Shown: piece after piece, positions 1 through 64,000 of the stretch
Layout of the letters: every line of letters begins with the position of its first letter
Numbering within the stretch: position 1 is the first letter of the stretch
Source: a virus
Reading direction: 5' to 3' (one strand)
DNA length: 64,000 bases
IMG/VR virus record: IMGVR_UViG_3300035182_000466
Coordinates: 1 to 64,000 of that record
Notes under the pieces: model-generated
Told to the model about the DNA's origin: nothing
What the model saw: the letters and a program-made list of their open reading frames with translations, nothing else
Database searches by the model: none
Translations under genes and position numbers: made by a program

Positions 1-2127
1 TCCTCCTCCTATTATACCTAGAGCTTTACCTGTTGAAGTCATTCCTGACATTGCACCATGACTACTAGCTCCACCACCAGACTTAGTAATAGCTGCTCCC
101 ATAGCTACAGGTGCTAATCTACCATCAGGACCTTGTAACATCTTTATATACTTTTCATCCTGCAATAATGCAAAACCTAAAGCGGCTGCTCTAAATAAAT
201 CATCTGTTAATCCCCCACCTTTAGTTACTGTGTGTCCCGTATCCTGAACAGTTACACATTGTAAAAAGAAATGAGCTACTGGAGCTTGAGCGAAACACTT
301 AGGATAATCTGCATAATTAAAATTTATAACCTCATCCATTGTTTTCCACTCACAACGAGGAAAAATTACTTCTTTGTCTATTATGTAGTCTTTAAACAAG
401 GTCATATCTGAATACTTTACTGAATACTGTTTTGTCTCAATATTATAGTCCTGTTCAATATCAGATAATAACTTTAAGTTTTGCCATCTATCTGTTGCAA
501 CCAATTTTACATTCTGCTTTTCTATAATAGGTTTAATAACGTGTTTATAGATCAAGCTATAGTTTAATGGAACTCCAGGTTTAGGTTGTATCTCTATAAA
601 GGTTCTATAAGATACGAATTTAGTTGTCTTGTCTATAGAAGATACAACGCAAGCAAAACTGTTATTACTAAAACCTGCATCCAATGTAAGTATTGTAGGA
701 TTTATTATCTCTCGTAGTATAACAGATCCATATCTGCTAGGTTCATCTTTCTTATTTTTATGCTGCTTATACTTAAATTGCTCAAGTTTATTTCCTACAT
801 TTACAGAACATTGTTCTACATACTCTATGTTGTTTATCAAAGGACTATTAGCAAGAGGAGGATTAGCACCATAGTCACGTTCTGCTGCTACTGGATCCTT
901 CTTATATTCATCCTCTAAGTCTTCTTTAGTTACGTTAGGATTCATTTCCCAAGTAGGCCGATGAAATGCAAATATCTTTTTACTTATCTTTGCCTTATTA
1001 ACCAACTCCATTACTTTATCACGAGCATGTGAAGGAGAACTAACATTGGCAAAAAATGCTGTTGGTATGTTATCATAACCTTGTTTTAGCAAGCGGTTAG
1101 CAGCAGCACGAACGGTAAGTAAGGAACGCTCCATTGCAATATAAATTTCATTTGCATCATCTTTTACTTTATTCTTTTGAGCATCATTATCAAACCAACC
1201 AATCTCGTCTATTGCCCCAAAGAAACGAGTACGACCACGCAAGGTTTTCTTGTTAGGACCAGAAGGATACAGGATTAAGTTACGGTGTCTATAGAGAATA
1301 AACGTATCCTTCAACTTAAATATTTCTTCACCATACTTTTCATTATAGGTTGAGAGTAACTGGTGATACCCAGAGAACCAAGGACTGTTTGAAAGATACT
1401 CCATGAAAGGATCCCACAGAGTATCTTTAGCCTGTGCATACGTTAAAGCAACGAAAGTTCCATGTAAGATAGTAGCAGGAATTAAACCCATTAGCTGAAC
1501 AGGATTTTGTAGTTTAAGATACCTGTGAACTATATACGCTGCTATCATTGCTACTAATGCTGACTTAGCAGAACGTTGTCCAGCACACCCAGCCAATTCC
1601 TGATATGAATTAAGTTCTCCATTTTTTATTAGTTCAGATTTACCAATTCCGCATTTAGGACATACACCAAATTCTAATAACGTTACTTTTCTTATAAACT
1701 TTCTATAAGATGCATTTACAGGAACATTGTTAAACCAATTCATATCAGTGCAACGAGGACAAAATTCTGAAAATAGTTTTGTCCCAATTTCATTTTGTCT
1801 TGCAAAGCCTTTTACATTCAAAAAGTCCGGGCTATTCAAAAAAGTAACAAAGTTGGGAGCGGTAGGCATCGAGGAGTCATCAATTTTGACATCCAACGGA
1901 ACACCTAACTCACTCCCAAGGATTTTCTTAACTAGTTTATTTATATTGAAGTTATCTTCAAGACTGGTTATGTTTTTACTCAAAGATAAAGACGCTGTGG
2001 TTGTTTCCTTATCTTCAAATTGTCCTAAAGAACCAGAAGAAAAATCCATTGATAAATCAACTTTTGTTATTTCTGAGGTTACTATCTTATTACTCTTTTT
2101 TACTTTTTTCTTTTTTAATGATTGCAT
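1..2127 (-). CDS. terL: Terminase large subunit (3' end beyond window start)
   Basis: Manual translation from ATG 2127 (MQSLKKKKVK...) stays open for 709 codons to position 1. Walker A AGQRSAKS, Walker B RGRTRFFGAIDEIGWFD, coupling motif NVSSP, RNase H-like nuclease acids in TLDAGFSNNSF, ATDRWQN and TDDLFRA. Confidence 0.92.
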   Translation of the reverse strand, partial: MQSLKKKKVKKSNKIVTSEITKVDLSMDFSSGSLGQFEDKETTTASLSLSKNITSLEDNFNINKLVKKILGSELGVPLDVKIDDSSMPTAPNFVTFLNSPDFLNVKGFARQNEIGTKLFSEFCPRCTDMNWFNNVPVNASYRKFIRKVTLLEFGVCPKCGIGKSELIKNGELNSYQELAGCAGQRSAKSALVAMIAAYIVHRYLKLQNPVQLMGLIPATILHGTFVALTYAQAKDTLWDPFMEYLSNSPWFSGYHQLLSTYNEKYGEEIFKLKDTFILYRHRNLILYPSGPNKKTLRGRTRFFGAIDEIGWFDNDAQKNKVKDDANEIYIAMERSLLTVRAAANRLLKQGYDNIPTAFFANVSSPSHARDKVMELVNKAKISKKIFAFHRPTWEMNPNVTKEDLEDEYKKDPVAAERDYGANPPLANSPLINNIEYVEQCSVNVGNKLEQFKYKQHKNKKDEPSRYGSVILREIINPTILTLDAGFSNNSFACVVSSIDKTTKFVSYRTFIEIQPKPGVPLNYSLIYKHVIKPIIEKQNVKLVATDRWQNLKLLSDIEQDYNIETKQYSVKYSDMTLFKDYIIDKEVIFPRCEWKTMDEVINFNYADYPKCFAQAPVAHFFLQCVTVQDTGHTVTKGGGLTDDLFRAAALGFALLQDEKYIKMLQGPDGRLAPVAMGAAITKSGGGASSHGAMSGMTSTGKALGIIGGG

Positions 2128-2136
2128 AAATTTTCC

Positions 2137-2865
2137 TTAATTTACTCTACGCATTAACCTTGTTCCTTTTGGTGCTATACTTTGATTATTATAAACATGC
2201 ATTTCTTGAGGTTTAATCAAAGTGAGTTCTTGAATGTCGTCTTCATTATTTTTAACATCTTTAAGCTCACATGGACTTGAAGGACGTAGCATATCTGAAG
2301 ACCATCTAACTGCCAGAGCTGAATGCTTATCTATTGGTTTACTTTCATAAACATCTAAGTTCAAGTGTTTGCTATTCTTATCTATATACTGTGGATTAAA
2401 TTGTATCTTCTCTCCACCTTTTTCTGGTACAAAAGGAAGATATAAGTTATCAGAATTTAAACTTCTATTACGAAGACCATAAGGAAATATATGTACTGGT
2501 ACTAATACTTTATCACCATATATCTCCTTTATAGCTATACACCTATTTCTACCTTCATGTTCTTCTACTTTCCAATAGGAACCATCTACGTCTTCTCTTA
2601 ACTTAACAGACAAAAAAGGATATCCCAAAGGTATATTCTGCTCAATTAGACCTTTGTAAAAATCAGGTTTAAGATTTGTACTAGTTGCAGCTAAAGATAA
2701 AAATTGAGAGGGCCTCATGTATATAGTAAATCCAAAGTATTGGATATCCATACTATTAGGCACAGTATTACAACCAGTTTTAGCATCAAATAAATTATCT
2801 AAAGTTCTCAAACCGTTTATAGTAAAACTAGAAGCTTTAACTATTTTAATTTTGTTTATCTTCAT
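2137..2865 (-). CDS. ParB/Srx-like domain protein
   Basis: GYPFLSV...WKVEEHEGRNRCIAI resembles the ParB/Srx (D/E)GxxR motif; GGAG RBS upstream. Confidence 0.5.
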   Translation of the reverse strand: MKINKIKIVKASSFTINGLRTLDNLFDAKTGCNTVPNSMDIQYFGFTIYMRPSQFLSLAATSTNLKPDFYKGLIEQNIPLGYPFLSVKLREDVDGSYWKVEEHEGRNRCIAIKEIYGDKVLVPVHIFPYGLRNRSLNSDNLYLPFVPEKGGEKIQFNPQYIDKNSKHLNLDVYESKPIDKHSALAVRWSSDMLRPSSPCELKDVKNNEDDIQELTLIKPQEMHVYNNQSIAPKGTRLMRRVN

Positions 2866-2881
2866 TAGATTCTCCTAGTAG

Positions 2882-3271
2882 TTATGCAGGTACTTGCTTC
2901 CAGAATCCCATTGAGTCTCTAGCCCACTTTGTGGTTCCAGCCTGCGGCTTCTTAGCAGGCTTACTCATAGGTCTATATTTATCTGAAGGATTTTCACTAA
3001 CAGCTCCATTATAATATAAGAAATCCATTAGAACTGAAGGATAGATTTTAAATTCATTTATTAGCACATTATTAGGAAGTTTTTTATCAATGTCTAATTT
3101 ATCACTCGTTAGATGTATGTACGATGCGTATTTTTTATATTTAATAGACTCTAAGTCTTCTAATTTTATCTTTTTTCCTAAGGCTCTATGAAGAGCTTTT
3201 AATACATCGTACTCTTGTTGAATATCCAAAGATTGTTCTTTTTTTCTGAAGGTTATTTTTATTTTTTTCAT
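2882..3271 (-). CDS. Hypothetical basic protein with leader motif
   Basis: 129-aa ORF overlapping the stop of 3268..3522; starts MKKIKITF. Confidence 0.6.
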   Translation of the reverse strand: MKKIKITFRKKEQSLDIQQEYDVLKALHRALGKKIKLEDLESIKYKKYASYIHLTSDKLDIDKKLPNNVLINEFKIYPSVLMDFLYYNGAVSENPSDKYRPMSKPAKKPQAGTTKWARDSMGFWKQVPA

Positions 3272-3522
3272 TCGTTTACTCCGTCATAATATAAGTTTAT
3301 ACTATAGGTTAAATCAGTATCTACTGCTTTAAGATATTCCTCAGTAACATCTAACATTTCATCTCTGAAAAGAGATAATGCTACACAACGTTTAATACAA
3401 CTAGGATAATTCCTGTTAGGACATATTGTCTTATTAACTATATCTATACATGGACTAGATAAATTTGCTTGTTTGGAATAAAGGCTAGTAGAATTTGAAG
3501 GCGTTGCCATTAGGATCTCCAA
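3268..3522 (-). CDS. Small Cys-containing hypothetical protein
   Basis: Fills the gap in the operon; C-x7-C-x7-C-x3-C. True start probably the internal ATG (MATPS). Confidence 0.5.
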   Translation of the reverse strand: MEILMATPSNSTSLYSKQANLSSPCIDIVNKTICPNRNYPSCIKRCVALSLFRDEMLDVTEEYLKAVDTDLTYSINLYYDGVNE

Positions 3523-3524
3523 GT

Positions 3525-5183
3525 TTAGCTTAAAGTTAAAGTTTCCTTTCCATTTACTAAAGGATGATAATTTTTTATTATCTTATATACAAAATAACAG
3601 CGTTTAGCAAGACGTTCAAAATCTTTTACTCTAGGATAGAATCTATCTTGTAGTTCCTTAGATGGAATGTAGAAAGTATTTATATCTCTTAAGCGCATTT
3701 CACGGATAAAAATAGACATTATCCATTCAGGAAGCCATTTAAGTGAATCTTCAAAATAAGTAATTTTATCATCAACAACAATGTCATCTAACCATAGCTC
3801 TTGCTTATAGTTAATATAACGAATGTATCCAAGAATGTACTGATTAGGTAAATAAGGTTTTTCTTTATTACCTAATTTTTTTGACATAGTTATTAGTTGA
3901 TCTTTATCAAAAGATAAGTTCAATAATTTTATAGCATCTACATAAATAACGAAATAAACTGAGTCTTGTTCAAAAATATTAGAATTTTTATTAGTATCTT
4001 CAAGTCTAGCAATTCTGTAGTTTTTTAAGATAAATCTTTTTATATCTGATTTTTCTGATTTATCTTTGAACTCAATTACTTGATCTAAAGTTATTGAAGG
4101 ACCTTTTACAGAATCGAGTATTTTCTTTATTCTTAGATCTACCCATTTCTCACCCTTCAACTCTGTTTTATAAATATCTTTTTTGCGAAGAACCTGAAAG
4201 AATCGGTACAACTTTAACTGTGACAAAGATAAGCCCTCTGGTATACGCATTCTCTTGTCAGATTTTTCTTTAAACTTTAATTCATTTAAATAGTCTTCAA
4301 GCACATCTTGATCTATATTTGATACATCATCAAAAATATTTGGATTCTTACTGATAGCTCTTAATGCTACTTTCTGAACCAATTTAGTTGGATTTTTTAT
4401 GTATTTAAAAGTAGTTATATTTGTTTTTACAGCATCCAATTGGATTTCTTCAGTAGGATCTTTTATAAAAGGAAGTAGCTGACGATTTTTTCTGTAAGCT
4501 GCCTCACCAGCTTTAGGTGTAGGATTATCAATATATCTATATGCATATCCTTTATCACTATTATCTATAGCTAAAAGTTGTAAATTTTCGTCTGGATTTT
4601 TTACATATTCTATCGTTATACCTTCAGAGGTTATAGCTTGTATACAAGTTTTACGAGTAGGGTATTTTATAAAAGCTAAAGAAGCAGGATTTTCTGTAAC
4701 AGCTATTAATTGTAATTCTTCAGTAGGATCATCTAAAAGTTGTATTACAAGTCCATTTTGATGCAAAGCTAACTTTTTATATTCTTCTTTAAGTTTACCA
4801 TCTGCTAGTAAATGCTTTATACAAAAAGGATCATTTAAGATAGCAGTCTTAATCTGCTCATCAGTTGGATCTTTAACATATTGTATAGCCATTCCATTCT
4901 GCTTTAAGGCTTCTAAGATAACTTTATTAGTTGGTGTCTTAATCTTGGATAAATATAGTCCATTAGATCTAACCGCATTGATACAATCAACTTCTGTTAC
5001 ATTATGTAAGTTCTCTATTAAAGATGGAAGCTCAGTTAAAGCTTCTTTCTTCATTTCTTCTGTAGGATCTTTTATAGATAGAATTAAAGAAGGATTTTCT
5101 TTAAGTTTGTCTAAAATAGACACTTCTTCTACATTCTCATTTGCGGCTTTTACTATATCATACTTTATGACATTTATCTTCAT
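3525..5183 (-). CDS. DUF4116-like helical repeat protein
   Basis: About 12 tandem ~22-aa repeats of type (I)xYIKDPTEExxxxA(V/I)xxNG in the N-terminal half. Confidence 0.7.
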   Translation of the reverse strand: MKINVIKYDIVKAANENVEEVSILDKLKENPSLILSIKDPTEEMKKEALTELPSLIENLHNVTEVDCINAVRSNGLYLSKIKTPTNKVILEALKQNGMAIQYVKDPTDEQIKTAILNDPFCIKHLLADGKLKEEYKKLALHQNGLVIQLLDDPTEELQLIAVTENPASLAFIKYPTRKTCIQAITSEGITIEYVKNPDENLQLLAIDNSDKGYAYRYIDNPTPKAGEAAYRKNRQLLPFIKDPTEEIQLDAVKTNITTFKYIKNPTKLVQKVALRAISKNPNIFDDVSNIDQDVLEDYLNELKFKEKSDKRMRIPEGLSLSQLKLYRFFQVLRKKDIYKTELKGEKWVDLRIKKILDSVKGPSITLDQVIEFKDKSEKSDIKRFILKNYRIARLEDTNKNSNIFEQDSVYFVIYVDAIKLLNLSFDKDQLITMSKKLGNKEKPYLPNQYILGYIRYINYKQELWLDDIVVDDKITYFEDSLKWLPEWIMSIFIREMRLRDINTFYIPSKELQDRFYPRVKDFERLAKRCYFVYKIIKNYHPLVNGKETLTLS

Positions 5184-5194
5184 AAATTTACCAC

Positions 5195-5479
5195 CTACTC
5201 TACTCTAGATCTTAAGTGTCTATGTTTCTTTTTATGACAAACATCACAGAGTGCCATTAGGTTTGACTGTGCGTTAGATCCACCTTTAGATCTAGGAATA
5301 ATATGGTGAGCTCTATTAGCTCTTCCACCACAACTGGCACAAATTCTATTTGCTAAACGTAAACAAGTTTCAGAAATTTCAGACCAATTATCTCCATAAT
5401 CCAAAGTTCTTACTTGTTTACTAGTTAGTTTATTAGATGTTTTTTTATTAAAGCATTTTACAAAACGGTATTCACTCAT
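5195..5479 (-). CDS. HNH endonuclease
   Basis: CASCG...AHHIIPRSKGGSNAQSNLMALCDVCHKKKH is the canonical zinc-binding HNH pattern. Confidence 0.9.
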   Translation of the reverse strand: MSEYRFVKCFNKKTSNKLTSKQVRTLDYGDNWSEISETCLRLANRICASCGGRANRAHHIIPRSKGGSNAQSNLMALCDVCHKKKHRHLRSRVE

Positions 5480-5494
5480 AAATTTCTTTCACTA

Positions 5495-6322
5495 TTACTT
5501 TGATTTATCTCTTAAGGTAATACCCCACTGTCTAACCCAATTACCTCTATCTCTAGTTACATTGCGAAACATAAAAACTTCTACAAGAGTATTGGGTCTT
5601 AAAAGATCATCTAAGCTTTTCATGAATCTGACTCCACTCTTATCCCATTTCTCTCTAATTAGTTCTTCCGCATAACTATGTAAGCCAGAACGATTTCCTA
5701 AACCTGCCCAAACAGTTTTACCGTTTATTTTAATTTTATCTCCATCCATAGCTGCATTTTTTAGTCTAGTAGCTGTATCTGAGTATTCTTTTGTTCCAGG
5801 AACAGATGGTTTAACCTTAGTTTTATTTACTAGTTCTTTAGTTTCTTTCCTTAGTTTTTTCTCTGCCTCTTTTTCAGCTTTTCTTTTAGAAAGATCTTGA
5901 TTATACTTTTCGTCAGCCTCAGCGAATGGGTCAAAACCAGCCTTCATTCTCATCAGATCACGATTTAAGTCTCTCAGGTCATCAGAGGTCTGCTTCTTAC
6001 TCAAAGGTGTTCTCGCCCTATTTAATTTATTTTCTACATCTTTAATATCTTTAGTTATCTGCTCAATAGCTCTTTTTTTATCAGAGCTAGATTTAAACTT
6101 AATATCTATACCACTCACACTTTTTGGTATCTCAGTTACCTTTTTAGGTGCATCAGGCCCTGTAAGTGCTTTCTTTGCATTATCTATACTCTTCTTTGCA
6201 TTCTTAGCGTACTTACTTTTAGGATGATCTTTTATATATTTCTTTTGAAATTCTTTTGTTTGTGATGACCACCACTTATCGTCTGTACTAACAGTAGTAA
6301 ATCTTATTTTAATTGTCTTCAT
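5495..6322 (-). CDS. Hypothetical basic protein with WW...HPxSKY module
   Basis: 275-aa ORF; N-terminal DDKWWSSQTKEFQKKYIKDHPKSKYAK is shared with two neighbouring proteins. Confidence 0.7.
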   Translation of the reverse strand: MKTIKIRFTTVSTDDKWWSSQTKEFQKKYIKDHPKSKYAKNAKKSIDNAKKALTGPDAPKKVTEIPKSVSGIDIKFKSSSDKKRAIEQITKDIKDVENKLNRARTPLSKKQTSDDLRDLNRDLMRMKAGFDPFAEADEKYNQDLSKRKAEKEAEKKLRKETKELVNKTKVKPSVPGTKEYSDTATRLKNAAMDGDKIKINGKTVWAGLGNRSGLHSYAEELIREKWDKSGVRFMKSLDDLLRPNTLVEVFMFRNVTRDRGNWVRQWGITLRDKSK

Positions 6323-6334
6323 AAACTGCCCCTT

Positions 6335-7204
6335 TTATTTATTCTTAGTAATATCTTCATGCTTCTTAAGATCAGCTATTGCTTTCTCCCAAGCTTCTTT
6401 TGGGATATTTCCAGATTCTATGAACTTTATTAAACTATCAGTTAGATGAGATAAAACCTCATCATTAGATATGTCTCTTAGTTTGTTTGTATCGGAGGAA
6501 GCCAAAGAATGTAAAACATCTATGCCTAAGATTCCACCTGTTACTCCAGTACTAGCTCCCATTGCATAAGCAGTAGAACGTATTGTTGTCTTTAATACAA
6601 CATCTTTCAATACGTCAAAAGCAGTATGCTTAATCGCAGCAGCGAGTCCATGTGCAAAGCCACCTGTTATAGCAACAGAAGCTGCGGTAATAGCTGCATC
6701 TATAACAAGGGTCTTAACAGCTTTTTTCTCATGGTCAGAAATTTGTTTACCGGTTGCAATTTTCTTTATAGCTTTACAGCCATCTTTCCATTCATGAACT
6801 TGATGTTTAAGGCCATCCATTAAATCAGTCTTACTTGTTCTTAAATGTTTCGCTAAAGATTTTCTTTCATCACTATTTGGTTTATCTTGCTTATTCTTAA
6901 AGAAATCTTGATAGTTTTTACTTAGCTTAGAAATTGGTTCCTTAAATACTGAAAACATGCTAGGTAACTTTTGTTGTTTATCTTTAGTATCTTTATCTTT
7001 ATCTTTATCTTTATCTTTATTATTAGATGAGTCTTTAGGTTTAGCTACTCTACCACTATATTTTTGTTTCGCAAATTTACTATTAGGATGTTTATCTATA
7101 TAATCATCTTGCTGATCTTTGGTCATATTATAGAACCAGTCATCATTAGATAATGTTATCCTTTTCCTGTGAATAGGTTTTATGTACACAGTTAAAGTTC
7201 TCAT
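6335..7204 (-). CDS. Hypothetical protein with WW...HPxSK module and hydrophobic Ala/Gly-rich helices
   Basis: NDDWFYNMTKDQQDDYIDKHPNSKFAK, a KDKDKD linker, and LVIDAAITAASVAITGGFAHGLAAAI. Confidence 0.7.
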   Translation of the reverse strand: MRTLTVYIKPIHRKRITLSNDDWFYNMTKDQQDDYIDKHPNSKFAKQKYSGRVAKPKDSSNNKDKDKDKDKDTKDKQQKLPSMFSVFKEPISKLSKNYQDFFKNKQDKPNSDERKSLAKHLRTSKTDLMDGLKHQVHEWKDGCKAIKKIATGKQISDHEKKAVKTLVIDAAITAASVAITGGFAHGLAAAIKHTAFDVLKDVVLKTTIRSTAYAMGASTGVTGGILGIDVLHSLASSDTNKLRDISNDEVLSHLTDSLIKFIESGNIPKEAWEKAIADLKKHEDITKNK

Positions 7205-7884
7205 TGTTTATCACCTACAAGTAATATTTTTATATCTTCAACTACTTTAGTATATTGCGCTTGAAATTGTTTTCCAGCCTCTATAGTAATATCATCTATA
7301 TCTTCAAAAGTTCTTTTTACTTTATTCTCAATTAGACGATCTTTTATTTTAAGTTTAACTGTGTACATGCTATCTGCATAGCTTTGCACAATAGTAGTGA
7401 ACAAAGGACGAACCACTCTCTCGACTATCCTATCCACATGATCAGATAAATCGGTTAGACTACGCAAGTCTGCAATAGTTTCTCGTAGTTGGGTATATAA
7501 GGTAGCTAGTTGGTATGCACCTTGACCATTTTTTGATCTAAGACAAGATCTTTCAGTTTTTCTTATGATACGTCTTAGTTGTCTATACATATCAAGATAA
7601 ACAGCCCGATGATCATTTTCATCTATAGAAGAAGACTTAATATCAGACTTCATTTTATCTATAAGTTCTTGTGCCGCAGTTTCTTCAATTTTAGCAATGT
7701 TCTTTGCTTTATTTAACTTCTTTATCTTCTTCTCTGTAGTTCTTGGTTTTAACTTTTTTGATGAAGATGAGGATGAAGATTTAACAGAGCTAGAATCAAC
7801 TTTAACTAGCTTCTTTTTCTTTTTAGTTGATAACGTAAGTTCTGTCTTATTAGTATTAGATTTCATAACAGCCTCATTATTCAA
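7201..7884 (-). CDS. Hypothetical helical protein with Lys/Ser-rich N-terminus
   Basis: 227-aa ORF overlapping both neighbours. Confidence 0.65.
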   Translation of the reverse strand: MNNEAVMKSNTNKTELTLSTKKKKKLVKVDSSSVKSSSSSSSKKLKPRTTEKKIKKLNKAKNIAKIEETAAQELIDKMKSDIKSSSIDENDHRAVYLDMYRQLRRIIRKTERSCLRSKNGQGAYQLATLYTQLRETIADLRSLTDLSDHVDRIVERVVRPLFTTIVQSYADSMYTVKLKIKDRLIENKVKRTFEDIDDITIEAGKQFQAQYTKVVEDIKILLVGDKQ

Positions 7885-8209
7885 ATATCAGACCTTCTTC
7901 TTTTCCTAAGGCATGTATAGCGGTTATAAGCTCATCATATGTTTTTATCTTACCATCATCATAGAGCTCGGCTATTAGCTCAAATAAAGTATCCTTATCT
8001 TCTCGCTCTAATATATCTCCATAGTTGTCATCTACATATCTATTAAAGTCTCTTTTAAGGTCAAAACTCTTTTTTCCTCTTTTCCTTTTAAGAGTAGCAG
8101 GGTCTTCTAGCTTAGTATCATCCAAGCCTTTCATTATTCTATTTCTTTTAAAGTTAATTGAAGTTTGGGCTTCAGTTTTATCTATATATACTAAACTTTT
8201 TATTTTCAT
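7877..8209 (-). CDS. Hypothetical protein
   Basis: ORF track start is 8221; ATG 8209 (MKIKSLVY) follows a GGAG RBS. Confidence 0.6.
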   Translation of the reverse strand: MKIKSLVYIDKTEAQTSINFKRNRIMKGLDDTKLEDPATLKRKRGKKSFDLKRDFNRYVDDNYGDILEREDKDTLFELIAELYDDGKIKTYDELITAIHALGKEEGLIFE

Positions 8210-8236
8210 TGGTAACTCCATCGTTTATATAATAAA

Positions 8237-8263
8237 CTGAGAGGGGACTTAAGCCCCTCTCAG
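8237..8263 (-). terminator. Intrinsic terminator for the 8362..9228 transcript
   Basis: Perfect 10-bp stem CTGAGAGGGG/CCCCTCTCAG, followed by TTTATTAT on the minus strand. Confidence 0.7.
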
Positions 8264-8267
8264 CTAT

Positions 8268-8350
8268 AGCCCGTTGCAAGCTGCGGTCACATCTGGCCTG
8301 ATGTAGTCTTAGCTACCATAAGTGAGAATGTCGTTATCTTGCGGTGGGCC
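8268..8350. ncRNA. Putative small structured RNA element
   Basis: GC-rich intergenic stretch. GCCCGTTGCAAG pairs with CTTGCGGTGGGC and encloses the hairpins ACATC/GATGT and CTTA/TAAG. Confidence 0.4.
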
Positions 8351-8361
8351 TTAATTATCTA

Positions 8362-9228
8362 TTAGCAAAAAGCATGTTTCTTTAAACGATCAATAAGCAT
8401 ATTTGCATATTGTGGGTTATATTGGAACCAACGCTTGTAATAGCTTATAATAGCGTTAATATCAATTGCAGAAGAAGAGGTTTCAACCATTTCATCTTCT
8501 TCTGGAAGTTTAACCTTATCTTCATCAATAGTAGCTGTATCTTGAATGTCAAAAGCATCAATTACTTCTGGATCATCTTCACCTTCAGCAATTACCATTA
8601 ACTTTTGATTCTCAGTGTCTGTAGCAATAACAAAACCACAGCAAATTTCACCTTTAGTTAAATAGCTAATGAAGTCACCAGCATTTGCTAAAATAGTATT
8701 AAATCCACTTGACTTTCTTTGTCTAACATTTGAAGATGAGCATTCTTTCAAGAAGTTGTTAAGTTCTTCAGAAGTCTCAATATCTGATTTCTTATATAGG
8801 AAGTCACCAGTCTTATGCCAAATGCAGTCTTGATCGTCCATGAACATATTTGAAGCAACAGCCTTCATCTTAGTACCTTCTTCGGAAGAAGCTTCAATAA
8901 TTTCTACATTAGGTACAACGAATCCCTGTAGCTCAAAACGTACATTATTTACATCGGAACTGGAAGACTCAACAAGTTTAAAAGATCTAGCTACAGCTCT
9001 TAATTTACCTTTAAATTGAGCGTTAATAGCTTTAAAAACATCTTGTTTAGAAGTGTTCTCAGAAGCTACCACAGCTACCTTTACTTTGCCTTTATCACCG
9101 CAAGACTCAAAATCAAGTACGGATACAGAAAGGCGATCCATTGTGCTTGCTAATTCTGCAATTATACTTCTTCCGATTTCTTTCATTCTAGTTCTCCTTT
9201 GTCCTTGTGTTTGTAATCTCCGTGTCAT
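8362..9228 (-). CDS. Probable virion structural protein
   Basis: 288 aa with its own upstream TGTAATTT motif, AGGAG RBS and downstream terminator. Function inferred from context only. Confidence 0.55.
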   Translation of the reverse strand: MTRRLQTQGQRRTRMKEIGRSIIAELASTMDRLSVSVLDFESCGDKGKVKVAVVASENTSKQDVFKAINAQFKGKLRAVARSFKLVESSSSDVNNVRFELQGFVVPNVEIIEASSEEGTKMKAVASNMFMDDQDCIWHKTGDFLYKKSDIETSEELNNFLKECSSSNVRQRKSSGFNTILANAGDFISYLTKGEICCGFVIATDTENQKLMVIAEGEDDPEVIDAFDIQDTATIDEDKVKLPEEDEMVETSSSAIDINAIISYYKRWFQYNPQYANMLIDRLKKHAFC

Positions 9229-9277
9229 ATCACGGTCTCCTAGATAGTTATAATAAAATTAACCTATTTCTATACTT

Positions 9278-9285
9278 AAATTACA
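9278..9285 (-). promoter_or_regulatory. Recurrent TGTAATTT putative phage promoter element
   Basis: The same 8-mer lies upstream of ORFs at 13116-13123(-) and 22420-22427(-) and of the ncRNA at 23823-23830(+). Confidence 0.5.
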
Positions 9286-9288
9286 TAA

Positions 9289-9538
9289 TTATTTAAGATG
9301 ATATTCAGAAATAGCCTGTATAGTATATCTATCCTCTATAAAAGTTATATTATAGTATCTGTCCATTGCTTCTACATCAACCTCAGCTTTATCTCCAACA
9401 TAGGCCAACATCTTAGCATGCTCTCGTCTTTATATACCAAAGTCACTTACATCAAATTCTTTTACATTTGGTAGTAAAATTACTTTTTATCCTTACTTGA
9501 ATATCTCCTGAAGATATCTAAATCTTTAAAAACTTCAT
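9289..9538 (-). pseudogene. Disrupted ~80-codon gene
   Basis: Reads MKFLKI*ISSGDIQV, a frameshift, then KVILLPNVKEFDVSDFGI*RREHAKMLAYVGDKAEV...ISEYHLK*. It exactly fills the intergenic gap. Confidence 0.55.
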
Positions 9539-9550
9539 ATAGTTTCTTTT

Positions 9551-9871
9551 TTACCAATAAATTAAATATTCATGCTTTTCTTTAACAAAACCTTCAGAAC
9601 CCTGTGACTCTACAGAAATATAAGGTAAACGCTTCTGTCCATCAGATATATACCAAAAGTGTTGCATAGATTTACCCATGTTATCATAACCTAAACGTTT
9701 TAGCTGTTCATAAGCTATATCCATTTTTGTTGACATAATTTGAGGAGTAGTTACAATGGATAATACTTCTTGATCTTCTACTTGTTTAGGTTTAGCCCCG
9801 AGTTGTTGAAAAATAGCATTTAGTCGTTCATCAAAGTTATTGTTTGCAATGATTATCTTTTTTATCTTCAT
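9551..9871 (-). CDS. Hypothetical protein
   Basis: ATG 9871 (MKIKKIIIA) follows a GGGAG RBS; ORF track start is 9901. Confidence 0.6.
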   Translation of the reverse strand: MKIKKIIIANNNFDERLNAIFQQLGAKPKQVEDQEVLSIVTTPQIMSTKMDIAYEQLKRLGYDNMGKSMQHFWYISDGQKRLPYISVESQGSEGFVKEKHEYLIYW

Positions 9872-9872
9872 G

Positions 9873-11339
9873 TTATCTCCCTTTACTTCTTTTAAAGTCA
9901 TTTAAAATTTTTCTAGCCACATCTAAGTTCTTTATTTTCTTTGGATATGTTTTCACCAAATACTTAAGAATATCCTCTTCATCTACTGCACCAATCCATA
10001 AACTGGTTATAGACTTCAATATCTCTTGATCGTTTAAAAAAGAGGATGCAACAATTTTATTCTTAACAGAATGTTTATAAGTTGCTAGAGCCAACTCTAA
10101 TATTTTCAATGATTTTATATATTCTTCTTTAGACTTAAGGCTATTAACTACTTTATACTTCTTTGCAATCTTCTGGAATAAGATGTAAGCTTGTGCTCTT
10201 TCTTTTGAACCATTTTTAAGTTTCTGTACCTTTTTATATTGAATAATAAGTTCAGAAGGTAATTGATACATGTTATCTTCTATAAATTCCTGCATCAATT
10301 CATCCAAAGATTTTTCTTTCGTTGAACTTTGTTCCTTCTTAACTTTAGGTTTAGGCTTTCTCTTAAAAGGTTTGGTCATATCAATATCCGATTCCCATGC
10401 TTTAAAGACCGTAGGATCTATATAATTCTCTCGAGACATCTTTGGTGTATTACCAAGTTTTTTAGCCACTATCTCGCATACTTCATCTACAAGATCCTCA
10501 TACTCCTGACGATCCTTTGGTTGTTTTCTTTTACTACATTCTAGTACCGCAGTAGAAGTTCCAACATAAGTTCTAAAATCATGTTGTTTAAAATTAGAAT
10601 CAGATAAAGTTTTTACATATTTCAATACTTTAGAATCATCTGTATCAAATAATCGGCCTTTTTTATCCTTTAAAAGATTAGCTAATTTCTTATCTTTTAT
10701 GACATGCTGTTGCCTAATTCCTTCTTTGCCTATAAAATCAAAATGACATTCATCACCTTTTACTTTAACATGTTCATCTAATAATGTCGCTGCACCATAA
10801 GCTTTTACTTTGGATTTACCATCTCCTTCTCCACCAGCTCTAAATCCAGATAGGAGCATTAAATAACAAACTTGAGCTTCTGGTTTCGAATCAAAATCTT
10901 GATCTATTTTCTTCTTTAACTCAGGTAGTTCTCTAGTAAAATTAGAGATTCTGTTGAACTTAATTACTGATTGCATTTGTGAAAACTTAGCAGTATAAAT
11001 ATATACTTTTCGCCCAGTTGTACTTGAGATACCTTTTGCTTGACAGTCACCGTCAGGATCAGGATTAACCCATATATCTCTCCAGCCAGGAGGGATTCTG
11101 TATCCTCTCTTCTTTAAGGTTTCTACTTTCTGTCTATCATGCTCAGGCATATCCTCATAAGGATTTTTCTTCAGCTTCTCTATCTTCTTTTTAACCATTT
11201 CTTTTTTATCTTGTCTATTCTTGGCATATTTACTATTTGGATGTTCTTCTATATATTTGTCTTTTTGCTCTTTAGTTAAAGATTCCCACCATTCATCATT
11301 TGATGCTAATGAAATATATTTAACTTGAATTATCTTCAT
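9873..11339 (-). CDS. DNA topoisomerase IB (bacterial/poxvirus type)
   Basis: IPPGWRDIWV, GFRAG, FIGKEG, HDFRTY and LGNTPKMSRENYIDP supply the R-K-R-N-Y catalytic residues. Confidence 0.92.
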   Translation of the reverse strand: MKIIQVKYISLASNDEWWESLTKEQKDKYIEEHPNSKYAKNRQDKKEMVKKKIEKLKKNPYEDMPEHDRQKVETLKKRGYRIPPGWRDIWVNPDPDGDCQAKGISSTTGRKVYIYTAKFSQMQSVIKFNRISNFTRELPELKKKIDQDFDSKPEAQVCYLMLLSGFRAGGEGDGKSKVKAYGAATLLDEHVKVKGDECHFDFIGKEGIRQQHVIKDKKLANLLKDKKGRLFDTDDSKVLKYVKTLSDSNFKQHDFRTYVGTSTAVLECSKRKQPKDRQEYEDLVDEVCEIVAKKLGNTPKMSRENYIDPTVFKAWESDIDMTKPFKRKPKPKVKKEQSSTKEKSLDELMQEFIEDNMYQLPSELIIQYKKVQKLKNGSKERAQAYILFQKIAKKYKVVNSLKSKEEYIKSLKILELALATYKHSVKNKIVASSFLNDQEILKSITSLWIGAVDEEDILKYLVKTYPKKIKNLDVARKILNDFKRSKGR

Positions 11340-11346
11340 AATACAC

Positions 11347-11601
11347 CTATTTATCGTTCTTAAGAGTAGATATATCTTGAATCAAGAAAAACCGTGTACC
11401 TTCATAAATAAGTTCAATGCACTTTTTTCTTAACTTTAAACTAGCGCTTCTATCTTTTACAGAAGGCATTTGTTTCATCTCTTTATAGATATTTGGAAAC
11501 AAATCAAAGTTATCTGCAGCGTTTGTAACATCTGATTTTGAAGTAACAGTATTGTTACTACTTCTTCTTTTTTCTCCCAAGGTTACTTTTATCTTTTTCA
11601 T
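11347..11601 (-). CDS. Hypothetical protein
   Basis: 84-aa ORF in the operon; leader MKKIKVTL. Confidence 0.55.
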   Translation of the reverse strand: MKKIKVTLGEKRRSSNNTVTSKSDVTNAADNFDLFPNIYKEMKQMPSVKDRSASLKLRKKCIELIYEGTRFFLIQDISTLKNDK

Positions 11602-11619
11602 TTTAACCCTTTCTGTATC

Positions 11620-12822
11620 TTAATTTAAAATCCCTATATTTGAACCTGGATATCCACCAAGTCTAGATCTTGTTATTGTAGTGTTACTTAACATGGTTAT
11701 ACCCATCTGACTCATGTTTGCTAATTTGTCACCTACTGAACCGTCACCGGATATAACACCTTTCTTAGACAGCAAGGTTTTTAATGGTCTAACTAAGCTA
11801 TCAATAAGTGATTCATAATGTCCTACAGCAGACTCAACCACAGAAGTTCTGTCTACGTTTAAACTTACATTCTGTCCAGAGAAATCAAAGGCAAACCATC
11901 CTTCTGCTTGTAACTGAGCACGTAATACTCTAATTGAAGAACAAATGAGCCAGCCTTCTCTTATTGAACCACGCATATCAATACCAGTAAAACTGGTTAA
12001 ACTTGGTGGTACGTCATTAAAGTAGTCCAAACCTCTTGTGAGTCCTTCTAAGAGATCTGACTCTCTGAAACGCAATCCACGAATGGTTTCTGCTTGGTTT
12101 GCTTTATTTATAGACATTTCTAAAGACTGCATAGCACTAAGTATACTAGGATTTATGACCCTAAGTAAAGTAAACACTTGCCTAGTAGCGTTTGGAAATG
12201 ATATATTCATTATAAGGTTATAAGGACGTAATCTTGCGCTAATCAGAGTAGGATCTATAGGTAAAGATAAAACTGTACTAGAACCTTGGATAGTAGATGC
12301 AACAGCTATACTAGAGAAAACTAGGTTATTCTCATCATAGATGCTGTATGCTACTCTGTCTCCTCCAAGTACATTAACCAAATATGGAACTCTTGCTTTT
12401 ATTTCAGTTACTGGTGCTAAAACAATTATGGCTGTTTCATCATCTTCAGTTAATACTTCTTTTGGAAGTACAGTTAAGAGTATACTAGTCTTCTGACTAG
12501 AATCTAAAGTTTTTATTATCCACTGTAAGGTAATAATTTTATCTGGTTTACCTTCAAAGTCAAAACCATTTGGTATGGTTATGTCTGCAAACCAATTTCC
12601 ATCAGGTTGTTGTGTCTTAAAGTAAGCAACAGAAGATGTTATTAATTCATCTCCATCCAATAATTGAACTAAAGGAAATCCAGATAAAGGTCTTAAAACT
12701 TCACCAGCATCTCCAAAAAACTGTTCTGTAGTAGTTATTGGATTTCCCTCAATAACTTGAAGGTTTACAACTGAGTTATTATTTATAGATGGATCTGAAC
12801 CGTATTCATAGATTTTAATCAT
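11620..12822 (-). CDS. Probable virion structural protein (head-tail adaptor/neck-like)
   Basis: Beta-rich N-terminus; C-terminal GLDYFNDVPP...FDFSGQNVSLNVDR resembles large-phage neck proteins. Context supports this. Confidence 0.45.
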   Translation of the reverse strand: MIKIYEYGSDPSINNNSVVNLQVIEGNPITTTEQFFGDAGEVLRPLSGFPLVQLLDGDELITSSVAYFKTQQPDGNWFADITIPNGFDFEGKPDKIITLQWIIKTLDSSQKTSILLTVLPKEVLTEDDETAIIVLAPVTEIKARVPYLVNVLGGDRVAYSIYDENNLVFSSIAVASTIQGSSTVLSLPIDPTLISARLRPYNLIMNISFPNATRQVFTLLRVINPSILSAMQSLEMSINKANQAETIRGLRFRESDLLEGLTRGLDYFNDVPPSLTSFTGIDMRGSIREGWLICSSIRVLRAQLQAEGWFAFDFSGQNVSLNVDRTSVVESAVGHYESLIDSLVRPLKTLLSKKGVISGDGSVGDKLANMSQMGITMLSNTTITRSRLGGYPGSNIGILN

Positions 12823-12835
12823 AATGTACTCTTAT

Positions 12836-13090
12836 CTATATAGTATTTAATTCCGAGACTAAGGCTTTAAAAGCTTGATCTTCTGTCTTATACCTGTTTC
12901 CATTCCATGCATTCTTAGGAAGAATAATTCGGAAATGATCAAAAGGGTAAACAACATAATAACCATTTTCGTCTTTGTATAGATCAGCTGAAAGGTTATA
13001 GTTAGCAGCTTTAAATTTCTTAATTGGTTTTCTTGCTTTAAGTTTCTCTTCTATCGCAGATATATTGGATGATAATACTGTTTTTCTCAT
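12836..13090 (-). CDS. Hypothetical protein
   Basis: 84 aa; leader MRKTVLSS; upstream TGTAATTT motif. Confidence 0.6.
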   Translation of the reverse strand: MRKTVLSSNISAIEEKLKARKPIKKFKAANYNLSADLYKDENGYYVVYPFDHFRIILPKNAWNGNRYKTEDQAFKALVSELNTI

Positions 13091-13160
13091 AATAAGCCTT
13101 TCTTATTATATAATAAAATTACATATTATATTTATTTAGATCTTCCACAACTTGTTGTAG

Positions 13161-13454
13161 TTATCTCTTAAGGTTAGATAAACGTCTGTAATGGGCAATA
13201 GCTTCTTTACTATATTCTATACGCTTCTTATGGTTATCTATATACTGTGCTATCTTTCTTTTTCTTTCTGGATCCATTGTATCTTTTTGATTCTTAGTTA
13301 AAATCTTTATTCTTTCCTGTCTCTTCTTTATTTGATCAGAATGACTTTGAATCCTTTTCTGTAATGTTTCTTTCTGCATTCTAGTAAATTTCTGGTCTTT
13401 ATTAAAAGATAATTCTTCATTCTTTGTTTCTTTAGCTAAGACTACTTTTCTCAT
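13161..13454 (-). CDS. Basic coiled-coil hypothetical protein
   Basis: 97 aa; leader MRKVVLA. Confidence 0.6.
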   Translation of the reverse strand: MRKVVLAKETKNEELSFNKDQKFTRMQKETLQKRIQSHSDQIKKRQERIKILTKNQKDTMDPERKRKIAQYIDNHKKRIEYSKEAIAHYRRLSNLKR

Positions 13455-13472
13455 ATAAATTTTCCTCTCTCT

Positions 13473-13886
13473 CTAAAAAGTATTTTTACTTACAGACATT
13501 GTAACTTTTTCTGCATTAGCCAGCTTCTTAAATTCAGATATAAAAGATGTGAAATTACTCATAGGTAGTCTAACAGTATTTTTAATAGACAAATATACTC
13601 TTGAACTCCAACGTCCATTTGCCATCTTATCCAAAGCTATGGTAATAACTCCGAGATACTTTCCGTTAAACTTGTAGTCGATGTAAAACTCAACTTCAGT
13701 ATCAGATATAACATCATGGTCTTTCAGGGTTGCATACTTATACTTTTTACACAGATGATTTAAAAGAGATACCATGTCCTTTACTACTTCTGGTTCAGAG
13801 GATAAAGAATATTCATTAATAGCCTTATCAAATTCAGCTAGTGCTACTTTACATTTTTTATTGGTCTTTTTTGACATTTTTATCAA
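13473..13886 (-). CDS. Hypothetical protein
   Basis: 137-aa ORF overlapping the upstream gene. Confidence 0.55.
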   Translation of the reverse strand: MIKMSKKTNKKCKVALAEFDKAINEYSLSSEPEVVKDMVSLLNHLCKKYKYATLKDHDVISDTEVEFYIDYKFNGKYLGVITIALDKMANGRWSSRVYLSIKNTVRLPMSNFTSFISEFKKLANAEKVTMSVSKNTF

Positions 13887-14511
13887 TCCTTTCTAACTCA
13901 AGTTTTATCTTTGAATGATATTTAATAAGGTCTTTTATCTTAAGTAATTGAGAAAGAAAATTCTTTATATCTGTTGTTATTCTTGTAACCTTATCATAAC
14001 TATAATTCTCTGATCCTGGAGTAAATAGCTGAAATTGTATCTTATCTTCTTTAGTATTAATCCTTAATATGTAGATATACTTCTTACCTTTAATCGTACA
14101 ACACTTAACTTTCTGTTTTTCTTTTCCTGAAGACATTTTAGGTGTCTTGAATCCGATTATACCAAGTCGTTTAAAAATAGGATAACATTTAGCTAATGTA
14201 TTTACCAGATTTTTATCTTCAGATGATAACGCAGTGCAACGTTTATATAGATTAGTATAATCTCTGTAAAATGAAACTGAAGATTGCTCCTTACGATCAC
14301 AGAGCCATTTATCTGGTGCAGTTAAAAATTGAGGATCTTCACCAGTTAATAAAGATAATCCTAAAATTAAACCATTAGCTAATCCGTGCATGTATGGATC
14401 ATAGTTCCAATTTCCATCAGAGGATTGGATTTTTATCAAGTCTTCAAAAGAAGTGATATAATTAGATAAATAAGGATTAACTAATTTTATCCTTGAAGGT
14501 AAAATTTTCAT
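13858..14511 (-). CDS. Hypothetical protein
   Basis: 217 aa with a distinctive block DGNWNYDPYMHGLANGLILG. Confidence 0.6.
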   Translation of the reverse strand: MKILPSRIKLVNPYLSNYITSFEDLIKIQSSDGNWNYDPYMHGLANGLILGLSLLTGEDPQFLTAPDKWLCDRKEQSSVSFYRDYTNLYKRCTALSSEDKNLVNTLAKCYPIFKRLGIIGFKTPKMSSGKEKQKVKCCTIKGKKYIYILRINTKEDKIQFQLFTPGSENYSYDKVTRITTDIKNFLSQLLKIKDLIKYHSKIKLELERIDKNVKKDQ

Positions 14512-14822
14512 AGTTTTTCTTCCGCTTCTATATAAAGATAAATCTTACTATTTTCAGAGCCAATACTAAAAAAGTAATTAAAAGGATACTTCATAGTATT
14601 TCTCTCTATCAATTGAATTATCCTATTTTCTGAAGTTAAAGTTGGTGTAGAAGAACAGGTATAGATTGCATTTGTACTTTTAGATGTTATAGTTGCAGAT
14701 TCTAACACAGGATTTGCTTTGGGCATTACTTGTAAGATTGATCTTATGATTTCATTCTCTATCATTTTAAATGCTTTACTTTGCAAGGTTCTACCTGAAG
14801 TTGATGCAATTGTCTTTCTCAT
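14508..14822 (-). CDS. Hypothetical protein
   Basis: 104 aa; leader MRKTIASTS. Confidence 0.6.
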   Translation of the reverse strand: MRKTIASTSGRTLQSKAFKMIENEIIRSILQVMPKANPVLESATITSKSTNAIYTCSSTPTLTSENRIIQLIERNTMKYPFNYFFSIGSENSKIYLYIEAEEKL

Positions 14823-14846
14823 AAAAATTACCTTTCGTCATCATTA

Positions 14847-15308
14847 TTAAGAAGGGTCTGAAACTACACTATAAGGTCTATTGTTGTAAGTAAAATATAA
14901 CTTTTGATTGTCTACTTTAAGTTTATCTATACCTTTAATCTTCTTAAGGCTTAAAAGTAATTCAGATAACTCATTATTTATTCTTCTACTCTTTACTGAT
15001 ACTTTGGGTACATCTATAGAACCTATCTTTTGTTTATCAATAGGTCCACCTATAACTGGTTCAGCACGTTTTAGTATATAGTCTACTTGTTCTTTTGTAG
15101 GACTCATTACTAATGATAGATTATCTTTAAAAACCATTCTTGTAGATTTTCCATCAGTACTAGGTCTCAATCCTATAACATCGCCAGGTCTTAAATCACG
15201 ACTCTTACCTCTTAGCTCTAGTCCTAACATTTTCTTTACAACTTTATACCAAACGTACGATGTTGCTTCTTTTATTGCAGATATTTCTATTTGTACTTTA
15301 CATGACAT
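14847..15308 (-). CDS. Hypothetical protein
   Basis: 153-aa ORF with a GAGG RBS. Confidence 0.6.
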   Translation of the reverse strand: MSCKVQIEISAIKEATSYVWYKVVKKMLGLELRGKSRDLRPGDVIGLRPSTDGKSTRMVFKDNLSLVMSPTKEQVDYILKRAEPVIGGPIDKQKIGSIDVPKVSVKSRRINNELSELLLSLKKIKGIDKLKVDNQKLYFTYNNRPYSVVSDPS

Positions 15309-15318
15309 ATAGACCTCA

Positions 15319-16614
15319 CTATTTAGTATCTAGTTTTAAAAGATTTGCAGCTTCGTCTAAAGACTTTACTGTAACGAACTTAGAATTTGCAATAGGTGAA
15401 ACAAGTCCTTCTTGAGGTGCATTTCTATCCAGTGCAACCTTTATACCAACAATGTCGGCTTTATTTACTTCTAACATATCATCAAAAACAAAAATCTCCT
15501 GCTCTTTATTAACCATTGTTAAGGTATCTAATTCAAAGAAATTATATTCTAAGTCATCATTTAAATCATCTTCATCTATAAGATAACCTTTATCTAATAA
15601 GTACTTAATATAAGCAGTTACAGAAAAGCCTTTTGAGTACTCTTGTTTTTGGATTAATACCAGAGTCTCTCCAGGTTTTACTGAGGATTTAAATACTGTC
15701 CAATACTTCTTAAATACCGAATCTTTAACTGGGTTTGTTTCTGTAAAAGATAAGAACTCAAAGCTCTTAACTATAAAGCTTCCTTTTCTTTTCAAATCAA
15801 ATATGGCTTTCTTAGCATACACTCCAGAAAACAGCCATATTCTGTATGCTTTGCCTCTCATTTTAAGTTCTCTAGGAATCTTACTCCAAGATGCATTTAT
15901 TAAATTTGATAGTTTAAGTTTATTCTCCTTATCTGGTGTTTGAATATATTTATCAATGCTATTATATATTTTTAACAATAAATCATTTTTATCATCTAAT
16001 AAATATTTATCTTCATATAGACCTTTATTTAAGGCGACACTTTGCTCTTTATACTTTTTAATAAGTCTGTACTTATTCCAAACTTCTTTAAGTTTAAATG
16101 AAGCTGTAGCATTAAGAGGAACTTTATATTTAATGAGCAGCTTCTCTATCCAAGACTTTTGTTTGGCTGTTAATTTCTTATTAGCGGATAACAACAAGCC
16201 TATATTCTTTACAAAAGATCTTTCCCAATCTGAGAATTTACTATTATTATTCTTCCATAAATATCTGCAACGTAGATATAAGTCTGTAACCTCAGGATTG
16301 TTAGTAGTAACCGCAGCTTTCTTGTTATAGCTAAGGCGTTTAACAGTTTCGTATTTTCTATCTTTTTCTTTGGTTAAACCTGCACGATAAGCGTTTACGT
16401 TATAAGAACCTGGAATAGGTATTTCCTCTGTTATCCAAGATAAAAGTTTGAGTTTTAAAGCATCTTTATATACATTGTATAATCCTATATCTTTTCTTTT
16501 TAGTCTCAACTCCCATTGTTCTATGGTGTCATTACCTCTAACTAAAGAATTACTTATTATATCCTTCAGTTCACTATTTGGTTCTGATGCTGTAGATATG
16601 ACTGTTTTTATCAT
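15319..16614 (-). CDS. Multi-segment hypothetical protein
   Basis: 431 aa; leader MIKTVISTAS. Confidence 0.65.
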   Translation of the reverse strand: MIKTVISTASEPNSELKDIISNSLVRGNDTIEQWELRLKRKDIGLYNVYKDALKLKLLSWITEEIPIPGSYNVNAYRAGLTKEKDRKYETVKRLSYNKKAAVTTNNPEVTDLYLRCRYLWKNNNSKFSDWERSFVKNIGLLLSANKKLTAKQKSWIEKLLIKYKVPLNATASFKLKEVWNKYRLIKKYKEQSVALNKGLYEDKYLLDDKNDLLLKIYNSIDKYIQTPDKENKLKLSNLINASWSKIPRELKMRGKAYRIWLFSGVYAKKAIFDLKRKGSFIVKSFEFLSFTETNPVKDSVFKKYWTVFKSSVKPGETLVLIQKQEYSKGFSVTAYIKYLLDKGYLIDEDDLNDDLEYNFFELDTLTMVNKEQEIFVFDDMLEVNKADIVGIKVALDRNAPQEGLVSPIANSKFVTVKSLDEAANLLKLDTK

Positions 16615-16629
16615 AGATTAAACCTCAGG

Positions 16630-16956
16630 TTAGAATAAAGACTTCTTTTCTTTCTTTGAAGCTTTATATTTCTTAGATCTTAAATGCGGATGATACTTAG
16701 CATGACAGGAATGACATACAGCCTTTAAATTGAGTTGCTCATTTGTTCCACCTTTTCTTAAAGGTATTATATGATGAGCATGATTCGCAGTTTTACCACA
16801 GTCTTTACATTTATGATTGGCTAGAATTAAACAAGTGTTGGAGATTTCATCCCAGTCCTCTCCATAATCTTCATAACGTTTTTTGAGAGATTTGCATTTA
16901 TGTTTTGTTTTTAATTCTACTTCACCGAACAATCCGGTTATTTTTTTATCAGGCAT
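16630..16956 (-). CDS. HNH endonuclease (paralog of 5195..5479)
   Basis: CKDCG...AHHIIPLRKGGTNEQLNLKAVCHSCHAKYH. Confidence 0.9.
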   Translation of the reverse strand: MPDKKITGLFGEVELKTKHKCKSLKKRYEDYGEDWDEISNTCLILANHKCKDCGKTANHAHHIIPLRKGGTNEQLNLKAVCHSCHAKYHPHLRSKKYKASKKEKKSLF

Positions 16957-17037
16957 ATTTACTCGTCTAATTTTATTTATGTAAGTTTATTTATAAATTT
17001 CTGAACTGTGATTAATATCCTTACTAATAATTAGTAT

Positions 17038-17271
17038 TTAAGAAACCTCATCTAAATACCTTTTAGATTTACAAAACTCATCAAAGCGTTTAATTAATTC
17101 TTGTTCACTACGATTAAAAAGTAATGGATACTTTCCTTTGGGTGTTCTTATAAAATACTTGTAACCTTGTTTTACTAATTGTACTGTCTTTGGGTCTTTT
17201 CCAAATTCCTTTATAATTTCTACACGTTTAAGTGAAGAACATAAAGCTGTTTTTCTCATAGTGTTAGGCAC
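17038..17271 (-). CDS. Hypothetical protein
   Basis: GTG start after AAGGA, or ATG 17259 (MRKTALCSS). Confidence 0.55.
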   Translation of the reverse strand: MPNTMRKTALCSSLKRVEIIKEFGKDPKTVQLVKQGYKYFIRTPKGKYPLLFNRSEQELIKRFDEFCKSKRYLDEVS

Positions 17272-17291
17272 TCCTTACCTTACGTTAAAGA

Positions 17292-18443
17292 TTATCTACT
17301 ACCAGTAAACCAAACATGCTTACTTTGCTCGCCTAATATCACAGCAGCTTTACGGAATGTACTTAATCTGTTAATAATTGCATCCTTAGCTAAAGACGGC
17401 ATCTGGCACAAGAATTGAATGTCATTATGTATAAATAAGTCTTCTTGAAGTTTTTGGCTTATTTGTGAAATCCACTCATACAGGTTTGATAATCTTGCTC
17501 TAGGTTTCCACTCACGATAGCCAGGAGTGTTCATCATATGGAAGATACAATAGATAGCAGCAGGATAGATATGGGAAATTAATTGATCCTGCTCTTCTGA
17601 ATAATCGGTTTCTCCAACCTGATTCGAAATAAGCATTTGTTGTGAACGTAGGTAATACTTGTAAAGTTCATTTAATAGGTGACCACATCCAGCGATATTA
17701 ACTATGTACTTAGCGGTCATTTGTTTTGTAGATAGGAAAAGGGCATAATATAAAGCCGAATATGGGTGTATCTGACTAGCTGGAATAACTTCAGGTGCAG
17801 ATTCCCAAATTTCTTTATTATATACCCATTCTACATACGGAATTGTATAGAATAATGTAGCTAAATCTAAGTTGTAGATGTAACTATAGTTCTTAGCAAT
17901 TATACCTTTATTTTTAGGCATTGAATGTTGTGCAGCTTCTTTGAAATTAGCAAAGTTCTTTGCTACTGATCCACATACTAAATATAAGTATTCAAAGTCT
18001 TTTATAGATAAGCCTTCCTCAATTATGTCCGCAATATCAATTGCGATTGTAACGAACTCATTCGAATGTTGGTATCCCCAAAAGGTTATTTCTCTATTTA
18101 CCTTTTTTATATTAGCAGGAACAGAATTGTAGAGTAAATCACTGTCTGCACGTAAAGCAAAGGTAAAAGCAATAGTTGAATCGAAACGTAAGACGTTTAC
18201 AGGTTCTTGGCTATAGCCAAAAGAGATGGCAGATAACAAAGAAGTTACGTTACACAATGTAAAGTTTAAAGGAGATGCTAAAATTGCAGATTGACTAAAA
18301 ATAATTTTCTTTAGTCTGTCTATAATTCTATATGTCTTAAGATGACCGTGGTTTCTCCCAACAATTATATTGAAATAACCTTTAGTATTAGGGTTGACTC
18401 TGTCCTTAAAATGATAATCACAAGATTTGTAAGTAAAACGCAT
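17292..18443 (-). CDS. Hypothetical protein
   Basis: 383-aa ORF with an AAGGAG RBS; no recognised motif. Confidence 0.7.
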   Translation of the reverse strand: MRFTYKSCDYHFKDRVNPNTKGYFNIIVGRNHGHLKTYRIIDRLKKIIFSQSAILASPLNFTLCNVTSLLSAISFGYSQEPVNVLRFDSTIAFTFALRADSDLLYNSVPANIKKVNREITFWGYQHSNEFVTIAIDIADIIEEGLSIKDFEYLYLVCGSVAKNFANFKEAAQHSMPKNKGIIAKNYSYIYNLDLATLFYTIPYVEWVYNKEIWESAPEVIPASQIHPYSALYYALFLSTKQMTAKYIVNIAGCGHLLNELYKYYLRSQQMLISNQVGETDYSEEQDQLISHIYPAAIYCIFHMMNTPGYREWKPRARLSNLYEWISQISQKLQEDLFIHNDIQFLCQMPSLAKDAIINRLSTFRKAAVILGEQSKHVWFTGSR

Positions 18444-18493
18444 TAGCTATCTCCTTTAGTTAGCATCTTAATCACTATTTTCATAGCGAAATG

Positions 18494-19042
18494 TTACCAG
18501 TCTTTTTTTACAAAACGTTTTTTCTCACCTTTACTATTTAAGTAGTAAGCTCGCATTAATTGGTTTAAATCAAATTCATAACAAGGTATTTCAGTAATAC
18601 CTGCCAAGAAAGCTGCAATCAATCTATGATTACCATCAATAAAATATGACCTACCAGTCTTCTTATCCTTAGCAAATAATACCGGTGGAATACTTCCAGG
18701 ATCTTTCTTTAGAAAATCAGCATATTTTCTTACCTTAGCTTTATCTATTCCAGTCATTGGTTTAGTTTCAAATTCCGAAGGATCAGTAATTTTGAATGTT
18801 GCCTTTACCCATTTTGCTGGATTTTTACTTGTTAGCTTTACTTTAAATACTCCTTTTTTAGCTAACCTGAATATGTCTTTACACTTGAATACATAAGCAC
18901 CATGCATAGAAGTAGCGAAATTTGGCATTGAGCGTTTATCTATCTCTGAAGGTGGAACTACATTCTTAACTTTTACTTTTGGACGTGGTTTCTTTTTTAA
19001 AAGAGTACCTGTAGCTATCTGAACTAATATTCTATTATTCAT
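18494..19042 (-). CDS. ParB/Srx-like domain protein
   Basis: IPPVLF...YFIDGNHRLIAAFLAG is the ParB N-terminal DGxHR motif. Confidence 0.8.
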   Translation of the reverse strand: MNNRILVQIATGTLLKKKPRPKVKVKNVVPPSEIDKRSMPNFATSMHGAYVFKCKDIFRLAKKGVFKVKLTSKNPAKWVKATFKITDPSEFETKPMTGIDKAKVRKYADFLKKDPGSIPPVLFAKDKKTGRSYFIDGNHRLIAAFLAGITEIPCYEFDLNQLMRAYYLNSKGEKKRFVKKDW

Positions 19043-19058
19043 CTCTATAACCTCTGGT

Positions 19059-20603
19059 TTACAAATCTATATCAATATCTTCTTCTTTTACTTTGTTATT
19101 TTTACGTGAAGTATTCTTTTTTAACAAGTCCGCTACTCTTTTACGCTTTGCTTCTGGTGACAATGACTTTTTAACTTTAGCGTCCTTTACAATTTCTTTA
19201 GTCTTCTCTGTCAGAGACTTTTGCTGTGGTTGTTTTGGTTCTACTGTCACTCGACTAGCTGGACGTAAATGAGTTGTAACATCATCCTTATCTGAGATAT
19301 TTAGTTCTTGTGGTGCAATCTTACGATATTGACGGTACAGGAAGGCCCTATAACTATCTTCTAATTTCTTCTGAGCTTCTTTATCAAGTTTCATCTTAAT
19401 AGCAAACTCTTCTAATAAAGATCTATCATTATTGAATTTCTTGGCAATGTTGCCGCCTGCTGAATCATAGCTTCCAGGTGTATTAAGAACAAAATTTAAT
19501 GTCCATATTCTGCCTTCTGGAACAGGTCTATAACTCAGGCTTCCATTCTTTCCTATTTTAAACATTCTTTTTACATCAGCAAAAATACGAGCACCTATTT
19601 CATAGGCCTTTTCTTTAGTTTCTATCTTAGGCATTAGTTCTAACTTTAGAATGTTTCCATCAATATAAATTTTCTTTACATCTGGTGACTTAAGACCAGA
19701 TTTTTTAAGATCTTGTTCTGAGAAAGGTAAAGACTGAGGACGCAATAGATTTAAAGAATGAATGTCAGTTAGTTTAGTTATTACTTTATTAACCACACCC
19801 TTTACATTATCCTGCCAGTCACCATCAGTTAGATCAAGTTCTGGTGGCAAGTTATGAGAATCACTAGTATGAATTTGATACTTAAAACCAGAGTCTTTTA
19901 AAGCTATGGCCACAATTACAATATCAAAAACTTTCTTTACCCAGTCTTCATCATCTTTAAGTTCTGTCATTTGAATATAACAGAAGTATGCTAATACATG
20001 TTTATCTTTAAACTTAACAACCTTGGGATATACCATTATGTCACAACGTTCATAACGTCCCACAAGTTTAGTTTCCAGCTCTTCTTTAACCTTATTAATT
20101 ATAAACTTAATGTCTCTTGGTATAAGTTTATTACCTGTAGCTCTAAGTTCATTTAATAATGCTGCCTTAGTTTTCCTGCATTGATCCAATATTTTATTTA
20201 CATTCTTCATCTGTTCGGATAAGCCTGGAATTGATTTATACATAGACACATGTCGTGGCAATATACTACTTTCAAATGTAGATATTACATCATCCAGTTC
20301 TACAAGATCATCCCACGTTTTTGCTATCTTCTTTATATCTGCAGGCTTAGTTTGTATAACAATTTCTGGTACTACCTTAGACTTTTTGGTAGTCATTGTT
20401 CTTTCAGATGGTGATGTAGCAGCTAAGGCTTGAGATGTAAGTTTAATCATTATCTTTGACTTACTTATCTCAGATAATATGTTATCTAAAACCTCTGTCT
20501 TCTGCTTTAAATATTTCAATACATCTTCAACTACTTTTTTACTTTCATTTGGATTTCTAGCTTGATTATACTGAAATAGAAATCCTTCAGATATTCTTGA
20601 CAT
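19059..20603 (-). CDS. Hypothetical protein, possibly virion-associated
   Basis: 514-aa ORF in the structural block. Confidence 0.65.
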   Translation of the reverse strand: MSRISEGFLFQYNQARNPNESKKVVEDVLKYLKQKTEVLDNILSEISKSKIMIKLTSQALAATSPSERTMTTKKSKVVPEIVIQTKPADIKKIAKTWDDLVELDDVISTFESSILPRHVSMYKSIPGLSEQMKNVNKILDQCRKTKAALLNELRATGNKLIPRDIKFIINKVKEELETKLVGRYERCDIMVYPKVVKFKDKHVLAYFCYIQMTELKDDEDWVKKVFDIVIVAIALKDSGFKYQIHTSDSHNLPPELDLTDGDWQDNVKGVVNKVITKLTDIHSLNLLRPQSLPFSEQDLKKSGLKSPDVKKIYIDGNILKLELMPKIETKEKAYEIGARIFADVKRMFKIGKNGSLSYRPVPEGRIWTLNFVLNTPGSYDSAGGNIAKKFNNDRSLLEEFAIKMKLDKEAQKKLEDSYRAFLYRQYRKIAPQELNISDKDDVTTHLRPASRVTVEPKQPQQKSLTEKTKEIVKDAKVKKSLSPEAKRKRVADLLKKNTSRKNNKVKEEDIDIDL

Positions 20604-20616
20604 GTTAGCCCCCGTA

Positions 20617-21255
20617 CTACCTTTCTAAAGGTTTAACTTTTAAAATATTATATTTATCATTTTCTGTTTCTGTTGTATTGGTATCTATTACTTCAGTTGA
20701 GGTTGCATATACTCCATTTATAGAAAATATATCTTTAGCCCATTTACTACAAGATGGACACAATAACATGTTAGGATAGGCATCACTACGAAGAAAAGAC
20801 TCTCCACAATTACTACAAAATCTTACTGTAGGTTTTATATGTTCAAGTGGTGAATCGTATATTGGATCATCAATATCTTCAGGTTCTACAACCTTGTTTC
20901 GCTTAACTTGAGTCCTTACAGGTTTATTTGCCACAGGTTCATTTATTTCTATCTCAATATCTTCATCATCCAGCTCTTTTTTATTATTTTTATATGTCAT
21001 ATTTGGTTTTATCTTTGGGGTTACAGGACTTTTCTTACTGGTTAGAAACTTTTCTTTTATCTCCTTTGGAATCCGTTTAGCCCAAGTATAATTAAATAGC
21101 TCCTCTAGTTTAGGCGTCCACTTTTTACCAGAAGACTTTATAAAAAGTTTTGCTTTAACTTTAACAGCTAATTCAGACAAGTTCTTAACCTTACCTTTCA
21201 TTATCAACAAAACAAACTTATTTATTAGTCTTTCATTTTCTGTTAGGCGAGCCAC
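20617..21255 (-). CDS. Zn-ribbon-containing hypothetical protein
   Basis: C-terminal CSNCG...CPSC. Confidence 0.6.
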   Translation of the reverse strand: MARLTENERLINKFVLLIMKGKVKNLSELAVKVKAKLFIKSSGKKWTPKLEELFNYTWAKRIPKEIKEKFLTSKKSPVTPKIKPNMTYKNNKKELDDEDIEIEINEPVANKPVRTQVKRNKVVEPEDIDDPIYDSPLEHIKPTVRFCSNCGESFLRSDAYPNMLLCPSCSKWAKDIFSINGVYATSTEVIDTNTTETENDKYNILKVKPLER

Positions 21256-21265
21256 AATCTATCAC

Positions 21266-22372
21266 CTACCTTTCTAATAGTTTCAATTTTTTTAGTATTG
21301 TCTGAGTTTCTATATTTTGTATTAATCGACCTTGTACTGATGTCTTTATTAAGACGTCTTGAAAAGGTCCTTCATAAAAAGGTTGTATATCAAATACCAT
21401 CCACATCCTTTCCCAGGATGGGACATATACAATATCATTAACCTGAGGATTACTTATAACTGGCGGTAATTCAATGGTTATTGATTGAAGATTAAAAAAG
21501 CTAGTATAGTCTTTACTTATAGAAAACTGAGGAAAGTTAGCATGTATATCTATACCGAAGTCAAACTCTAAAAAGACATGAGTAAAAACGTCTTCTCGTA
21601 CTTGAATTTCTAAGGTAGTTCCTTTAGAAATATTAATCCATTCTTGAGTAAGTCTTTCTCCATGAATGTATAGATATGCATCTAATGGTGTAACATTATT
21701 ATAAATCCTATATCTCATTTTAGAGAAAAACTTAGGAACCTTTATATCAAAAGCAACATAGCTATTATCTATCTTCTTTTCAAATGAATTAGGAAAGCTA
21801 GTTTGATTTATCATGTATCCTTCATAAGAAGAAACTGTATGAGTAGTCAAGCTATAAAACTGTGATCCTATTGGTTGTAATAATGGTGTAAAGCCTGTTC
21901 TAAAACATATACCACAATCAACACCCTTATGAAATAAATTAGGAAATAAAGGATTTGGTGAAGCAGAGGATTCAGTAGTTTCATCCGAATCATCTAGTAA
22001 ATAATCCTCTTCATGCATCACCGAGTTTAATGGTTCTGTTGGCATTGTTCCAAACAATGGACTTTTTAACAAAGTTGAAAATGTAACTTCTGTAGGGCTA
22101 GCCTTTGGACTTACGTCAGAGTATTCTTTAAGATCAGGAGAAACTTCATAATTCAAAGAAGGTTGTTCTTCAGGTTTATTCATAGCATGGCAGGTACAAG
22201 TATACCCATTCTTTATCTGCTGATAGTAAAGAATAGGAGGACTATCTACTAGAAAAGAATTTTGCTGAAAATTTTGCCTAGCTTTCTGCAACTCATCCCT
22301 TCTTTGATCTGCGTATTTACCAATAAAGTTTTTAGCCATTATTGGATTTTTAGCGGACAGTCTTTGTACCAT
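21266..22372 (-). CDS. Probable neck/head-closure-like structural protein
   Basis: CTC...CGICFRTGF zinc motif and C-terminal NDIVYVPSWERMWMV beta strands; first gene of the minus block. Confidence 0.45.
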   Translation of the reverse strand: MVQRLSAKNPIMAKNFIGKYADQRRDELQKARQNFQQNSFLVDSPPILYYQQIKNGYTCTCHAMNKPEEQPSLNYEVSPDLKEYSDVSPKASPTEVTFSTLLKSPLFGTMPTEPLNSVMHEEDYLLDDSDETTESSASPNPLFPNLFHKGVDCGICFRTGFTPLLQPIGSQFYSLTTHTVSSYEGYMINQTSFPNSFEKKIDNSYVAFDIKVPKFFSKMRYRIYNNVTPLDAYLYIHGERLTQEWINISKGTTLEIQVREDVFTHVFLEFDFGIDIHANFPQFSISKDYTSFFNLQSITIELPPVISNPQVNDIVYVPSWERMWMVFDIQPFYEGPFQDVLIKTSVQGRLIQNIETQTILKKLKLLER

Positions 22373-22546
22373 ATTAATTTCCTCATAATACTTATGTGAT
22401 AATTTAAATATCTTATTTTAAATTACATAGATTTTAACTTCATAACCACAAAATACCTCATTTTCATATAATTTATATTATTATATAATTTAAATATATG
22501 ATAAGTAGTAACTGTAAATAATAATAGAGGAATAATAGAGGTAGTT

Positions 22547-23221
22547 ATGCTCATATTGTCAGATGATCCAGCAACACGGAATTATGGAAGATCCTTGATT
22601 GAAGTAGATGATAATATAAAAAATGATAAGTTGCGCTTTAAAATAAAGAAAGCGTGGCTAGTAAAGAGTACTATACTTAATACAGATGTCAAAGGTGACA
22701 TCTCAAAGATTTTAGCTAAGTTTTCAAAAAATGCAAGAAAAACATATAGAAAATATGGATTTAATTATTATGCGGCTGAGAGATTCATGCCTAGAGGTGG
22801 GGCTGGAACTGTTCAAGGCTGTGAAGTCATAGCTATGATGCTATGTCTGAATGTAAGAGCATTTAAAACCGCTGAAAGTAGGCTTTTACCTGCGGTTGTA
22901 TGGAAAACACAGATAAAAAGGTATTATGACTTAAAAGATTTATATAAACAGATAAAACCATGTCCTGATCACTTATTAGATGCAACTTTAATAGGATTAT
23001 ACACGGTATATTCACGGTTAAAAATAAAGCCATTTTCGACTTTAGATAAGAAGGATATAAAGTACATAATAACTAGGCTAAAGTCAATAGGTACAAGGAT
23101 AAAGGTAAAAGAAGATGAAAGTAAAAGACTTGAAAGGGAAGCTAGAAAAGAAGAAAAGAAAAAGACTTCTACTCCTAGAACAGTTAAGAACAAGAAAAAT
23201 AGAATCAAGCGAAGGTCTTGA
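22547..23221 (+). CDS. ruvC: RuvC-like Holliday junction resolvase
   Basis: ILSDDPATRNYG (first Asp), AAERF (Glu), DHLLDA (two Asp); basic C-terminal tail. Confidence 0.75.
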   Translation: MLILSDDPATRNYGRSLIEVDDNIKNDKLRFKIKKAWLVKSTILNTDVKGDISKILAKFSKNARKTYRKYGFNYYAAERFMPRGGAGTVQGCEVIAMMLCLNVRAFKTAESRLLPAVVWKTQIKRYYDLKDLYKQIKPCPDHLLDATLIGLYTVYSRLKIKPFSTLDKKDIKYIITRLKSIGTRIKVKEDESKRLEREARKEEKKKTSTPRTVKNKKNRIKRRS

Positions 23222-23810
23222 TAAGTTAAAGACCTTAGAAAGTGAAATACTCAGTTTAATCAAGAAAATAGAGGAAAAACCATTCGATGAATACGAAGTT
23301 ACAGATAAATCTATATCAGAAGAACGTGAGATATTACTTCAGGATTTTATGGAAAGTGTAGAAGCTAAAATTATGGTAATACGTCAATTATATGGTGTAG
23401 ATGAACCAGAGGCTTCAAAAAGAGAACTTACGGAACTGTTAGGCTTAATCAATGAGAACATAAAAATTCAAGGAGATGAGATTAATAGATTATCTAAAGT
23501 ACACAAAGATTATAATGATCATAAAGATATATCTGTTGGTAAATCGTTATTAAAATCTACATCTTCATCTACATCAAAAAAGATATATGTAAAAAGAAGA
23601 AGTAAGGAAAAATCTGAAATAGATAAATGGAATGATAAACTAGATAAACTAATATTATTAGAAAGTAAAAAAGAAAAAAGAGCGTTAGAACAAAAAGAAA
23701 AAATGGAAGCAAAGAGAATTTTTCGTAGGAAAAAGGAAAATTTTCAAAAAATATCAGGTAGTTATGTTAAGAAAAAAAATAATAAAAAATCCATAGAAAT
23801 GCCGTTTTGA
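23115..23810 (+). CDS. Lys/Glu-rich helical hypothetical protein
   Basis: 231-aa ORF overlapping the RuvC-like gene's 3' end; very basic termini. Confidence 0.6.
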   Translation: MKVKDLKGKLEKKKRKRLLLLEQLRTRKIESSEGLDKLKTLESEILSLIKKIEEKPFDEYEVTDKSISEEREILLQDFMESVEAKIMVIRQLYGVDEPEASKRELTELLGLINENIKIQGDEINRLSKVHKDYNDHKDISVGKSLLKSTSSSTSKKIYVKRRSKEKSEIDKWNDKLDKLILLESKKEKRALEQKEKMEAKRIFRRKKENFQKISGSYVKKKNNKKSIEMPF

Positions 23811-23910
23811 CAAGAAAATCTTTGTAATTTAAATATACATAAATGTAAATATATATGTGTGGTTATAATTTTTATAGTACAAACAATAATCCTATTGTTT
23901 TTAGTATAAA

Positions 23911-25203
23911 GATTATAACCCGGCACTGCGTTTCCACAAAGTGTACTTACACGGGAAACAACCATCACAAGAGATGGCGTCACCAGTGCACGTCGAGCCG
24001 ATAAAATGGTGGGCTGCGTTATTTGATTCAACAGGTGTGATTCTACCTGGAATAACGTAACGGGGAATCGAATCAAAAGATGAAGTCATAGAGTTGCTCC
24101 TGTTAAGACCATAGTCTCTTGCTGAAGATGAAGGCCATAGCAATGAATAGACCGTGAGGTCTTCCGAATAGATGGTTACTATTCGGCTATCACGATACAT
24201 TGTTCTTGAGCTCACAGGATGGGCCTCGACATGATATGGCGCAAGATGTAACCACTATGCTCTAATGCTGATAGTCCATGATAAGGATATGAAGGTTGGT
24301 AATCGAGGTTACTAAACAGGCAGAATTGTAATCATGGATATCGTACTACATGGCATGTATAACAGGATTGATGTAAGGTCGCATGTACCTATTATGGATA
24401 ACTATACTAACTTTGGCACTAGTTATATCTAGGACATGGACAAGATAAGTTTATATATTTCGAGAGAGTATATAGACAAAGTTATAGTCAGAACTACCAA
24501 AGTAGAGGGAGATACTCGCCACTAGGTAAACAGGATTTCTCGTCATATAAGACAATCAATCATTGCAATGACAAATAGAAATCTAAGCGTTTTAAGTGGG
24601 AACTGATAGGAATAGTATATCAGCAGGCTCCTGAAAATGGCCTATAACACCTACATCAGATATAATGACCTCTGCCTGTGGAGAGCTTACAGGTTCTGGA
24701 ATATGAAAGCAGAGTGACATCTGTGAAAGCGGACCAGACCGCAAGTCTACGTGAATGTTATTATCAAAGATCGCCGTTATATACGTTATGCCTGACAACT
24801 TAATGTATATAAATGTTGATATTCTTCTAGTCAAAGAGTATTAAAGGATCTGAGGTAATGTTAATCAGCGGACGTAGCCAACGTTTTGTTAAACGTTGAA
24901 CCTTTAAGAAGAGTCTCTTAAAGGCCGTAGTCAGGGATGGTAGCCCTGCCAATAATTTATACCATTTCCAGAAAGAAAGACCACCCGTCCTAGACCTAGG
25001 GAATTATCAATATTATCGTATGCAACTCCGATTTGATGCCTCGGGAGAGGTATCGGGTATTTGAAGGAGCGTTTTTATGCGAGTTCAAGTACTTGGCTGT
25101 AACGCTAGACCTGGAGGCCATAAGTTGATAATTCGAGGTAAAAACTCGATAAATTCCCTCAACCGAGGGGATTGTTCCGACCGGCTCTATCGGTATTATA
25201 ATC
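23911..25203 (+). ncRNA. Putative large (~1.3 kb) structured non-coding RNA, family unknown
   Basis: No credible ORF; GC visibly above the flanks; about 20 helices; several GNRA loops; G-U pairs that work only on the + strand; 5'/3' closing helix GATTATAA (23911-18) / TTATAATC (25196-203); TGTAATTT motif upstream. Confidence 0.75.
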
Positions 25204-25257
25204 CCATAGGCTTTCAAAACTTCCATAAAACTCCAAAATTCAAAAAAAGATTAGATA

Positions 25258-25645
25258 GCGTTGCGAAGCAACGCAAAGCTAAACGAAGTTTAGATTTAAT
25301 TAAAACGTACACAACATTAGGTAAGATACAATAGATGTTGGTTTATATCGTATCGGCTTTATATAGTATCGGCTTTAGATCTTTTCAGGTTTTAAGCACC
25401 TCCTCAGCTTATCCGTACCGGCTAATCTCATCCAATCTTTACCAAACCCAAAGATCCTACCAAAACGAAGTAATTCCTATCTATGTTATTCTATATCTGA
25501 CCTCAATAGTTTTAAAATTCTTATTCTTGTTGTCTAAAGCCAACAAGGGCTTGAGCTTACGCTCCAGCATCTGCTCTTTAAGAGCATTAAAGTCAAAACC
25601 TTGCACTCGTTGGCGCAGCGCAGCGCAGCGCAGCTCGGCGCCACT
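25258..25645. repeat. Cluster of DNA hairpins and short repeats (origin/terminus-like)
   Basis: GCGTTGC-GAA-GCAACGC (25258-74), CTAAAC-GAA-GTTTAG (25279-93), GTATCGGCTTTA twice (25350, 25366), and (GCGCA)4 inside TGGCGC/GCGCCA (25611-43). Confidence 0.55.
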
Positions 25646-25742
25646 TCAAGAGTTTTGCATTTTTTATACGTCATCTAGATAACGAATTATATAATTTATA
25701 ATATAATAATGTTATTGTTTATAATGTAATGGAGGTAAATAT

Positions 25743-25994
25743 ATGGCAATAGTTCAGCCCGTTAAACTTGTATATGATGAACATGGAGAAGTTATAGCTA
25801 TCTCTGAAATGGTTCCTGGTGATATGATTCAAAAATCATACTTAACTCAAGGTATGGACGTAGACGGAGGATCTATGACTGATAACTTTAGATCCCTTGA
25901 TGAAAATGTGGATGGTGGAGTATTTTCAGATGCATATGCGTCAGATGACGTAGTCTTTGATTCAGGGCCATTAAATAATGGACTTCAGCAATAA
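25743..25994 (+). CDS. Small acidic protein with repeated VDGG motifs
   Basis: GGAGG RBS; two VDGG motifs plus FDSG. Confidence 0.7.
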   Translation: MAIVQPVKLVYDEHGEVIAISEMVPGDMIQKSYLTQGMDVDGGSMTDNFRSLDENVDGGVFSDAYASDDVVFDSGPLNNGLQQ

Positions 25995-26024
25995 TCTCAA
26001 TAAATAAAGATATGGAGGTGCGAT

Positions 26025-26621
26025 TTGAGTAATAAGATACAGATTCGTCGTGGTACAGATGCAGAAAGAATGCGGACTATCTTGGCAAATGGGGAACCGG
26101 CCTGGACTACAGATACAAATAAACTGTATATAGGTGACGGTGTTACTTTGGGCGGAAGGCTAGTAAACGATGGGAATATTCCTTATGGTAGAAATGCCTA
26201 TAGTGCTCGGTTTAATTCACAGGTTAATGTAGCATCAGTGGTGGACGCCTTGGACTTTATCTTTGACTTTGTAGACAACATGGCAGTATCTTATTTCGCT
26301 GGCGAATCATTATCAAATGAACCTATTGTAAATGATATTGATTTCGCTAAGTCTTTATCTATGTCAGCTTTACCATCAGGACAGAAAACTGTTGATGTAA
26401 TTCACTTTAGTAATTCAACTTATAGAGTATTCATGTATCCTATGGCCTTTGGTCCTATCCTAGATATACAGGATCCAGGATTTAATTTTGTCTCAATCCG
26501 TAATGCGTATGAACCAATTCCTAGACAAGTTACTTATCAGGGAACTGTATTTTATGTTTATTTTACTCAAGATCCAGCATTAAGTTTAAGTGGTAAAACT
26601 ATTAGGTACGTATTAGCCTAA
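26025..26621 (+). CDS. Fibre protein with Mtd_N/hyaluronidase-N-like domain
   Basis: IQIRRGT...GEPAWTTDTNKLYIGDG; TTG start after GGAGG. Confidence 0.75.
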   Translation: MSNKIQIRRGTDAERMRTILANGEPAWTTDTNKLYIGDGVTLGGRLVNDGNIPYGRNAYSARFNSQVNVASVVDALDFIFDFVDNMAVSYFAGESLSNEPIVNDIDFAKSLSMSALPSGQKTVDVIHFSNSTYRVFMYPMAFGPILDIQDPGFNFVSIRNAYEPIPRQVTYQGTVFYVYFTQDPALSLSGKTIRYVLA

Positions 26622-26647
26622 AATAATAAAAAAGAGAAGGAGAGTGT

Positions 26648-29600
26648 ATGCTAGGAAATCCTATTTCTAGTCAGCTTTATGTAGACTTGCTGCACAAAAG
26701 TCTCGACTCTCGATTAAGCGTAGATACAATAGCGCAACGAGACGCAATTGATGCAGCGTATCGCTACAAAGGAATGGTTGTTTATGTTAAGGAAGTTGAT
26801 AAGCACTATGAATTTAGAATCATAGGATCTGAAACAACTTCTGCGTATGCTTCAAACGCTAACTGGTTTGAAGTATCTTTCCATTTACACGAAAATAAAA
26901 ACGCCATTGATTTTATTAATGTAGATGGAAATGGTAATCCTACATGGAACAATTCTGCATGGCCAGGATCTAATAGTGGAATTCCTGGGCCACAAGGTCC
27001 ACAAGGTTTTATAGGAATGACTGGACCACAAGGCGCTACTGGATCACAAGGTCCAGCTGGCGTTAATGGTGTTAATGGTTCAATTGGACCTCAAGGTCCA
27101 CAAGGTGCTCAAGGGCCACAGGGCCAAAAAGGTGATGCAGGTGCTGATTTAGTTTTTTCTGGAGCTTGGGATGCAACATACACCTATAACGTTAATAGCT
27201 TAGTAACGTATCAAGGTAGTTCTTATGTTACCATTAAACCTGCTACTGGTATAGTTCCAACAGATTCAGTATATTGGACTAAAATGACAGAAGCTGGTAC
27301 TGATGGAGCTCAAGGTCCACAAGGTTCTCGAGGTCCACAAGGAGAAACTGGATATCAAGGACCACAAGGTTATACTGGTGCAGATTCTACAGTAGCAGGT
27401 CCACAGGGACCTCAAGGTCCGCAAGGGAATCAAGGGCTTATGGGACCTCAAGGTTTAACCGGAGCTGATTCAAATGTTCCAGGACCTCAAGGCCAAATGG
27501 GTAATCAAGGTCCACAAGGTCCACAAGGTAATCAGGGTATTCAGGGTACACAAGGTAATCAGGGTACTCAGGGTCTTAAAGGTGACAAAGGAGATAAAGG
27601 AGATAAAGGAGATACTGGAGCTAACTCCACAGTACCTGGTCCACAAGGCTTAACTGGACCACAAGGAACTCAAGGTCCACAAGGTGTAGCTGGACCACAA
27701 GGATACCAAGGAGCTCTTGGATTAACAGGTGCTACTGGTCCACAAGGATCACAAGGTAATCAAGGAACACAAGGTCCACAGGGTAATCAAGGACAACAAG
27801 GTCAACAAGGTCCACAAGGATCACAAGGTACTACTGGAGAAACTGGTGATCAAGGACCACAAGGTCCACAAGGTGATACTGGTCCACAAGGCTATACCGG
27901 GTCACAGGGGCCACAAGGTCCAAAAGGCGATACCGGATTACGAGGTTATCAAGGTGCTCAAGGCTTACAAGGTTCAGTAGGACCTCAAGGTGCACGTGGT
28001 TATCAAGGTCCTGTTGGTAGTATTGGTATGCAAGGCCCACAAGGTTACACTGGTGTTACTGGTCCAATAGGACCACAAGGACCACAAGGTGTTGGTGTTG
28101 ATGGTTCAGTAGGTCCACAAGGGCCACAAGGATCTGCCGGACGAATCGGTCCACAAGGACCACAAGGATATCAAGGTGTACAAGGTACACAAGGCCATCA
28201 AGGATATCAAGGTGAACCATCTACAGTCCAAGGTCCACAAGGAACACAAGGGTATCAAGGATACCAAGGACCACAAGGATATCAAGGTGTACAAGGTGCT
28301 CAATCATCTGTTCAGGGTCCACAAGGTACACAAGGTCCACAAGGTACACAGGGTGTTACTGGTAGCACTGGAACACAAGGTGTTCAAGGTCCACAAGGTA
28401 CACAAGGATATCAAGGCTATACTGGTATAGCCGGTCCTGTCGGCTCGCAAGGTCCACAAGGTCCACAAGGTCCACAAGGTCCACAAGGACAACAAGGTCC
28501 ACAAGGTCCACAAGGTCCACAAGGACAACAAGGTCCACAAGGCTCACAAGGATCACAAGGACAACAAGGGTATCAAGGATACCAAGGATACCAAGGCACA
28601 CAAGGAACTTCAGGTAAAGGATTTACTTTATCTAAAGTTTATACCTCTGTAGCGGAACTTAACTCTGATAGTTCACCTACTGGTATAAACGTAGGAGAGT
28701 TTGCTATTATTAATACCGGAAACATAGATGATGTAGATAACGGAAAGTTATATCTATGGAATGGTTCTAGTTATCAATACCTAGTAGATTTATCAGGAGT
28801 TCAAGGAATACAAGGACCTCAGGGCTTAACTGGTTTAACTGGAGCACAAGGTGAAGCTTCTACAGTTCCTGGGCCTCAAGGATTAACCGGTCCACAAGGA
28901 CCACAAGGTACACAAGGTTCACAAGGAAACCCATCTACTGTTCCTGGACCACAAGGTCCACAAGGATTAACCGGTCCACAAGGACCACAAGGTGATAAGG
29001 GTGATAAAGGTGATACTGGCTCTCAAGGACCTCAAGGTCTAATCGGCCCTCAAGGTCCACAAGGTTTAACTGGAGCTGACTCAACTGTTCAAGGTCCACA
29101 AGGACCACAAGGTTATCTTGGATTAACCGGTCCACAGGGACAACAGGGACCACAGGGAGCACCATCTACTGTTCAAGGTCCACAAGGACCACAAGGTGAT
29201 CTTGGATTAACCGGTCCACAGGGACCACAGGGAGCACCATCTACTGTTCAAGGTCCACAAGGACCACAAGGTGATCTTGGATTAACCGGTCCACAGGGAC
29301 CACAGGGAGCACCATCTACTGTTCAAGGTCCACAAGGTGATGTAGGTCCACAGGGACCACAGGGAGCACAGGGAGCACCATCTACTGTTCAAGGACCACA
29401 AGGTAATCTTGGATTAACCGGTCCACAGGGACCTCAAGGTTCACAAGGAAACCCATCTACTGTTCCTGGACCACAAGGTCCACAAGGATTAACCGGTCCA
29501 CAAGGACCACAGGGACCACAAGGTGCTCAAGGTGCTCAAGGTCCACAAGGAGACCCATCTACTGTTCCTGGACCACAAGGTAAAGATGGAGTTGATGGCG

Positions 29601-30331
29601 TTCAAGGTCCACAAGGTAATCAAGGCTCACAAGGCATGACAGGGGCACAAGGTATTCAAGGTTCACCATTCTTAATTGCTAAGACATATCCTTCAGTTGA
29701 TGCTTTAACTGCGGATACAGCACCTACTAACATTAATCAGTATAACTATGCAGTTATAGATACTGGAAATGTTAATGATCCTGACAATGGTAAACTCTAT
29801 ATCTGGTCAGGGACTAAGTATATCTATATCACAGATATGTCAGGTGCACAAGGTGCACAAGGTATGTCAGGTGCACAAGGTAATCAAGGATTAACTGGAC
29901 CACAAGGTCCACAAGGATCACAAGGTATACCTGGAGATTCAGGCCCTGTGGTTATACGTTATGAGTTTGGTACTGGTACAGGTAAGTCTTATGTTACTGC
30001 AACTGGTACTGGTGTAACCTTAACAAAGTCTACTAACAGTGCAGAAATTTCTGCACCTGATGGTGTAGAAGTATTGAGTTGTAGTATACACTTTGATTCC
30101 TCTGAAATTACTTCAAGTTCTGTAACCATTAACTATGGACAAAATAAAGGTATGGGAGATAACACAACTTACGATGTACTGTATTGTCCACAGTTCCAAG
30201 TATTCCAAGATATTTCTGGTAACAGAGCATTTAAGTCAGCTGTTGCAGGCAATTTAAACACAGCATCAGGAACTTTAACCTTGACAAACTTAACATCAGG
30301 ACAAGCAATTTGGATCAATATGTCATTCTAA
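26648..30331 (+). CDS. Collagen-like fibre protein
   Basis: Well over 200 Gly-X-Y triplets (mostly GPQ/GxQ) interrupted by small globular domains. Confidence 0.92.
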
Positions 30332-30352
30332 CAAAAAGAAAGGAGAAATTAG

Positions 30353-30919
30353 ATGCTAGATTTTACCGCAAGGTTTGATCTACTATCCTATGAGTCTCTA
30401 GCTGAACCTGACACGTTCAGCTTTGAGGCTCAAATAGTAGACAACTCTGGAGTTTTTTCTGCTAAGGATGCACAAGTAGGTTCAGTCATTTATAATGATT
30501 GTACTATAACCATGTTAGGCGTAGTACGTTTTGTCCTTACTGAAATAGACCCTGCTACTGATTTTTCAACATTAAAGGGTACTATGAAATTAGATATGGG
30601 AGGTGAAAAGTTAAAAGGTGACTATCCAGTAGCATATCAAGAAGGTTTAATTGGTTCTGCTGGTGAGTTAGGTACATTGGCTGTAGCTTCAATGGCATTA
30701 CAAACATTAGATGAATCATTTATTGCAGCTGTTAGAAATAACGAGAACCGAAGACTTGCAAAAATGCTTCTTTTATCTAATCCTTCTTTGAAAACTAATA
30801 CTCCTGTTGCATTACAACCATTGCTACCGGTACCTACTTCTGATGATCAGATATTATTAGGCGATCCAGATGGAACTGATAAGTGGGTTTCAAACGTTGA
30901 CTTAGGCGAATTTAACTAG
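30353..30919 (+). CDS. Fibre-associated hypothetical protein
   Basis: Paralog of the N-terminus of 53265..54674; ends VDLGEFN. Confidence 0.7.
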   Translation: MLDFTARFDLLSYESLAEPDTFSFEAQIVDNSGVFSAKDAQVGSVIYNDCTITMLGVVRFVLTEIDPATDFSTLKGTMKLDMGGEKLKGDYPVAYQEGLIGSAGELGTLAVASMALQTLDESFIAAVRNNENRRLAKMLLLSNPSLKTNTPVALQPLLPVPTSDDQILLGDPDGTDKWVSNVDLGEFN

Positions 30920-30960
30920 TACTCATAATGAGTACATAACAACAAAAGGAGAAAATAAAT

Positions 30961-32994
30961 ATGATTACTTTACAGTTGAAGCGTGGTCTTAAAGCTAATC
31001 TTCCCGCATCTGCTCCCGCAGGTGCACCATTACTCACATTAGATACTAATGAATTATTTGTGGGTACTGGTTCCGGTATCAAAAAAGTAGTAGATACTTT
31101 AGTTTCAGCTACAGCACCGTCAAATCCTATTAGTAATCAAATTTGGTTAGATACTACCACTAATCAGATTAAGCGTTATGATGGTTCAGTGTGGGTACCA
31201 GCTTCTGGTTTAGGAGCAACTTGGGGTAATCTTATCGGTAACATTGATGATCAAGCTGATCTTAAAGCAAAGTTTGATGCTTTGACCGCAGCTAATACAA
31301 CCTTAACTACAAACTTAGCTGCTGAGACCACAGCACGGATTGCAGCAGATACAAATTTACAAAATGCTATTAACGCAGAAGCCTCTACAAGAGCCGCAGC
31401 TATTGCAGCTATTACTTCCACAAGTGGTGATAGTGTAGCTGCAGAGACATCGGCTCGTCAAGCTGCTGATACTACTCTTCAAGCTAACATCAATGCAGAG
31501 ACTACTGCTCGTACTTCAGCAGACACTACCCTACAGGCTAATATTAATGCAGAGGCTACTGCAAGAGCAGCTGCTGATGCAGTTCTTCAGGCTGCTTTAG
31601 ACGCAGAGACTACCGCACGTATTGCTGCTGATGCTGCTTCACAAACCTCAGTAACAAATGAGACCTCAGCTAGGGTTGCTGCTGACGCTGCATTACAAGC
31701 AGCAATTAATGCAGAGGCTACTGCAAGAGCAGCAGCTGATGCTGCCTTACAAAGCTCTAAAGCAGAATTAGCTGGTAGCCAAACGCAAGTATTTGCAGTA
31801 GCTACTCCAACACAAGACTATCATGCTGCAACAAAGAAATATGTTGATGGAATGTCACAAAGCTTAGATATTAAGCGTTCAGTAAAAATTGCTAGTACTG
31901 CTAATGTTAGTTTATCAGCTCCAGGTGCAAGTATTGACGGTTATACCTTAGTAGCTGGTGACAGAATTTTGTTACGCAAGCAAACTAATTTAACTGAAAA
32001 TGGTATCTATGTATTTAATACTGCTTCTACTCCTTTAGTCCGTTCAACTGATGCGGATAACGCTGATGGCGAAGCTGATTTCACTTGTGGATTATTCACC
32101 TTCGTTGAGAGTGGTACTTATGCTGGTGTTGGCTTCACTTGTACTACTCCAGACAGTACACAAATTGGTGGTGTTGCAGCTATTAACTTAGGTAAAGATG
32201 CAATTAATTTCACACAATTCTCTGCAGCTGGATCTTACAGCGCAGGTACTGGACTTGAAATCAATGGTCAAGAAATCTCCATAGCTGCTACTGGTGTAGC
32301 TACTGGAACCTATACTCAAGTAACTGTGAACAAGCAAGGTCAAGTAACTGCTGCTAGTAGCCCAACTACATTAGCTGCTTATGGTATTACTGATGCAGCC
32401 TCTCAGTCTGCTTTAGATGCAGAGACCTCAGCTCGTACTGCTGCTGATACTGCAATCCAAACTACCGTGACTAATGAAGTAACGGCTAGAGCAGCTGCCG
32501 ATGCAACATTACAAGCTGCAATTAATGCAGAGGCTACTGCTCGTACTTCAGCAGACACTACCCTACAGGCTAATATTAATGCAGAAGCATCTACACGTGC
32601 TGCTGCTGATGCAACTTTAACTACTAACTTAGCTGCAGAGACATCAGCTCGTCAAGCTGCTGATACCACTCTTCAAGCTAATATTGATGCTGAAGTTACA
32701 GCACGTATTGCAGCCATTTCAGCAATCACCAATACAACTGGCTCAAACCTGACTGCAGAGACATCAGCTCGTCAAGCTGCTGATACCACTCTTCAAGCTA
32801 ATATTGATGCTGAAGTTACAGCACGTCAAGCTGCTGATGCTGCCTTACAAAGTTCTAAGGCAGCATTAGCTGGTAGTCCTACTCAAGTTTTTTCTGTTGC
32901 TAATCCAGTTTCAGGAACAAATGCACTTAACTTAGATTTTGCAGATGCACGTTATGTCAACGTTGATGAAGTTGTAGACTTAGGTACATTCTAA
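30961..32994 (+). CDS. Fibre protein: Mtd_N-like domain plus 18-residue coiled-coil repeats
   Basis: LQLKRG...TLDTNELFVG; AETxARxAADxxLQxxIN repeats; GDRILLRKQT..ENGIY domain; ends VDLGTF. Confidence 0.85.
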   Translation: MITLQLKRGLKANLPASAPAGAPLLTLDTNELFVGTGSGIKKVVDTLVSATAPSNPISNQIWLDTTTNQIKRYDGSVWVPASGLGATWGNLIGNIDDQADLKAKFDALTAANTTLTTNLAAETTARIAADTNLQNAINAEASTRAAAIAAITSTSGDSVAAETSARQAADTTLQANINAETTARTSADTTLQANINAEATARAAADAVLQAALDAETTARIAADAASQTSVTNETSARVAADAALQAAINAEATARAAADAALQSSKAELAGSQTQVFAVATPTQDYHAATKKYVDGMSQSLDIKRSVKIASTANVSLSAPGASIDGYTLVAGDRILLRKQTNLTENGIYVFNTASTPLVRSTDADNADGEADFTCGLFTFVESGTYAGVGFTCTTPDSTQIGGVAAINLGKDAINFTQFSAAGSYSAGTGLEINGQEISIAATGVATGTYTQVTVNKQGQVTAASSPTTLAAYGITDAASQSALDAETSARTAADTAIQTTVTNEVTARAAADATLQAAINAEATARTSADTTLQANINAEASTRAAADATLTTNLAAETSARQAADTTLQANIDAEVTARIAAISAITNTTGSNLTAETSARQAADTTLQANIDAEVTARQAADAALQSSKAALAGSPTQVFSVANPVSGTNALNLDFADARYVNVDEVVDLGTF

Positions 32995-33016
32995 TAAAAT
33001 AATTAAAGTTATACCA

Positions 33017-33047
33017 TAGGAGTGTGGATAATAAATCCACACTCCTA
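33017..33047 (+). terminator. Intergenic hairpin (terminator-like)
   Basis: 13-bp perfect stem TAGGAGTGTGGAT/ATCCACACTCCTA; weak U-tract. Confidence 0.6.
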
Positions 33048-33131
33048 CCTTATATTAAAAATAAAGACTTTGTTCTATTACATAATTTAATAATATAAAA
33101 GGTTATTCATATCTCATAAAGGAGAATCTAT

Positions 33132-36100
33132 ATGAAGCTTTTGATAAAACGAGGGCTAGATACAACTCGCCAATTAATAACGTTTGATGAAGGTGAGTTA
33201 ATTCTGGCTACCGACACTGGGCAATTATTTATAGGTGATGGTAAAACCGCAGGTGGTATTAAAATCAGTCCAAGTCTAAAAGGCTTATGGTCTGAAAAAA
33301 CGTTTGCAGTTAACGATATTGTAAGTAACAATGGAAGTTCATACTTCTGTAAAGTTGCACATACTGGTACTTCATTAACTGAACCTGGACTAGGAGCAAA
33401 TTGGGATCAATATTGGCAATTAATGTCAGAAAAAGGTGAAATTGGAATACAGGTTAAAGGTGATTGGGATGCAACTCAATCCTACAGTGTTGGTGATTTT
33501 GTATCTTACTTAGGATCTGCATGGGTCTGCAAAACTCCATGTGTAAATGTTGTTCCAGAAAATGGCACATATTGGATTTTAGCTTCAGAAAAAGGTGATC
33601 GTGGATTATATCCTGAAGGCATTTGGAGCAACGCTACCAATTATAAAAAAGATAGCATTGTAGTTTATAATGGTGAAGTATTCAGAAGTCTGGTAGACAA
33701 TAATAAAAATTCAGTACCTGATAAAAATGCCCAAAATTGGGAGAAGTTTGTAAGTAAAGGTTATACACATAAAGGCGAATACCAAGTAGCAACATCTTAT
33801 ACTAATGATGATATTGTTTTTTATAGTGGTAGCACTTGGAGATGTATTTCTGAAACTACAGAGGCTCCAGATACAACTAGTTCCAGTTGGGAACTAGTCG
33901 CAGGAGGTATAGTAGTAAGAGGTAAATGGAGTAACGCTTCTAATTATCAGAAAAATGATATAGTAGAACATGCAGGATCAACTTGGAGATCAAACTCTGT
34001 AAACGTAACTAGTGAGCCATCTTTGAATAATACTGACTGGGAATTAGTTTCCGGCGGTATAGTAGCTAAAGGGGAATGGCAAGATTCCATAGAGTATGAC
34101 ATAAATGATATTGTAGCTTATTCAAGCTCCACTTGGAGAGCAAAAGTAAAAACTACAAGTAAACCATCTAAGAGTAATGTAGACTGGGAGCTATTATCAG
34201 GTGGTTTAAGTATTAAAGGTGATTGGGATAAAAACATTAGTTATAAACTTAACGATTTAGTTTACCATAAAGGTTCATCTTACTTAAATAATCAGGATGT
34301 AAACTTAGGTAATGAACCATCAATTACAGACTCGACTTGGAGTGTTTTAGGAAAGCGTGGTCTATACCATAGAGGAGCATGGTCTAATGCTACACAGTAT
34401 TATGCAGGTGATGCAGTTTCTTATCATGGTGAATCTTGGTATGCCTTAAGTGATAGTTTAAATATTACTCCTGCAGAAGGACTGACATGGACTTTATTAA
34501 GTTCTAAAGGTACTATTTTTAAAGGTCAATGGGTATTAACTTCTGAGTATAAAGTAGATGATTTAGTTACTCATAATGGTAGCATGTGGATTTCATTAGT
34601 TGATTCTACTAATAGTGAACCTAGTTTAACAAATACTGATTGGTTACTTGTAGCATCTAAAGGTGATAAGGGTATACAACCAATTGGTCAATGGTCTAAT
34701 TCAACTAATTATGTTGTTGGTGATTTTGTAAACTACCTTGGTTCTGGTTATATATCTAAAGGAAATACACCTTCTGGTACACTACCTACAGAAGAATCAT
34801 TTTGGGCAAAAGTTGTAGATAAAGGTGACAAAGGAGTTTATCCTCAAGGTCAATGGTCTAAATCAAAGACCTACAAAATGGATGATATAGTTGTTTATAA
34901 CGGTCAAGTATTTAGAAGTCTAATTGACAATAATCTAAATATTATTCCTGTTGGTGATAGCACTTGGGAACTATTCTTATACAAAGGTTATACTAATAAA
35001 GGTGTATGGAATAATAGCTCTGTTTATCAGGTAGATGATTTAGTTGTATATGCTAGTTCTTTATGGAGAGCGATAACTTCAGGCTCTAATAACAATCCAG
35101 CTATAACTAAAGATACTAACTGGGAACTAGTCGCAGGAGGTATTACACTTCGTAACGCTTGGGATTCTAATACTGCGTATAAGATAAATGATATAGTAAC
35201 ATACTCAAATTCTACATGGCTATCTAAAACTGAAAACACAAATTCTGAACCAACCACTTCAAGTAGTGATTGGGAAGTGATGACTTCAGGTGTATCGTTT
35301 GCAGGTACGTGGGCTTCTACTAGTAAGTTTAATAAGAATGATATAGTTCTTTATAAAGGTAATTCTTATATAAGCCTTATTTCAAATAACTTGAATAATG
35401 AGCCTTCAGATTTATCATCATACTGGAGTTTAGTAGCTAAGAAAGGTATTGTTGCACGTGGTGCATGGTCTAATATTACACAATACTATGCAGGAGATGT
35501 TGTCCATTATTTAGGTAACTCATGGTATGCTTTAAATGATAGTTTAAATGTTATTCCCGTAGAAGGAATTACTTGGACTTTATTAGCCTCTAAAGGTATG
35601 TCAGTTAAAGGTCAATGGCTATCAGGTACTTCCTATCTTAAAGATGATGTGGTCTTTGAAGATGGCAGCTCATGGTTAGCATTAGCAGATAATACTAATT
35701 CAAGACCAGTGACTGGTAACTCAAACTGGACATTGATTACACAAAAGGGTGATAAAGGTATTCAAGTAAAAGGTGATTGGAATGAAACAGTCACTTATGA
35801 GTTAGGCGATTTAGTTTACTATAATGGAAGTGGCTACGTGGCTAAAGGATCTGTAGCTGCAAATGTTGTTCCTACTGATTCAGAGAATTGGTCAAAGATA
35901 GTATCTAAAGGTGATAAAGGTGACCCAGGTAAAAACTTTACAATAGCTAAAGTTTATGCTTCTTCTTTAGATCTACACTCGGATGTAACACCTAGTAATA
36001 TTGAACCTGGAGAGTTTGCAATAATAAATACTGGTAACGTGGAAGCAGATGAAGATGCACGTTTATACTTATGGAATGGTTCTAGTTATCAGTACATAAC

Positions 36101-39100
36101 AGATATGTCAGGACTACAAGGTATTCAAGGCCCACGTGGTATGAACCATAAGGGTGATTATAATGTAAGTTATGAGTATGCTAAAGATGATGCTGTAATT
36201 TATGGTGGATCTTATTATGTATCTTTGCAAGATTCAAACCTTTCAAATTTACCAATAACTCACCCTGCTTACTGGGCCATGGTTGCATCAAAAGGTGATT
36301 ACGGGATAAAGATGAGAGGAGAATGGAATCTAAGTGATATTTACACCGTTCATGATTCTGTATCTTTTAACGGATCACATTGGATATGTATTCAAGATCA
36401 TAGTGGAATAGCTCCAGAAGAAAATGCTTACTGGACATTGTTAGTTCATAAAGGTGATGCTGGGGTACCTGGTCCTCAAGGTGCTCCAGGATTTAATTCA
36501 CTAGAAGTTCAATATGCTGGTTCACAGATTGGAAATTCCGTATCTAAAGTTGACTTTGTGGGTGGTGGTTCAAATATAAGCTACGATGCTGCAAATGCTA
36601 AAATAGTTATTGACATAGAAGGTAATACCGCAGGATCTATGTCTTGGAGTAATGGTGCGGACTTTGTACAAGGAACTAAAACAGAAAAGATAAAGATAGT
36701 TGGTGATAGCATAACTTTAGGATATGAAAATGGAGAGTATATTGAAGACTGCTATAGTTTAGTAAATGCAAATCTATCAAAAACAACTATTGTATCAGTA
36801 GGAGGCGAATTAGTATCAGGGAAAAATGGATCAAATTATTTGACGTCTTCTACATTCACTTCAGTTAATGTTCTTTCTGGAAAGTTAAATACTTTAGTTG
36901 AGTCTTTTAGTTATGTAACTACTTCTATACCAGATAGATGTGAAGCCAAACTACAATTCTCACAAGACGGAATATCTTGGGTATCTGCAAGTGGTGTAGT
37001 AAATGAGTACACAGAACTTTTAGTTGGATCTAATACATTGGATCTAACAGCATTAAATTACGTTACACCTAATTTTTATTATAAACTGACTTACTTATCA
37101 GATGGAACTGCAACACCTTCTGTTTCTGATATACGGATATCCTATAGTCCTAAAGTTTATGCTTCAACTAATCAGACATGGACTTCTAATGTCATCACAA
37201 GTAGAGACTATCGTTCAATTAAACTGACTGCCTTTAAGGCAGCTTGGAGTGTAACTGCACAAAATGTAAAACCAAGATTTAGAATAGCTGCATCTGATGT
37301 TGAAGATTTTAGTTCTGGTGTAACGTATTTTCCTTCAGCTTATTTATATTATCAAAATGGTTCTACTGCACATATAGAAAATGGAGTATGGTTAGATCTT
37401 TCAGCGGTAATTACTTCTAGTAAAAAGTATTGGAAGATAATAGCTGTATTAAACTCCGGAACAGATACTAATAATGCTCCAGTAATATCACAGTTAGACG
37501 TATCGTATTTAATTGATCCTGTTGTACCAGTAATGGGTAAAACCTTTACGTCCAAAGGTACTTGGAATATAAATACACCTTATGTAGAAAATGATTTAGT
37601 CGAATACAATGGGTCACTGTGGTATTCTGAAACTAAGAACTTAGGATCAACCCCAAGTGTTATAAGTTCTGATTGGGGACTGTTTGCTTCAAAGGGAGAT
37701 AAAGGAGATAAAGGTGATCGTGGTGACATTGGTATTCAAGGACCTCAAGGTATTGCTGGATTAATAGCTAAAGGTGAATGGTCATCAGGAACAACATATG
37801 GACCATTTGATGTAGTGCAATATGCTAACGGGATATGGAAGTCTAAGCAGACAAACAACTCTAACAACATTCCTTCACAATCGCCAGATAATTGGGAGCT
37901 TTTAGTACAAGGAATGAATGTTAAGTCTGATTGGTCTAGTGCAACATCTTATGCTAAAAATGACTTAGTTACTTATGCTAACGCAGTTTATTGTTCCTTG
38001 ATAGACCTAAATGTTAATAACGTTCCTGTTGATGGTAGTAAATGGAAACTTTTAACTCAAGGTCTTTCTGCTAAAGGTTCTTGGTCTTCTTCAACTAATT
38101 ATTATTATAATGATTTAGTTACGTACAAAGGTACTACTTACAGAAGCATTACTAATAATAACTTAAATAATACTCCACCAATAAATGCCTCCGATTCTAA
38201 TTGGGATATTTTATCAAAACGTGGATTAGCTCTTCGTGGTGTTTGGAGCTCTTTAACACAGTATTATGAAGGTGATGTTGTATCATACAATGGACAATCT
38301 TTTGCTTCTATACAAAATTCTTTAAACGTTATACCTGTTGAAGAGGAATATTGGACTCTAATCGCTAGTTCAGGATTAGCTGACAGAGGTGCTTGGGCTT
38401 CTGGATTAACTTATGAGCCTAATGATCTTGTTTTCTATGATGGTTCTACTTGGAGATGTCTAGCTCAAAATATTAACGTAGAACCTGTACAAGGTACAGA
38501 ATGGACTATATTTGCACGTCAGGGTCAAATAGGACCTCAAGGTAATATTGGACCAATTGGACCTAAAGGAGACCCTGGAACTAACATAGTACCTATGGGT
38601 ATTTGGAATGAATGGACTACCTATCCAATTGATGCATGTGTAACATATGAAGGAAGTGCTTGGAGAAGCTTAGGTACAACTACTGGTGATACTCCACAAT
38701 TAGGATCAAGTGCATGGGAAATCTTCTTAGAAGGATCAAGTGCACCAGAAAGATTATCTTCTACTCAAAATATTTGGGATAAAAGTTTAGCGTTTAATAA
38801 TCAAAATGCTATCTTTACTGATGGACTCCAGAAGCCAAGTGTTGATAATGTTATTAGATTAGCTCAAACTGGTGGAACTTTCTATGATGCCTATAGTAAC
38901 TTTAATAATATTAACGCCGCACAAAGTTCTAACTATGCGTATGATGTATTTAAAGCTGGAATAGGTATCAAAAAAGAAATAGATTATGGTACTGGAGCTG
39001 ATGGTAACATAACTATTAGTGCTAATAGCAACATAAATGTCATGATGACTAATGGACGTACTCAACCAGATGGTATCTCTTTTAACGTTACATCTTTGAC

Positions 39101-42100
39101 CTCCAATACAGCCGTCCTTAGCTCTGTACCTAACGTAGGGGCTCTTAATGTAAATGATGAAGTAATTCTTATCAACTTAATGGGTACCCCAACTAATTAC
39201 TCTAACGTAGGTAACTATGAGTTCCTTAGAGTTAAGTCTGTAAGTGGGAGTATAATTACATTTCAGACAAATAAGACAAAATTTTATGGTCAAAACTCTT
39301 TAGAAGATACAAATATTGGAATTACTCCAGGAACAAATCAAATAGTGGTTATTCAAAGAGTTCCTAACTATAATAATGTTACAATTAATAGTGGAGTAAG
39401 CTTAACCTGTAATAACTGGAATGAATTATTAGGAGGAATCATTGCTTTTAGAGTATCTGGTTCCTTATCAAACTTTGGGGTCATCACGGCAGAAGGTAAA
39501 GGGTATCTAGGAGGTGCTTTCCCAGGTAATTCTACAGGAGAAGGTCCTGGATACAAAAACTTTGGCTCAACTGGCATAACTTACAGTGCTATTGGTGGTG
39601 GTTCAGATACTAATTCATATGTTAATTTTTCATATGTTAATTCTAGAGGTGGCGGCGGCGGATATAGAACTCAAGGTATATGTTGTGCCAATTTTAATAT
39701 TAACCCAACTTCCATAGATCCTTATGGAACAACTTATGGTGATGATTATCTGATTAAGCTGTATTTTGGCTCTGGCGGCGGCATCGCTTATAATGGTTCA
39801 GCCACAGTTAATGGAGGTAATGGTGGAGGAATAGTATTTATAGGAGCAAACTCTATATCACTACTTGGATCAATACTTAGTCCAGGTACTTCAGGAAGTA
39901 CAACTTTAACAGGATACTGTGACCCCGGTGCAGGTGCAGGTGGCTCAATTCTTATTAAGACTATAAGTTTAATTACAGGTACTAATATCCTAAATACTAA
40001 AGGTGCTGCTCAACTCGATTCTGCAAACATTTGGAATGACAGTATTTTTGGTGGTTCTGGAATAGCTGCTGTTTATTATAAAAATAAATCTGGAGCAATT
40101 ACTTCTTCTGGTACTACTAAAGAGTATCCTATTTTAGAATATTCTACATCTTCAGTAGTTAGCTCAATAAATTTACTAGCCTCACCTACAACAGTAACTA
40201 ACATTAAGAAGTATAACTATACTATGTCACAATTACCAAATGGAACAACAGCTAAGATTCAATTTAGTAAGGATGGTACTTCTTGGTACAATTCTTCTGG
40301 TATTCAGAATCAATCAAATCTTATGAACACAGGCTCACGCTCTATTGATCTTACAAACTTAGGGTGGACAGGAAAGAACCTGTATACTAAGATTACTTTA
40401 ACCTCAGATGGAACTGGAACACCTATAATTCAAAATTATACTATTGAATTTGATCCAATTATCTATACTTCATCTGAGCAATCTTGGACATCAAATACTA
40501 TCAATGCTCCATTGAATCAAGAACATAGACTTAAGTATATGTCTATTATTTGGAACTATGCTGAGAATGATTTTGCAGTTAATCCTAAGTTCCAATTATT
40601 AGCATCAAATACTGGAGCATTTAGTGGAGAAGAAACTATTTTCCCTGCCGGTATTGGAACGTATTTCCAAGAAGGTGGTACCTACGATTTCCATCCAGGA
40701 GAAGAAGTAGATTTAACGCAACTAACACAAACCGGATTTAAATATTATCGTGTAAAAGCCTACCTGGTTGCTGGTGGTGATTATTCAGATACTCCTGAAA
40801 TCACTTCAATAGAAATTGGCTTAATGGGCCAACCTACTTTAAATTTAGTAAATAGAGGAAGCTGGAATAATGCAGTTAATTATAGTGTAGGAGATATTGT
40901 TACTGACAATGGTATTCTTTGGAGATGCTTAGTCAATAATACTAATAGTCAACCAACAGCTACTAATTCAAACTGGCAGTTGTATTTAACAAAAGGCCTT
41001 AGCTATAAAGGAACATACTCTGCTGCGGTTAGTTATATTCTAGATGATATTGTTGAGTATCATGGACAACTTTACAAAGCTCTAAAAACTACAACAGGTA
41101 ATACACCTGTTGAAGGATCTAATTGGACTATTTTATTAGATTCATTAAAATATGTAGGTGCTTGGAACTCTAGTACTTTGTATGCAGGTTCTGATGTTGT
41201 TACTTATCATGGACAACTCTGGAAAGCATTAGCTACATCAACAAATGTTATTCCAGTTGAAGGCGCAAATTGGACATTATTAAATAACGGTCTAAATATT
41301 ACTGGAACTTGGAACTCTGCTACTGCTTATGCTGCTAATGATATTGTTGTCTATGCAAACTCTATTTGGAAGTGTAATTCAAATAATACAAACAGTATAC
41401 CATCAGTTGACAACGTTTCTAATTGGACACTGTATGCCGGAGGATTGGCTGCTAAGAGTGAGTGGTCTTCTGTTGCTAATTATCAGATTAATGACTTAGT
41501 TACTTACTCAGGAACAACTTGGCGTTGCACTCAAGCAAATACAAATCAAACTCCTTCTGTTGGAGCTTACTGGGAAATCTTTGCGGCAAAAGGTGAGAAA
41601 GGCGATGCTTCTACTATACCTGGACCGCAAGGCATTCAAGGCATACCTGGGTTATCAGGTTCTGGATTAACCTTTAAAGGTCCTTGGGACTTTTCTGTAG
41701 AGTACTCACAGGATGATTGTGTAGAGTACCTAGGTTCTGCTTGGAGAAGTGTAGCTAATTCAAATAGTAATAACTATCCAGATTCTAGCTCCTCTTGGGA
41801 ATTATTTGTACAGGGTGCTAACAGCCCAACTCGGGTGAGTACAAATACCAAAGTTTGGAATGGAAGTTTAGCTTTCAATGCTAAAGGTACTATTTTTAGT
41901 ACTGGAATTGAAAGTCCTTCTATTGATGGAAAGTTAAAGCTTGAATATGAGTCTGGATTATTTAAAGAAAAATTTGAAAATTACTTTAAATTAGATTCAG
42001 CTATTACTTCTAACATTATTATTCGTAGTGGTCGTGTAGAAATTAAGCCAAATATTGATTATGGTACTGGATTAGATGGAAATATTATAATAAGTTCCAA

Positions 42101-45100
42101 CAGCAATATAAACACAATGATGACTAATGGTAGAACTGTTGCTGACGGCATTGCTTATAATGTTACATCTTTAACGGCTACTCAGGCTACTTGCTCTGCA
42201 ACTGTATTAGGTATTGCTGAAGGAGATGAAGTACTACTCATTAACTTACAAGGACCAAATGGTGGTTCTTATGTAAACGTAGGTAACTATGAAACCTTAA
42301 GAATTAAGTCAATAGTTAATAATATTGTTACCTTTGCCACTAATAAACAGAAGTATTATGGTAACGGAGTATCTGATGATACTAATATTGGAACTGCAAC
42401 AAGTAATCAAAGAGTTATTTTACAACGTATTCCTAACTACAATAATGTTACAATTAATTCCGGTGTTACCTTAACCTGTAATGGTTGGGATGGGCAAAAA
42501 GGCGGAATAGTAGTATTTAAATCTGCTGGAACATTAACTAATAATGGAACTATTGATGTTAGTGGTAAGGGCTATAGTGGTGGAAATGCTACTATCGGTG
42601 AAGGATTAAACGGTATTGGTGGACTTGGTGGTGGAGGATATTATACTTATGGTTATAGTAGTGGCACTTTTTCTGGTGGAGCAGGCGGTAACGTTATTGC
42701 AGGTGCAGGTGGCTACGGTGCTACTCCTGGAGGTTCATCTTATAATACCTCGCTAAATAATGAAAAATTATATTTTGGCGCAGGTGGTGGCTCTAGTAAA
42801 GGATCCTCTTATGGAAATACTGGAGTAGGTGGTTCTGGCGGAGGTATTGTACTAATATCCTCCTATGCTATTGGGGCCAGCTCTTTAATAACTGCTAAAG
42901 GTGCTGCAGGTACTGTGGGTGTATATTCAGGAATGTTTGCTCAAGGTGGTGGAGGTGCAGGTGGTACAATTCTTATTAATACACTAACTCTTACCTTAGG
43001 TACAAATAGTAGTGATGCATCTGGCTCACCTACTTATTCACAAGGTTCATATGGTAGGATCGTCTACAATTATAGTACTAAATCAGGTACTATATCTGCA
43101 GCTTCCTTATTGAAAGAAAACGTTGTAACTTTATATCCATTATCTGCTACACTTAAATCAGTAAACGTATTATCTTCTTATGCTAGTGTTACTGATATCC
43201 AGTCATTTAAGTATTATTTACCACAGCTTCCGGCTAATACTAGTGCAACAATTCAATTTAGCCAGAATGAAACTTCATGGTACTCTTCAACTGGTGTTAT
43301 TAATACAACCGACACTTTACTTAGTGGTAATAATACTATTGATTTGTCTAGTTTACTCTGGACGGGATCTAATTTATACTATAAGATAGTCTTTACTTCA
43401 GATGGGAAAGATACCCCATCTTTAGATACTATTTTAGTTAATTTTGCTCCAGTATATTATTACTCCTCTGAGCAGTATTGGGAGTCTGATAAGTTTATTG
43501 CACCTACAAACTCTGAGCATTCCTTAGCTTCATTAAAGGTAACTATTCAGAAAGCCACAAATGATGTAGCAATTACTCCCCGCTTCCAGATATTAGGTTC
43601 ACAAACTGGGGTATTCCTAGGTGAAGAAACAGTTCTTCCTTCTATTTCTACTTATTTAGAAGAAAGTTCTGCAATATCAACAAGCCCTGATTATGAATGG
43701 GACTTAACTTCAATATCTAATAAGTTTAAGTATTGGAAGGTGCGTTCTTACTTAGCTTCAGGTGGTGATTTATTAGATAGTCCTACTATTAGTAATATTC
43801 AACTTAAGCTAGTAGGAACACCTACTGTTAACTTAGTATCTAGAGGTACTTGGAATAATACAGATCAGTATTATGCTGATGATATTGTTATCTATAAGAA
43901 TAGTCTTTGGAGAGCAAAAGTAGATAACCTTAATCAGACTCCAGTTGAGGGTAGTACCTGGACATTATACTTACAAGGTATGAATAACACCGGAGTCTGG
44001 AACTCAGGTACTATTTATGATAAGAATGATATTGTTACTTTCCATGGACAAACTTGGAGAGCATTACAATTAAATTCTAATCAAGAGCCAGCAGAAAATA
44101 CTTACTGGACAATGTACGCAGGTGGACAAAACTTTGTAGGGACTTGGATAGATTCTGTAAACTACAAGGTTGCAGATATTGTAACTTATAGAGGTAATAC
44201 TTGGCGCTGTATAAGTAATCATACTTCTGTAGCAGGTACTCCTCCTATTGAAGGCGCAAACTGGACTATTTATTCAAGCGGTATAAATAATATGGGTCAG
44301 TGGAGTTCTACTACTCAGTACACCTTGAATGATGTTGTTCAATACGCAAATGGTTACTGGCGTTGTAAGACATTGCATACAAATCAAATTCCTGCTGATG
44401 GTACTTACTGGGAAAGTATCGCAAGAGGTATCTACAATCAAAAAGGAACTTGGAGTGCAGCAACTCAGTATGCAGTAGATGATGTTGTTTCTTATTCAAG
44501 TGGAGTTTGGCACTGTTTGGTAGCTAATATAAATAGTGCACCTACAAATACCAATAGTAATTGGGAGTCTATTGCTCAAGGATATACTGATAAAGGAGTA
44601 TGGAGCTCTGCATCTGCTTACTTATTTAATGATGTAGTAACTTATGGCGGGTCCAAGTATAGGTGTATCCTTGCCAATACTAACCAAGTTCCTTCTAGTG
44701 CTGATACTTACTGGCAAGTGTATATTCAAGGTCAGGACTTTAAAGGTGCATGGAGTGCAGCAACGGCATATAAGAAACAAGACATGGTTCAGTTTGGTGG
44801 ACAAGTATATATTGCATTACAAGATGGTACTAATCAGAAACCTTCAACTGCTAATACCTATTGGTCAATTTACAATAAAGGTGTAGAGTTTAAAGGTACT
44901 TGGAACAATGCAACAACCTATGAACCAGGTCAAGTAATTGTAAATGGTGGAACCGCTTGGTACTGTTTAACGACCAATGTTAATAGTGCTCCTGTCGAAG
45001 GTGCTAACTGGACATTGTATGGTCGTGGTGTAGTAGCAAAAGGTTCTTGGTCAAATTCTGCTGTTTATGCAGTAGATGATTTAGTTTCGTATGAAGGCCA

Positions 45101-46157
45101 AGTATGGCAATGTAAACTTTCTAATACTAACCAGGCTCCACAAGAAAATACTTATTGGACATTATTTGTTGCAAAAGGTGGAGGATTGTTTGCACGTGGT
45201 CCATGGGATATTTCTACTGAGTATAATCTAGACGACATTGTTACTTATGAAGGATCTACTTGGAGATCATTATTATTACATTCTGGAATTGCTCCAAATA
45301 GTAGTCCTACTACTTGGGAGAAATTAGCTGCTAAGGGCGACCCAGGTTTATACGGAAAAGGTGAGTATTCTGCTTCAACTACCTACAACTCCGGAGATCT
45401 TGTTAGTTACATGTATTCATCTTATGCCTGTAACTTTGACAACACTACTGGTTTTGTGCCTACAGATACAAGTAAATGGACGCTTGTTGCAGAGCAAGGA
45501 TTAGAAGGATGCTATTGGAAAGGTCAATGGAATTCAAATAATACATATATTATGGATGATGTTGTATTTGATTCTGGTGGAAGTTGGATTGCTTTACAGA
45601 CTAATGTTAATAAGCGTCCTAGTCTTGATGGTGGTTTAAATTGGGATAAATTTACTGAACCTGGGCAATCAACTGTTTCTGCATATTTAGATGGTGGCAC
45701 AATTGCTGAAGGTGATGGAGGTATCATTGGTGTATCAATTGATGACACTCAATTATCTGGTAGCTACTTAACTACTTGGAGTAGTGCTAAGATTTGGGAA
45801 ATGACGCAGAAGCCTAAGCTGTTTAATTACTCAGAAAAATTTATTGACTTAGGTAACTCAGGAGCAAATTGCGTACTTAATTTAGCAAACGCCAATGTAT
45901 TCAAAGTTCTATTAACAGCTAATTGTACTTTTTCTTTTACTGGAGCACAAATAGGTTCATTAACAAGTTTCTCTTTAATCATTCAAAATGACGCTACTCC
46001 CAATCGCACAATTAGTTGGCCCTTAAGTACTAAGTGGGAGTCTGCTATTATTCCCTATAGAACTACCGGTGCAAATGCTATTGATATTTGGACTTTCTTC
46101 TCATATGATGGAGGGAATACTTGGATTGGTAGTCTAACTATGGTAGATATAAGATAG
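33132..46157 (+). CDS. Giant (4341 aa) repeat fibre/adhesin protein
   Basis: Mtd_N-like start; about 44 copies of GxW-x5-Y-x3-DxVxYxGxxW...P...W (CBM5/12-like); three paralogous beta-rich modules, two with Gly-rich inserts. Confidence 0.9.
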   Translation: MKLLIKRGLDTTRQLITFDEGELILATDTGQLFIGDGKTAGGIKISPSLKGLWSEKTFAVNDIVSNNGSSYFCKVAHTGTSLTEPGLGANWDQYWQLMSEKGEIGIQVKGDWDATQSYSVGDFVSYLGSAWVCKTPCVNVVPENGTYWILASEKGDRGLYPEGIWSNATNYKKDSIVVYNGEVFRSLVDNNKNSVPDKNAQNWEKFVSKGYTHKGEYQVATSYTNDDIVFYSGSTWRCISETTEAPDTTSSSWELVAGGIVVRGKWSNASNYQKNDIVEHAGSTWRSNSVNVTSEPSLNNTDWELVSGGIVAKGEWQDSIEYDINDIVAYSSSTWRAKVKTTSKPSKSNVDWELLSGGLSIKGDWDKNISYKLNDLVYHKGSSYLNNQDVNLGNEPSITDSTWSVLGKRGLYHRGAWSNATQYYAGDAVSYHGESWYALSDSLNITPAEGLTWTLLSSKGTIFKGQWVLTSEYKVDDLVTHNGSMWISLVDSTNSEPSLTNTDWLLVASKGDKGIQPIGQWSNSTNYVVGDFVNYLGSGYISKGNTPSGTLPTEESFWAKVVDKGDKGVYPQGQWSKSKTYKMDDIVVYNGQVFRSLIDNNLNIIPVGDSTWELFLYKGYTNKGVWNNSSVYQVDDLVVYASSLWRAITSGSNNNPAITKDTNWELVAGGITLRNAWDSNTAYKINDIVTYSNSTWLSKTENTNSEPTTSSSDWEVMTSGVSFAGTWASTSKFNKNDIVLYKGNSYISLISNNLNNEPSDLSSYWSLVAKKGIVARGAWSNITQYYAGDVVHYLGNSWYALNDSLNVIPVEGITWTLLASKGMSVKGQWLSGTSYLKDDVVFEDGSSWLALADNTNSRPVTGNSNWTLITQKGDKGIQVKGDWNETVTYELGDLVYYNGSGYVAKGSVAANVVPTDSENWSKIVSKGDKGDPGKNFTIAKVYASSLDLHSDVTPSNIEPGEFAIINTGNVEADEDARLYLWNGSSYQYITDMSGLQGIQGPRGMNHKGDYNVSYEYAKDDAVIYGGSYYVSLQDSNLSNLPITHPAYWAMVASKGDYGIKMRGEWNLSDIYTVHDSVSFNGSHWICIQDHSGIAPEENAYWTLLVHKGDAGVPGPQGAPGFNSLEVQYAGSQIGNSVSKVDFVGGGSNISYDAANAKIVIDIEGNTAGSMSWSNGADFVQGTKTEKIKIVGDSITLGYENGEYIEDCYSLVNANLSKTTIVSVGGELVSGKNGSNYLTSSTFTSVNVLSGKLNTLVESFSYVTTSIPDRCEAKLQFSQDGISWVSASGVVNEYTELLVGSNTLDLTALNYVTPNFYYKLTYLSDGTATPSVSDIRISYSPKVYASTNQTWTSNVITSRDYRSIKLTAFKAAWSVTAQNVKPRFRIAASDVEDFSSGVTYFPSAYLYYQNGSTAHIENGVWLDLSAVITSSKKYWKIIAVLNSGTDTNNAPVISQLDVSYLIDPVVPVMGKTFTSKGTWNINTPYVENDLVEYNGSLWYSETKNLGSTPSVISSDWGLFASKGDKGDKGDRGDIGIQGPQGIAGLIAKGEWSSGTTYGPFDVVQYANGIWKSKQTNNSNNIPSQSPDNWELLVQGMNVKSDWSSATSYAKNDLVTYANAVYCSLIDLNVNNVPVDGSKWKLLTQGLSAKGSWSSSTNYYYNDLVTYKGTTYRSITNNNLNNTPPINASDSNWDILSKRGLALRGVWSSLTQYYEGDVVSYNGQSFASIQNSLNVIPVEEEYWTLIASSGLADRGAWASGLTYEPNDLVFYDGSTWRCLAQNINVEPVQGTEWTIFARQGQIGPQGNIGPIGPKGDPGTNIVPMGIWNEWTTYPIDACVTYEGSAWRSLGTTTGDTPQLGSSAWEIFLEGSSAPERLSSTQNIWDKSLAFNNQNAIFTDGLQKPSVDNVIRLAQTGGTFYDAYSNFNNINAAQSSNYAYDVFKAGIGIKKEIDYGTGADGNITISANSNINVMMTNGRTQPDGISFNVTSLTSNTAVLSSVPNVGALNVNDEVILINLMGTPTNYSNVGNYEFLRVKSVSGSIITFQTNKTKFYGQNSLEDTNIGITPGTNQIVVIQRVPNYNNVTINSGVSLTCNNWNELLGGIIAFRVSGSLSNFGVITAEGKGYLGGAFPGNSTGEGPGYKNFGSTGITYSAIGGGSDTNSYVNFSYVNSRGGGGGYRTQGICCANFNINPTSIDPYGTTYGDDYLIKLYFGSGGGIAYNGSATVNGGNGGGIVFIGANSISLLGSILSPGTSGSTTLTGYCDPGAGAGGSILIKTISLITGTNILNTKGAAQLDSANIWNDSIFGGSGIAAVYYKNKSGAITSSGTTKEYPILEYSTSSVVSSINLLASPTTVTNIKKYNYTMSQLPNGTTAKIQFSKDGTSWYNSSGIQNQSNLMNTGSRSIDLTNLGWTGKNLYTKITLTSDGTGTPIIQNYTIEFDPIIYTSSEQSWTSNTINAPLNQEHRLKYMSIIWNYAENDFAVNPKFQLLASNTGAFSGEETIFPAGIGTYFQEGGTYDFHPGEEVDLTQLTQTGFKYYRVKAYLVAGGDYSDTPEITSIEIGLMGQPTLNLVNRGSWNNAVNYSVGDIVTDNGILWRCLVNNTNSQPTATNSNWQLYLTKGLSYKGTYSAAVSYILDDIVEYHGQLYKALKTTTGNTPVEGSNWTILLDSLKYVGAWNSSTLYAGSDVVTYHGQLWKALATSTNVIPVEGANWTLLNNGLNITGTWNSATAYAANDIVVYANSIWKCNSNNTNSIPSVDNVSNWTLYAGGLAAKSEWSSVANYQINDLVTYSGTTWRCTQANTNQTPSVGAYWEIFAAKGEKGDASTIPGPQGIQGIPGLSGSGLTFKGPWDFSVEYSQDDCVEYLGSAWRSVANSNSNNYPDSSSSWELFVQGANSPTRVSTNTKVWNGSLAFNAKGTIFSTGIESPSIDGKLKLEYESGLFKEKFENYFKLDSAITSNIIIRSGRVEIKPNIDYGTGLDGNIIISSNSNINTMMTNGRTVADGIAYNVTSLTATQATCSATVLGIAEGDEVLLINLQGPNGGSYVNVGNYETLRIKSIVNNIVTFATNKQKYYGNGVSDDTNIGTATSNQRVILQRIPNYNNVTINSGVTLTCNGWDGQKGGIVVFKSAGTLTNNGTIDVSGKGYSGGNATIGEGLNGIGGLGGGGYYTYGYSSGTFSGGAGGNVIAGAGGYGATPGGSSYNTSLNNEKLYFGAGGGSSKGSSYGNTGVGGSGGGIVLISSYAIGASSLITAKGAAGTVGVYSGMFAQGGGGAGGTILINTLTLTLGTNSSDASGSPTYSQGSYGRIVYNYSTKSGTISAASLLKENVVTLYPLSATLKSVNVLSSYASVTDIQSFKYYLPQLPANTSATIQFSQNETSWYSSTGVINTTDTLLSGNNTIDLSSLLWTGSNLYYKIVFTSDGKDTPSLDTILVNFAPVYYYSSEQYWESDKFIAPTNSEHSLASLKVTIQKATNDVAITPRFQILGSQTGVFLGEETVLPSISTYLEESSAISTSPDYEWDLTSISNKFKYWKVRSYLASGGDLLDSPTISNIQLKLVGTPTVNLVSRGTWNNTDQYYADDIVIYKNSLWRAKVDNLNQTPVEGSTWTLYLQGMNNTGVWNSGTIYDKNDIVTFHGQTWRALQLNSNQEPAENTYWTMYAGGQNFVGTWIDSVNYKVADIVTYRGNTWRCISNHTSVAGTPPIEGANWTIYSSGINNMGQWSSTTQYTLNDVVQYANGYWRCKTLHTNQIPADGTYWESIARGIYNQKGTWSAATQYAVDDVVSYSSGVWHCLVANINSAPTNTNSNWESIAQGYTDKGVWSSASAYLFNDVVTYGGSKYRCILANTNQVPSSADTYWQVYIQGQDFKGAWSAATAYKKQDMVQFGGQVYIALQDGTNQKPSTANTYWSIYNKGVEFKGTWNNATTYEPGQVIVNGGTAWYCLTTNVNSAPVEGANWTLYGRGVVAKGSWSNSAVYAVDDLVSYEGQVWQCKLSNTNQAPQENTYWTLFVAKGGGLFARGPWDISTEYNLDDIVTYEGSTWRSLLLHSGIAPNSSPTTWEKLAAKGDPGLYGKGEYSASTTYNSGDLVSYMYSSYACNFDNTTGFVPTDTSKWTLVAEQGLEGCYWKGQWNSNNTYIMDDVVFDSGGSWIALQTNVNKRPSLDGGLNWDKFTEPGQSTVSAYLDGGTIAEGDGGIIGVSIDDTQLSGSYLTTWSSAKIWEMTQKPKLFNYSEKFIDLGNSGANCVLNLANANVFKVLLTANCTFSFTGAQIGSLTSFSLIIQNDATPNRTISWPLSTKWESAIIPYRTTGANAIDIWTFFSYDGGNTWIGSLTMVDIR

Positions 46158-46219
46158 AAGTTATAGATAAATTGGAGGAGAGCACTAAATCTGTGTTCTC
46201 CTCTACTAAAGGAGTTAGT

Positions 46220-47248
46220 ATGCTATCTGCACTAAAATTTGCTTTAAAACTACAACAACCTAGTATTTCAAATAGAGTATCCTCTGTAAATGGTCTATTT
46301 AATAGTAATCAATATAACTTAAATACTTCTCAGGTATCTGTTCCGTCTCCATGGTCGATTGCTACTGATTTTCCTGTTGAACTTGGAAATAGCTATGGTG
46401 ATGGATTGGTTGCTGGTAATAAAGCTTATATTGTTGCAGGCTACCAATCCAGTGTTTATTCAGCAACAATATTAGATAATGGTACTTTATCAAGTTGGTC
46501 TAATGTTAGTACATATCCTATTGCTGACATCAGAGGTGGAGCATGTTTTATAGCGTATAATAGGTTATTCTATTTAGGGGGCGTTAATTCTTCTAATAAT
46601 GGATATTCTTTATGTTATAATAATTTATTAAATCCAGATTATACTTTGTCATCTTGGACGCAACTAGCTAGCTTGCCAGTAGGTCTTTACTATAGTAGTT
46701 ATATCTTGACAAGAAAAGGAATATATATTTTAGGTGGGAAGCAAAATCCATATGTTAGTAATAGAAATATTTATTTCTCTAAGATTTTAAAAACTGGAAT
46801 AATAAGTAGTTGGGAGACTGTAGGAACTACCTCCTTTGATGTAATGAAAGTATTGGCAGTTATTGGTAATAAAGTATATATAACTGATAATAGTGACACA
46901 CTTAAAATATATAAAGTTACTATATCTAATGATGGCTCTTTATCCTCGTTCTCTTTTTATGCTAATTGCCCGATACCTTCATACAATATATTTCAAAATA
47001 GAATTTTAGTTACTAGAACAAAACTATATGTATTTGGTCCATATCAGCAAATATATCAATCACCTATTGATGGATCTGGTAATATAGGTGATTTTACTAT
47101 TGCTGGATATCTGCCAGATGCTATATCAAGAGGACCTAGTATAATCACAACCGCTACTAAAATTTATTTAATGGGTATATTTTGGAATCATACAAACTAC
47201 TATTATGCTCCTTTTTCTGGTGGGTTAAATGAATATCCAACTTATTAA
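46220..47248 (+). CDS. Kelch-like beta-propeller protein
   Basis: Repeats YIVAG/FYLGG/YILGG...SSW. ATG 46220 follows AAAGGAG; ORF track start is 46172. Confidence 0.7.
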   Translation: MLSALKFALKLQQPSISNRVSSVNGLFNSNQYNLNTSQVSVPSPWSIATDFPVELGNSYGDGLVAGNKAYIVAGYQSSVYSATILDNGTLSSWSNVSTYPIADIRGGACFIAYNRLFYLGGVNSSNNGYSLCYNNLLNPDYTLSSWTQLASLPVGLYYSSYILTRKGIYILGGKQNPYVSNRNIYFSKILKTGIISSWETVGTTSFDVMKVLAVIGNKVYITDNSDTLKIYKVTISNDGSLSSFSFYANCPIPSYNIFQNRILVTRTKLYVFGPYQQIYQSPIDGSGNIGDFTIAGYLPDAISRGPSIITTATKIYLMGIFWNHTNYYYAPFSGGLNEYPTY

Positions 47249-47283
47249 TAATTTATGTATATATAAAATAATGTGAGGTTCAC

Positions 47284-49194
47284 ATGGCAAAATTAAAAAT
47301 TAAACGTGGAACAGACGCAGAAAGACTTCCAGTAGTCTTTGAGGTAGGAGAGCCAGTATGGACCACAGATACAAAGAAATTATATGTTGGTGATGGTCAA
47401 ACACCTGGAGGTATACAGGCAGGACTATTAACTACATTAATTTCGTGGAAAGGTGACTGGGATTCTAGTTTTCAGTACACCGAACATTCAGCCGTTTATT
47501 ACAATGGTGGTTCTTGGTTGGCTTTAATTCCTAGTTTAAACGTACAACCTGTAGAAGGAGAATATTGGACGCAAATTGCACGTAGAGGTGATCAAGGTAT
47601 TCAAGGACCAAAAGGAGATGCTGGACTTGGTTTTGCTATTAAAAAGACTTATACTACTGTAGCTTCGTTACTAGCTGATACTAATCCTACTGGTATAGTA
47701 AATGGAGAGTTTGCAATAGTCAATACTATTGATCCAAATGATGAAGAGAACTCAAGATTATACCTTTGGAATAATGGCTGGACTTATGTATCAGACTTAT
47801 CTGGTGCTCAAGGTATTAAAGGTGACAAAGGTGATAAAGGTCTACAGTATCAAGGTGCTTGGCTAAATACTACCAGTTATGTTGTAGATGACGTAGTTGT
47901 TTATAATGGTTCATCTTTTATTTGTATCCAAGCAAATACTAATCAGACTCCACAATCTGGAAACTATTGGAGTTTGGTTGCATCAAAAGGTGATAAAGGT
48001 AATGTTGGTGCACAATTCAGAGGTGTATATTCATCTAACACTACTTATGTAGTAAATGATATAGTAACCTATAACGGTTCTTCTTATATCGCTCTTAAAG
48101 AAACCTTAAATGTTGAGCCTGCAGAAAACTCTGATTGGTCTGTTCTAGCAAAACAAGGTAATGCAGGACTATCGCATAAAGGACAATGGGTTCCTGCAAC
48201 AACCTATGTAACTGGAGATTCAGTTACATTTAATGGAAGTTCATATATTTGTATACAAGATAATACTTCTGCTACTATTGATAGTACAACATCTATACCA
48301 GCTATGACTTCTAATACTACTCCATCTGGTACTGTAGATGCTTCAAGCTCTTATGATAGTAATCATTTACCATTTTATGCTGTAGATAATTCAAACACAA
48401 CTTTCTGGAACTCTACCCTTTCAAGTCCTCCACATTCTTGGCAATATACTTTTACTTCTGTAAAAGTTATAGCTCGTTATTCTATTGATGTACAAACTCA
48501 TACAAGTCAAGGTCCTAAGTCATGGTTATTTCAAGGGCTTTCTGGTGCAAACTGGGTCACTATTGAAACTCGAACAAACGTAACCAACTGGGCTTCTAAT
48601 CCTAAACAAACATTTGATATAGCAAGTCCACAAGGTTATACCTCATTTAGATTTTTGTTTAATGATTCAAACTCTTCCAATGGAGATATTGCAATCCATA
48701 ATATTGAGATGTTTAATATGCCTGGAGCAAATGTTCCTACTAATCCAGCTGTTTGGAGTTTGCTAGCCTCAAAAGGAGATACTGGATTAGGCTTTTCTAT
48801 TAAGAAGATTTACTTGTCTGTTGCCTCTTTACTAGCAGATACTAATCCTTCTAACATTGGAATTGATGAACATGCAATAATTCAAAGTAACACAGAAGAT
48901 CCTGATAATGCTAAATTGTATAGATGGTCAGGAACAAATTGGATTTATCTAGCTGATTTATCTGGAGTTTCTACTCATAGTGAACTATCTAACTTACAGG
49001 GAGGTCAGGCAGGAGAACGTTATCATCTAACTCAAGTTCAACATGATTCTTTAGTATCTGGTGAATCTACCAGTATTCACTTTCACGATTTAGACAGAGA
49101 CAGAGCTAATCACACTGGTACACAGTTATCTACTACAATTTCAGATTTTACAGAGGCAGTTCAATCTATTCCGACCGACGGCGGATATTTCTAA
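47284..49194 (+). CDS. Fibre protein: Mtd_N-like, CBM-like repeats, discoidin (F5/8C)-like domain
   Basis: KIKRGT...GEPVWTTDTKKLYVGDG; IPAMTSNTTPSG...FYAVD...WLFQG; ends TDGGYF. Confidence 0.85.
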   Translation: MAKLKIKRGTDAERLPVVFEVGEPVWTTDTKKLYVGDGQTPGGIQAGLLTTLISWKGDWDSSFQYTEHSAVYYNGGSWLALIPSLNVQPVEGEYWTQIARRGDQGIQGPKGDAGLGFAIKKTYTTVASLLADTNPTGIVNGEFAIVNTIDPNDEENSRLYLWNNGWTYVSDLSGAQGIKGDKGDKGLQYQGAWLNTTSYVVDDVVVYNGSSFICIQANTNQTPQSGNYWSLVASKGDKGNVGAQFRGVYSSNTTYVVNDIVTYNGSSYIALKETLNVEPAENSDWSVLAKQGNAGLSHKGQWVPATTYVTGDSVTFNGSSYICIQDNTSATIDSTTSIPAMTSNTTPSGTVDASSSYDSNHLPFYAVDNSNTTFWNSTLSSPPHSWQYTFTSVKVIARYSIDVQTHTSQGPKSWLFQGLSGANWVTIETRTNVTNWASNPKQTFDIASPQGYTSFRFLFNDSNSSNGDIAIHNIEMFNMPGANVPTNPAVWSLLASKGDTGLGFSIKKIYLSVASLLADTNPSNIGIDEHAIIQSNTEDPDNAKLYRWSGTNWIYLADLSGVSTHSELSNLQGGQAGERYHLTQVQHDSLVSGESTSIHFHDLDRDRANHTGTQLSTTISDFTEAVQSIPTDGGYF

Positions 49195-49209
49195 CAAAGG
49201 AGAAACAAA

Positions 49210-50511
49210 ATGAGTTTAATCAAAATTAAGCGTAGTACAACGACCTTAGTTCCATCATCATTAGCAGAAGGCGAATTAGCTTATTCAGAACTTAGTGATA
49301 AGTTATTTATTGGTAAATCTGGTAATAACATGGCTGTAATTGGTGGTTCTGGTGAATTTGCAAAAGTAATTGGACAAACTTTTATTGATCCAGAAGCAAA
49401 CACTCCTTCTACTTCAGACAATAGTAATAAACTTGCTACTACTCAGTATGTAAAAGCTCAAGGGTATATAACTAGCAATGCTGCTATTACTGTATCAGGT
49501 GACGCTACTGGTACTGGTACTACTTCAATAGCATTGACATTAGCAGATACTGGCGTAGTAGCTGGTGATTACTATAAGGTAAATGTAGATTCAAAAGGCC
49601 GTGTACTAAGTGGATATAATGCATTAGTTCCTAATGATATTCCAGTTTTAACTTCTGCAAAAATTTCTGACTTTAATACTCAAGTACGTATCAATAGGCT
49701 TGATCAGTTGGCTATGCCACAAGCTACAGTAGACATGAATAATCAACGTCTTACTGGCTTACCTGTACCTACTCAAAACTCTGATGCTGCTACTAAGCAA
49801 TATGTTGATTATGTAGCTCAAGGACTGGATGTAAAGCAGTCAGTTCTCGTAGCAACTACTGAAAATATTAGTCTTAATGACGTTCAGACAATTGATAACG
49901 TAACGTTAACTGCTGGTGAAAGAGTACTAGTAAAAAATCAGACCAATGCTGTTGAGAATGGTATTTATGTAGTTGTGGCTGGTGGAGCATGGGTACGTTC
50001 TAATGATTGTAACAACTCTGGTGTAGCTTCTGTAACTTCTGGTGTATATGTTTTCGTTGAAACTGGTGATATTGGTATTGGTACTGGTTGGGTTATTACT
50101 ACACCAAATAGTGCTACTTATTCTATAAATAATGTACCTGCTATTGAACTTGGAGTACAAGCTATTCATTGGACACAGTTTAACGGCGCTGGTGGTGTTA
50201 CAAGTGCAGCAGGTCCTGGCTTGTGGATAAATTCAGGTGAACTATCTGTAGGTGCTGGCCCTGGAATTGAAGTAACTGCAAATGCTGTTCAAATTTCTGC
50301 CACCTACGCTGGTCAAACCAGTATTAATACTATTGGAACTGTAACAACTGGTACTTGGAAAGGAACAGCTATTGACGTAGCTTATGGTGGTACTGGTAAC
50401 TCAAGTCTTTCAGGTATCCTTAAAGGTAATGGAACCTCCGCAATACAATCTGCTGTTGCAGGGGTAGATTTCTTAGCTCCTGAGTCAGAGATAGACGGCG
50501 GAACATTCTAA
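49210..50511 (+). CDS. Fibre protein
   Basis: IKIKRS...EGELAYSE; DAATKQYVD; GERVLVKNQT..ENGIY; ends IDGGTF. Confidence 0.85.
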   Translation: MSLIKIKRSTTTLVPSSLAEGELAYSELSDKLFIGKSGNNMAVIGGSGEFAKVIGQTFIDPEANTPSTSDNSNKLATTQYVKAQGYITSNAAITVSGDATGTGTTSIALTLADTGVVAGDYYKVNVDSKGRVLSGYNALVPNDIPVLTSAKISDFNTQVRINRLDQLAMPQATVDMNNQRLTGLPVPTQNSDAATKQYVDYVAQGLDVKQSVLVATTENISLNDVQTIDNVTLTAGERVLVKNQTNAVENGIYVVVAGGAWVRSNDCNNSGVASVTSGVYVFVETGDIGIGTGWVITTPNSATYSINNVPAIELGVQAIHWTQFNGAGGVTSAAGPGLWINSGELSVGAGPGIEVTANAVQISATYAGQTSINTIGTVTTGTWKGTAIDVAYGGTGNSSLSGILKGNGTSAIQSAVAGVDFLAPESEIDGGTF

Positions 50512-50523
50512 GTATAAATTAAA

Positions 50524-50556
50524 AGTAGGTAGGGAGATTTTATTTCCCTACCTACT
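50524..50556 (+). terminator. Intergenic hairpin (terminator-like)
   Basis: 12-bp stem AGTAGGTAGGGA/TCCCTACCTACT. Confidence 0.6.
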
Positions 50557-50813
50557 GTAGTAAAGTTAGTATAACCAATTAGAGTATATAGCTGTTTATT
50601 AATCTTCTAGGTACTATCTATAGCAGAATAGAGGAACCTACATGATTACAAAACACATAATACTTGTATTGGTATAACTTCTAATTATCCCGTATATCTT
50701 CCTCCTGTAGATGATGATGCTAATAAGATAATTATATGGTAGTAGAAAACATCTAAAATAAAATGTCTTAGTATATACTAAGAAGCATAACTAAGAAGAA
50801 AAGGAGAATCCAC

Positions 50814-52550
50814 ATGGCTGTAGTAAAATTAAAGAGGTCTTCAGTTCCTAATAAAGCACCATTAACAACAGATCTAGAATTAGGTGAATTAGCTATTAAC
50901 ACGTATGATGGTAGAGTATATGTAAAAAAGAATAATGGAGCCGAGTCTATTATAGAACTTGGAACCGATGCAACAAGACTAATACAAGATTCTAGTCATA
51001 GACTTGTTACAGATTTGCAGATAGCAGCGTGGGAAGAAAAGCAAGATGGATTAAATTCTACTGTAGATATTGCATTTAAAGACGCGGTAGTATATGGAAC
51101 AATAATTCCGGATCAATCTAATGCAAGAAATATAGGTAGCGAAACTAACAGGTTTAAAGAAGCTTGGATTGATACCTTACATATCGCTAGTAATACATTA
51201 TACTTAGGAGAAACATCTGTTTTAGGGACTGATACTCTAGGCATAAATCTTCAAGGTAATTTAGATCAAAATGTAATTGTTAAAGCTAACGGTTCAGGTA
51301 TAGCAAAATTACTTTCTTCAGCTGGTTCTGAAGTTATTGCTACTGGTTCAAACGCAGATGCAAAACTTCAAGCAACAGGAACTGGCGGTCGAGTTGTTTT
51401 AGGTTCAAATACTGAGATACAATTAACTGCACCAGATATTACTATTAATGGTAATATCGGATTAATAGGTAATCAACAAGTACAGAATTTAACTGTTACT
51501 GGAATATTTACTGTTTCTGGAACAACTACTTCAGTAAACTCTACTAATATGGACATAAAGGACAACATAGTCCTTTTAAACTCAGGTGAAGCAAACTCAG
51601 GTGTAAGTCTTGGAACTGCAGGATTAAGAATAGATAGAGGACAGCTTGTTGATGAGTTGCTAGTTTTTGATGAGTCTTCTCAAAAATGGAAAACAGGTCC
51701 ATATGGTGGAACCTTAAATAATATAGCTACTGAGAGTTATGTAGACTCAGGACTGTCTAAAATAGTTCAAGCTCCTGTTATAAAAGATGAAAACGTAGCA
51801 TTAACTCATAGATCAAATTTAAATTTTACTGGTTCTAGTGTTACAGTTGTTGATGATGAAGCATCAGATACTTTAAATGTAAGTATTTCCGGTGGAAATG
51901 TATCTATTAATTTAGATTATGAATCTCAATTTTCTCAGTTTGTAGTTCCTACTTCATCTATCACTACAGTGTATACTGCTTCAACTGCTAAGAAACAACT
52001 TAAAGATATAATGATTTGCAATCAGTCCTCAACTACTTCATCTTTTATCGATCTTGCTTTAGTTTTGAATGGTGAGACTTTAAGTGCTAAAAACTATATT
52101 CTAAAGTCTTATGAAGTTAAACCTAATGAAACTCTACATATATCTTGTAAGACAATACTTCCAATTAATAGTACCATTCAGATGTTATCCACGCAGTCTA
52201 CTTCTTGTTGTATAAATGGTAACGTGGGTAGTAACTTAGAAAATACTACATTTTTAGCTCAAGATAATTTAACTACTTCAATGGCTTCTATTTTTACCGC
52301 AAGTCAAAAAACTTTAGCTAAAGAGATTATTCTTTGTAATAATACAGCTAATGCTGTAACAGTAGATATAGCTGTAGTTCAATCTGGTGATTCCTTAGGA
52401 ACGAAGAACTATATCTTCAAGTCACTTGAAGTACTTGCTAACGATACTAAGTATATTAGTACATCATTAATGATTGGAATAAACGGTAGTATTTATATGA
52501 GTGCATCTTCAGCCAATTCAATTAGTACAACTATCTCTGGCATTATATAA
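50814..52550 (+). CDS. Fibre protein with Mtd_N-like N-terminus and duplicated C-terminal domain
   Basis: VKLKRS...GELAINTYDGRVY; two tandem KxIxxCN...KNYI domains. Confidence 0.8.
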   Translation: MAVVKLKRSSVPNKAPLTTDLELGELAINTYDGRVYVKKNNGAESIIELGTDATRLIQDSSHRLVTDLQIAAWEEKQDGLNSTVDIAFKDAVVYGTIIPDQSNARNIGSETNRFKEAWIDTLHIASNTLYLGETSVLGTDTLGINLQGNLDQNVIVKANGSGIAKLLSSAGSEVIATGSNADAKLQATGTGGRVVLGSNTEIQLTAPDITINGNIGLIGNQQVQNLTVTGIFTVSGTTTSVNSTNMDIKDNIVLLNSGEANSGVSLGTAGLRIDRGQLVDELLVFDESSQKWKTGPYGGTLNNIATESYVDSGLSKIVQAPVIKDENVALTHRSNLNFTGSSVTVVDDEASDTLNVSISGGNVSINLDYESQFSQFVVPTSSITTVYTASTAKKQLKDIMICNQSSTTSSFIDLALVLNGETLSAKNYILKSYEVKPNETLHISCKTILPINSTIQMLSTQSTSCCINGNVGSNLENTTFLAQDNLTTSMASIFTASQKTLAKEIILCNNTANAVTVDIAVVQSGDSLGTKNYIFKSLEVLANDTKYISTSLMIGINGSIYMSASSANSISTTISGII

Positions 52551-52610
52551 TTTTTATTATTGTTATGAGATGACTACACATGAAGTATATTACGTGTTAA
52601 AGGAGAAAAC

Positions 52611-53243
52611 ATGAGACTTAAATTTCGTAGAGGTAATTCTGCAAATCTTCCACAAGCAGCTGATTCTGGAGAACTGTTACTAGCTTTAGACACAAAGGAC
52701 ATATATCTTGGTAATGGAGATGGTTTTCCTTTATCTAAGATGACTGGTAAACCTCATGCAGATAGACACATTACTGGTGATGACGTAATACCAGTAGCTA
52801 CTACGTCTGAAGCAGGGCTTATGAGTTCAGCAGATAAGTCTAAACTAGATGGTATTGATGGGTCTGCTACTGTTTATGAGTTCGGGACAGGGACAACTAA
52901 GTCTTATGTAATAGCTACAGGTCAAGGAGTAACTTTAACTAAATCAACTAACTCAGCTGTTTTAAACGCTCCTGCCGGTGTAAGAATACTTGGAACTAGT
53001 ATTCACTTTGAGTCATCTGAAATCTCTGCCACTTCTATTACGATAGACTATACAAATTGTGGACTTGCACCTAACTCAAGCTATTCAAACATCTATGTAC
53101 CTCAGTTTCAAGTATGGCAAGATATATCTGGTAATAGAGCTTTTAAAACAGCTGTTGCAGGTCATTTAAATGCTGGAGCAGGTATATTAACCTTGACAAA
53201 CTTGACTGCAAGTCAAGCTATATGGATCAATATGTCATTCTAG
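52611..53243 (+). CDS. Short fibre protein sharing the C-terminal domain of the collagen protein
   Basis: LKFRRG...GELLLALDT; GLMSSADKSKLDGI; YEFGTGT...AIWINMSF. Confidence 0.8.
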   Translation: MRLKFRRGNSANLPQAADSGELLLALDTKDIYLGNGDGFPLSKMTGKPHADRHITGDDVIPVATTSEAGLMSSADKSKLDGIDGSATVYEFGTGTTKSYVIATGQGVTLTKSTNSAVLNAPAGVRILGTSIHFESSEISATSITIDYTNCGLAPNSSYSNIYVPQFQVWQDISGNRAFKTAVAGHLNAGAGILTLTNLTASQAIWINMSF

Positions 53244-53264
53244 AGAAAATAAAGGTACACTTAT

Positions 53265-54674
53265 ATGGCCATGTTTAATGGACGATTAAATATTCAAAGC
53301 TACGAATTAATAGACATAGGTAAATTTAATTTAGTAGCTAATTTATCCGATAATTTTGGTATTTTTTATGCTACAGATGCTACTATCGGAAATATAATCT
53401 ATATTGATGCTTCCGGTTTTGGTTTAGGTATATTAAGATACAAAGTAATTGATATTGATTCAGTTAAAACCGATTTTGGCCTTTTATATTGCACTATACA
53501 ATGGGATCTTAGTACTGAGCCAGTCAAGCCAATTTCTGGAACAGATTGCTTTATAGGCTATAATGGACCTGGAGGAACAACTATACCTAGTTATGCAGCT
53601 CAAAGTTTTACAGAAGGTTTTATTTCACTAGTAATAAATATGGAAGCAGATATAATTGCTCGTCAAGAGGCAGCTCTTAAAGCTTCGGCTAGTCGTGATA
53701 TAGACGCAGAATCTACTGCACGCCAAGCTGCCGATGCTGTATTACAATCAAATATTGATGCTGAAACCATCGCACGTCAAACTGCCGATACTACACTTAC
53801 CTCAGGCTTAGCTGCTGAAGTAACTGCTCGTACTTCAGCAATAGTTAGTGTACAAGCTGCTATTAACGCTGAAGTTACAGCTCGTCAAACTGCTATTACA
53901 AACTTAATAAATGGAGCACCTAAAGCTCTCGATACACTTAAAGAAATTGCAGATATGATAGAAGCAGGTTCTACAGAAGCAACTGTTATCATTGCTTCTG
54001 TAACTGCCGAAACTACGAACCGTCAAGCTGCCGATGCTGTATTACAATCAAATATTGACGCAGAAGTAACAGCACGTAAAGCGGCTATTGATACTGAAGT
54101 TACTACAAGAGCTGCTGCCGATTCTGCTTTACAGACTGCTTTAGACGCAGAAGTAACTGCCAGACAAGATGCAATTATAGCACTTCAAGCTACTGCAAGA
54201 GCTGCTGCTGATGCATTATTACAAGCTGCCATTAACGCTGAAGCTACAGCTCGTACTTCTGCCGATGCTGTATTACAATCAAATATTGACGCAGAAGTAA
54301 TAGCACGTAAAGTTGCTGATGCTGCCTTCACAGGATCTTTAGGTGTTGAGCGTACTAGTAATGATTTCCATATTAAATTAGCTGCAAATTCTAAGCTTAC
54401 TACTACCGTTGATGGTTTAGCCATAGATAGTAGTGTAATGGCAATAGATCGTATGAAGTTCCGTGAGCCTGCAAATGGCAATTGTGATGGTATTAATACT
54501 ATCTTTACTTTAGGCTCTACACCAGTAGAAGATACTGAGCATGTATTCGTCAACGGTATTTTAAACGAGCCCGGTGTCGATAATGATTATACTATCTCTG
54601 GTGCTACTATTACTTTTAACACTGCTCCTTCATCAACTTCTCGTGTACGTGTTAGCTATGTATCCGTAGTATAA
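53265..54674 (+). CDS. Fibre protein with coiled-coil repeats
   Basis: AExTARxAAD repeats; GAPKALDTLKEIA motif; C-terminal DGINTIFTL...VFVNGIL...DYTISG. Confidence 0.8.
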   Translation: MAMFNGRLNIQSYELIDIGKFNLVANLSDNFGIFYATDATIGNIIYIDASGFGLGILRYKVIDIDSVKTDFGLLYCTIQWDLSTEPVKPISGTDCFIGYNGPGGTTIPSYAAQSFTEGFISLVINMEADIIARQEAALKASASRDIDAESTARQAADAVLQSNIDAETIARQTADTTLTSGLAAEVTARTSAIVSVQAAINAEVTARQTAITNLINGAPKALDTLKEIADMIEAGSTEATVIIASVTAETTNRQAADAVLQSNIDAEVTARKAAIDTEVTTRAAADSALQTALDAEVTARQDAIIALQATARAAADALLQAAINAEATARTSADAVLQSNIDAEVIARKVADAAFTGSLGVERTSNDFHIKLAANSKLTTTVDGLAIDSSVMAIDRMKFREPANGNCDGINTIFTLGSTPVEDTEHVFVNGILNEPGVDNDYTISGATITFNTAPSSTSRVRVSYVSVV

Positions 54675-54737
54675 TAATAGATTTATAAGTAAGGGAGATG
54701 CCTTAACATGGCTCCATTATTTATAAAAGGAGAAAAA

Positions 54738-56267
54738 ATGAGAGAAGCGAGTAAGGCAATGAGTCGCCGAAGTGAGAGTGGGGAGTATACTGAGTATTTT
54801 AAAGGTAACGGAATTGATATTGGGTGTGGCAATGATAATATCATACAACACTCTAATAAATTTCCTAATATGCTATCCTGTATTGGATATGATCTACACC
54901 AAGGTGATGCTGAATTTTGTAGGAATATTATAGATCAATCATTTGATTTTTTACATGCTTCACATTGTTTAGAGCATTTAAAGAATCCAGAACGAGGCTT
55001 AAAGAACTGGATACGGATAGTTAAAACTGGTGGGTACTTAATAATAACTGTTCCTGATGAACAACTGTATGAAAAAGGTCACTGGCCGTCTATCTTCAAT
55101 TCACAACATCTATGGTCATTTAGATTTGGTAGATACAATGAACGAGTGTCTTCTATTGATGCTCTTACTTGGTTTGACAACTTTTTAGACGTTAAAGTAG
55201 TTTCTATAAAAAGAATAACAGATAATTATTATGATACTGAAGATGATCTAACCAAAAGGGAAGACATAAGTGTTGAGTGTGCTATAGAGATAGTATTGCA
55301 AAAAGTTGGTCATACTTATAAGCCTATTGCTAACTGGAGCCTAAATGGATTTTGCTTTATGTTAAATAGCCTGGCAATGGGGGATGTTATTGCAGCAGCA
55401 CCTGTTGTTAAATATATGATAGACACTTATTATACAGAACCTGACTCTTATTTAGTAGTAGCTAAAGAAATGTTTAGATCTATCTTTTGGTTTGTACCAG
55501 ATTCAAACTATCACAACTTTGAAGATAAAGCTAATGATTGGGGTATTCCAAAAGGCTGGGCAATAGGTGTGTTAAACCAGAAGAAAGAGCAAGGCACAGG
55601 TATAACTCGTAACACTCCAAAAGCTATACACTTATCACAATTTGCAGCAATGAAGATTTGTGATAAACTTTTAGATTTTGATAAACTTAATTATGTACCT
55701 TTACCTGAAGTAGATATAAGTCATTTTAATACTGATTTCAGTAATGCTGTTATTATAGTGTCAAGTTATCGGGATGAAACAAGGATGTGGAAGTCCGAAT
55801 ACATTTTAGAGGTAGCTGAATGGTTGAAGGAAAGAGGGTATCTTCCAGTATTCATTGGTAAAACTGATATGAATATGGATACACATTTAATTCCAAAAAC
55901 TTCATTGCCTTTAGATGTATCTGAATACGGACTGGATTTAAGAAATAAAACTTCTATACCTGAGCTAGCTTCTATAATGGCAAAAAGTAAAGCTGTAATT
56001 GGTTTAGACAGTGGTCCTATTCATCTAGCAGGTACAACTTGTACACCTATTGTTTGCGGATATACTTCTGTAGACCCTAAGTATAGAATACCTATTAGAT
56101 CAAAAGGAAATACATATACAGTATCATCCGATGTTCCCTGTAATTACTGTGAGTCTAATTGGGCTTCAAGTTTCTGGAATTATGAAAACTGCTATTTAGG
56201 AACTAATGAATGCTGTAATAAAATGACCGCAAATAGATTCATTGAAAAATTAGATATATTCTTATAA
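54738..56267 (+). CDS. SAM methyltransferase fused to GT9 (heptosyltransferase-like) glycosyltransferase
   Basis: GIDIGCG and FDFLHASHCLEH; AMGDVIAAAP and DLRNKTSIPELASIMAKSKAVIGLDSGPIHLAG. ATG 54738 follows AAAGGAG. Confidence 0.85.
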   Translation: MREASKAMSRRSESGEYTEYFKGNGIDIGCGNDNIIQHSNKFPNMLSCIGYDLHQGDAEFCRNIIDQSFDFLHASHCLEHLKNPERGLKNWIRIVKTGGYLIITVPDEQLYEKGHWPSIFNSQHLWSFRFGRYNERVSSIDALTWFDNFLDVKVVSIKRITDNYYDTEDDLTKREDISVECAIEIVLQKVGHTYKPIANWSLNGFCFMLNSLAMGDVIAAAPVVKYMIDTYYTEPDSYLVVAKEMFRSIFWFVPDSNYHNFEDKANDWGIPKGWAIGVLNQKKEQGTGITRNTPKAIHLSQFAAMKICDKLLDFDKLNYVPLPEVDISHFNTDFSNAVIIVSSYRDETRMWKSEYILEVAEWLKERGYLPVFIGKTDMNMDTHLIPKTSLPLDVSEYGLDLRNKTSIPELASIMAKSKAVIGLDSGPIHLAGTTCTPIVCGYTSVDPKYRIPIRSKGNTYTVSSDVPCNYCESNWASSFWNYENCYLGTNECCNKMTANRFIEKLDIFL

Positions 56268-56312
56268 TAATAAGAAAGGATACTAGGTATTATATAGTAA
56301 AGTAAATGGCTT

Positions 56313-56355
56313 CTTCAGTCACTCTGAATATCCTAAGTACTCAGAGTGACTGAAG
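56313..56355. terminator. Long intergenic inverted repeat
   Basis: 15-bp perfect stem CTTCAGTCACTCTGA/TCAGAGTGACTGAAG; no U-tract. Confidence 0.5.
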
Positions 56356-56409
56356 TGCGCTCCTATTTATCTCTATCTATAAAAATATCTTAGAACTGGA
56401 GTCTATTCT

Positions 56410-56925
56410 ATGCAGAATTTAATTCTTAAACCTTTTGATATTGTAGCTGTAGATGGACAAAAGTATGTTCCTTACCATTGGCTAATTCAATGGAGAGGAT
56501 TAGATAAAGTAGTTCATTGTTTTCCTATTACTAAGGTACATGAAGATCCATTATTAACTGAAATTTGTGATATAGAATGCTCTGGATTAAAAAACTCTAA
56601 GCTATCTGAGTATATTGGAAGAAACATAAAAATATATAGATACAAATATGAACTTGATTATGAAAAATTATATAAATGGTTATACAGAACACAAACTACT
56701 AGCAAAGGTTATGACTTTATACAACAATATTTATTAGGTTTCATTCTTGGAATAGTAAATAAAAAATATGTGGATGATGATACTAGATGGACCTGTAGTG
56801 AATTATGTTATTGGCTATTTCAAGATAACCAGTATATACTTACTTCAAAAGAAGAAGTATTACCTATGCCAAGGCTCTTTGTTTACAGTAATGAATTTGT
56901 GAAAGTATACGAAGGCACACTATAA
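56410..56925 (+). CDS. Permuted papain-like NlpC/P60 (YiiX/YebB-like) enzyme
   Basis: N-terminal His (KVVHC), GYDF, and C-terminal WTCSELC. Confidence 0.7.
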   Translation: MQNLILKPFDIVAVDGQKYVPYHWLIQWRGLDKVVHCFPITKVHEDPLLTEICDIECSGLKNSKLSEYIGRNIKIYRYKYELDYEKLYKWLYRTQTTSKGYDFIQQYLLGFILGIVNKKYVDDDTRWTCSELCYWLFQDNQYILTSKEEVLPMPRLFVYSNEFVKVYEGTL

Positions 56926-56983
56926 TTACATAATTTATTTATATTATTATTATGATGATGGATATGAGTTACATGAGGTCAAA

Positions 56984-57349
56984 ATGAAAACCTATATACA
57001 TGGTAGTCAAATTTTAGATAAAACTATAGCAAAGGCATACATTGATACTATTACTCCAGGTAGTGCTTTAATAACTAAAGTGTTGCCAGGAGTAGGTGGT
57101 GTTACGCTTGAATCCTCAGGTATTGACGAAGGTACTGGAGATGTAACTATAAGTATCTCAGGATATGTTCATAATCAAATGTCTCCTTCCATTACTTGGA
57201 ATATATTTCATAACTTAGGTAAATTTCCTAGTGTATCTGTGGTAGATAGTGCAGGAACAATTGTATATGGTGATATAACTTATATAGATATAAATAATAT
57301 AAGCTTATCGTTTTCAGCCCCGTTTGCAGGTAAAGCGTACTTAAACTAA
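56984..57349 (+). CDS. Small fibre-associated protein
   Basis: WNIFHNLGKFPSVSVVD...FAGKAYLN motif typical of phage fibre modules. Confidence 0.7.
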   Translation: MKTYIHGSQILDKTIAKAYIDTITPGSALITKVLPGVGGVTLESSGIDEGTGDVTISISGYVHNQMSPSITWNIFHNLGKFPSVSVVDSAGTIVYGDITYIDINNISLSFSAPFAGKAYLN

Positions 57350-57361
57350 AGGAGAATTACA

Positions 57362-58780
57362 ATGCCAAAATTTTTAGCACCAGTAGATCTTAGTAGAAAT
57401 GAATTAAGAAACGCTGTAATTCAGAATCTAGCTTCTGCACCTAGTAGTCCAGTCGAGGGCCTAATTTATTTTGATACTGCTCAAAATAAGTTAGGCATTT
57501 ATTTAAGTGCAGCATGGCAGTATTTCGCTACTCTTTCAGAACTTTCGGAAAAAGCAAATTCTTCAGATGTATATACTAAGTCACAAATTGATACCTTTAT
57601 TTCCGGAGTTACTGGTGGAATGAATTATCAAGGTACTTGGAATGCAAACACTAACACTCCTACATTAGTTAGTGGTACCGGTACAAAAGGCTATTACTAT
57701 AAAGTGAGTTCTGCAGGCAATACAACTATTGATGGAAATAATAATTGGACAGCCGGAGATTTAATTGCGTATAATGGTACTACTTGGGATAAGATTGAAG
57801 GAGGAGCACCTGATGTTATTTCAGTAGCCGGTCGTATAGGTGCAGTTGTTTTAACTACTGCTGATGTTGCAGCTAGTCCTGATAAAAATTATGTTACAGA
57901 TGCACAAGCAACAGTAATTGGCAATACTTCTGGTACTAATACTGGTGATGAAACTACCGCTACTATCAAAACAAAATTGGGTATTACTACTCTTAGTGGT
58001 AGCAACACAGGTGATCAAACCATTACTCTTACAGGTGATGTTACCGGTACTGGTACAGGTTCATTTGCTACTACTATTGCAGCAGGTGCCGTAACCTTAG
58101 CTAAAATGGCAGATCTTGCCGCTAATTCTTTTATCGGTAACAATACTGGTTCTGCCACTACTCCTATTGCAATGACCGTTGCACAGGCAAAAACGTTGTT
58201 AGCAATAACAACATCTGATGTATCTGGTATCAATACAGTAGCAAAAGGTGGTACTGGTGTTGACACGTTGACTGGTTATGTAAAAGGTAATGGAACTAGT
58301 AACATGACTGCTAGTACAACAATTCCTATATCAGACTTAACTGGTACTCTTCCTGTAGCTAATGGTGGTACTGGTGCTACTACACTTACAGGATATTTAA
58401 AAGGCAATGGAACCTCAGCTGTAACCGCAGGAACTACAATTCCAGGTACAGATATTAGCGGGAATATCAGTGGTAATTCTGCAAACGTAACTGGAACAGT
58501 AGCTATAGCTAATGGTGGTACTGGAGCCACTACAGCAACAGCCGCACGTACTGCTTTAGGAGCTGTTGGTAAATATGCAGTGTCTATTGGTAACGGATCA
58601 TTAACTTCTTTTACCTTAGCACATTCATTAAATACTTTAGACGTAGCTGTAAGTATTTATGAAATATCTAGTGGTGCAAAAGTAGAAGTAGATATTAATC
58701 TAGTTGATGCTAACAACGTAACCGTAGCCTTTACTGTGGCTCCTACAACTAATCAGTATCGTGTAGTTATAGTAGGTTAA
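57362..58780 (+). CDS. Fibre protein (Thr/Gly-rich)
   Basis: YQGTWNANTNTP; repeated VANGGTGATT/KGNGTS; C-terminal HSLNT...YRVVIVG. Confidence 0.8.
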   Translation: MPKFLAPVDLSRNELRNAVIQNLASAPSSPVEGLIYFDTAQNKLGIYLSAAWQYFATLSELSEKANSSDVYTKSQIDTFISGVTGGMNYQGTWNANTNTPTLVSGTGTKGYYYKVSSAGNTTIDGNNNWTAGDLIAYNGTTWDKIEGGAPDVISVAGRIGAVVLTTADVAASPDKNYVTDAQATVIGNTSGTNTGDETTATIKTKLGITTLSGSNTGDQTITLTGDVTGTGTGSFATTIAAGAVTLAKMADLAANSFIGNNTGSATTPIAMTVAQAKTLLAITTSDVSGINTVAKGGTGVDTLTGYVKGNGTSNMTASTTIPISDLTGTLPVANGGTGATTLTGYLKGNGTSAVTAGTTIPGTDISGNISGNSANVTGTVAIANGGTGATTATAARTALGAVGKYAVSIGNGSLTSFTLAHSLNTLDVAVSIYEISSGAKVEVDINLVDANNVTVAFTVAPTTNQYRVVIVG

Positions 58781-58791
58781 AACTTTAAATG

Positions 58792-58826
58792 AGGAAGAGT
58801 ATCAGGGAGAAAGAGGTACTCTTCCT
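58792..58826 (+). terminator. Intergenic hairpin
   Basis: Stem AGGAAGAGTATC/GGTACTCTTCCT. Confidence 0.5.
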
Positions 58827-58841
58827 AATTAAGGATATAAA

Positions 58842-59318
58842 ATGGACGATAAACGGCAACGTACACTTAATGGTACACCTTATTCTATATCTGGTCATAA
58901 ACATGTTGTTTCAGATATAATTGATACAATAGCTCTTAGGGTTAAAAAGACAGCTAATCAAAGTATTAATGCAGCCACTAATACAAAAGTTATTTTCCCT
59001 GCGAAAGATTATGATATGGGTTCCTGTTGGGATACAACTTTAAGTAGATTTACTCCTCCTGCAAATCAGACTGTAGGTGTATATAGAGTAAGTTGTAGCT
59101 TAAAATTTGACTCAACAAAAGTAGCTAGGCTAATGATCTACATAAATGGATCTGAATATCAAAGACTTTGGGATAGTACGGTGTCTAATATCTGGATAGC
59201 AGGAACAACTGATATACAATTAAATACCAAAGACTATTTGGAAATATATGTATATACTTCTACTTCTGCTACAATATATGTAGCTAACTCAATATTAACT
59301 ATTTCTAGTATATTCTAA
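58842..59318 (+). CDS. C1q/TNF-like domain protein
   Basis: KVIF...WDTTLSRFTP...GVYRV...YING...IQLNTKDYLEIYVY. Confidence 0.7.
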   Translation: MDDKRQRTLNGTPYSISGHKHVVSDIIDTIALRVKKTANQSINAATNTKVIFPAKDYDMGSCWDTTLSRFTPPANQTVGVYRVSCSLKFDSTKVARLMIYINGSEYQRLWDSTVSNIWIAGTTDIQLNTKDYLEIYVYTSTSATIYVANSILTISSIF

Positions 59319-59346
59319 TAAAATGTACTAATAGATGGTAGAAAGA

Positions 59347-59570
59347 ATGGATGATAAAAACAGTAAACACTTAATGGTGTACCTTATTTTACAAATAATT
59401 CATCAACATGGATATATAACAAATTCTGAAATTTATCTCCTTTCATGAATGACAACACTGATGTACAGTTAGACGCTAGTGATTATTTAGAGATTTAGAT
59501 CTACTGTAGTACTTCTTCTACAATATCAAATAGTAGAGATATAAACTTCTGTATATCTAGACTATATTAG
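59347..59570 (+). pseudogene. Degenerate, internally deleted paralog of the C1q-like gene
   Basis: 5' ATGGATGATAAA...CACTTAATGGT..ACCTTATT matches the 58842 start; the 3' frame NTDVQLDASDYLEI*IYCSTSSTI aligns with TTDIQLNTKDYLEIYVYTSTSATI. Confidence 0.75.
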
Positions 59571-59581
59571 GGAGACATTAT

Positions 59582-60343
59582 ATGTCTATTGATTACTTAT
59601 CTTGTGCTAAAATTCTTTATCCAGGCTTAACTGATACTGACTTAGTATTATCTAGTTTAGATGGAGAAACAATAACAATAACTTATTGGAATACTTCTTT
59701 TGGACCAGCTCCAACTTTATCTTATTTAGAAACTGCATATTTATCTGTAGTTAAAAATAGTAAGTTAAAAGAGTTTTCTGACTTAGTAGACTTAGAACTT
59801 AAAGAAGGCTCATTTGGATATACTACTCAAGGACTATCTTCTAATTTTAAAATGAATAGCTCTAGAGGAGACTTAGACAACCTAAAGAATCTTAATGATT
59901 ATCTTTGTTCAGCCATTCTTAACGTAATAAATAGCTCTGAGTGTCCTCCTCCCGGTACTATGGTTCGTGATTCTAGCACTGGTGCAGCAGGAACAATAGA
60001 AGCTATGATTCAACTTGGTGGAGACTTAGAACAGGGAACAGGAATATGCAATCTTTATTTATCAAAATGTTATGGCGTTTTTGATACAGGTAGTTTACTC
60101 ATACATACTACAGATATTCAGTTTTGTGAAGTAAACTCTGTTGTTAAAGAGAATGAAGCTAGTACTAAGGTACGTGATTTTAACAACCAGTTTCATGTAG
60201 TATCTCTAGCTGAACTTAATGCTATTATCCTGGAGCTTCGTGCTTATGGATTATGGCTGTTTAAACAAAAATGGGCTAAAGAAGTAGAGATAAATATGGC
60301 TACGAGTGTAGAACAAGTAGAAGCTATAAACTTTTGGACCTAA
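59582..60343 (+). CDS. Tail-fibre assembly/chaperone-like protein (XkdW-like N, DUF4376-like C)
   Basis: ILYPG...ITYWN...APT at the start; VRDFNNQFH...MATSVEQVEAINF at the end. Confidence 0.6.
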   Translation: MSIDYLSCAKILYPGLTDTDLVLSSLDGETITITYWNTSFGPAPTLSYLETAYLSVVKNSKLKEFSDLVDLELKEGSFGYTTQGLSSNFKMNSSRGDLDNLKNLNDYLCSAILNVINSSECPPPGTMVRDSSTGAAGTIEAMIQLGGDLEQGTGICNLYLSKCYGVFDTGSLLIHTTDIQFCEVNSVVKENEASTKVRDFNNQFHVVSLAELNAIILELRAYGLWLFKQKWAKEVEINMATSVEQVEAINFWT

Positions 60344-60346
60344 CCT

Positions 60347-61384
60347 ATGAAATATTTAATATTAGTATTATCAGTACTATTAGTTCCAACTTTTTGCTTT
60401 TCTGACTCTACTGTTAATCCTAAGCAACCTTATAAGGTTGCTACTATTATTTCATACACTTTAGAAAAATATTTAGATGAGAAGGAGTCCAGAGATAAAA
60501 CTCCTTTCATTAGGAATACTTTAAACAGTAAAGGAAATCTTAAATTTTGGTTTTTAAATTATTCTTTACTATTATCACAAGAAGAAATTAATCGTAGGAT
60601 AGACTTGTTGGATAAACAAGTAGAAAAATTTAATCCTGATATTATATTAGTTTATGGTGTAGTAGCTTTTGAACATTATTTAAGCTCTAAACTATATCCA
60701 AGAGGCTACACAAATACAATCTTTTATTGTATCCCTGATTATTATTATAGGGAATTAGCTTTAAAGTATCCTTATACCAAGTATAAAAAATTAATGAATG
60801 GTACTATCATAGATTATAACTTTAAGTTTATAAAAACCTTTTTAGCAGAGCGAGATGTTGTATATAAAAATATTTATGTTTTTAGAAATTCAAGATCTCC
60901 AGATAAAAATGTTATTTCAGATATAAAAGAGTATTTTCCTTCTGTAGAAGAGGTTATAGTTGATACAGATGAAGAATTAAAGTCCAAATTAGAATCTCTT
61001 CAAGATAAAGATGTTTCAATTTTAATATTTGTAGGAGCTTATCTTAAGTCAGTAAGTAATAACCGGTATATGATAGATTCTGAAATTGCAGATTTAATAA
61101 AACATTATAATAAGAAACATATAGAAATTTCTTTGTTGCGGAACTTAGCTAAATATGGAGTTTTATCATCCTATATTATTTTAAACACTAAAGATTTTTT
61201 ATTAGACCCTGAAGAAACTTGCAACAAGATATTTTATAGAAAGTATCATAAATTAGATATTCCTTTATCTGATCAAATAGGACATTTACAACCTTCATTA
61301 TTCTTAAATAATAACAGAGCTAAGGAATTAAAGCTAGATTTTATTTTAAATAAACCAGAGGGTATAGCAGATGTCTATTATTGA
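60347..61384 (+). CDS. Secreted ABC_sub_bind-like ligand-binding protein
   Basis: Signal peptide MKYLILVLSVLLVPTFCFS; FNPDIILVYG..A; C-terminal LFLNNNRAKELKLDF resembles INxxxAxxLG. Confidence 0.55.
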   Translation: MKYLILVLSVLLVPTFCFSDSTVNPKQPYKVATIISYTLEKYLDEKESRDKTPFIRNTLNSKGNLKFWFLNYSLLLSQEEINRRIDLLDKQVEKFNPDIILVYGVVAFEHYLSSKLYPRGYTNTIFYCIPDYYYRELALKYPYTKYKKLMNGTIIDYNFKFIKTFLAERDVVYKNIYVFRNSRSPDKNVISDIKEYFPSVEEVIVDTDEELKSKLESLQDKDVSILIFVGAYLKSVSNNRYMIDSEIADLIKHYNKKHIEISLLRNLAKYGVLSSYIILNTKDFLLDPEETCNKIFYRKYHKLDIPLSDQIGHLQPSLFLNNNRAKELKLDFILNKPEGIADVYY

Positions 61385-61664
61385 TAAGATAAAATCCTTG
61401 GACAGAGTTTATATTATTTTAATAATAATGTCTTTATTATTAGCAGCATCTATTTTTTCTAACATAGAAAAATCTTTCTTTGTACCAAAAGAAGTAGACT
61501 CTGCTGTTTCTGAAAATCTTGGCAGTTATAAACTAGGAAAAGTGTGTTATGATAAACAAGGCTTAACTGTTTGCGAAGATATCGACTTAAAAGTATATAA
61601 AATTACCATGTATTCAGAAGGAGATAATTCTAATCTTCCTATTTTATATATAAAACTTAAGTAG
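61371..61664 (+). CDS. Small single-TM membrane protein
   Basis: Hydrophobic VYIILIIMSLLLAASIF; overlaps the upstream stop. Confidence 0.65.
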   Translation: MSIIDKIKSLDRVYIILIIMSLLLAASIFSNIEKSFFVPKEVDSAVSENLGSYKLGKVCYDKQGLTVCEDIDLKVYKITMYSEGDNSNLPILYIKLK

Positions 61665-61673
61665 GAGTAATTT

Positions 61674-62345
61674 ATGGATGAACTTTTAAAAGTACTCCAA
61701 AGACTAGTTGGATCTGATACTGCTATTCTTGCAGTCTCTATAATAGGTATTTTATGGTATAAAGATCAGATAAAACCTAGTCTTGAAAAGAAAAATGAAT
61801 ATGAAACTACCTTAATGGAGAAAACTAAGATATTACTTACAAAAGACGATTTAATTTCGCTTAAAATAGGTAATACTGAAGAGATTGTAGAAAAAATAGC
61901 TGACAAGATTAAAGACTTACTTGAAGACTATCAACAAGATATAAAAGAAGCTAAAATAAAATCTGAAGAGATAAAAGCTATTTTAAAGGGTCCTTTAAAA
62001 GATGATATTCAAAAGATAAAATCAATCTTAGAATCAATGCAACTAAATATCTCTGAACATGATGTAAGAGTAGATTTTTCAGAAAGAATAATAGAAGATG
62101 TAAAAGAAACCTTATCTATTATTTATAGTCTTGTTGATAAGATTTTATCTCAGTTAGAGACTAAAGGTTTAGTAGATAAAATAGATAGAGTAGACTTTAA
62201 CAAATCTAACATCTCATCAAAAGATATAATGAATATATTGGATATGATGGGTAGAATAGCTCCTAGAGAACGAAAAAGAGATTCTAAATTAAGTAGATTA
62301 ACTAGAAGTAGTAGAGACTTTTCAGGAGAAGAAGACTATGAATAG
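61674..62345 (+). CDS. Single-TM coiled-coil protein
   Basis: TM AILAVSIIGILWY followed by a heptad-rich region; AGGAG RBS. Confidence 0.7.
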   Translation: MDELLKVLQRLVGSDTAILAVSIIGILWYKDQIKPSLEKKNEYETTLMEKTKILLTKDDLISLKIGNTEEIVEKIADKIKDLLEDYQQDIKEAKIKSEEIKAILKGPLKDDIQKIKSILESMQLNISEHDVRVDFSERIIEDVKETLSIIYSLVDKILSQLETKGLVDKIDRVDFNKSNISSKDIMNILDMMGRIAPRERKRDSKLSRLTRSSRDFSGEEDYE

Positions 62346-63225
62346 ATTTAGTTTAGAGTTAGCTCGATTAATCTTAGATCTAGAAATGCAGGCAGATAAA
62401 CTTGTAAATGAATCTGTGGTAAATAAGATGTTATGTTGTTGTAGATCTAGACTGCTTAATAACTATATATCTACTTGTCAACTTATGGCTATAAAATTTG
62501 TAGGAAAAATTATAAAATTTAAAGAAGACTTTGATGTACAAAAGACAACAGTAAAAGATTTACGTCATTGGTTTTATTTAGAGAACTATTCTAAGATGTA
62601 CATTAAAAATGCTGTTTCAAATAAAATGATTCTTTTGTTACACCTCTTACAGTCTAAATCAGATAATAGATTTTTTGACCGATTTGAAGTTATGTTTGAT
62701 GAAATAGTACATAGTTTCCAAGGAGAAGAAGAAGATTATTTTAAAAATAGTATATCAAAGATTTTTGATGAATTACAAGACTGGATGGATGACCATATAC
62801 TAGGATTATTAAGTTTAAAGATAAATTGCATGGCTATTGATAATAAGATTCTTGAAGATTATAAAGAGCTTCTAGGATTTAACTCAGAAACAGATGAACA
62901 TAATCTGTATCAAAATTTAGAAGGAATGTGTGGATCAAAACATCTATATGACACTGGAGAAATATTGCACTTGTATTTAACAGAAGAAAATATACTAGAC
63001 GCTATGCCTTGTGAATATACTACTTTAATAACTAAGTATCATGAAAATCCAAATAAAATAGAGCTTATACTTGATTTCCAGTTGTTAGAAAAACCTATAA
63101 TATGCGATGGAACTCATTTATCAGTACTCGAGAGAAATTTGAATAAATTTGGTTCAGTTAAAATAGTAAATCATGAACTTATTACTTTTACTAAGGATTT
63201 TAAACATAAATACTTATTAGCATAG
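62338..63225 (+). CDS. Helical protein with possible C-terminal STAS-like domain
   Basis: IELILDFQLL...DGTHLSVL...GSVKIVN loosely resembles the STAS pattern; overlaps the upstream stop. Confidence 0.4.
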   Translation: MNRFSLELARLILDLEMQADKLVNESVVNKMLCCCRSRLLNNYISTCQLMAIKFVGKIIKFKEDFDVQKTTVKDLRHWFYLENYSKMYIKNAVSNKMILLLHLLQSKSDNRFFDRFEVMFDEIVHSFQGEEEDYFKNSISKIFDELQDWMDDHILGLLSLKINCMAIDNKILEDYKELLGFNSETDEHNLYQNLEGMCGSKHLYDTGEILHLYLTEENILDAMPCEYTTLITKYHENPNKIELILDFQLLEKPIICDGTHLSVLERNLNKFGSVKIVNHELITFTKDFKHKYLLA

Positions 63226-63236
63226 AAGGTACATAG

Positions 63237-64000
63237 ATGATATTAACTAACAAAAAAGTAGAACCAGAGGAGTATGAGATAAACACTCCGTGTAAATATT
63301 TTGGGGTAAAAATAATCTTAATATTTAGCATGACTTCAATCCTTTGGATATTTAGTATGCAAGCTCTAGGCTTGGTTAATACTTATACTTTTTTAATCTA
63401 CATTTTAGTTTATACAGTACTTTTGTACCTATTAATTTATCAGGACATTAATTACGTAGTTCAAGCTAAAGAAAAACTATCTGTAATTACTACAAATCTA
63501 ATAGATTCAAAACGCGCTTTTTATCTTGTATTTAATAATAGCCTAGTAGGTGTATGCTTAATAGAAAATAAAAAGATAATCAAGGCTAATGAAAAATTCT
63601 TAACTTTATTTAAGATAAAAGAAGAAGAAATATCCCAATTTTCTTGTTACAACATTTTTAGTTCAAATAAAGAATATAAAGATTTATGTTTTATTTGTTC
63701 TAATCTTCCTGTTGATACTACGAAGACTTTAGTTAGAGAAATAAAATTATTAAGTTCTGATGGATCATATTTTTGGGCTAAAGTTAGTTCTAAAGCACTA
63801 ACTAAAGATCCAATGTTGAAAATTGCTTTAATTATACAAGACATAACGGAGTTTAAAGAGTCTGAAGATAAACTTAATAGGATTGCATTTAAAGACCCTT
63901 TAACCAATTTAAACAATAGAGTAAGTTTTAACTTAAAAATTCAAAAGCTTATAACTGAAGAAGAAGTAGATAAGTTTGGTGTGTTATTCTTGGATCTTGA
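63237..64000 (+). CDS. Membrane PAS/PAC-GGDEF protein (probable diguanylate cyclase), truncated by window end
   Basis: Manual translation from ATG 63237 gives two TM helices, PAS (VFNNSLVGVCLI...KANEKF), PAC (DGSYFWAKVS...IIQDITE), then IAFKDPLTNLNNR...FGVLFLDL, the canonical start of a GGDEF domain. Confidence 0.88.
   Translation, partial: MILTNKKVEPEEYEINTPCKYFGVKIILIFSMTSILWIFSMQALGLVNTYTFLIYILVYTVLLYLLIYQDINYVVQAKEKLSVITTNLIDSKRAFYLVFNNSLVGVCLIENKKIIKANEKFLTLFKIKEEEISQFSCYNIFSSNKEYKDLCFICSNLPVDTTKTLVREIKLLSSDGSYFWAKVSSKALTKDPMLKIALIIQDITEFKESEDKLNRIAFKDPLTNLNNRVSFNLKIQKLITEEEVDKFGVLFLDL

Follow-up and report, generated by a model that had tools for sequence, protein, structure and literature searches.

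Our results show that the gene-free stretch of IMGVR_UViG_3300035182_000466 holds a genuine structured non-coding RNA, encoded on the + strand of an uncultured jumbo phage, and that its conserved part is a core of ~455 nt (24729-25182) composed of the hairpin H0, the A/B helix, H1, a double pseudoknot and hairpin E (coordinates refer to the window, the 64,000-nt stretch of DNA analysed). Judged from sequence, the core is shown to be a divergent, enlarged homologue of the orphan EGFOA RNA and, since it is related to EGFOA and the ~0.9 kb ahead of it differs between related phages, the element is not a new class. The reading that we favor, to which we assign a probability of roughly 55%, is that the island encodes a rightward non-coding RNA in which an EGFOA-type core and a variable 5' domain would belong to one transcript, self-associating in trans.

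The island occupies a fixed genome position between a Holliday-junction resolvase gene and the fibre genes. No ORF of at least 60 aa fills 23811-25334 under any of four codes (table 11, table 4, TAG=Q and TAA=Q), in agreement with the original prediction, which saw no credible ORF in the element, and the alternative codes opened no long frame. The ORF-free non-coding stretch is longer than the 23911-25203 first delimited, running from 23811 to a conserved 83-aa gene at 25743, with ~600 nt of further non-coding sequence between the core and that gene. Hidden coding was rejected: the gaps of six lineages, compared in all six frames, have no peptide or reading frame in common, and a Pfam search of the island's short ORFs returned no family match. 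The GC content predicted by eye, about 40% against lower flanks, was borne out by calculation (0.413 for 23921-25182, 0.329 for the 170-kb record), and values of ~0.39-0.43 are found in the relatives' gaps and in the window's element independently of genome GC. ARAGORN found no tRNA or tmRNA. The template RNA of a diversity-generating retroelement was considered since neighbouring genes carry Mtd_N domains, and rejected: RVT_1 (reverse transcriptase) had no match in the 170-kb record, which is 63% complete, and, as to a template/variable repeat, the island's matches elsewhere in the record are only 19-30 nt, at chance level. The adjoining sequence, 25204-25742, contains C-GAA-G mini-hairpins and short tandem repeats.

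Six syntenic lineages, the window and five relatives, have a gene-free gap of 1.5-3 kb in the same place; their relationship is seen in two flanking proteins of 368 and 198 aa, which are 47-71% identical between lineages, and in all of them the island heads the fibre-gene block. Contigs nearly identical to the window's are present in IMG samples 3300035180, 3300035181, 3300035661, 3300036715 and 3300037010. Direct DNA homologues were found neither in the phage GenBank collection nor in an IMG/VR search using a flanking protein, and nhmmer and blastn comparison of the window element with the relatives' gaps gave no match beyond the core motifs. Scanning IMG/VR with a 16-nt loop pattern returned 42 loci, 5 of them true EGFOA and the others chance matches within genes, and the single match to a window-specific 16-mer was also due to chance. 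A model built from L055 alone recovers the window (38.6 bits, E 1e-5), and a three-sequence model recovers all six lineages as well as the canonical EGFOA members L020, L002 and L040. Because MAFFT put the helices out of register, the core alignments used here are covariance-model alignments combined with anchor-based extraction.

Within the core, every one of the six lineages has a hairpin directly beside motif A, of differing sequence, and motif A forms with 24872-24877 the A/B helix (CUACG/CGUAG), of 5-6 bp in 6/6 lineages, where compensatory changes turn a G-C into a U-A pair in L048 and a U-A into a C-G pair in L045. The 12-bp helix inside the insert of the A/B helix was recovered as an inverted repeat in the repeat search. 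H1 begins at the identical base after GCC in every lineage, with unrelated stem sequences of 5-8 bp that are weaker and interrupted in L054. All nine pairs of H2 are present in the energy-minimum fold, and the number and sequence of hairpins in the H2/H3 region differ by lineage. The double pseudoknot centres on CCCGUxCUAGA and GUAAAGCUAGACCUG and includes helices P2 and P4. Its first part, PKa, has 5/5 pairs in 6/6 lineages, the fourth being C-G, U-A or A-U and the fifth U-A, C-G or U-G; PKb has 6/6 pairs in 6/6 lineages, its bulged base being C, A or G, and L045 retains the pairing via two double changes. The 17-nt loop of P4 is near-invariant across all lineages and canonical EGFOA. The alignment places an insert of 69-79 nt in P3, for which the models provide a small hairpin (11-14 positions), and the CCGU block and the loop are 123-198 nt apart in the window, L048 and L046 but 56-66 nt apart in L045, L054 and L055. 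The equivalent of 25135-25149 consists of one or two hairpins per lineage, terminator-like in appearance in L054 and L045, and the stem of E has 9-10 bp in five of the six lineages and 5 bp in L048.

Table 1. Features of the island and of its conserved core (positions in the window).
Feature	Position	Strand	Remarks
Promoter-like block	23807-23840	+	TTGACA (23807-12), then TGTAATTTA (23823-31); predicted start site
Imperfect 28-bp inverted repeat	23861-23920	+	Transcript 5' hairpin or DNA-level repeat
Lineage-specific 5' domain	23921-24728	+	No ORF; ~41% GC; local z near 0
H0 hairpin (GCGG/CCGC)	24729-24742	+	Directly 5' of motif A
Motif A (AAGUCUACGU)	24743-24752	+	5' strand of the long-range A/B helix
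Variable insert within A/B helix	24753-24871	+	17-121 nt among lineages; contains the originally predicted 12-bp helix (24777-24812)
Motif B (ACGUAGCC)	24872-24879	+	3' strand of the A/B helix
H1 hairpin (CAACGUUU/AAACGUUG)	24879-24898	+	8/8 pairs in the energy-minimum fold
H2 (24901-24924) and H3 (24932-24948)	24901-24948	+	Peripheral hairpins
PKa 5' strand (UCCAG)	24967-24971	+	Pairs with 25111-25115 (CUGGA)
CCCGUCCUAGA block	24984-24994	+	Contains the PKb 5' strand
PKb (GU-CUAG with CUAGAC)	24987-24993 with 25105-25110	+	C24989 bulged
P2 5' strand	25001-25011	+	11 bp with 25124-25134
Expanded P3 region	25012-25093	+	Contains the originally predicted GGGA-capped helix (25031-58)
P4	25094-25120	+	25094-98 with 25116-20; capped by the 17-nt loop GUAACGCUAGACCUGGA (25099-25115)
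P2 3' strand	25124-25134	+	Pairs with 25001-25011
Small variable hairpin (CGAG/CUCG)	25135-25149	+	
E hairpin (AAUUCCCUC/GAGGGGAUU, 25152-25173) and tail	25151-25182	+	Conserved UUG..ACC tail

Covariation among homologues, proposed as a check at the outset, proved strong in the core. In alignments of P2 and P4 fitted to the model, 93.8% of the cells of P2, P4 and PKb are paired, against 64.2% in shuffles and 32-42% with the partners slid, and 13 of the 17 pairs have changed on both sides, which none of 500 shuffles matches. The same fitting applies to the single helices, where all seven modelled pairs of P2 (nine sequences) and all four of P4 changed on both sides and 90-97% of the P2/P4 cells pair across the six lineages and three canonical members. 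A window test restricted to P2 was weak, since AT-rich windows commonly contain 6-bp helices. Covariation extends to PKa, the A/B helix, H1 and E; for E, 88.9% of cells pair compared with 76% in shuffles, several of the pairs being U-G, and the covariation score is 0.50 against 0.23 in shuffles, with 0/500 shuffles reaching 0.50. Core helices contain G-U pairs that become A-C on the opposite strand, and the predicted energy is -378.8 kcal/mol for the + strand and -340.5 kcal/mol for the - strand. The prediction of a structured + strand RNA is thus upheld by helices that covary in six lineages and by strand-specific G-U pairs.

The element was initially held to be unassignable to a family, a view that the sub-threshold Rfam matches and the models recovering canonical members overturn, the core appearing as a divergent relative of EGFOA (RF02955). 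The match in the window covers 24962-25132 with 29.4 bits (E 0.006), which does not reach the gathering cut-off of 37.7 bits, and scores 22.1 bits when the whole record is searched; L045 has a match of 30.1 bits at the syntenic spot, also below the cut-off, and canonical members score 57-70 bits. The single-stranded blocks CCGUcCUAG and GUAAAGCUAGACCUgGG are both present in 6/6 lineages, with a compensated variant in L045. The EGFOA architecture was also found, with P2 enclosing P3 and P4 and with P4 capped by the 17-nt loop, and so was the pairing of the EGFOA-type 5' tail with that loop, a double pseudoknot that the Rfam model does not encode and that we read from the EGFOA consensus. The P1 hairpin that follows CUAG in EGFOA is absent in 6/6 lineages, which have 0-5 unpaired bases between CUAGA and GGG, and the cmscan alignment deletes P1 in the window and in L045. 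The Rfam scan suggested earlier had two outcomes, a sub-threshold EGFOA match as the sole real one for 23700-25500 up to E 10, and no GOLLD, ROOL, OLE, group I/II intron, RNase P or tmRNA, either in that search or at gathering score in the 64-kb window. Matches to miRNA and snoRNA models (E up to 10) were dismissed as noise.

Comparison with shuffles, run on halves of the window element and on sliding 240-nt windows, divides the island. Only two parts fold better than shuffles, the 28-bp hairpin at 23861-23920 and the 3' third: z is -1.8 for the 5' half and -5.0 for the 3' half, and among the sliding windows it is -4.5 and -5.9 at 23720-24079, +1.1 to -1.1 from 23960 to 24799 and mostly negative (-2.0 to -3.9) at 24680-25399. 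The strong values at 23720-24079, obtained on both strands, are due to the inverted repeat, whose arms (23861-88 and 23893-920) are 89% complementary and which was not seen in the relatives. The folding test thus came out positive for the 28-bp hairpin and the 3' third, and negative for the centre (~23960-24680), where z is near 0.

These results bear on the proposal that the whole of 23911-25203 is one giant closed base-paired RNA of a new family, its ends joined by long-range helices. The helices on which it was built all exist, 22/22 quoted strands having been located within 1 nt, in a region that is ORF-free and GC-rich; the energy-minimum fold of exactly 23911-25203 does join its two ends, and the structured 5' domain of L054 and L065 (see below) means that the window's may be structured too. 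However, near-complete coverage by helices does not stand as a signal, the central ~700 nt being no better than shuffles, and the 5' and 3' ends are no more complementary than shuffles in any of the five lineages tested (z -0.4 to +1.3), so that the supposed closing helices are at chance level. One of them, GATTATAA/TTATAATC, competes with the local inverted repeat, and once upstream sequence is included GATTATAA falls in that far stronger 28-bp hairpin. The A/B helix and P4, which are backed by cross-lineage comparison, are both missing from the energy-minimum fold, a further argument against a single closed 1.3-kb architecture. With a 5' part of 350-1630 nt that has no sequence in common between lineages, and a core that belongs to a known family, we regard such a giant closed RNA as improbable.

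The 5' domain of the window has no sequence in common with any relative by nhmmer or blastn and is not alignable between lineages, the length from promoter to motif A varying from 350 to 1630 nt, and the repeat search detected no repeat or decoy arrays in it. The comparison of L054 with L065, whose 5' domains are 73% identical in a patchy pattern, does show conserved structure as far as two sequences can indicate: their consensus fold has -60.5 kcal/mol and 20 compensatory pairs, where column shuffles give -23.2 +/- 3.8 kcal/mol and 10.3 +/- 3.1 pairs. The 5' domains of L054 and L055 give z of only -1.5 and -1.4. The almost five-fold range in 5' length is also compatible with separate small RNAs or unrelated filler, and a rather unlikely alternative is that only the EGFOA-like core (~170-455 nt) is a functional RNA gene with its own start, the upstream 0.9 kb being separate, whether as small RNAs, regulatory spacer or neutral filler. 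Lack of conservation of 5' sequence and length between distant lineages would agree with it, as would z near 0 in the centre, the cataloguing of canonical EGFOA as a ~108-nt small RNA, and the distribution of strain-level changes, since near-identical strains have none in the core against four in the 5' domain (substitutions at 23978, 23993 and 24254 and a 1-nt indel, +A at 24572). Against it, no promoter motif and no sigma-70-like site above chance is found just upstream of 24729, promoter-to-core spacing is at least 350 nt in every lineage, GC stays near 0.39-0.43 throughout the gaps and the element whatever the genome GC, and the L054/L065 domains keep structure with compensatory changes.

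The original prediction also placed a motif upstream of the element. A promoter-like one is present, and the same TATGTAATTTA-type motif lies 33-57 nt ahead of at least five ORFs of the 170-kb record, several protein genes among them. The GTAATTTA motif at the gap start is common to all syntenic lineages whose gap start is covered, and GTAATTT/TAATTTA occurs at the equivalent place, 88-130 nt past the upstream gene, in the five lineages concerned. A 19-nt block of the promoter region recurs with 95% identity 47 nt ahead of the 368-aa gene, which points leftward; the motif being also ahead of leftward, non-structural genes, late expression does not follow from it. No terminator-like site was found from the promoter motif to the core, nor from 23823 to the 83-aa gene.

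Such continuity would also suit a cis-acting leader of the rightward virion-gene operon, working for example by put-like antitermination through modification of RNA polymerase or as a processing/stability element, given that the island is oriented like the >38 kb of co-directional genes downstream and keeps its place at the head of the fibre-gene block in all lineages. However, a second copy of the promoter motif lies directly ahead of the 77-83-aa gene in five lineages, so the downstream operon probably has its own start, and the ~600 nt of other non-coding sequence before that gene and the lack of any Rfam resemblance to put RNAs add to our view that a cis-acting role is quite improbable. 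We regard as very improbable an element acting as DNA, be it a recombination hotspot, a packaging site or an origin of replication, in which the hairpins would work in single-stranded DNA. The location between divergent/early genes and the late block, beside the resolvase gene, would be appropriate, as would the mini-hairpins and tandem repeats of the neighbouring 25204-25742 and the symmetry of the 28-bp inverted repeat on both strands; but pseudoknots, G-U pairs and strand asymmetry in the core fit RNA, the solved structure of the homologous EGFOA fold is one of RNA (bioRxiv 10.64898/2026.07.01.735769), and the repeat search found no iterons in 23921-25182.

Under the favored reading of an EGFOA-type core joined to a variable 5' domain, one primary transcript of ~1.3-1.45 kb would start at the TGTAATTTA-type promoter near 23823, its ends, its strand in vivo and its unity all being inferred. 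The first ~0.9 kb would be a fast-evolving, lineage-specific domain, outside any single conserved closed fold, that may serve as variable cargo or decoration. In the core, the 17-nt loop of P4 receives the 5' strands CCAG and GU-CUAG, and P2 acts as the clamp. By analogy with the solved EGFOA oligomers, the core would most probably work in trans during infection, as an RNA module that associates with itself. A bolder version, which we consider unlikely, treats the whole transcript of ~1.3-1.45 kb (up to ~2.3 kb in L046) as one functional RNA, with the 3' core as conserved assembly or anchoring module and a structured 5' kilobase whose rapid diversification would reflect an arms race; it might, for instance, act on host factors as a sponge or decoy. 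If true, it would be among the largest phage non-coding RNAs, and the catalogued EGFOA "small RNAs" would be fragments of far longer RNAs.

In one jumbo-phage clade, then, the EGFOA fold is just the centre of a larger conserved core, loses P1 and tolerates large P3 insertions, and the EGFOA-type core forms the 3'-terminal part of a long non-coding unit that runs from promoter to core and whose genome position, between resolvase and fibre genes, is fixed. For structural work, the appropriate construct would be 24729-25182 instead of 108 nt, and the locus and its five relatives supply a natural variant set for covariation as well as a definite genomic setting for the search for function.

Among known systems, the put RNAs of phage HK022 are similar in being structured RNAs that head a long phage operon in the same orientation. 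They are two-hairpin elements of ~70 nt without a pseudoknot, unlike the RNA described here, which matches put neither in sequence nor by Rfam model and precedes an operon that appears to have its own promoter. GOLLD and ROOL are likewise large, GC-enriched non-coding RNAs carried by phages or prophages, but these families are conserved along most of their length, whereas only about one third of the window RNA is, and they share with it no motifs and no Rfam match (E up to 10). Both form RNA-only multimers by cryo-EM (bioRxiv 10.1101/2024.12.08.627333 / PMC12286853), the type of role suggested by analogy for the window RNA. The EGFOA motif is attributed to Weinberg et al. 2017 (PMC5737381); two of its short members, solved by cryo-EM, assemble in vitro into trimers and strand-swapped dimers (bioRxiv 10.64898/2026.07.01.735769). 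EGFOA is alike in its near-invariant blocks CCGUxCUAG and GUAAAGCUAGACCUGG, in the identical order of P2 and P4, in a 5' tail complementary to the P4 loop (CCAG/CUGG, GUC-UAG/CUAGAC) and in its location in unusually large gene-free phage regions, the canonical members recovered here lying in gaps of 0.9-1.4 kb. The window RNA differs in its score of 29.4 bits (below 37.7), in the loss of P1, in a P3 grown to ~80 nt or more (as in L048 and L046), in the extra conserved H0, A/B helix and H1 upstream and E downstream of the 108-position model, and in the 0.35-1.6 kb lineage-specific 5' domain that precedes a core of its type.

The locus is a real structured RNA whose conserved core, about 455 nt long, belongs to the EGFOA family (Rfam RF02955) as a new and enlarged variant: P1 has been lost, P3 expanded, and H0, the A/B helix, H1 and hairpin E added. 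DNA-level homologue searches gave no match. Relatives of the flanking 198-aa and 368-aa proteins, 47-71% identical, are encoded on contigs as long as 295 kb; synteny is conserved there, and a gene-free gap lies between a resolvase-like gene and a gene of 77-83 aa. This gap measures 2.4 kb in L045, 3.1 kb in L046, 1.5 kb in the 58-kb contig whose 3' pieces are L048-50, at least 1.6 kb in L054 and at least 1.0 kb in L055. The lineages' gaps have almost no sequence in common except colinear short motifs (see table), and no reading frame is common to them.

Coordinates of features in and around the RNA (window positions unless marked as record)
Feature	Position	Orientation	Remark
Holliday-junction-resolvase-like gene	from 22547	rightward	first gene of rightward set
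Lys-rich 231-aa ORF	23115-23810	rightward	between resolvase-like gene and RNA promoter
Shared motif GTAATTTA	23823		88-130 nt past upstream gene
5' domain	23921-24728		
Core	24729-25182		
Shared motif AAGUCUACG	24743		
Shared motif CGUAGCC	24873		
Shared CAGA tail	24969		
Shared motif CCCGUxCUAGA	24984		
Shared motif GUAAAGCUAGACCUG	25099		
Shared hairpin AAUUCCC...GGGGAUU, then UUG..ACC	25151-25174		
C-GAA-G hairpins	25258-25274, 25279-25294		
Tandem 16-nt repeat	25342-25373		
83-aa gene	from 25743	rightward	first gene after non-coding island
198-aa Mtd_N-domain gene, then 1227-aa collagen-like fibre gene	after 83-aa gene	rightward	
TATGTAATTTA-type motif	23815-23833		
TATGTAATTTA-type motif	22417-22435, 9285, 13123	-	
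TATGTAATTTA-type motif	record 73977, 122164	+	

The strands of the core were located in six syntenic lineages (the window, L045, L046, L048, L054 and L055) by their fixed distance from two invariant sequences, CCGU and GACCUG. Pseudoknot PKa forms 5/5 pairs in all six, its fourth pair being C-G, U-A or A-U, and pseudoknot PKb forms 6/6 pairs, with CGUG/CACG in L045 in place of CUAG/CUAG. The A/B helix has 5-6 bp in every lineage, with compensatory changes in L048 and L045, while P4 has 4-5 pairs in five lineages, variable at all positions, and fits best in a shifted register in L046. H1 has a fixed starting base after GCC in 6/6 lineages, with unrelated stem sequences, and H0 adjoins motif A in each of them. 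A covariance model with L055 as its only sequence hit L054 at 53 bits and the window at 38.6 bits (E 1e-5), and a three-lineage model matched all six lineages as well as the canonical EGFOA loci of L020, L002 and L040. In the alignment from the latter, to which P2 and P4 were model-fitted and PKb was not, 93.8% of P2, P4 and PKb cells are paired, against 64.2% with shuffled partners and 32-42% with slid partners, and both sides change in 13 of 17 pairs, which none of 500 shuffles reached. Hairpin E, with several U-G pairs, has 88.9% of cells paired against 76% and a covariation score of 0.50 against 0.23.

The original prediction of an ORF-free element was upheld, since 23811-25334 holds no ORF worth the name under four genetic codes (table 11, table 4, TAG=Q and TAA=Q), and a Pfam search with its short ORFs gave zero family matches. 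No tRNA or tmRNA gene was found, nor any repeat array within the RNA. GC is 0.413 in 23921-25182 versus 0.329 in the record; the relatives' gaps are at 0.39-0.43 and their flanks at 0.40-0.43, compared with 0.41 for the window's element and 0.33 for its genome. The steady GC of the gaps suggests that base composition is constrained across the RNA.

Every helix strand quoted in the original prediction occurs at its position, but the closed 1.3-kb fold proposed from them is unsupported, as in five lineages the 5' and 3' ends are no more complementary to each other than shuffled sequence. Fold energy is -378.8 kcal/mol on the + strand and -340.5 on the - strand. Against dinucleotide shuffles, the 3' half (24561-25203) reaches z -5.0 on + and -2.8 on -, and the 5' half -1.8 and -1.6, respectively. 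In 240-nt windows, the expectation of folding better than shuffles held at 23720-24079 and mostly at 24680-25399, but failed for 23960-24799, where z is near zero. The signal at 23720-24079 comes from an imperfect inverted repeat of 28 bp (23861-23920), whose stability is the same on either strand and which takes up GATTATAA, paired with 25196 in the original prediction. The energy-minimum fold of the window contains H1, H2, P2 and E without H0, A/B and P4; therefore, the conserved fold is partly unlike what energy minimisation or a reading by eye produces.

From promoter motif to motif A, L055 has 350 nt, the L048 lineage about 360 (estimated from gene coordinates of the 58-kb contig), L054 660, the window 920, L045 about 1265 and L046 1630. 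The lineages' 5' domains have no sequence in common, and folding is at z -1.5 in L054 and -1.4 in L055. Variable length, unshared sequence, weak z and chance end complementarity alone would suggest filler, but this reading is opposed by the 5' domains of L054 (873-1496, -) and L065, a seventh contig (1-558, -), which align and fold together. Their mean column identity is 73%, with long invariant blocks (e.g. around GUGAGACUG.AACGUCACGAUGAAGACAGCAG) amid divergent stretches; their consensus fold reaches -60.5 kcal/mol versus -23.2 +/- 3.8 in 60 column shuffles, with 20 compensatory pairs versus 10.3 +/- 3.1 (maximum 18). The 5' domain is therefore constrained, structured RNA in at least one lineage. 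No homologue of this structured domain was detected in the window, whose own 5' domain has as relatives only strains at least 99.4% identical; strain changes in the window's RNA (three substitutions and one 1-nt insertion) number 4 in the 5' domain and 0 in the core. It is plausible, though unproven, that the locus gives a long primary transcript whose 5' domain is structured and evolves fast.

At least five ORFs in the record, on both strands, have a TATGTAATTTA-type motif 33-57 nt before their start; the motif is a candidate phage promoter class. The resolvase block is flanked by two copies alike at 18/19 bases (95%), one at 23815-23833 and the other 47 nt ahead of the leftward 368-aa gene, and in five lineages a variant stands before the 77-83-aa gene; the bare 9-mer showed no statistical enrichment. 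Since the same motif serves leftward genes, the proposed late expression is not established. No terminator-like site was found from 23823 to 25743. A further ~540 nt of non-coding DNA (25204-25742) separate the RNA core from the promoter motif that follows; they also contain a GCGCA run, and AAACGAAGU-type GAA-loop hairpins also occur in L045 and L046. Near the two ends of the non-coding island stand the copies of a direct repeat of 25 nt (23885-23909 and 25705-25729; 80% identical), both preceded by a promoter-like motif.

The window covers the opening 64 kb of an IMG/VR virus record of 170 kb; as the record is estimated to be only 63% complete, the phage is a jumbo phage. Leftward genes stop at 22372 and rightward genes start at 22547, continuing for >30 kb beyond the fibre gene. 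The Lys-rich ORF, confined to the window's lineage and with no family match, is probably a real gene, because strains are set apart at 23560 by an insertion of 12 nt that keeps the frame. Compared with the strain contig L056, the 1.5 kb of 22091-23602 holds a cluster of 27 substitutions and one indel (about 1.8%), and the next 3.4 kb diverge by about 0.2%; the cluster resembles a recombination patch, lying across the 5' end of the 368-aa gene, the resolvase gene and the Lys-rich gene. The Mtd_N neighbours prompted consideration of a diversity-generating retroelement template, which was excluded within the available record, where neither a reverse transcriptase nor a matching repeat was found.

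The Rfam search proposed with the original prediction gave no match at the gathering score; the best relaxed match was EGFOA at 24962-25132 (29.4 bits, E 0.006, below the 37.7-bit cut-off). Compared with the EGFOA model, the window has the P1 hairpin deleted and a 79-nt insert in place of a short hairpin. This family sits in unusually large intergenic regions, and two of its RNAs have been solved, one as a trimer and one as a strand-swapped dimer (bioRxiv 10.64898/2026.07.01.735769). Our pattern scan of IMG/VR found five canonical EGFOA RNAs (57-70 bits), each inside a gap free of genes, which measures 0.9-1.4 kb in the three contigs that span it completely; EGFOA lies about 230-300 nt short of the 3' end. 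In the lineages compared here, the next promoter motif follows the EGFOA loop at a similar distance throughout (588-840 nt). A stable hairpin follows 36-60 nt past the end of the Rfam model in the canonical loci L002:784-923, L040:122-261, L020:9095-9234 and L032:8568-8707(-). It resembles hairpin E, its 3' strand carrying GGGG (GGG in L040), and natural canonical EGFOA RNAs may also extend past the 108 catalogued positions.
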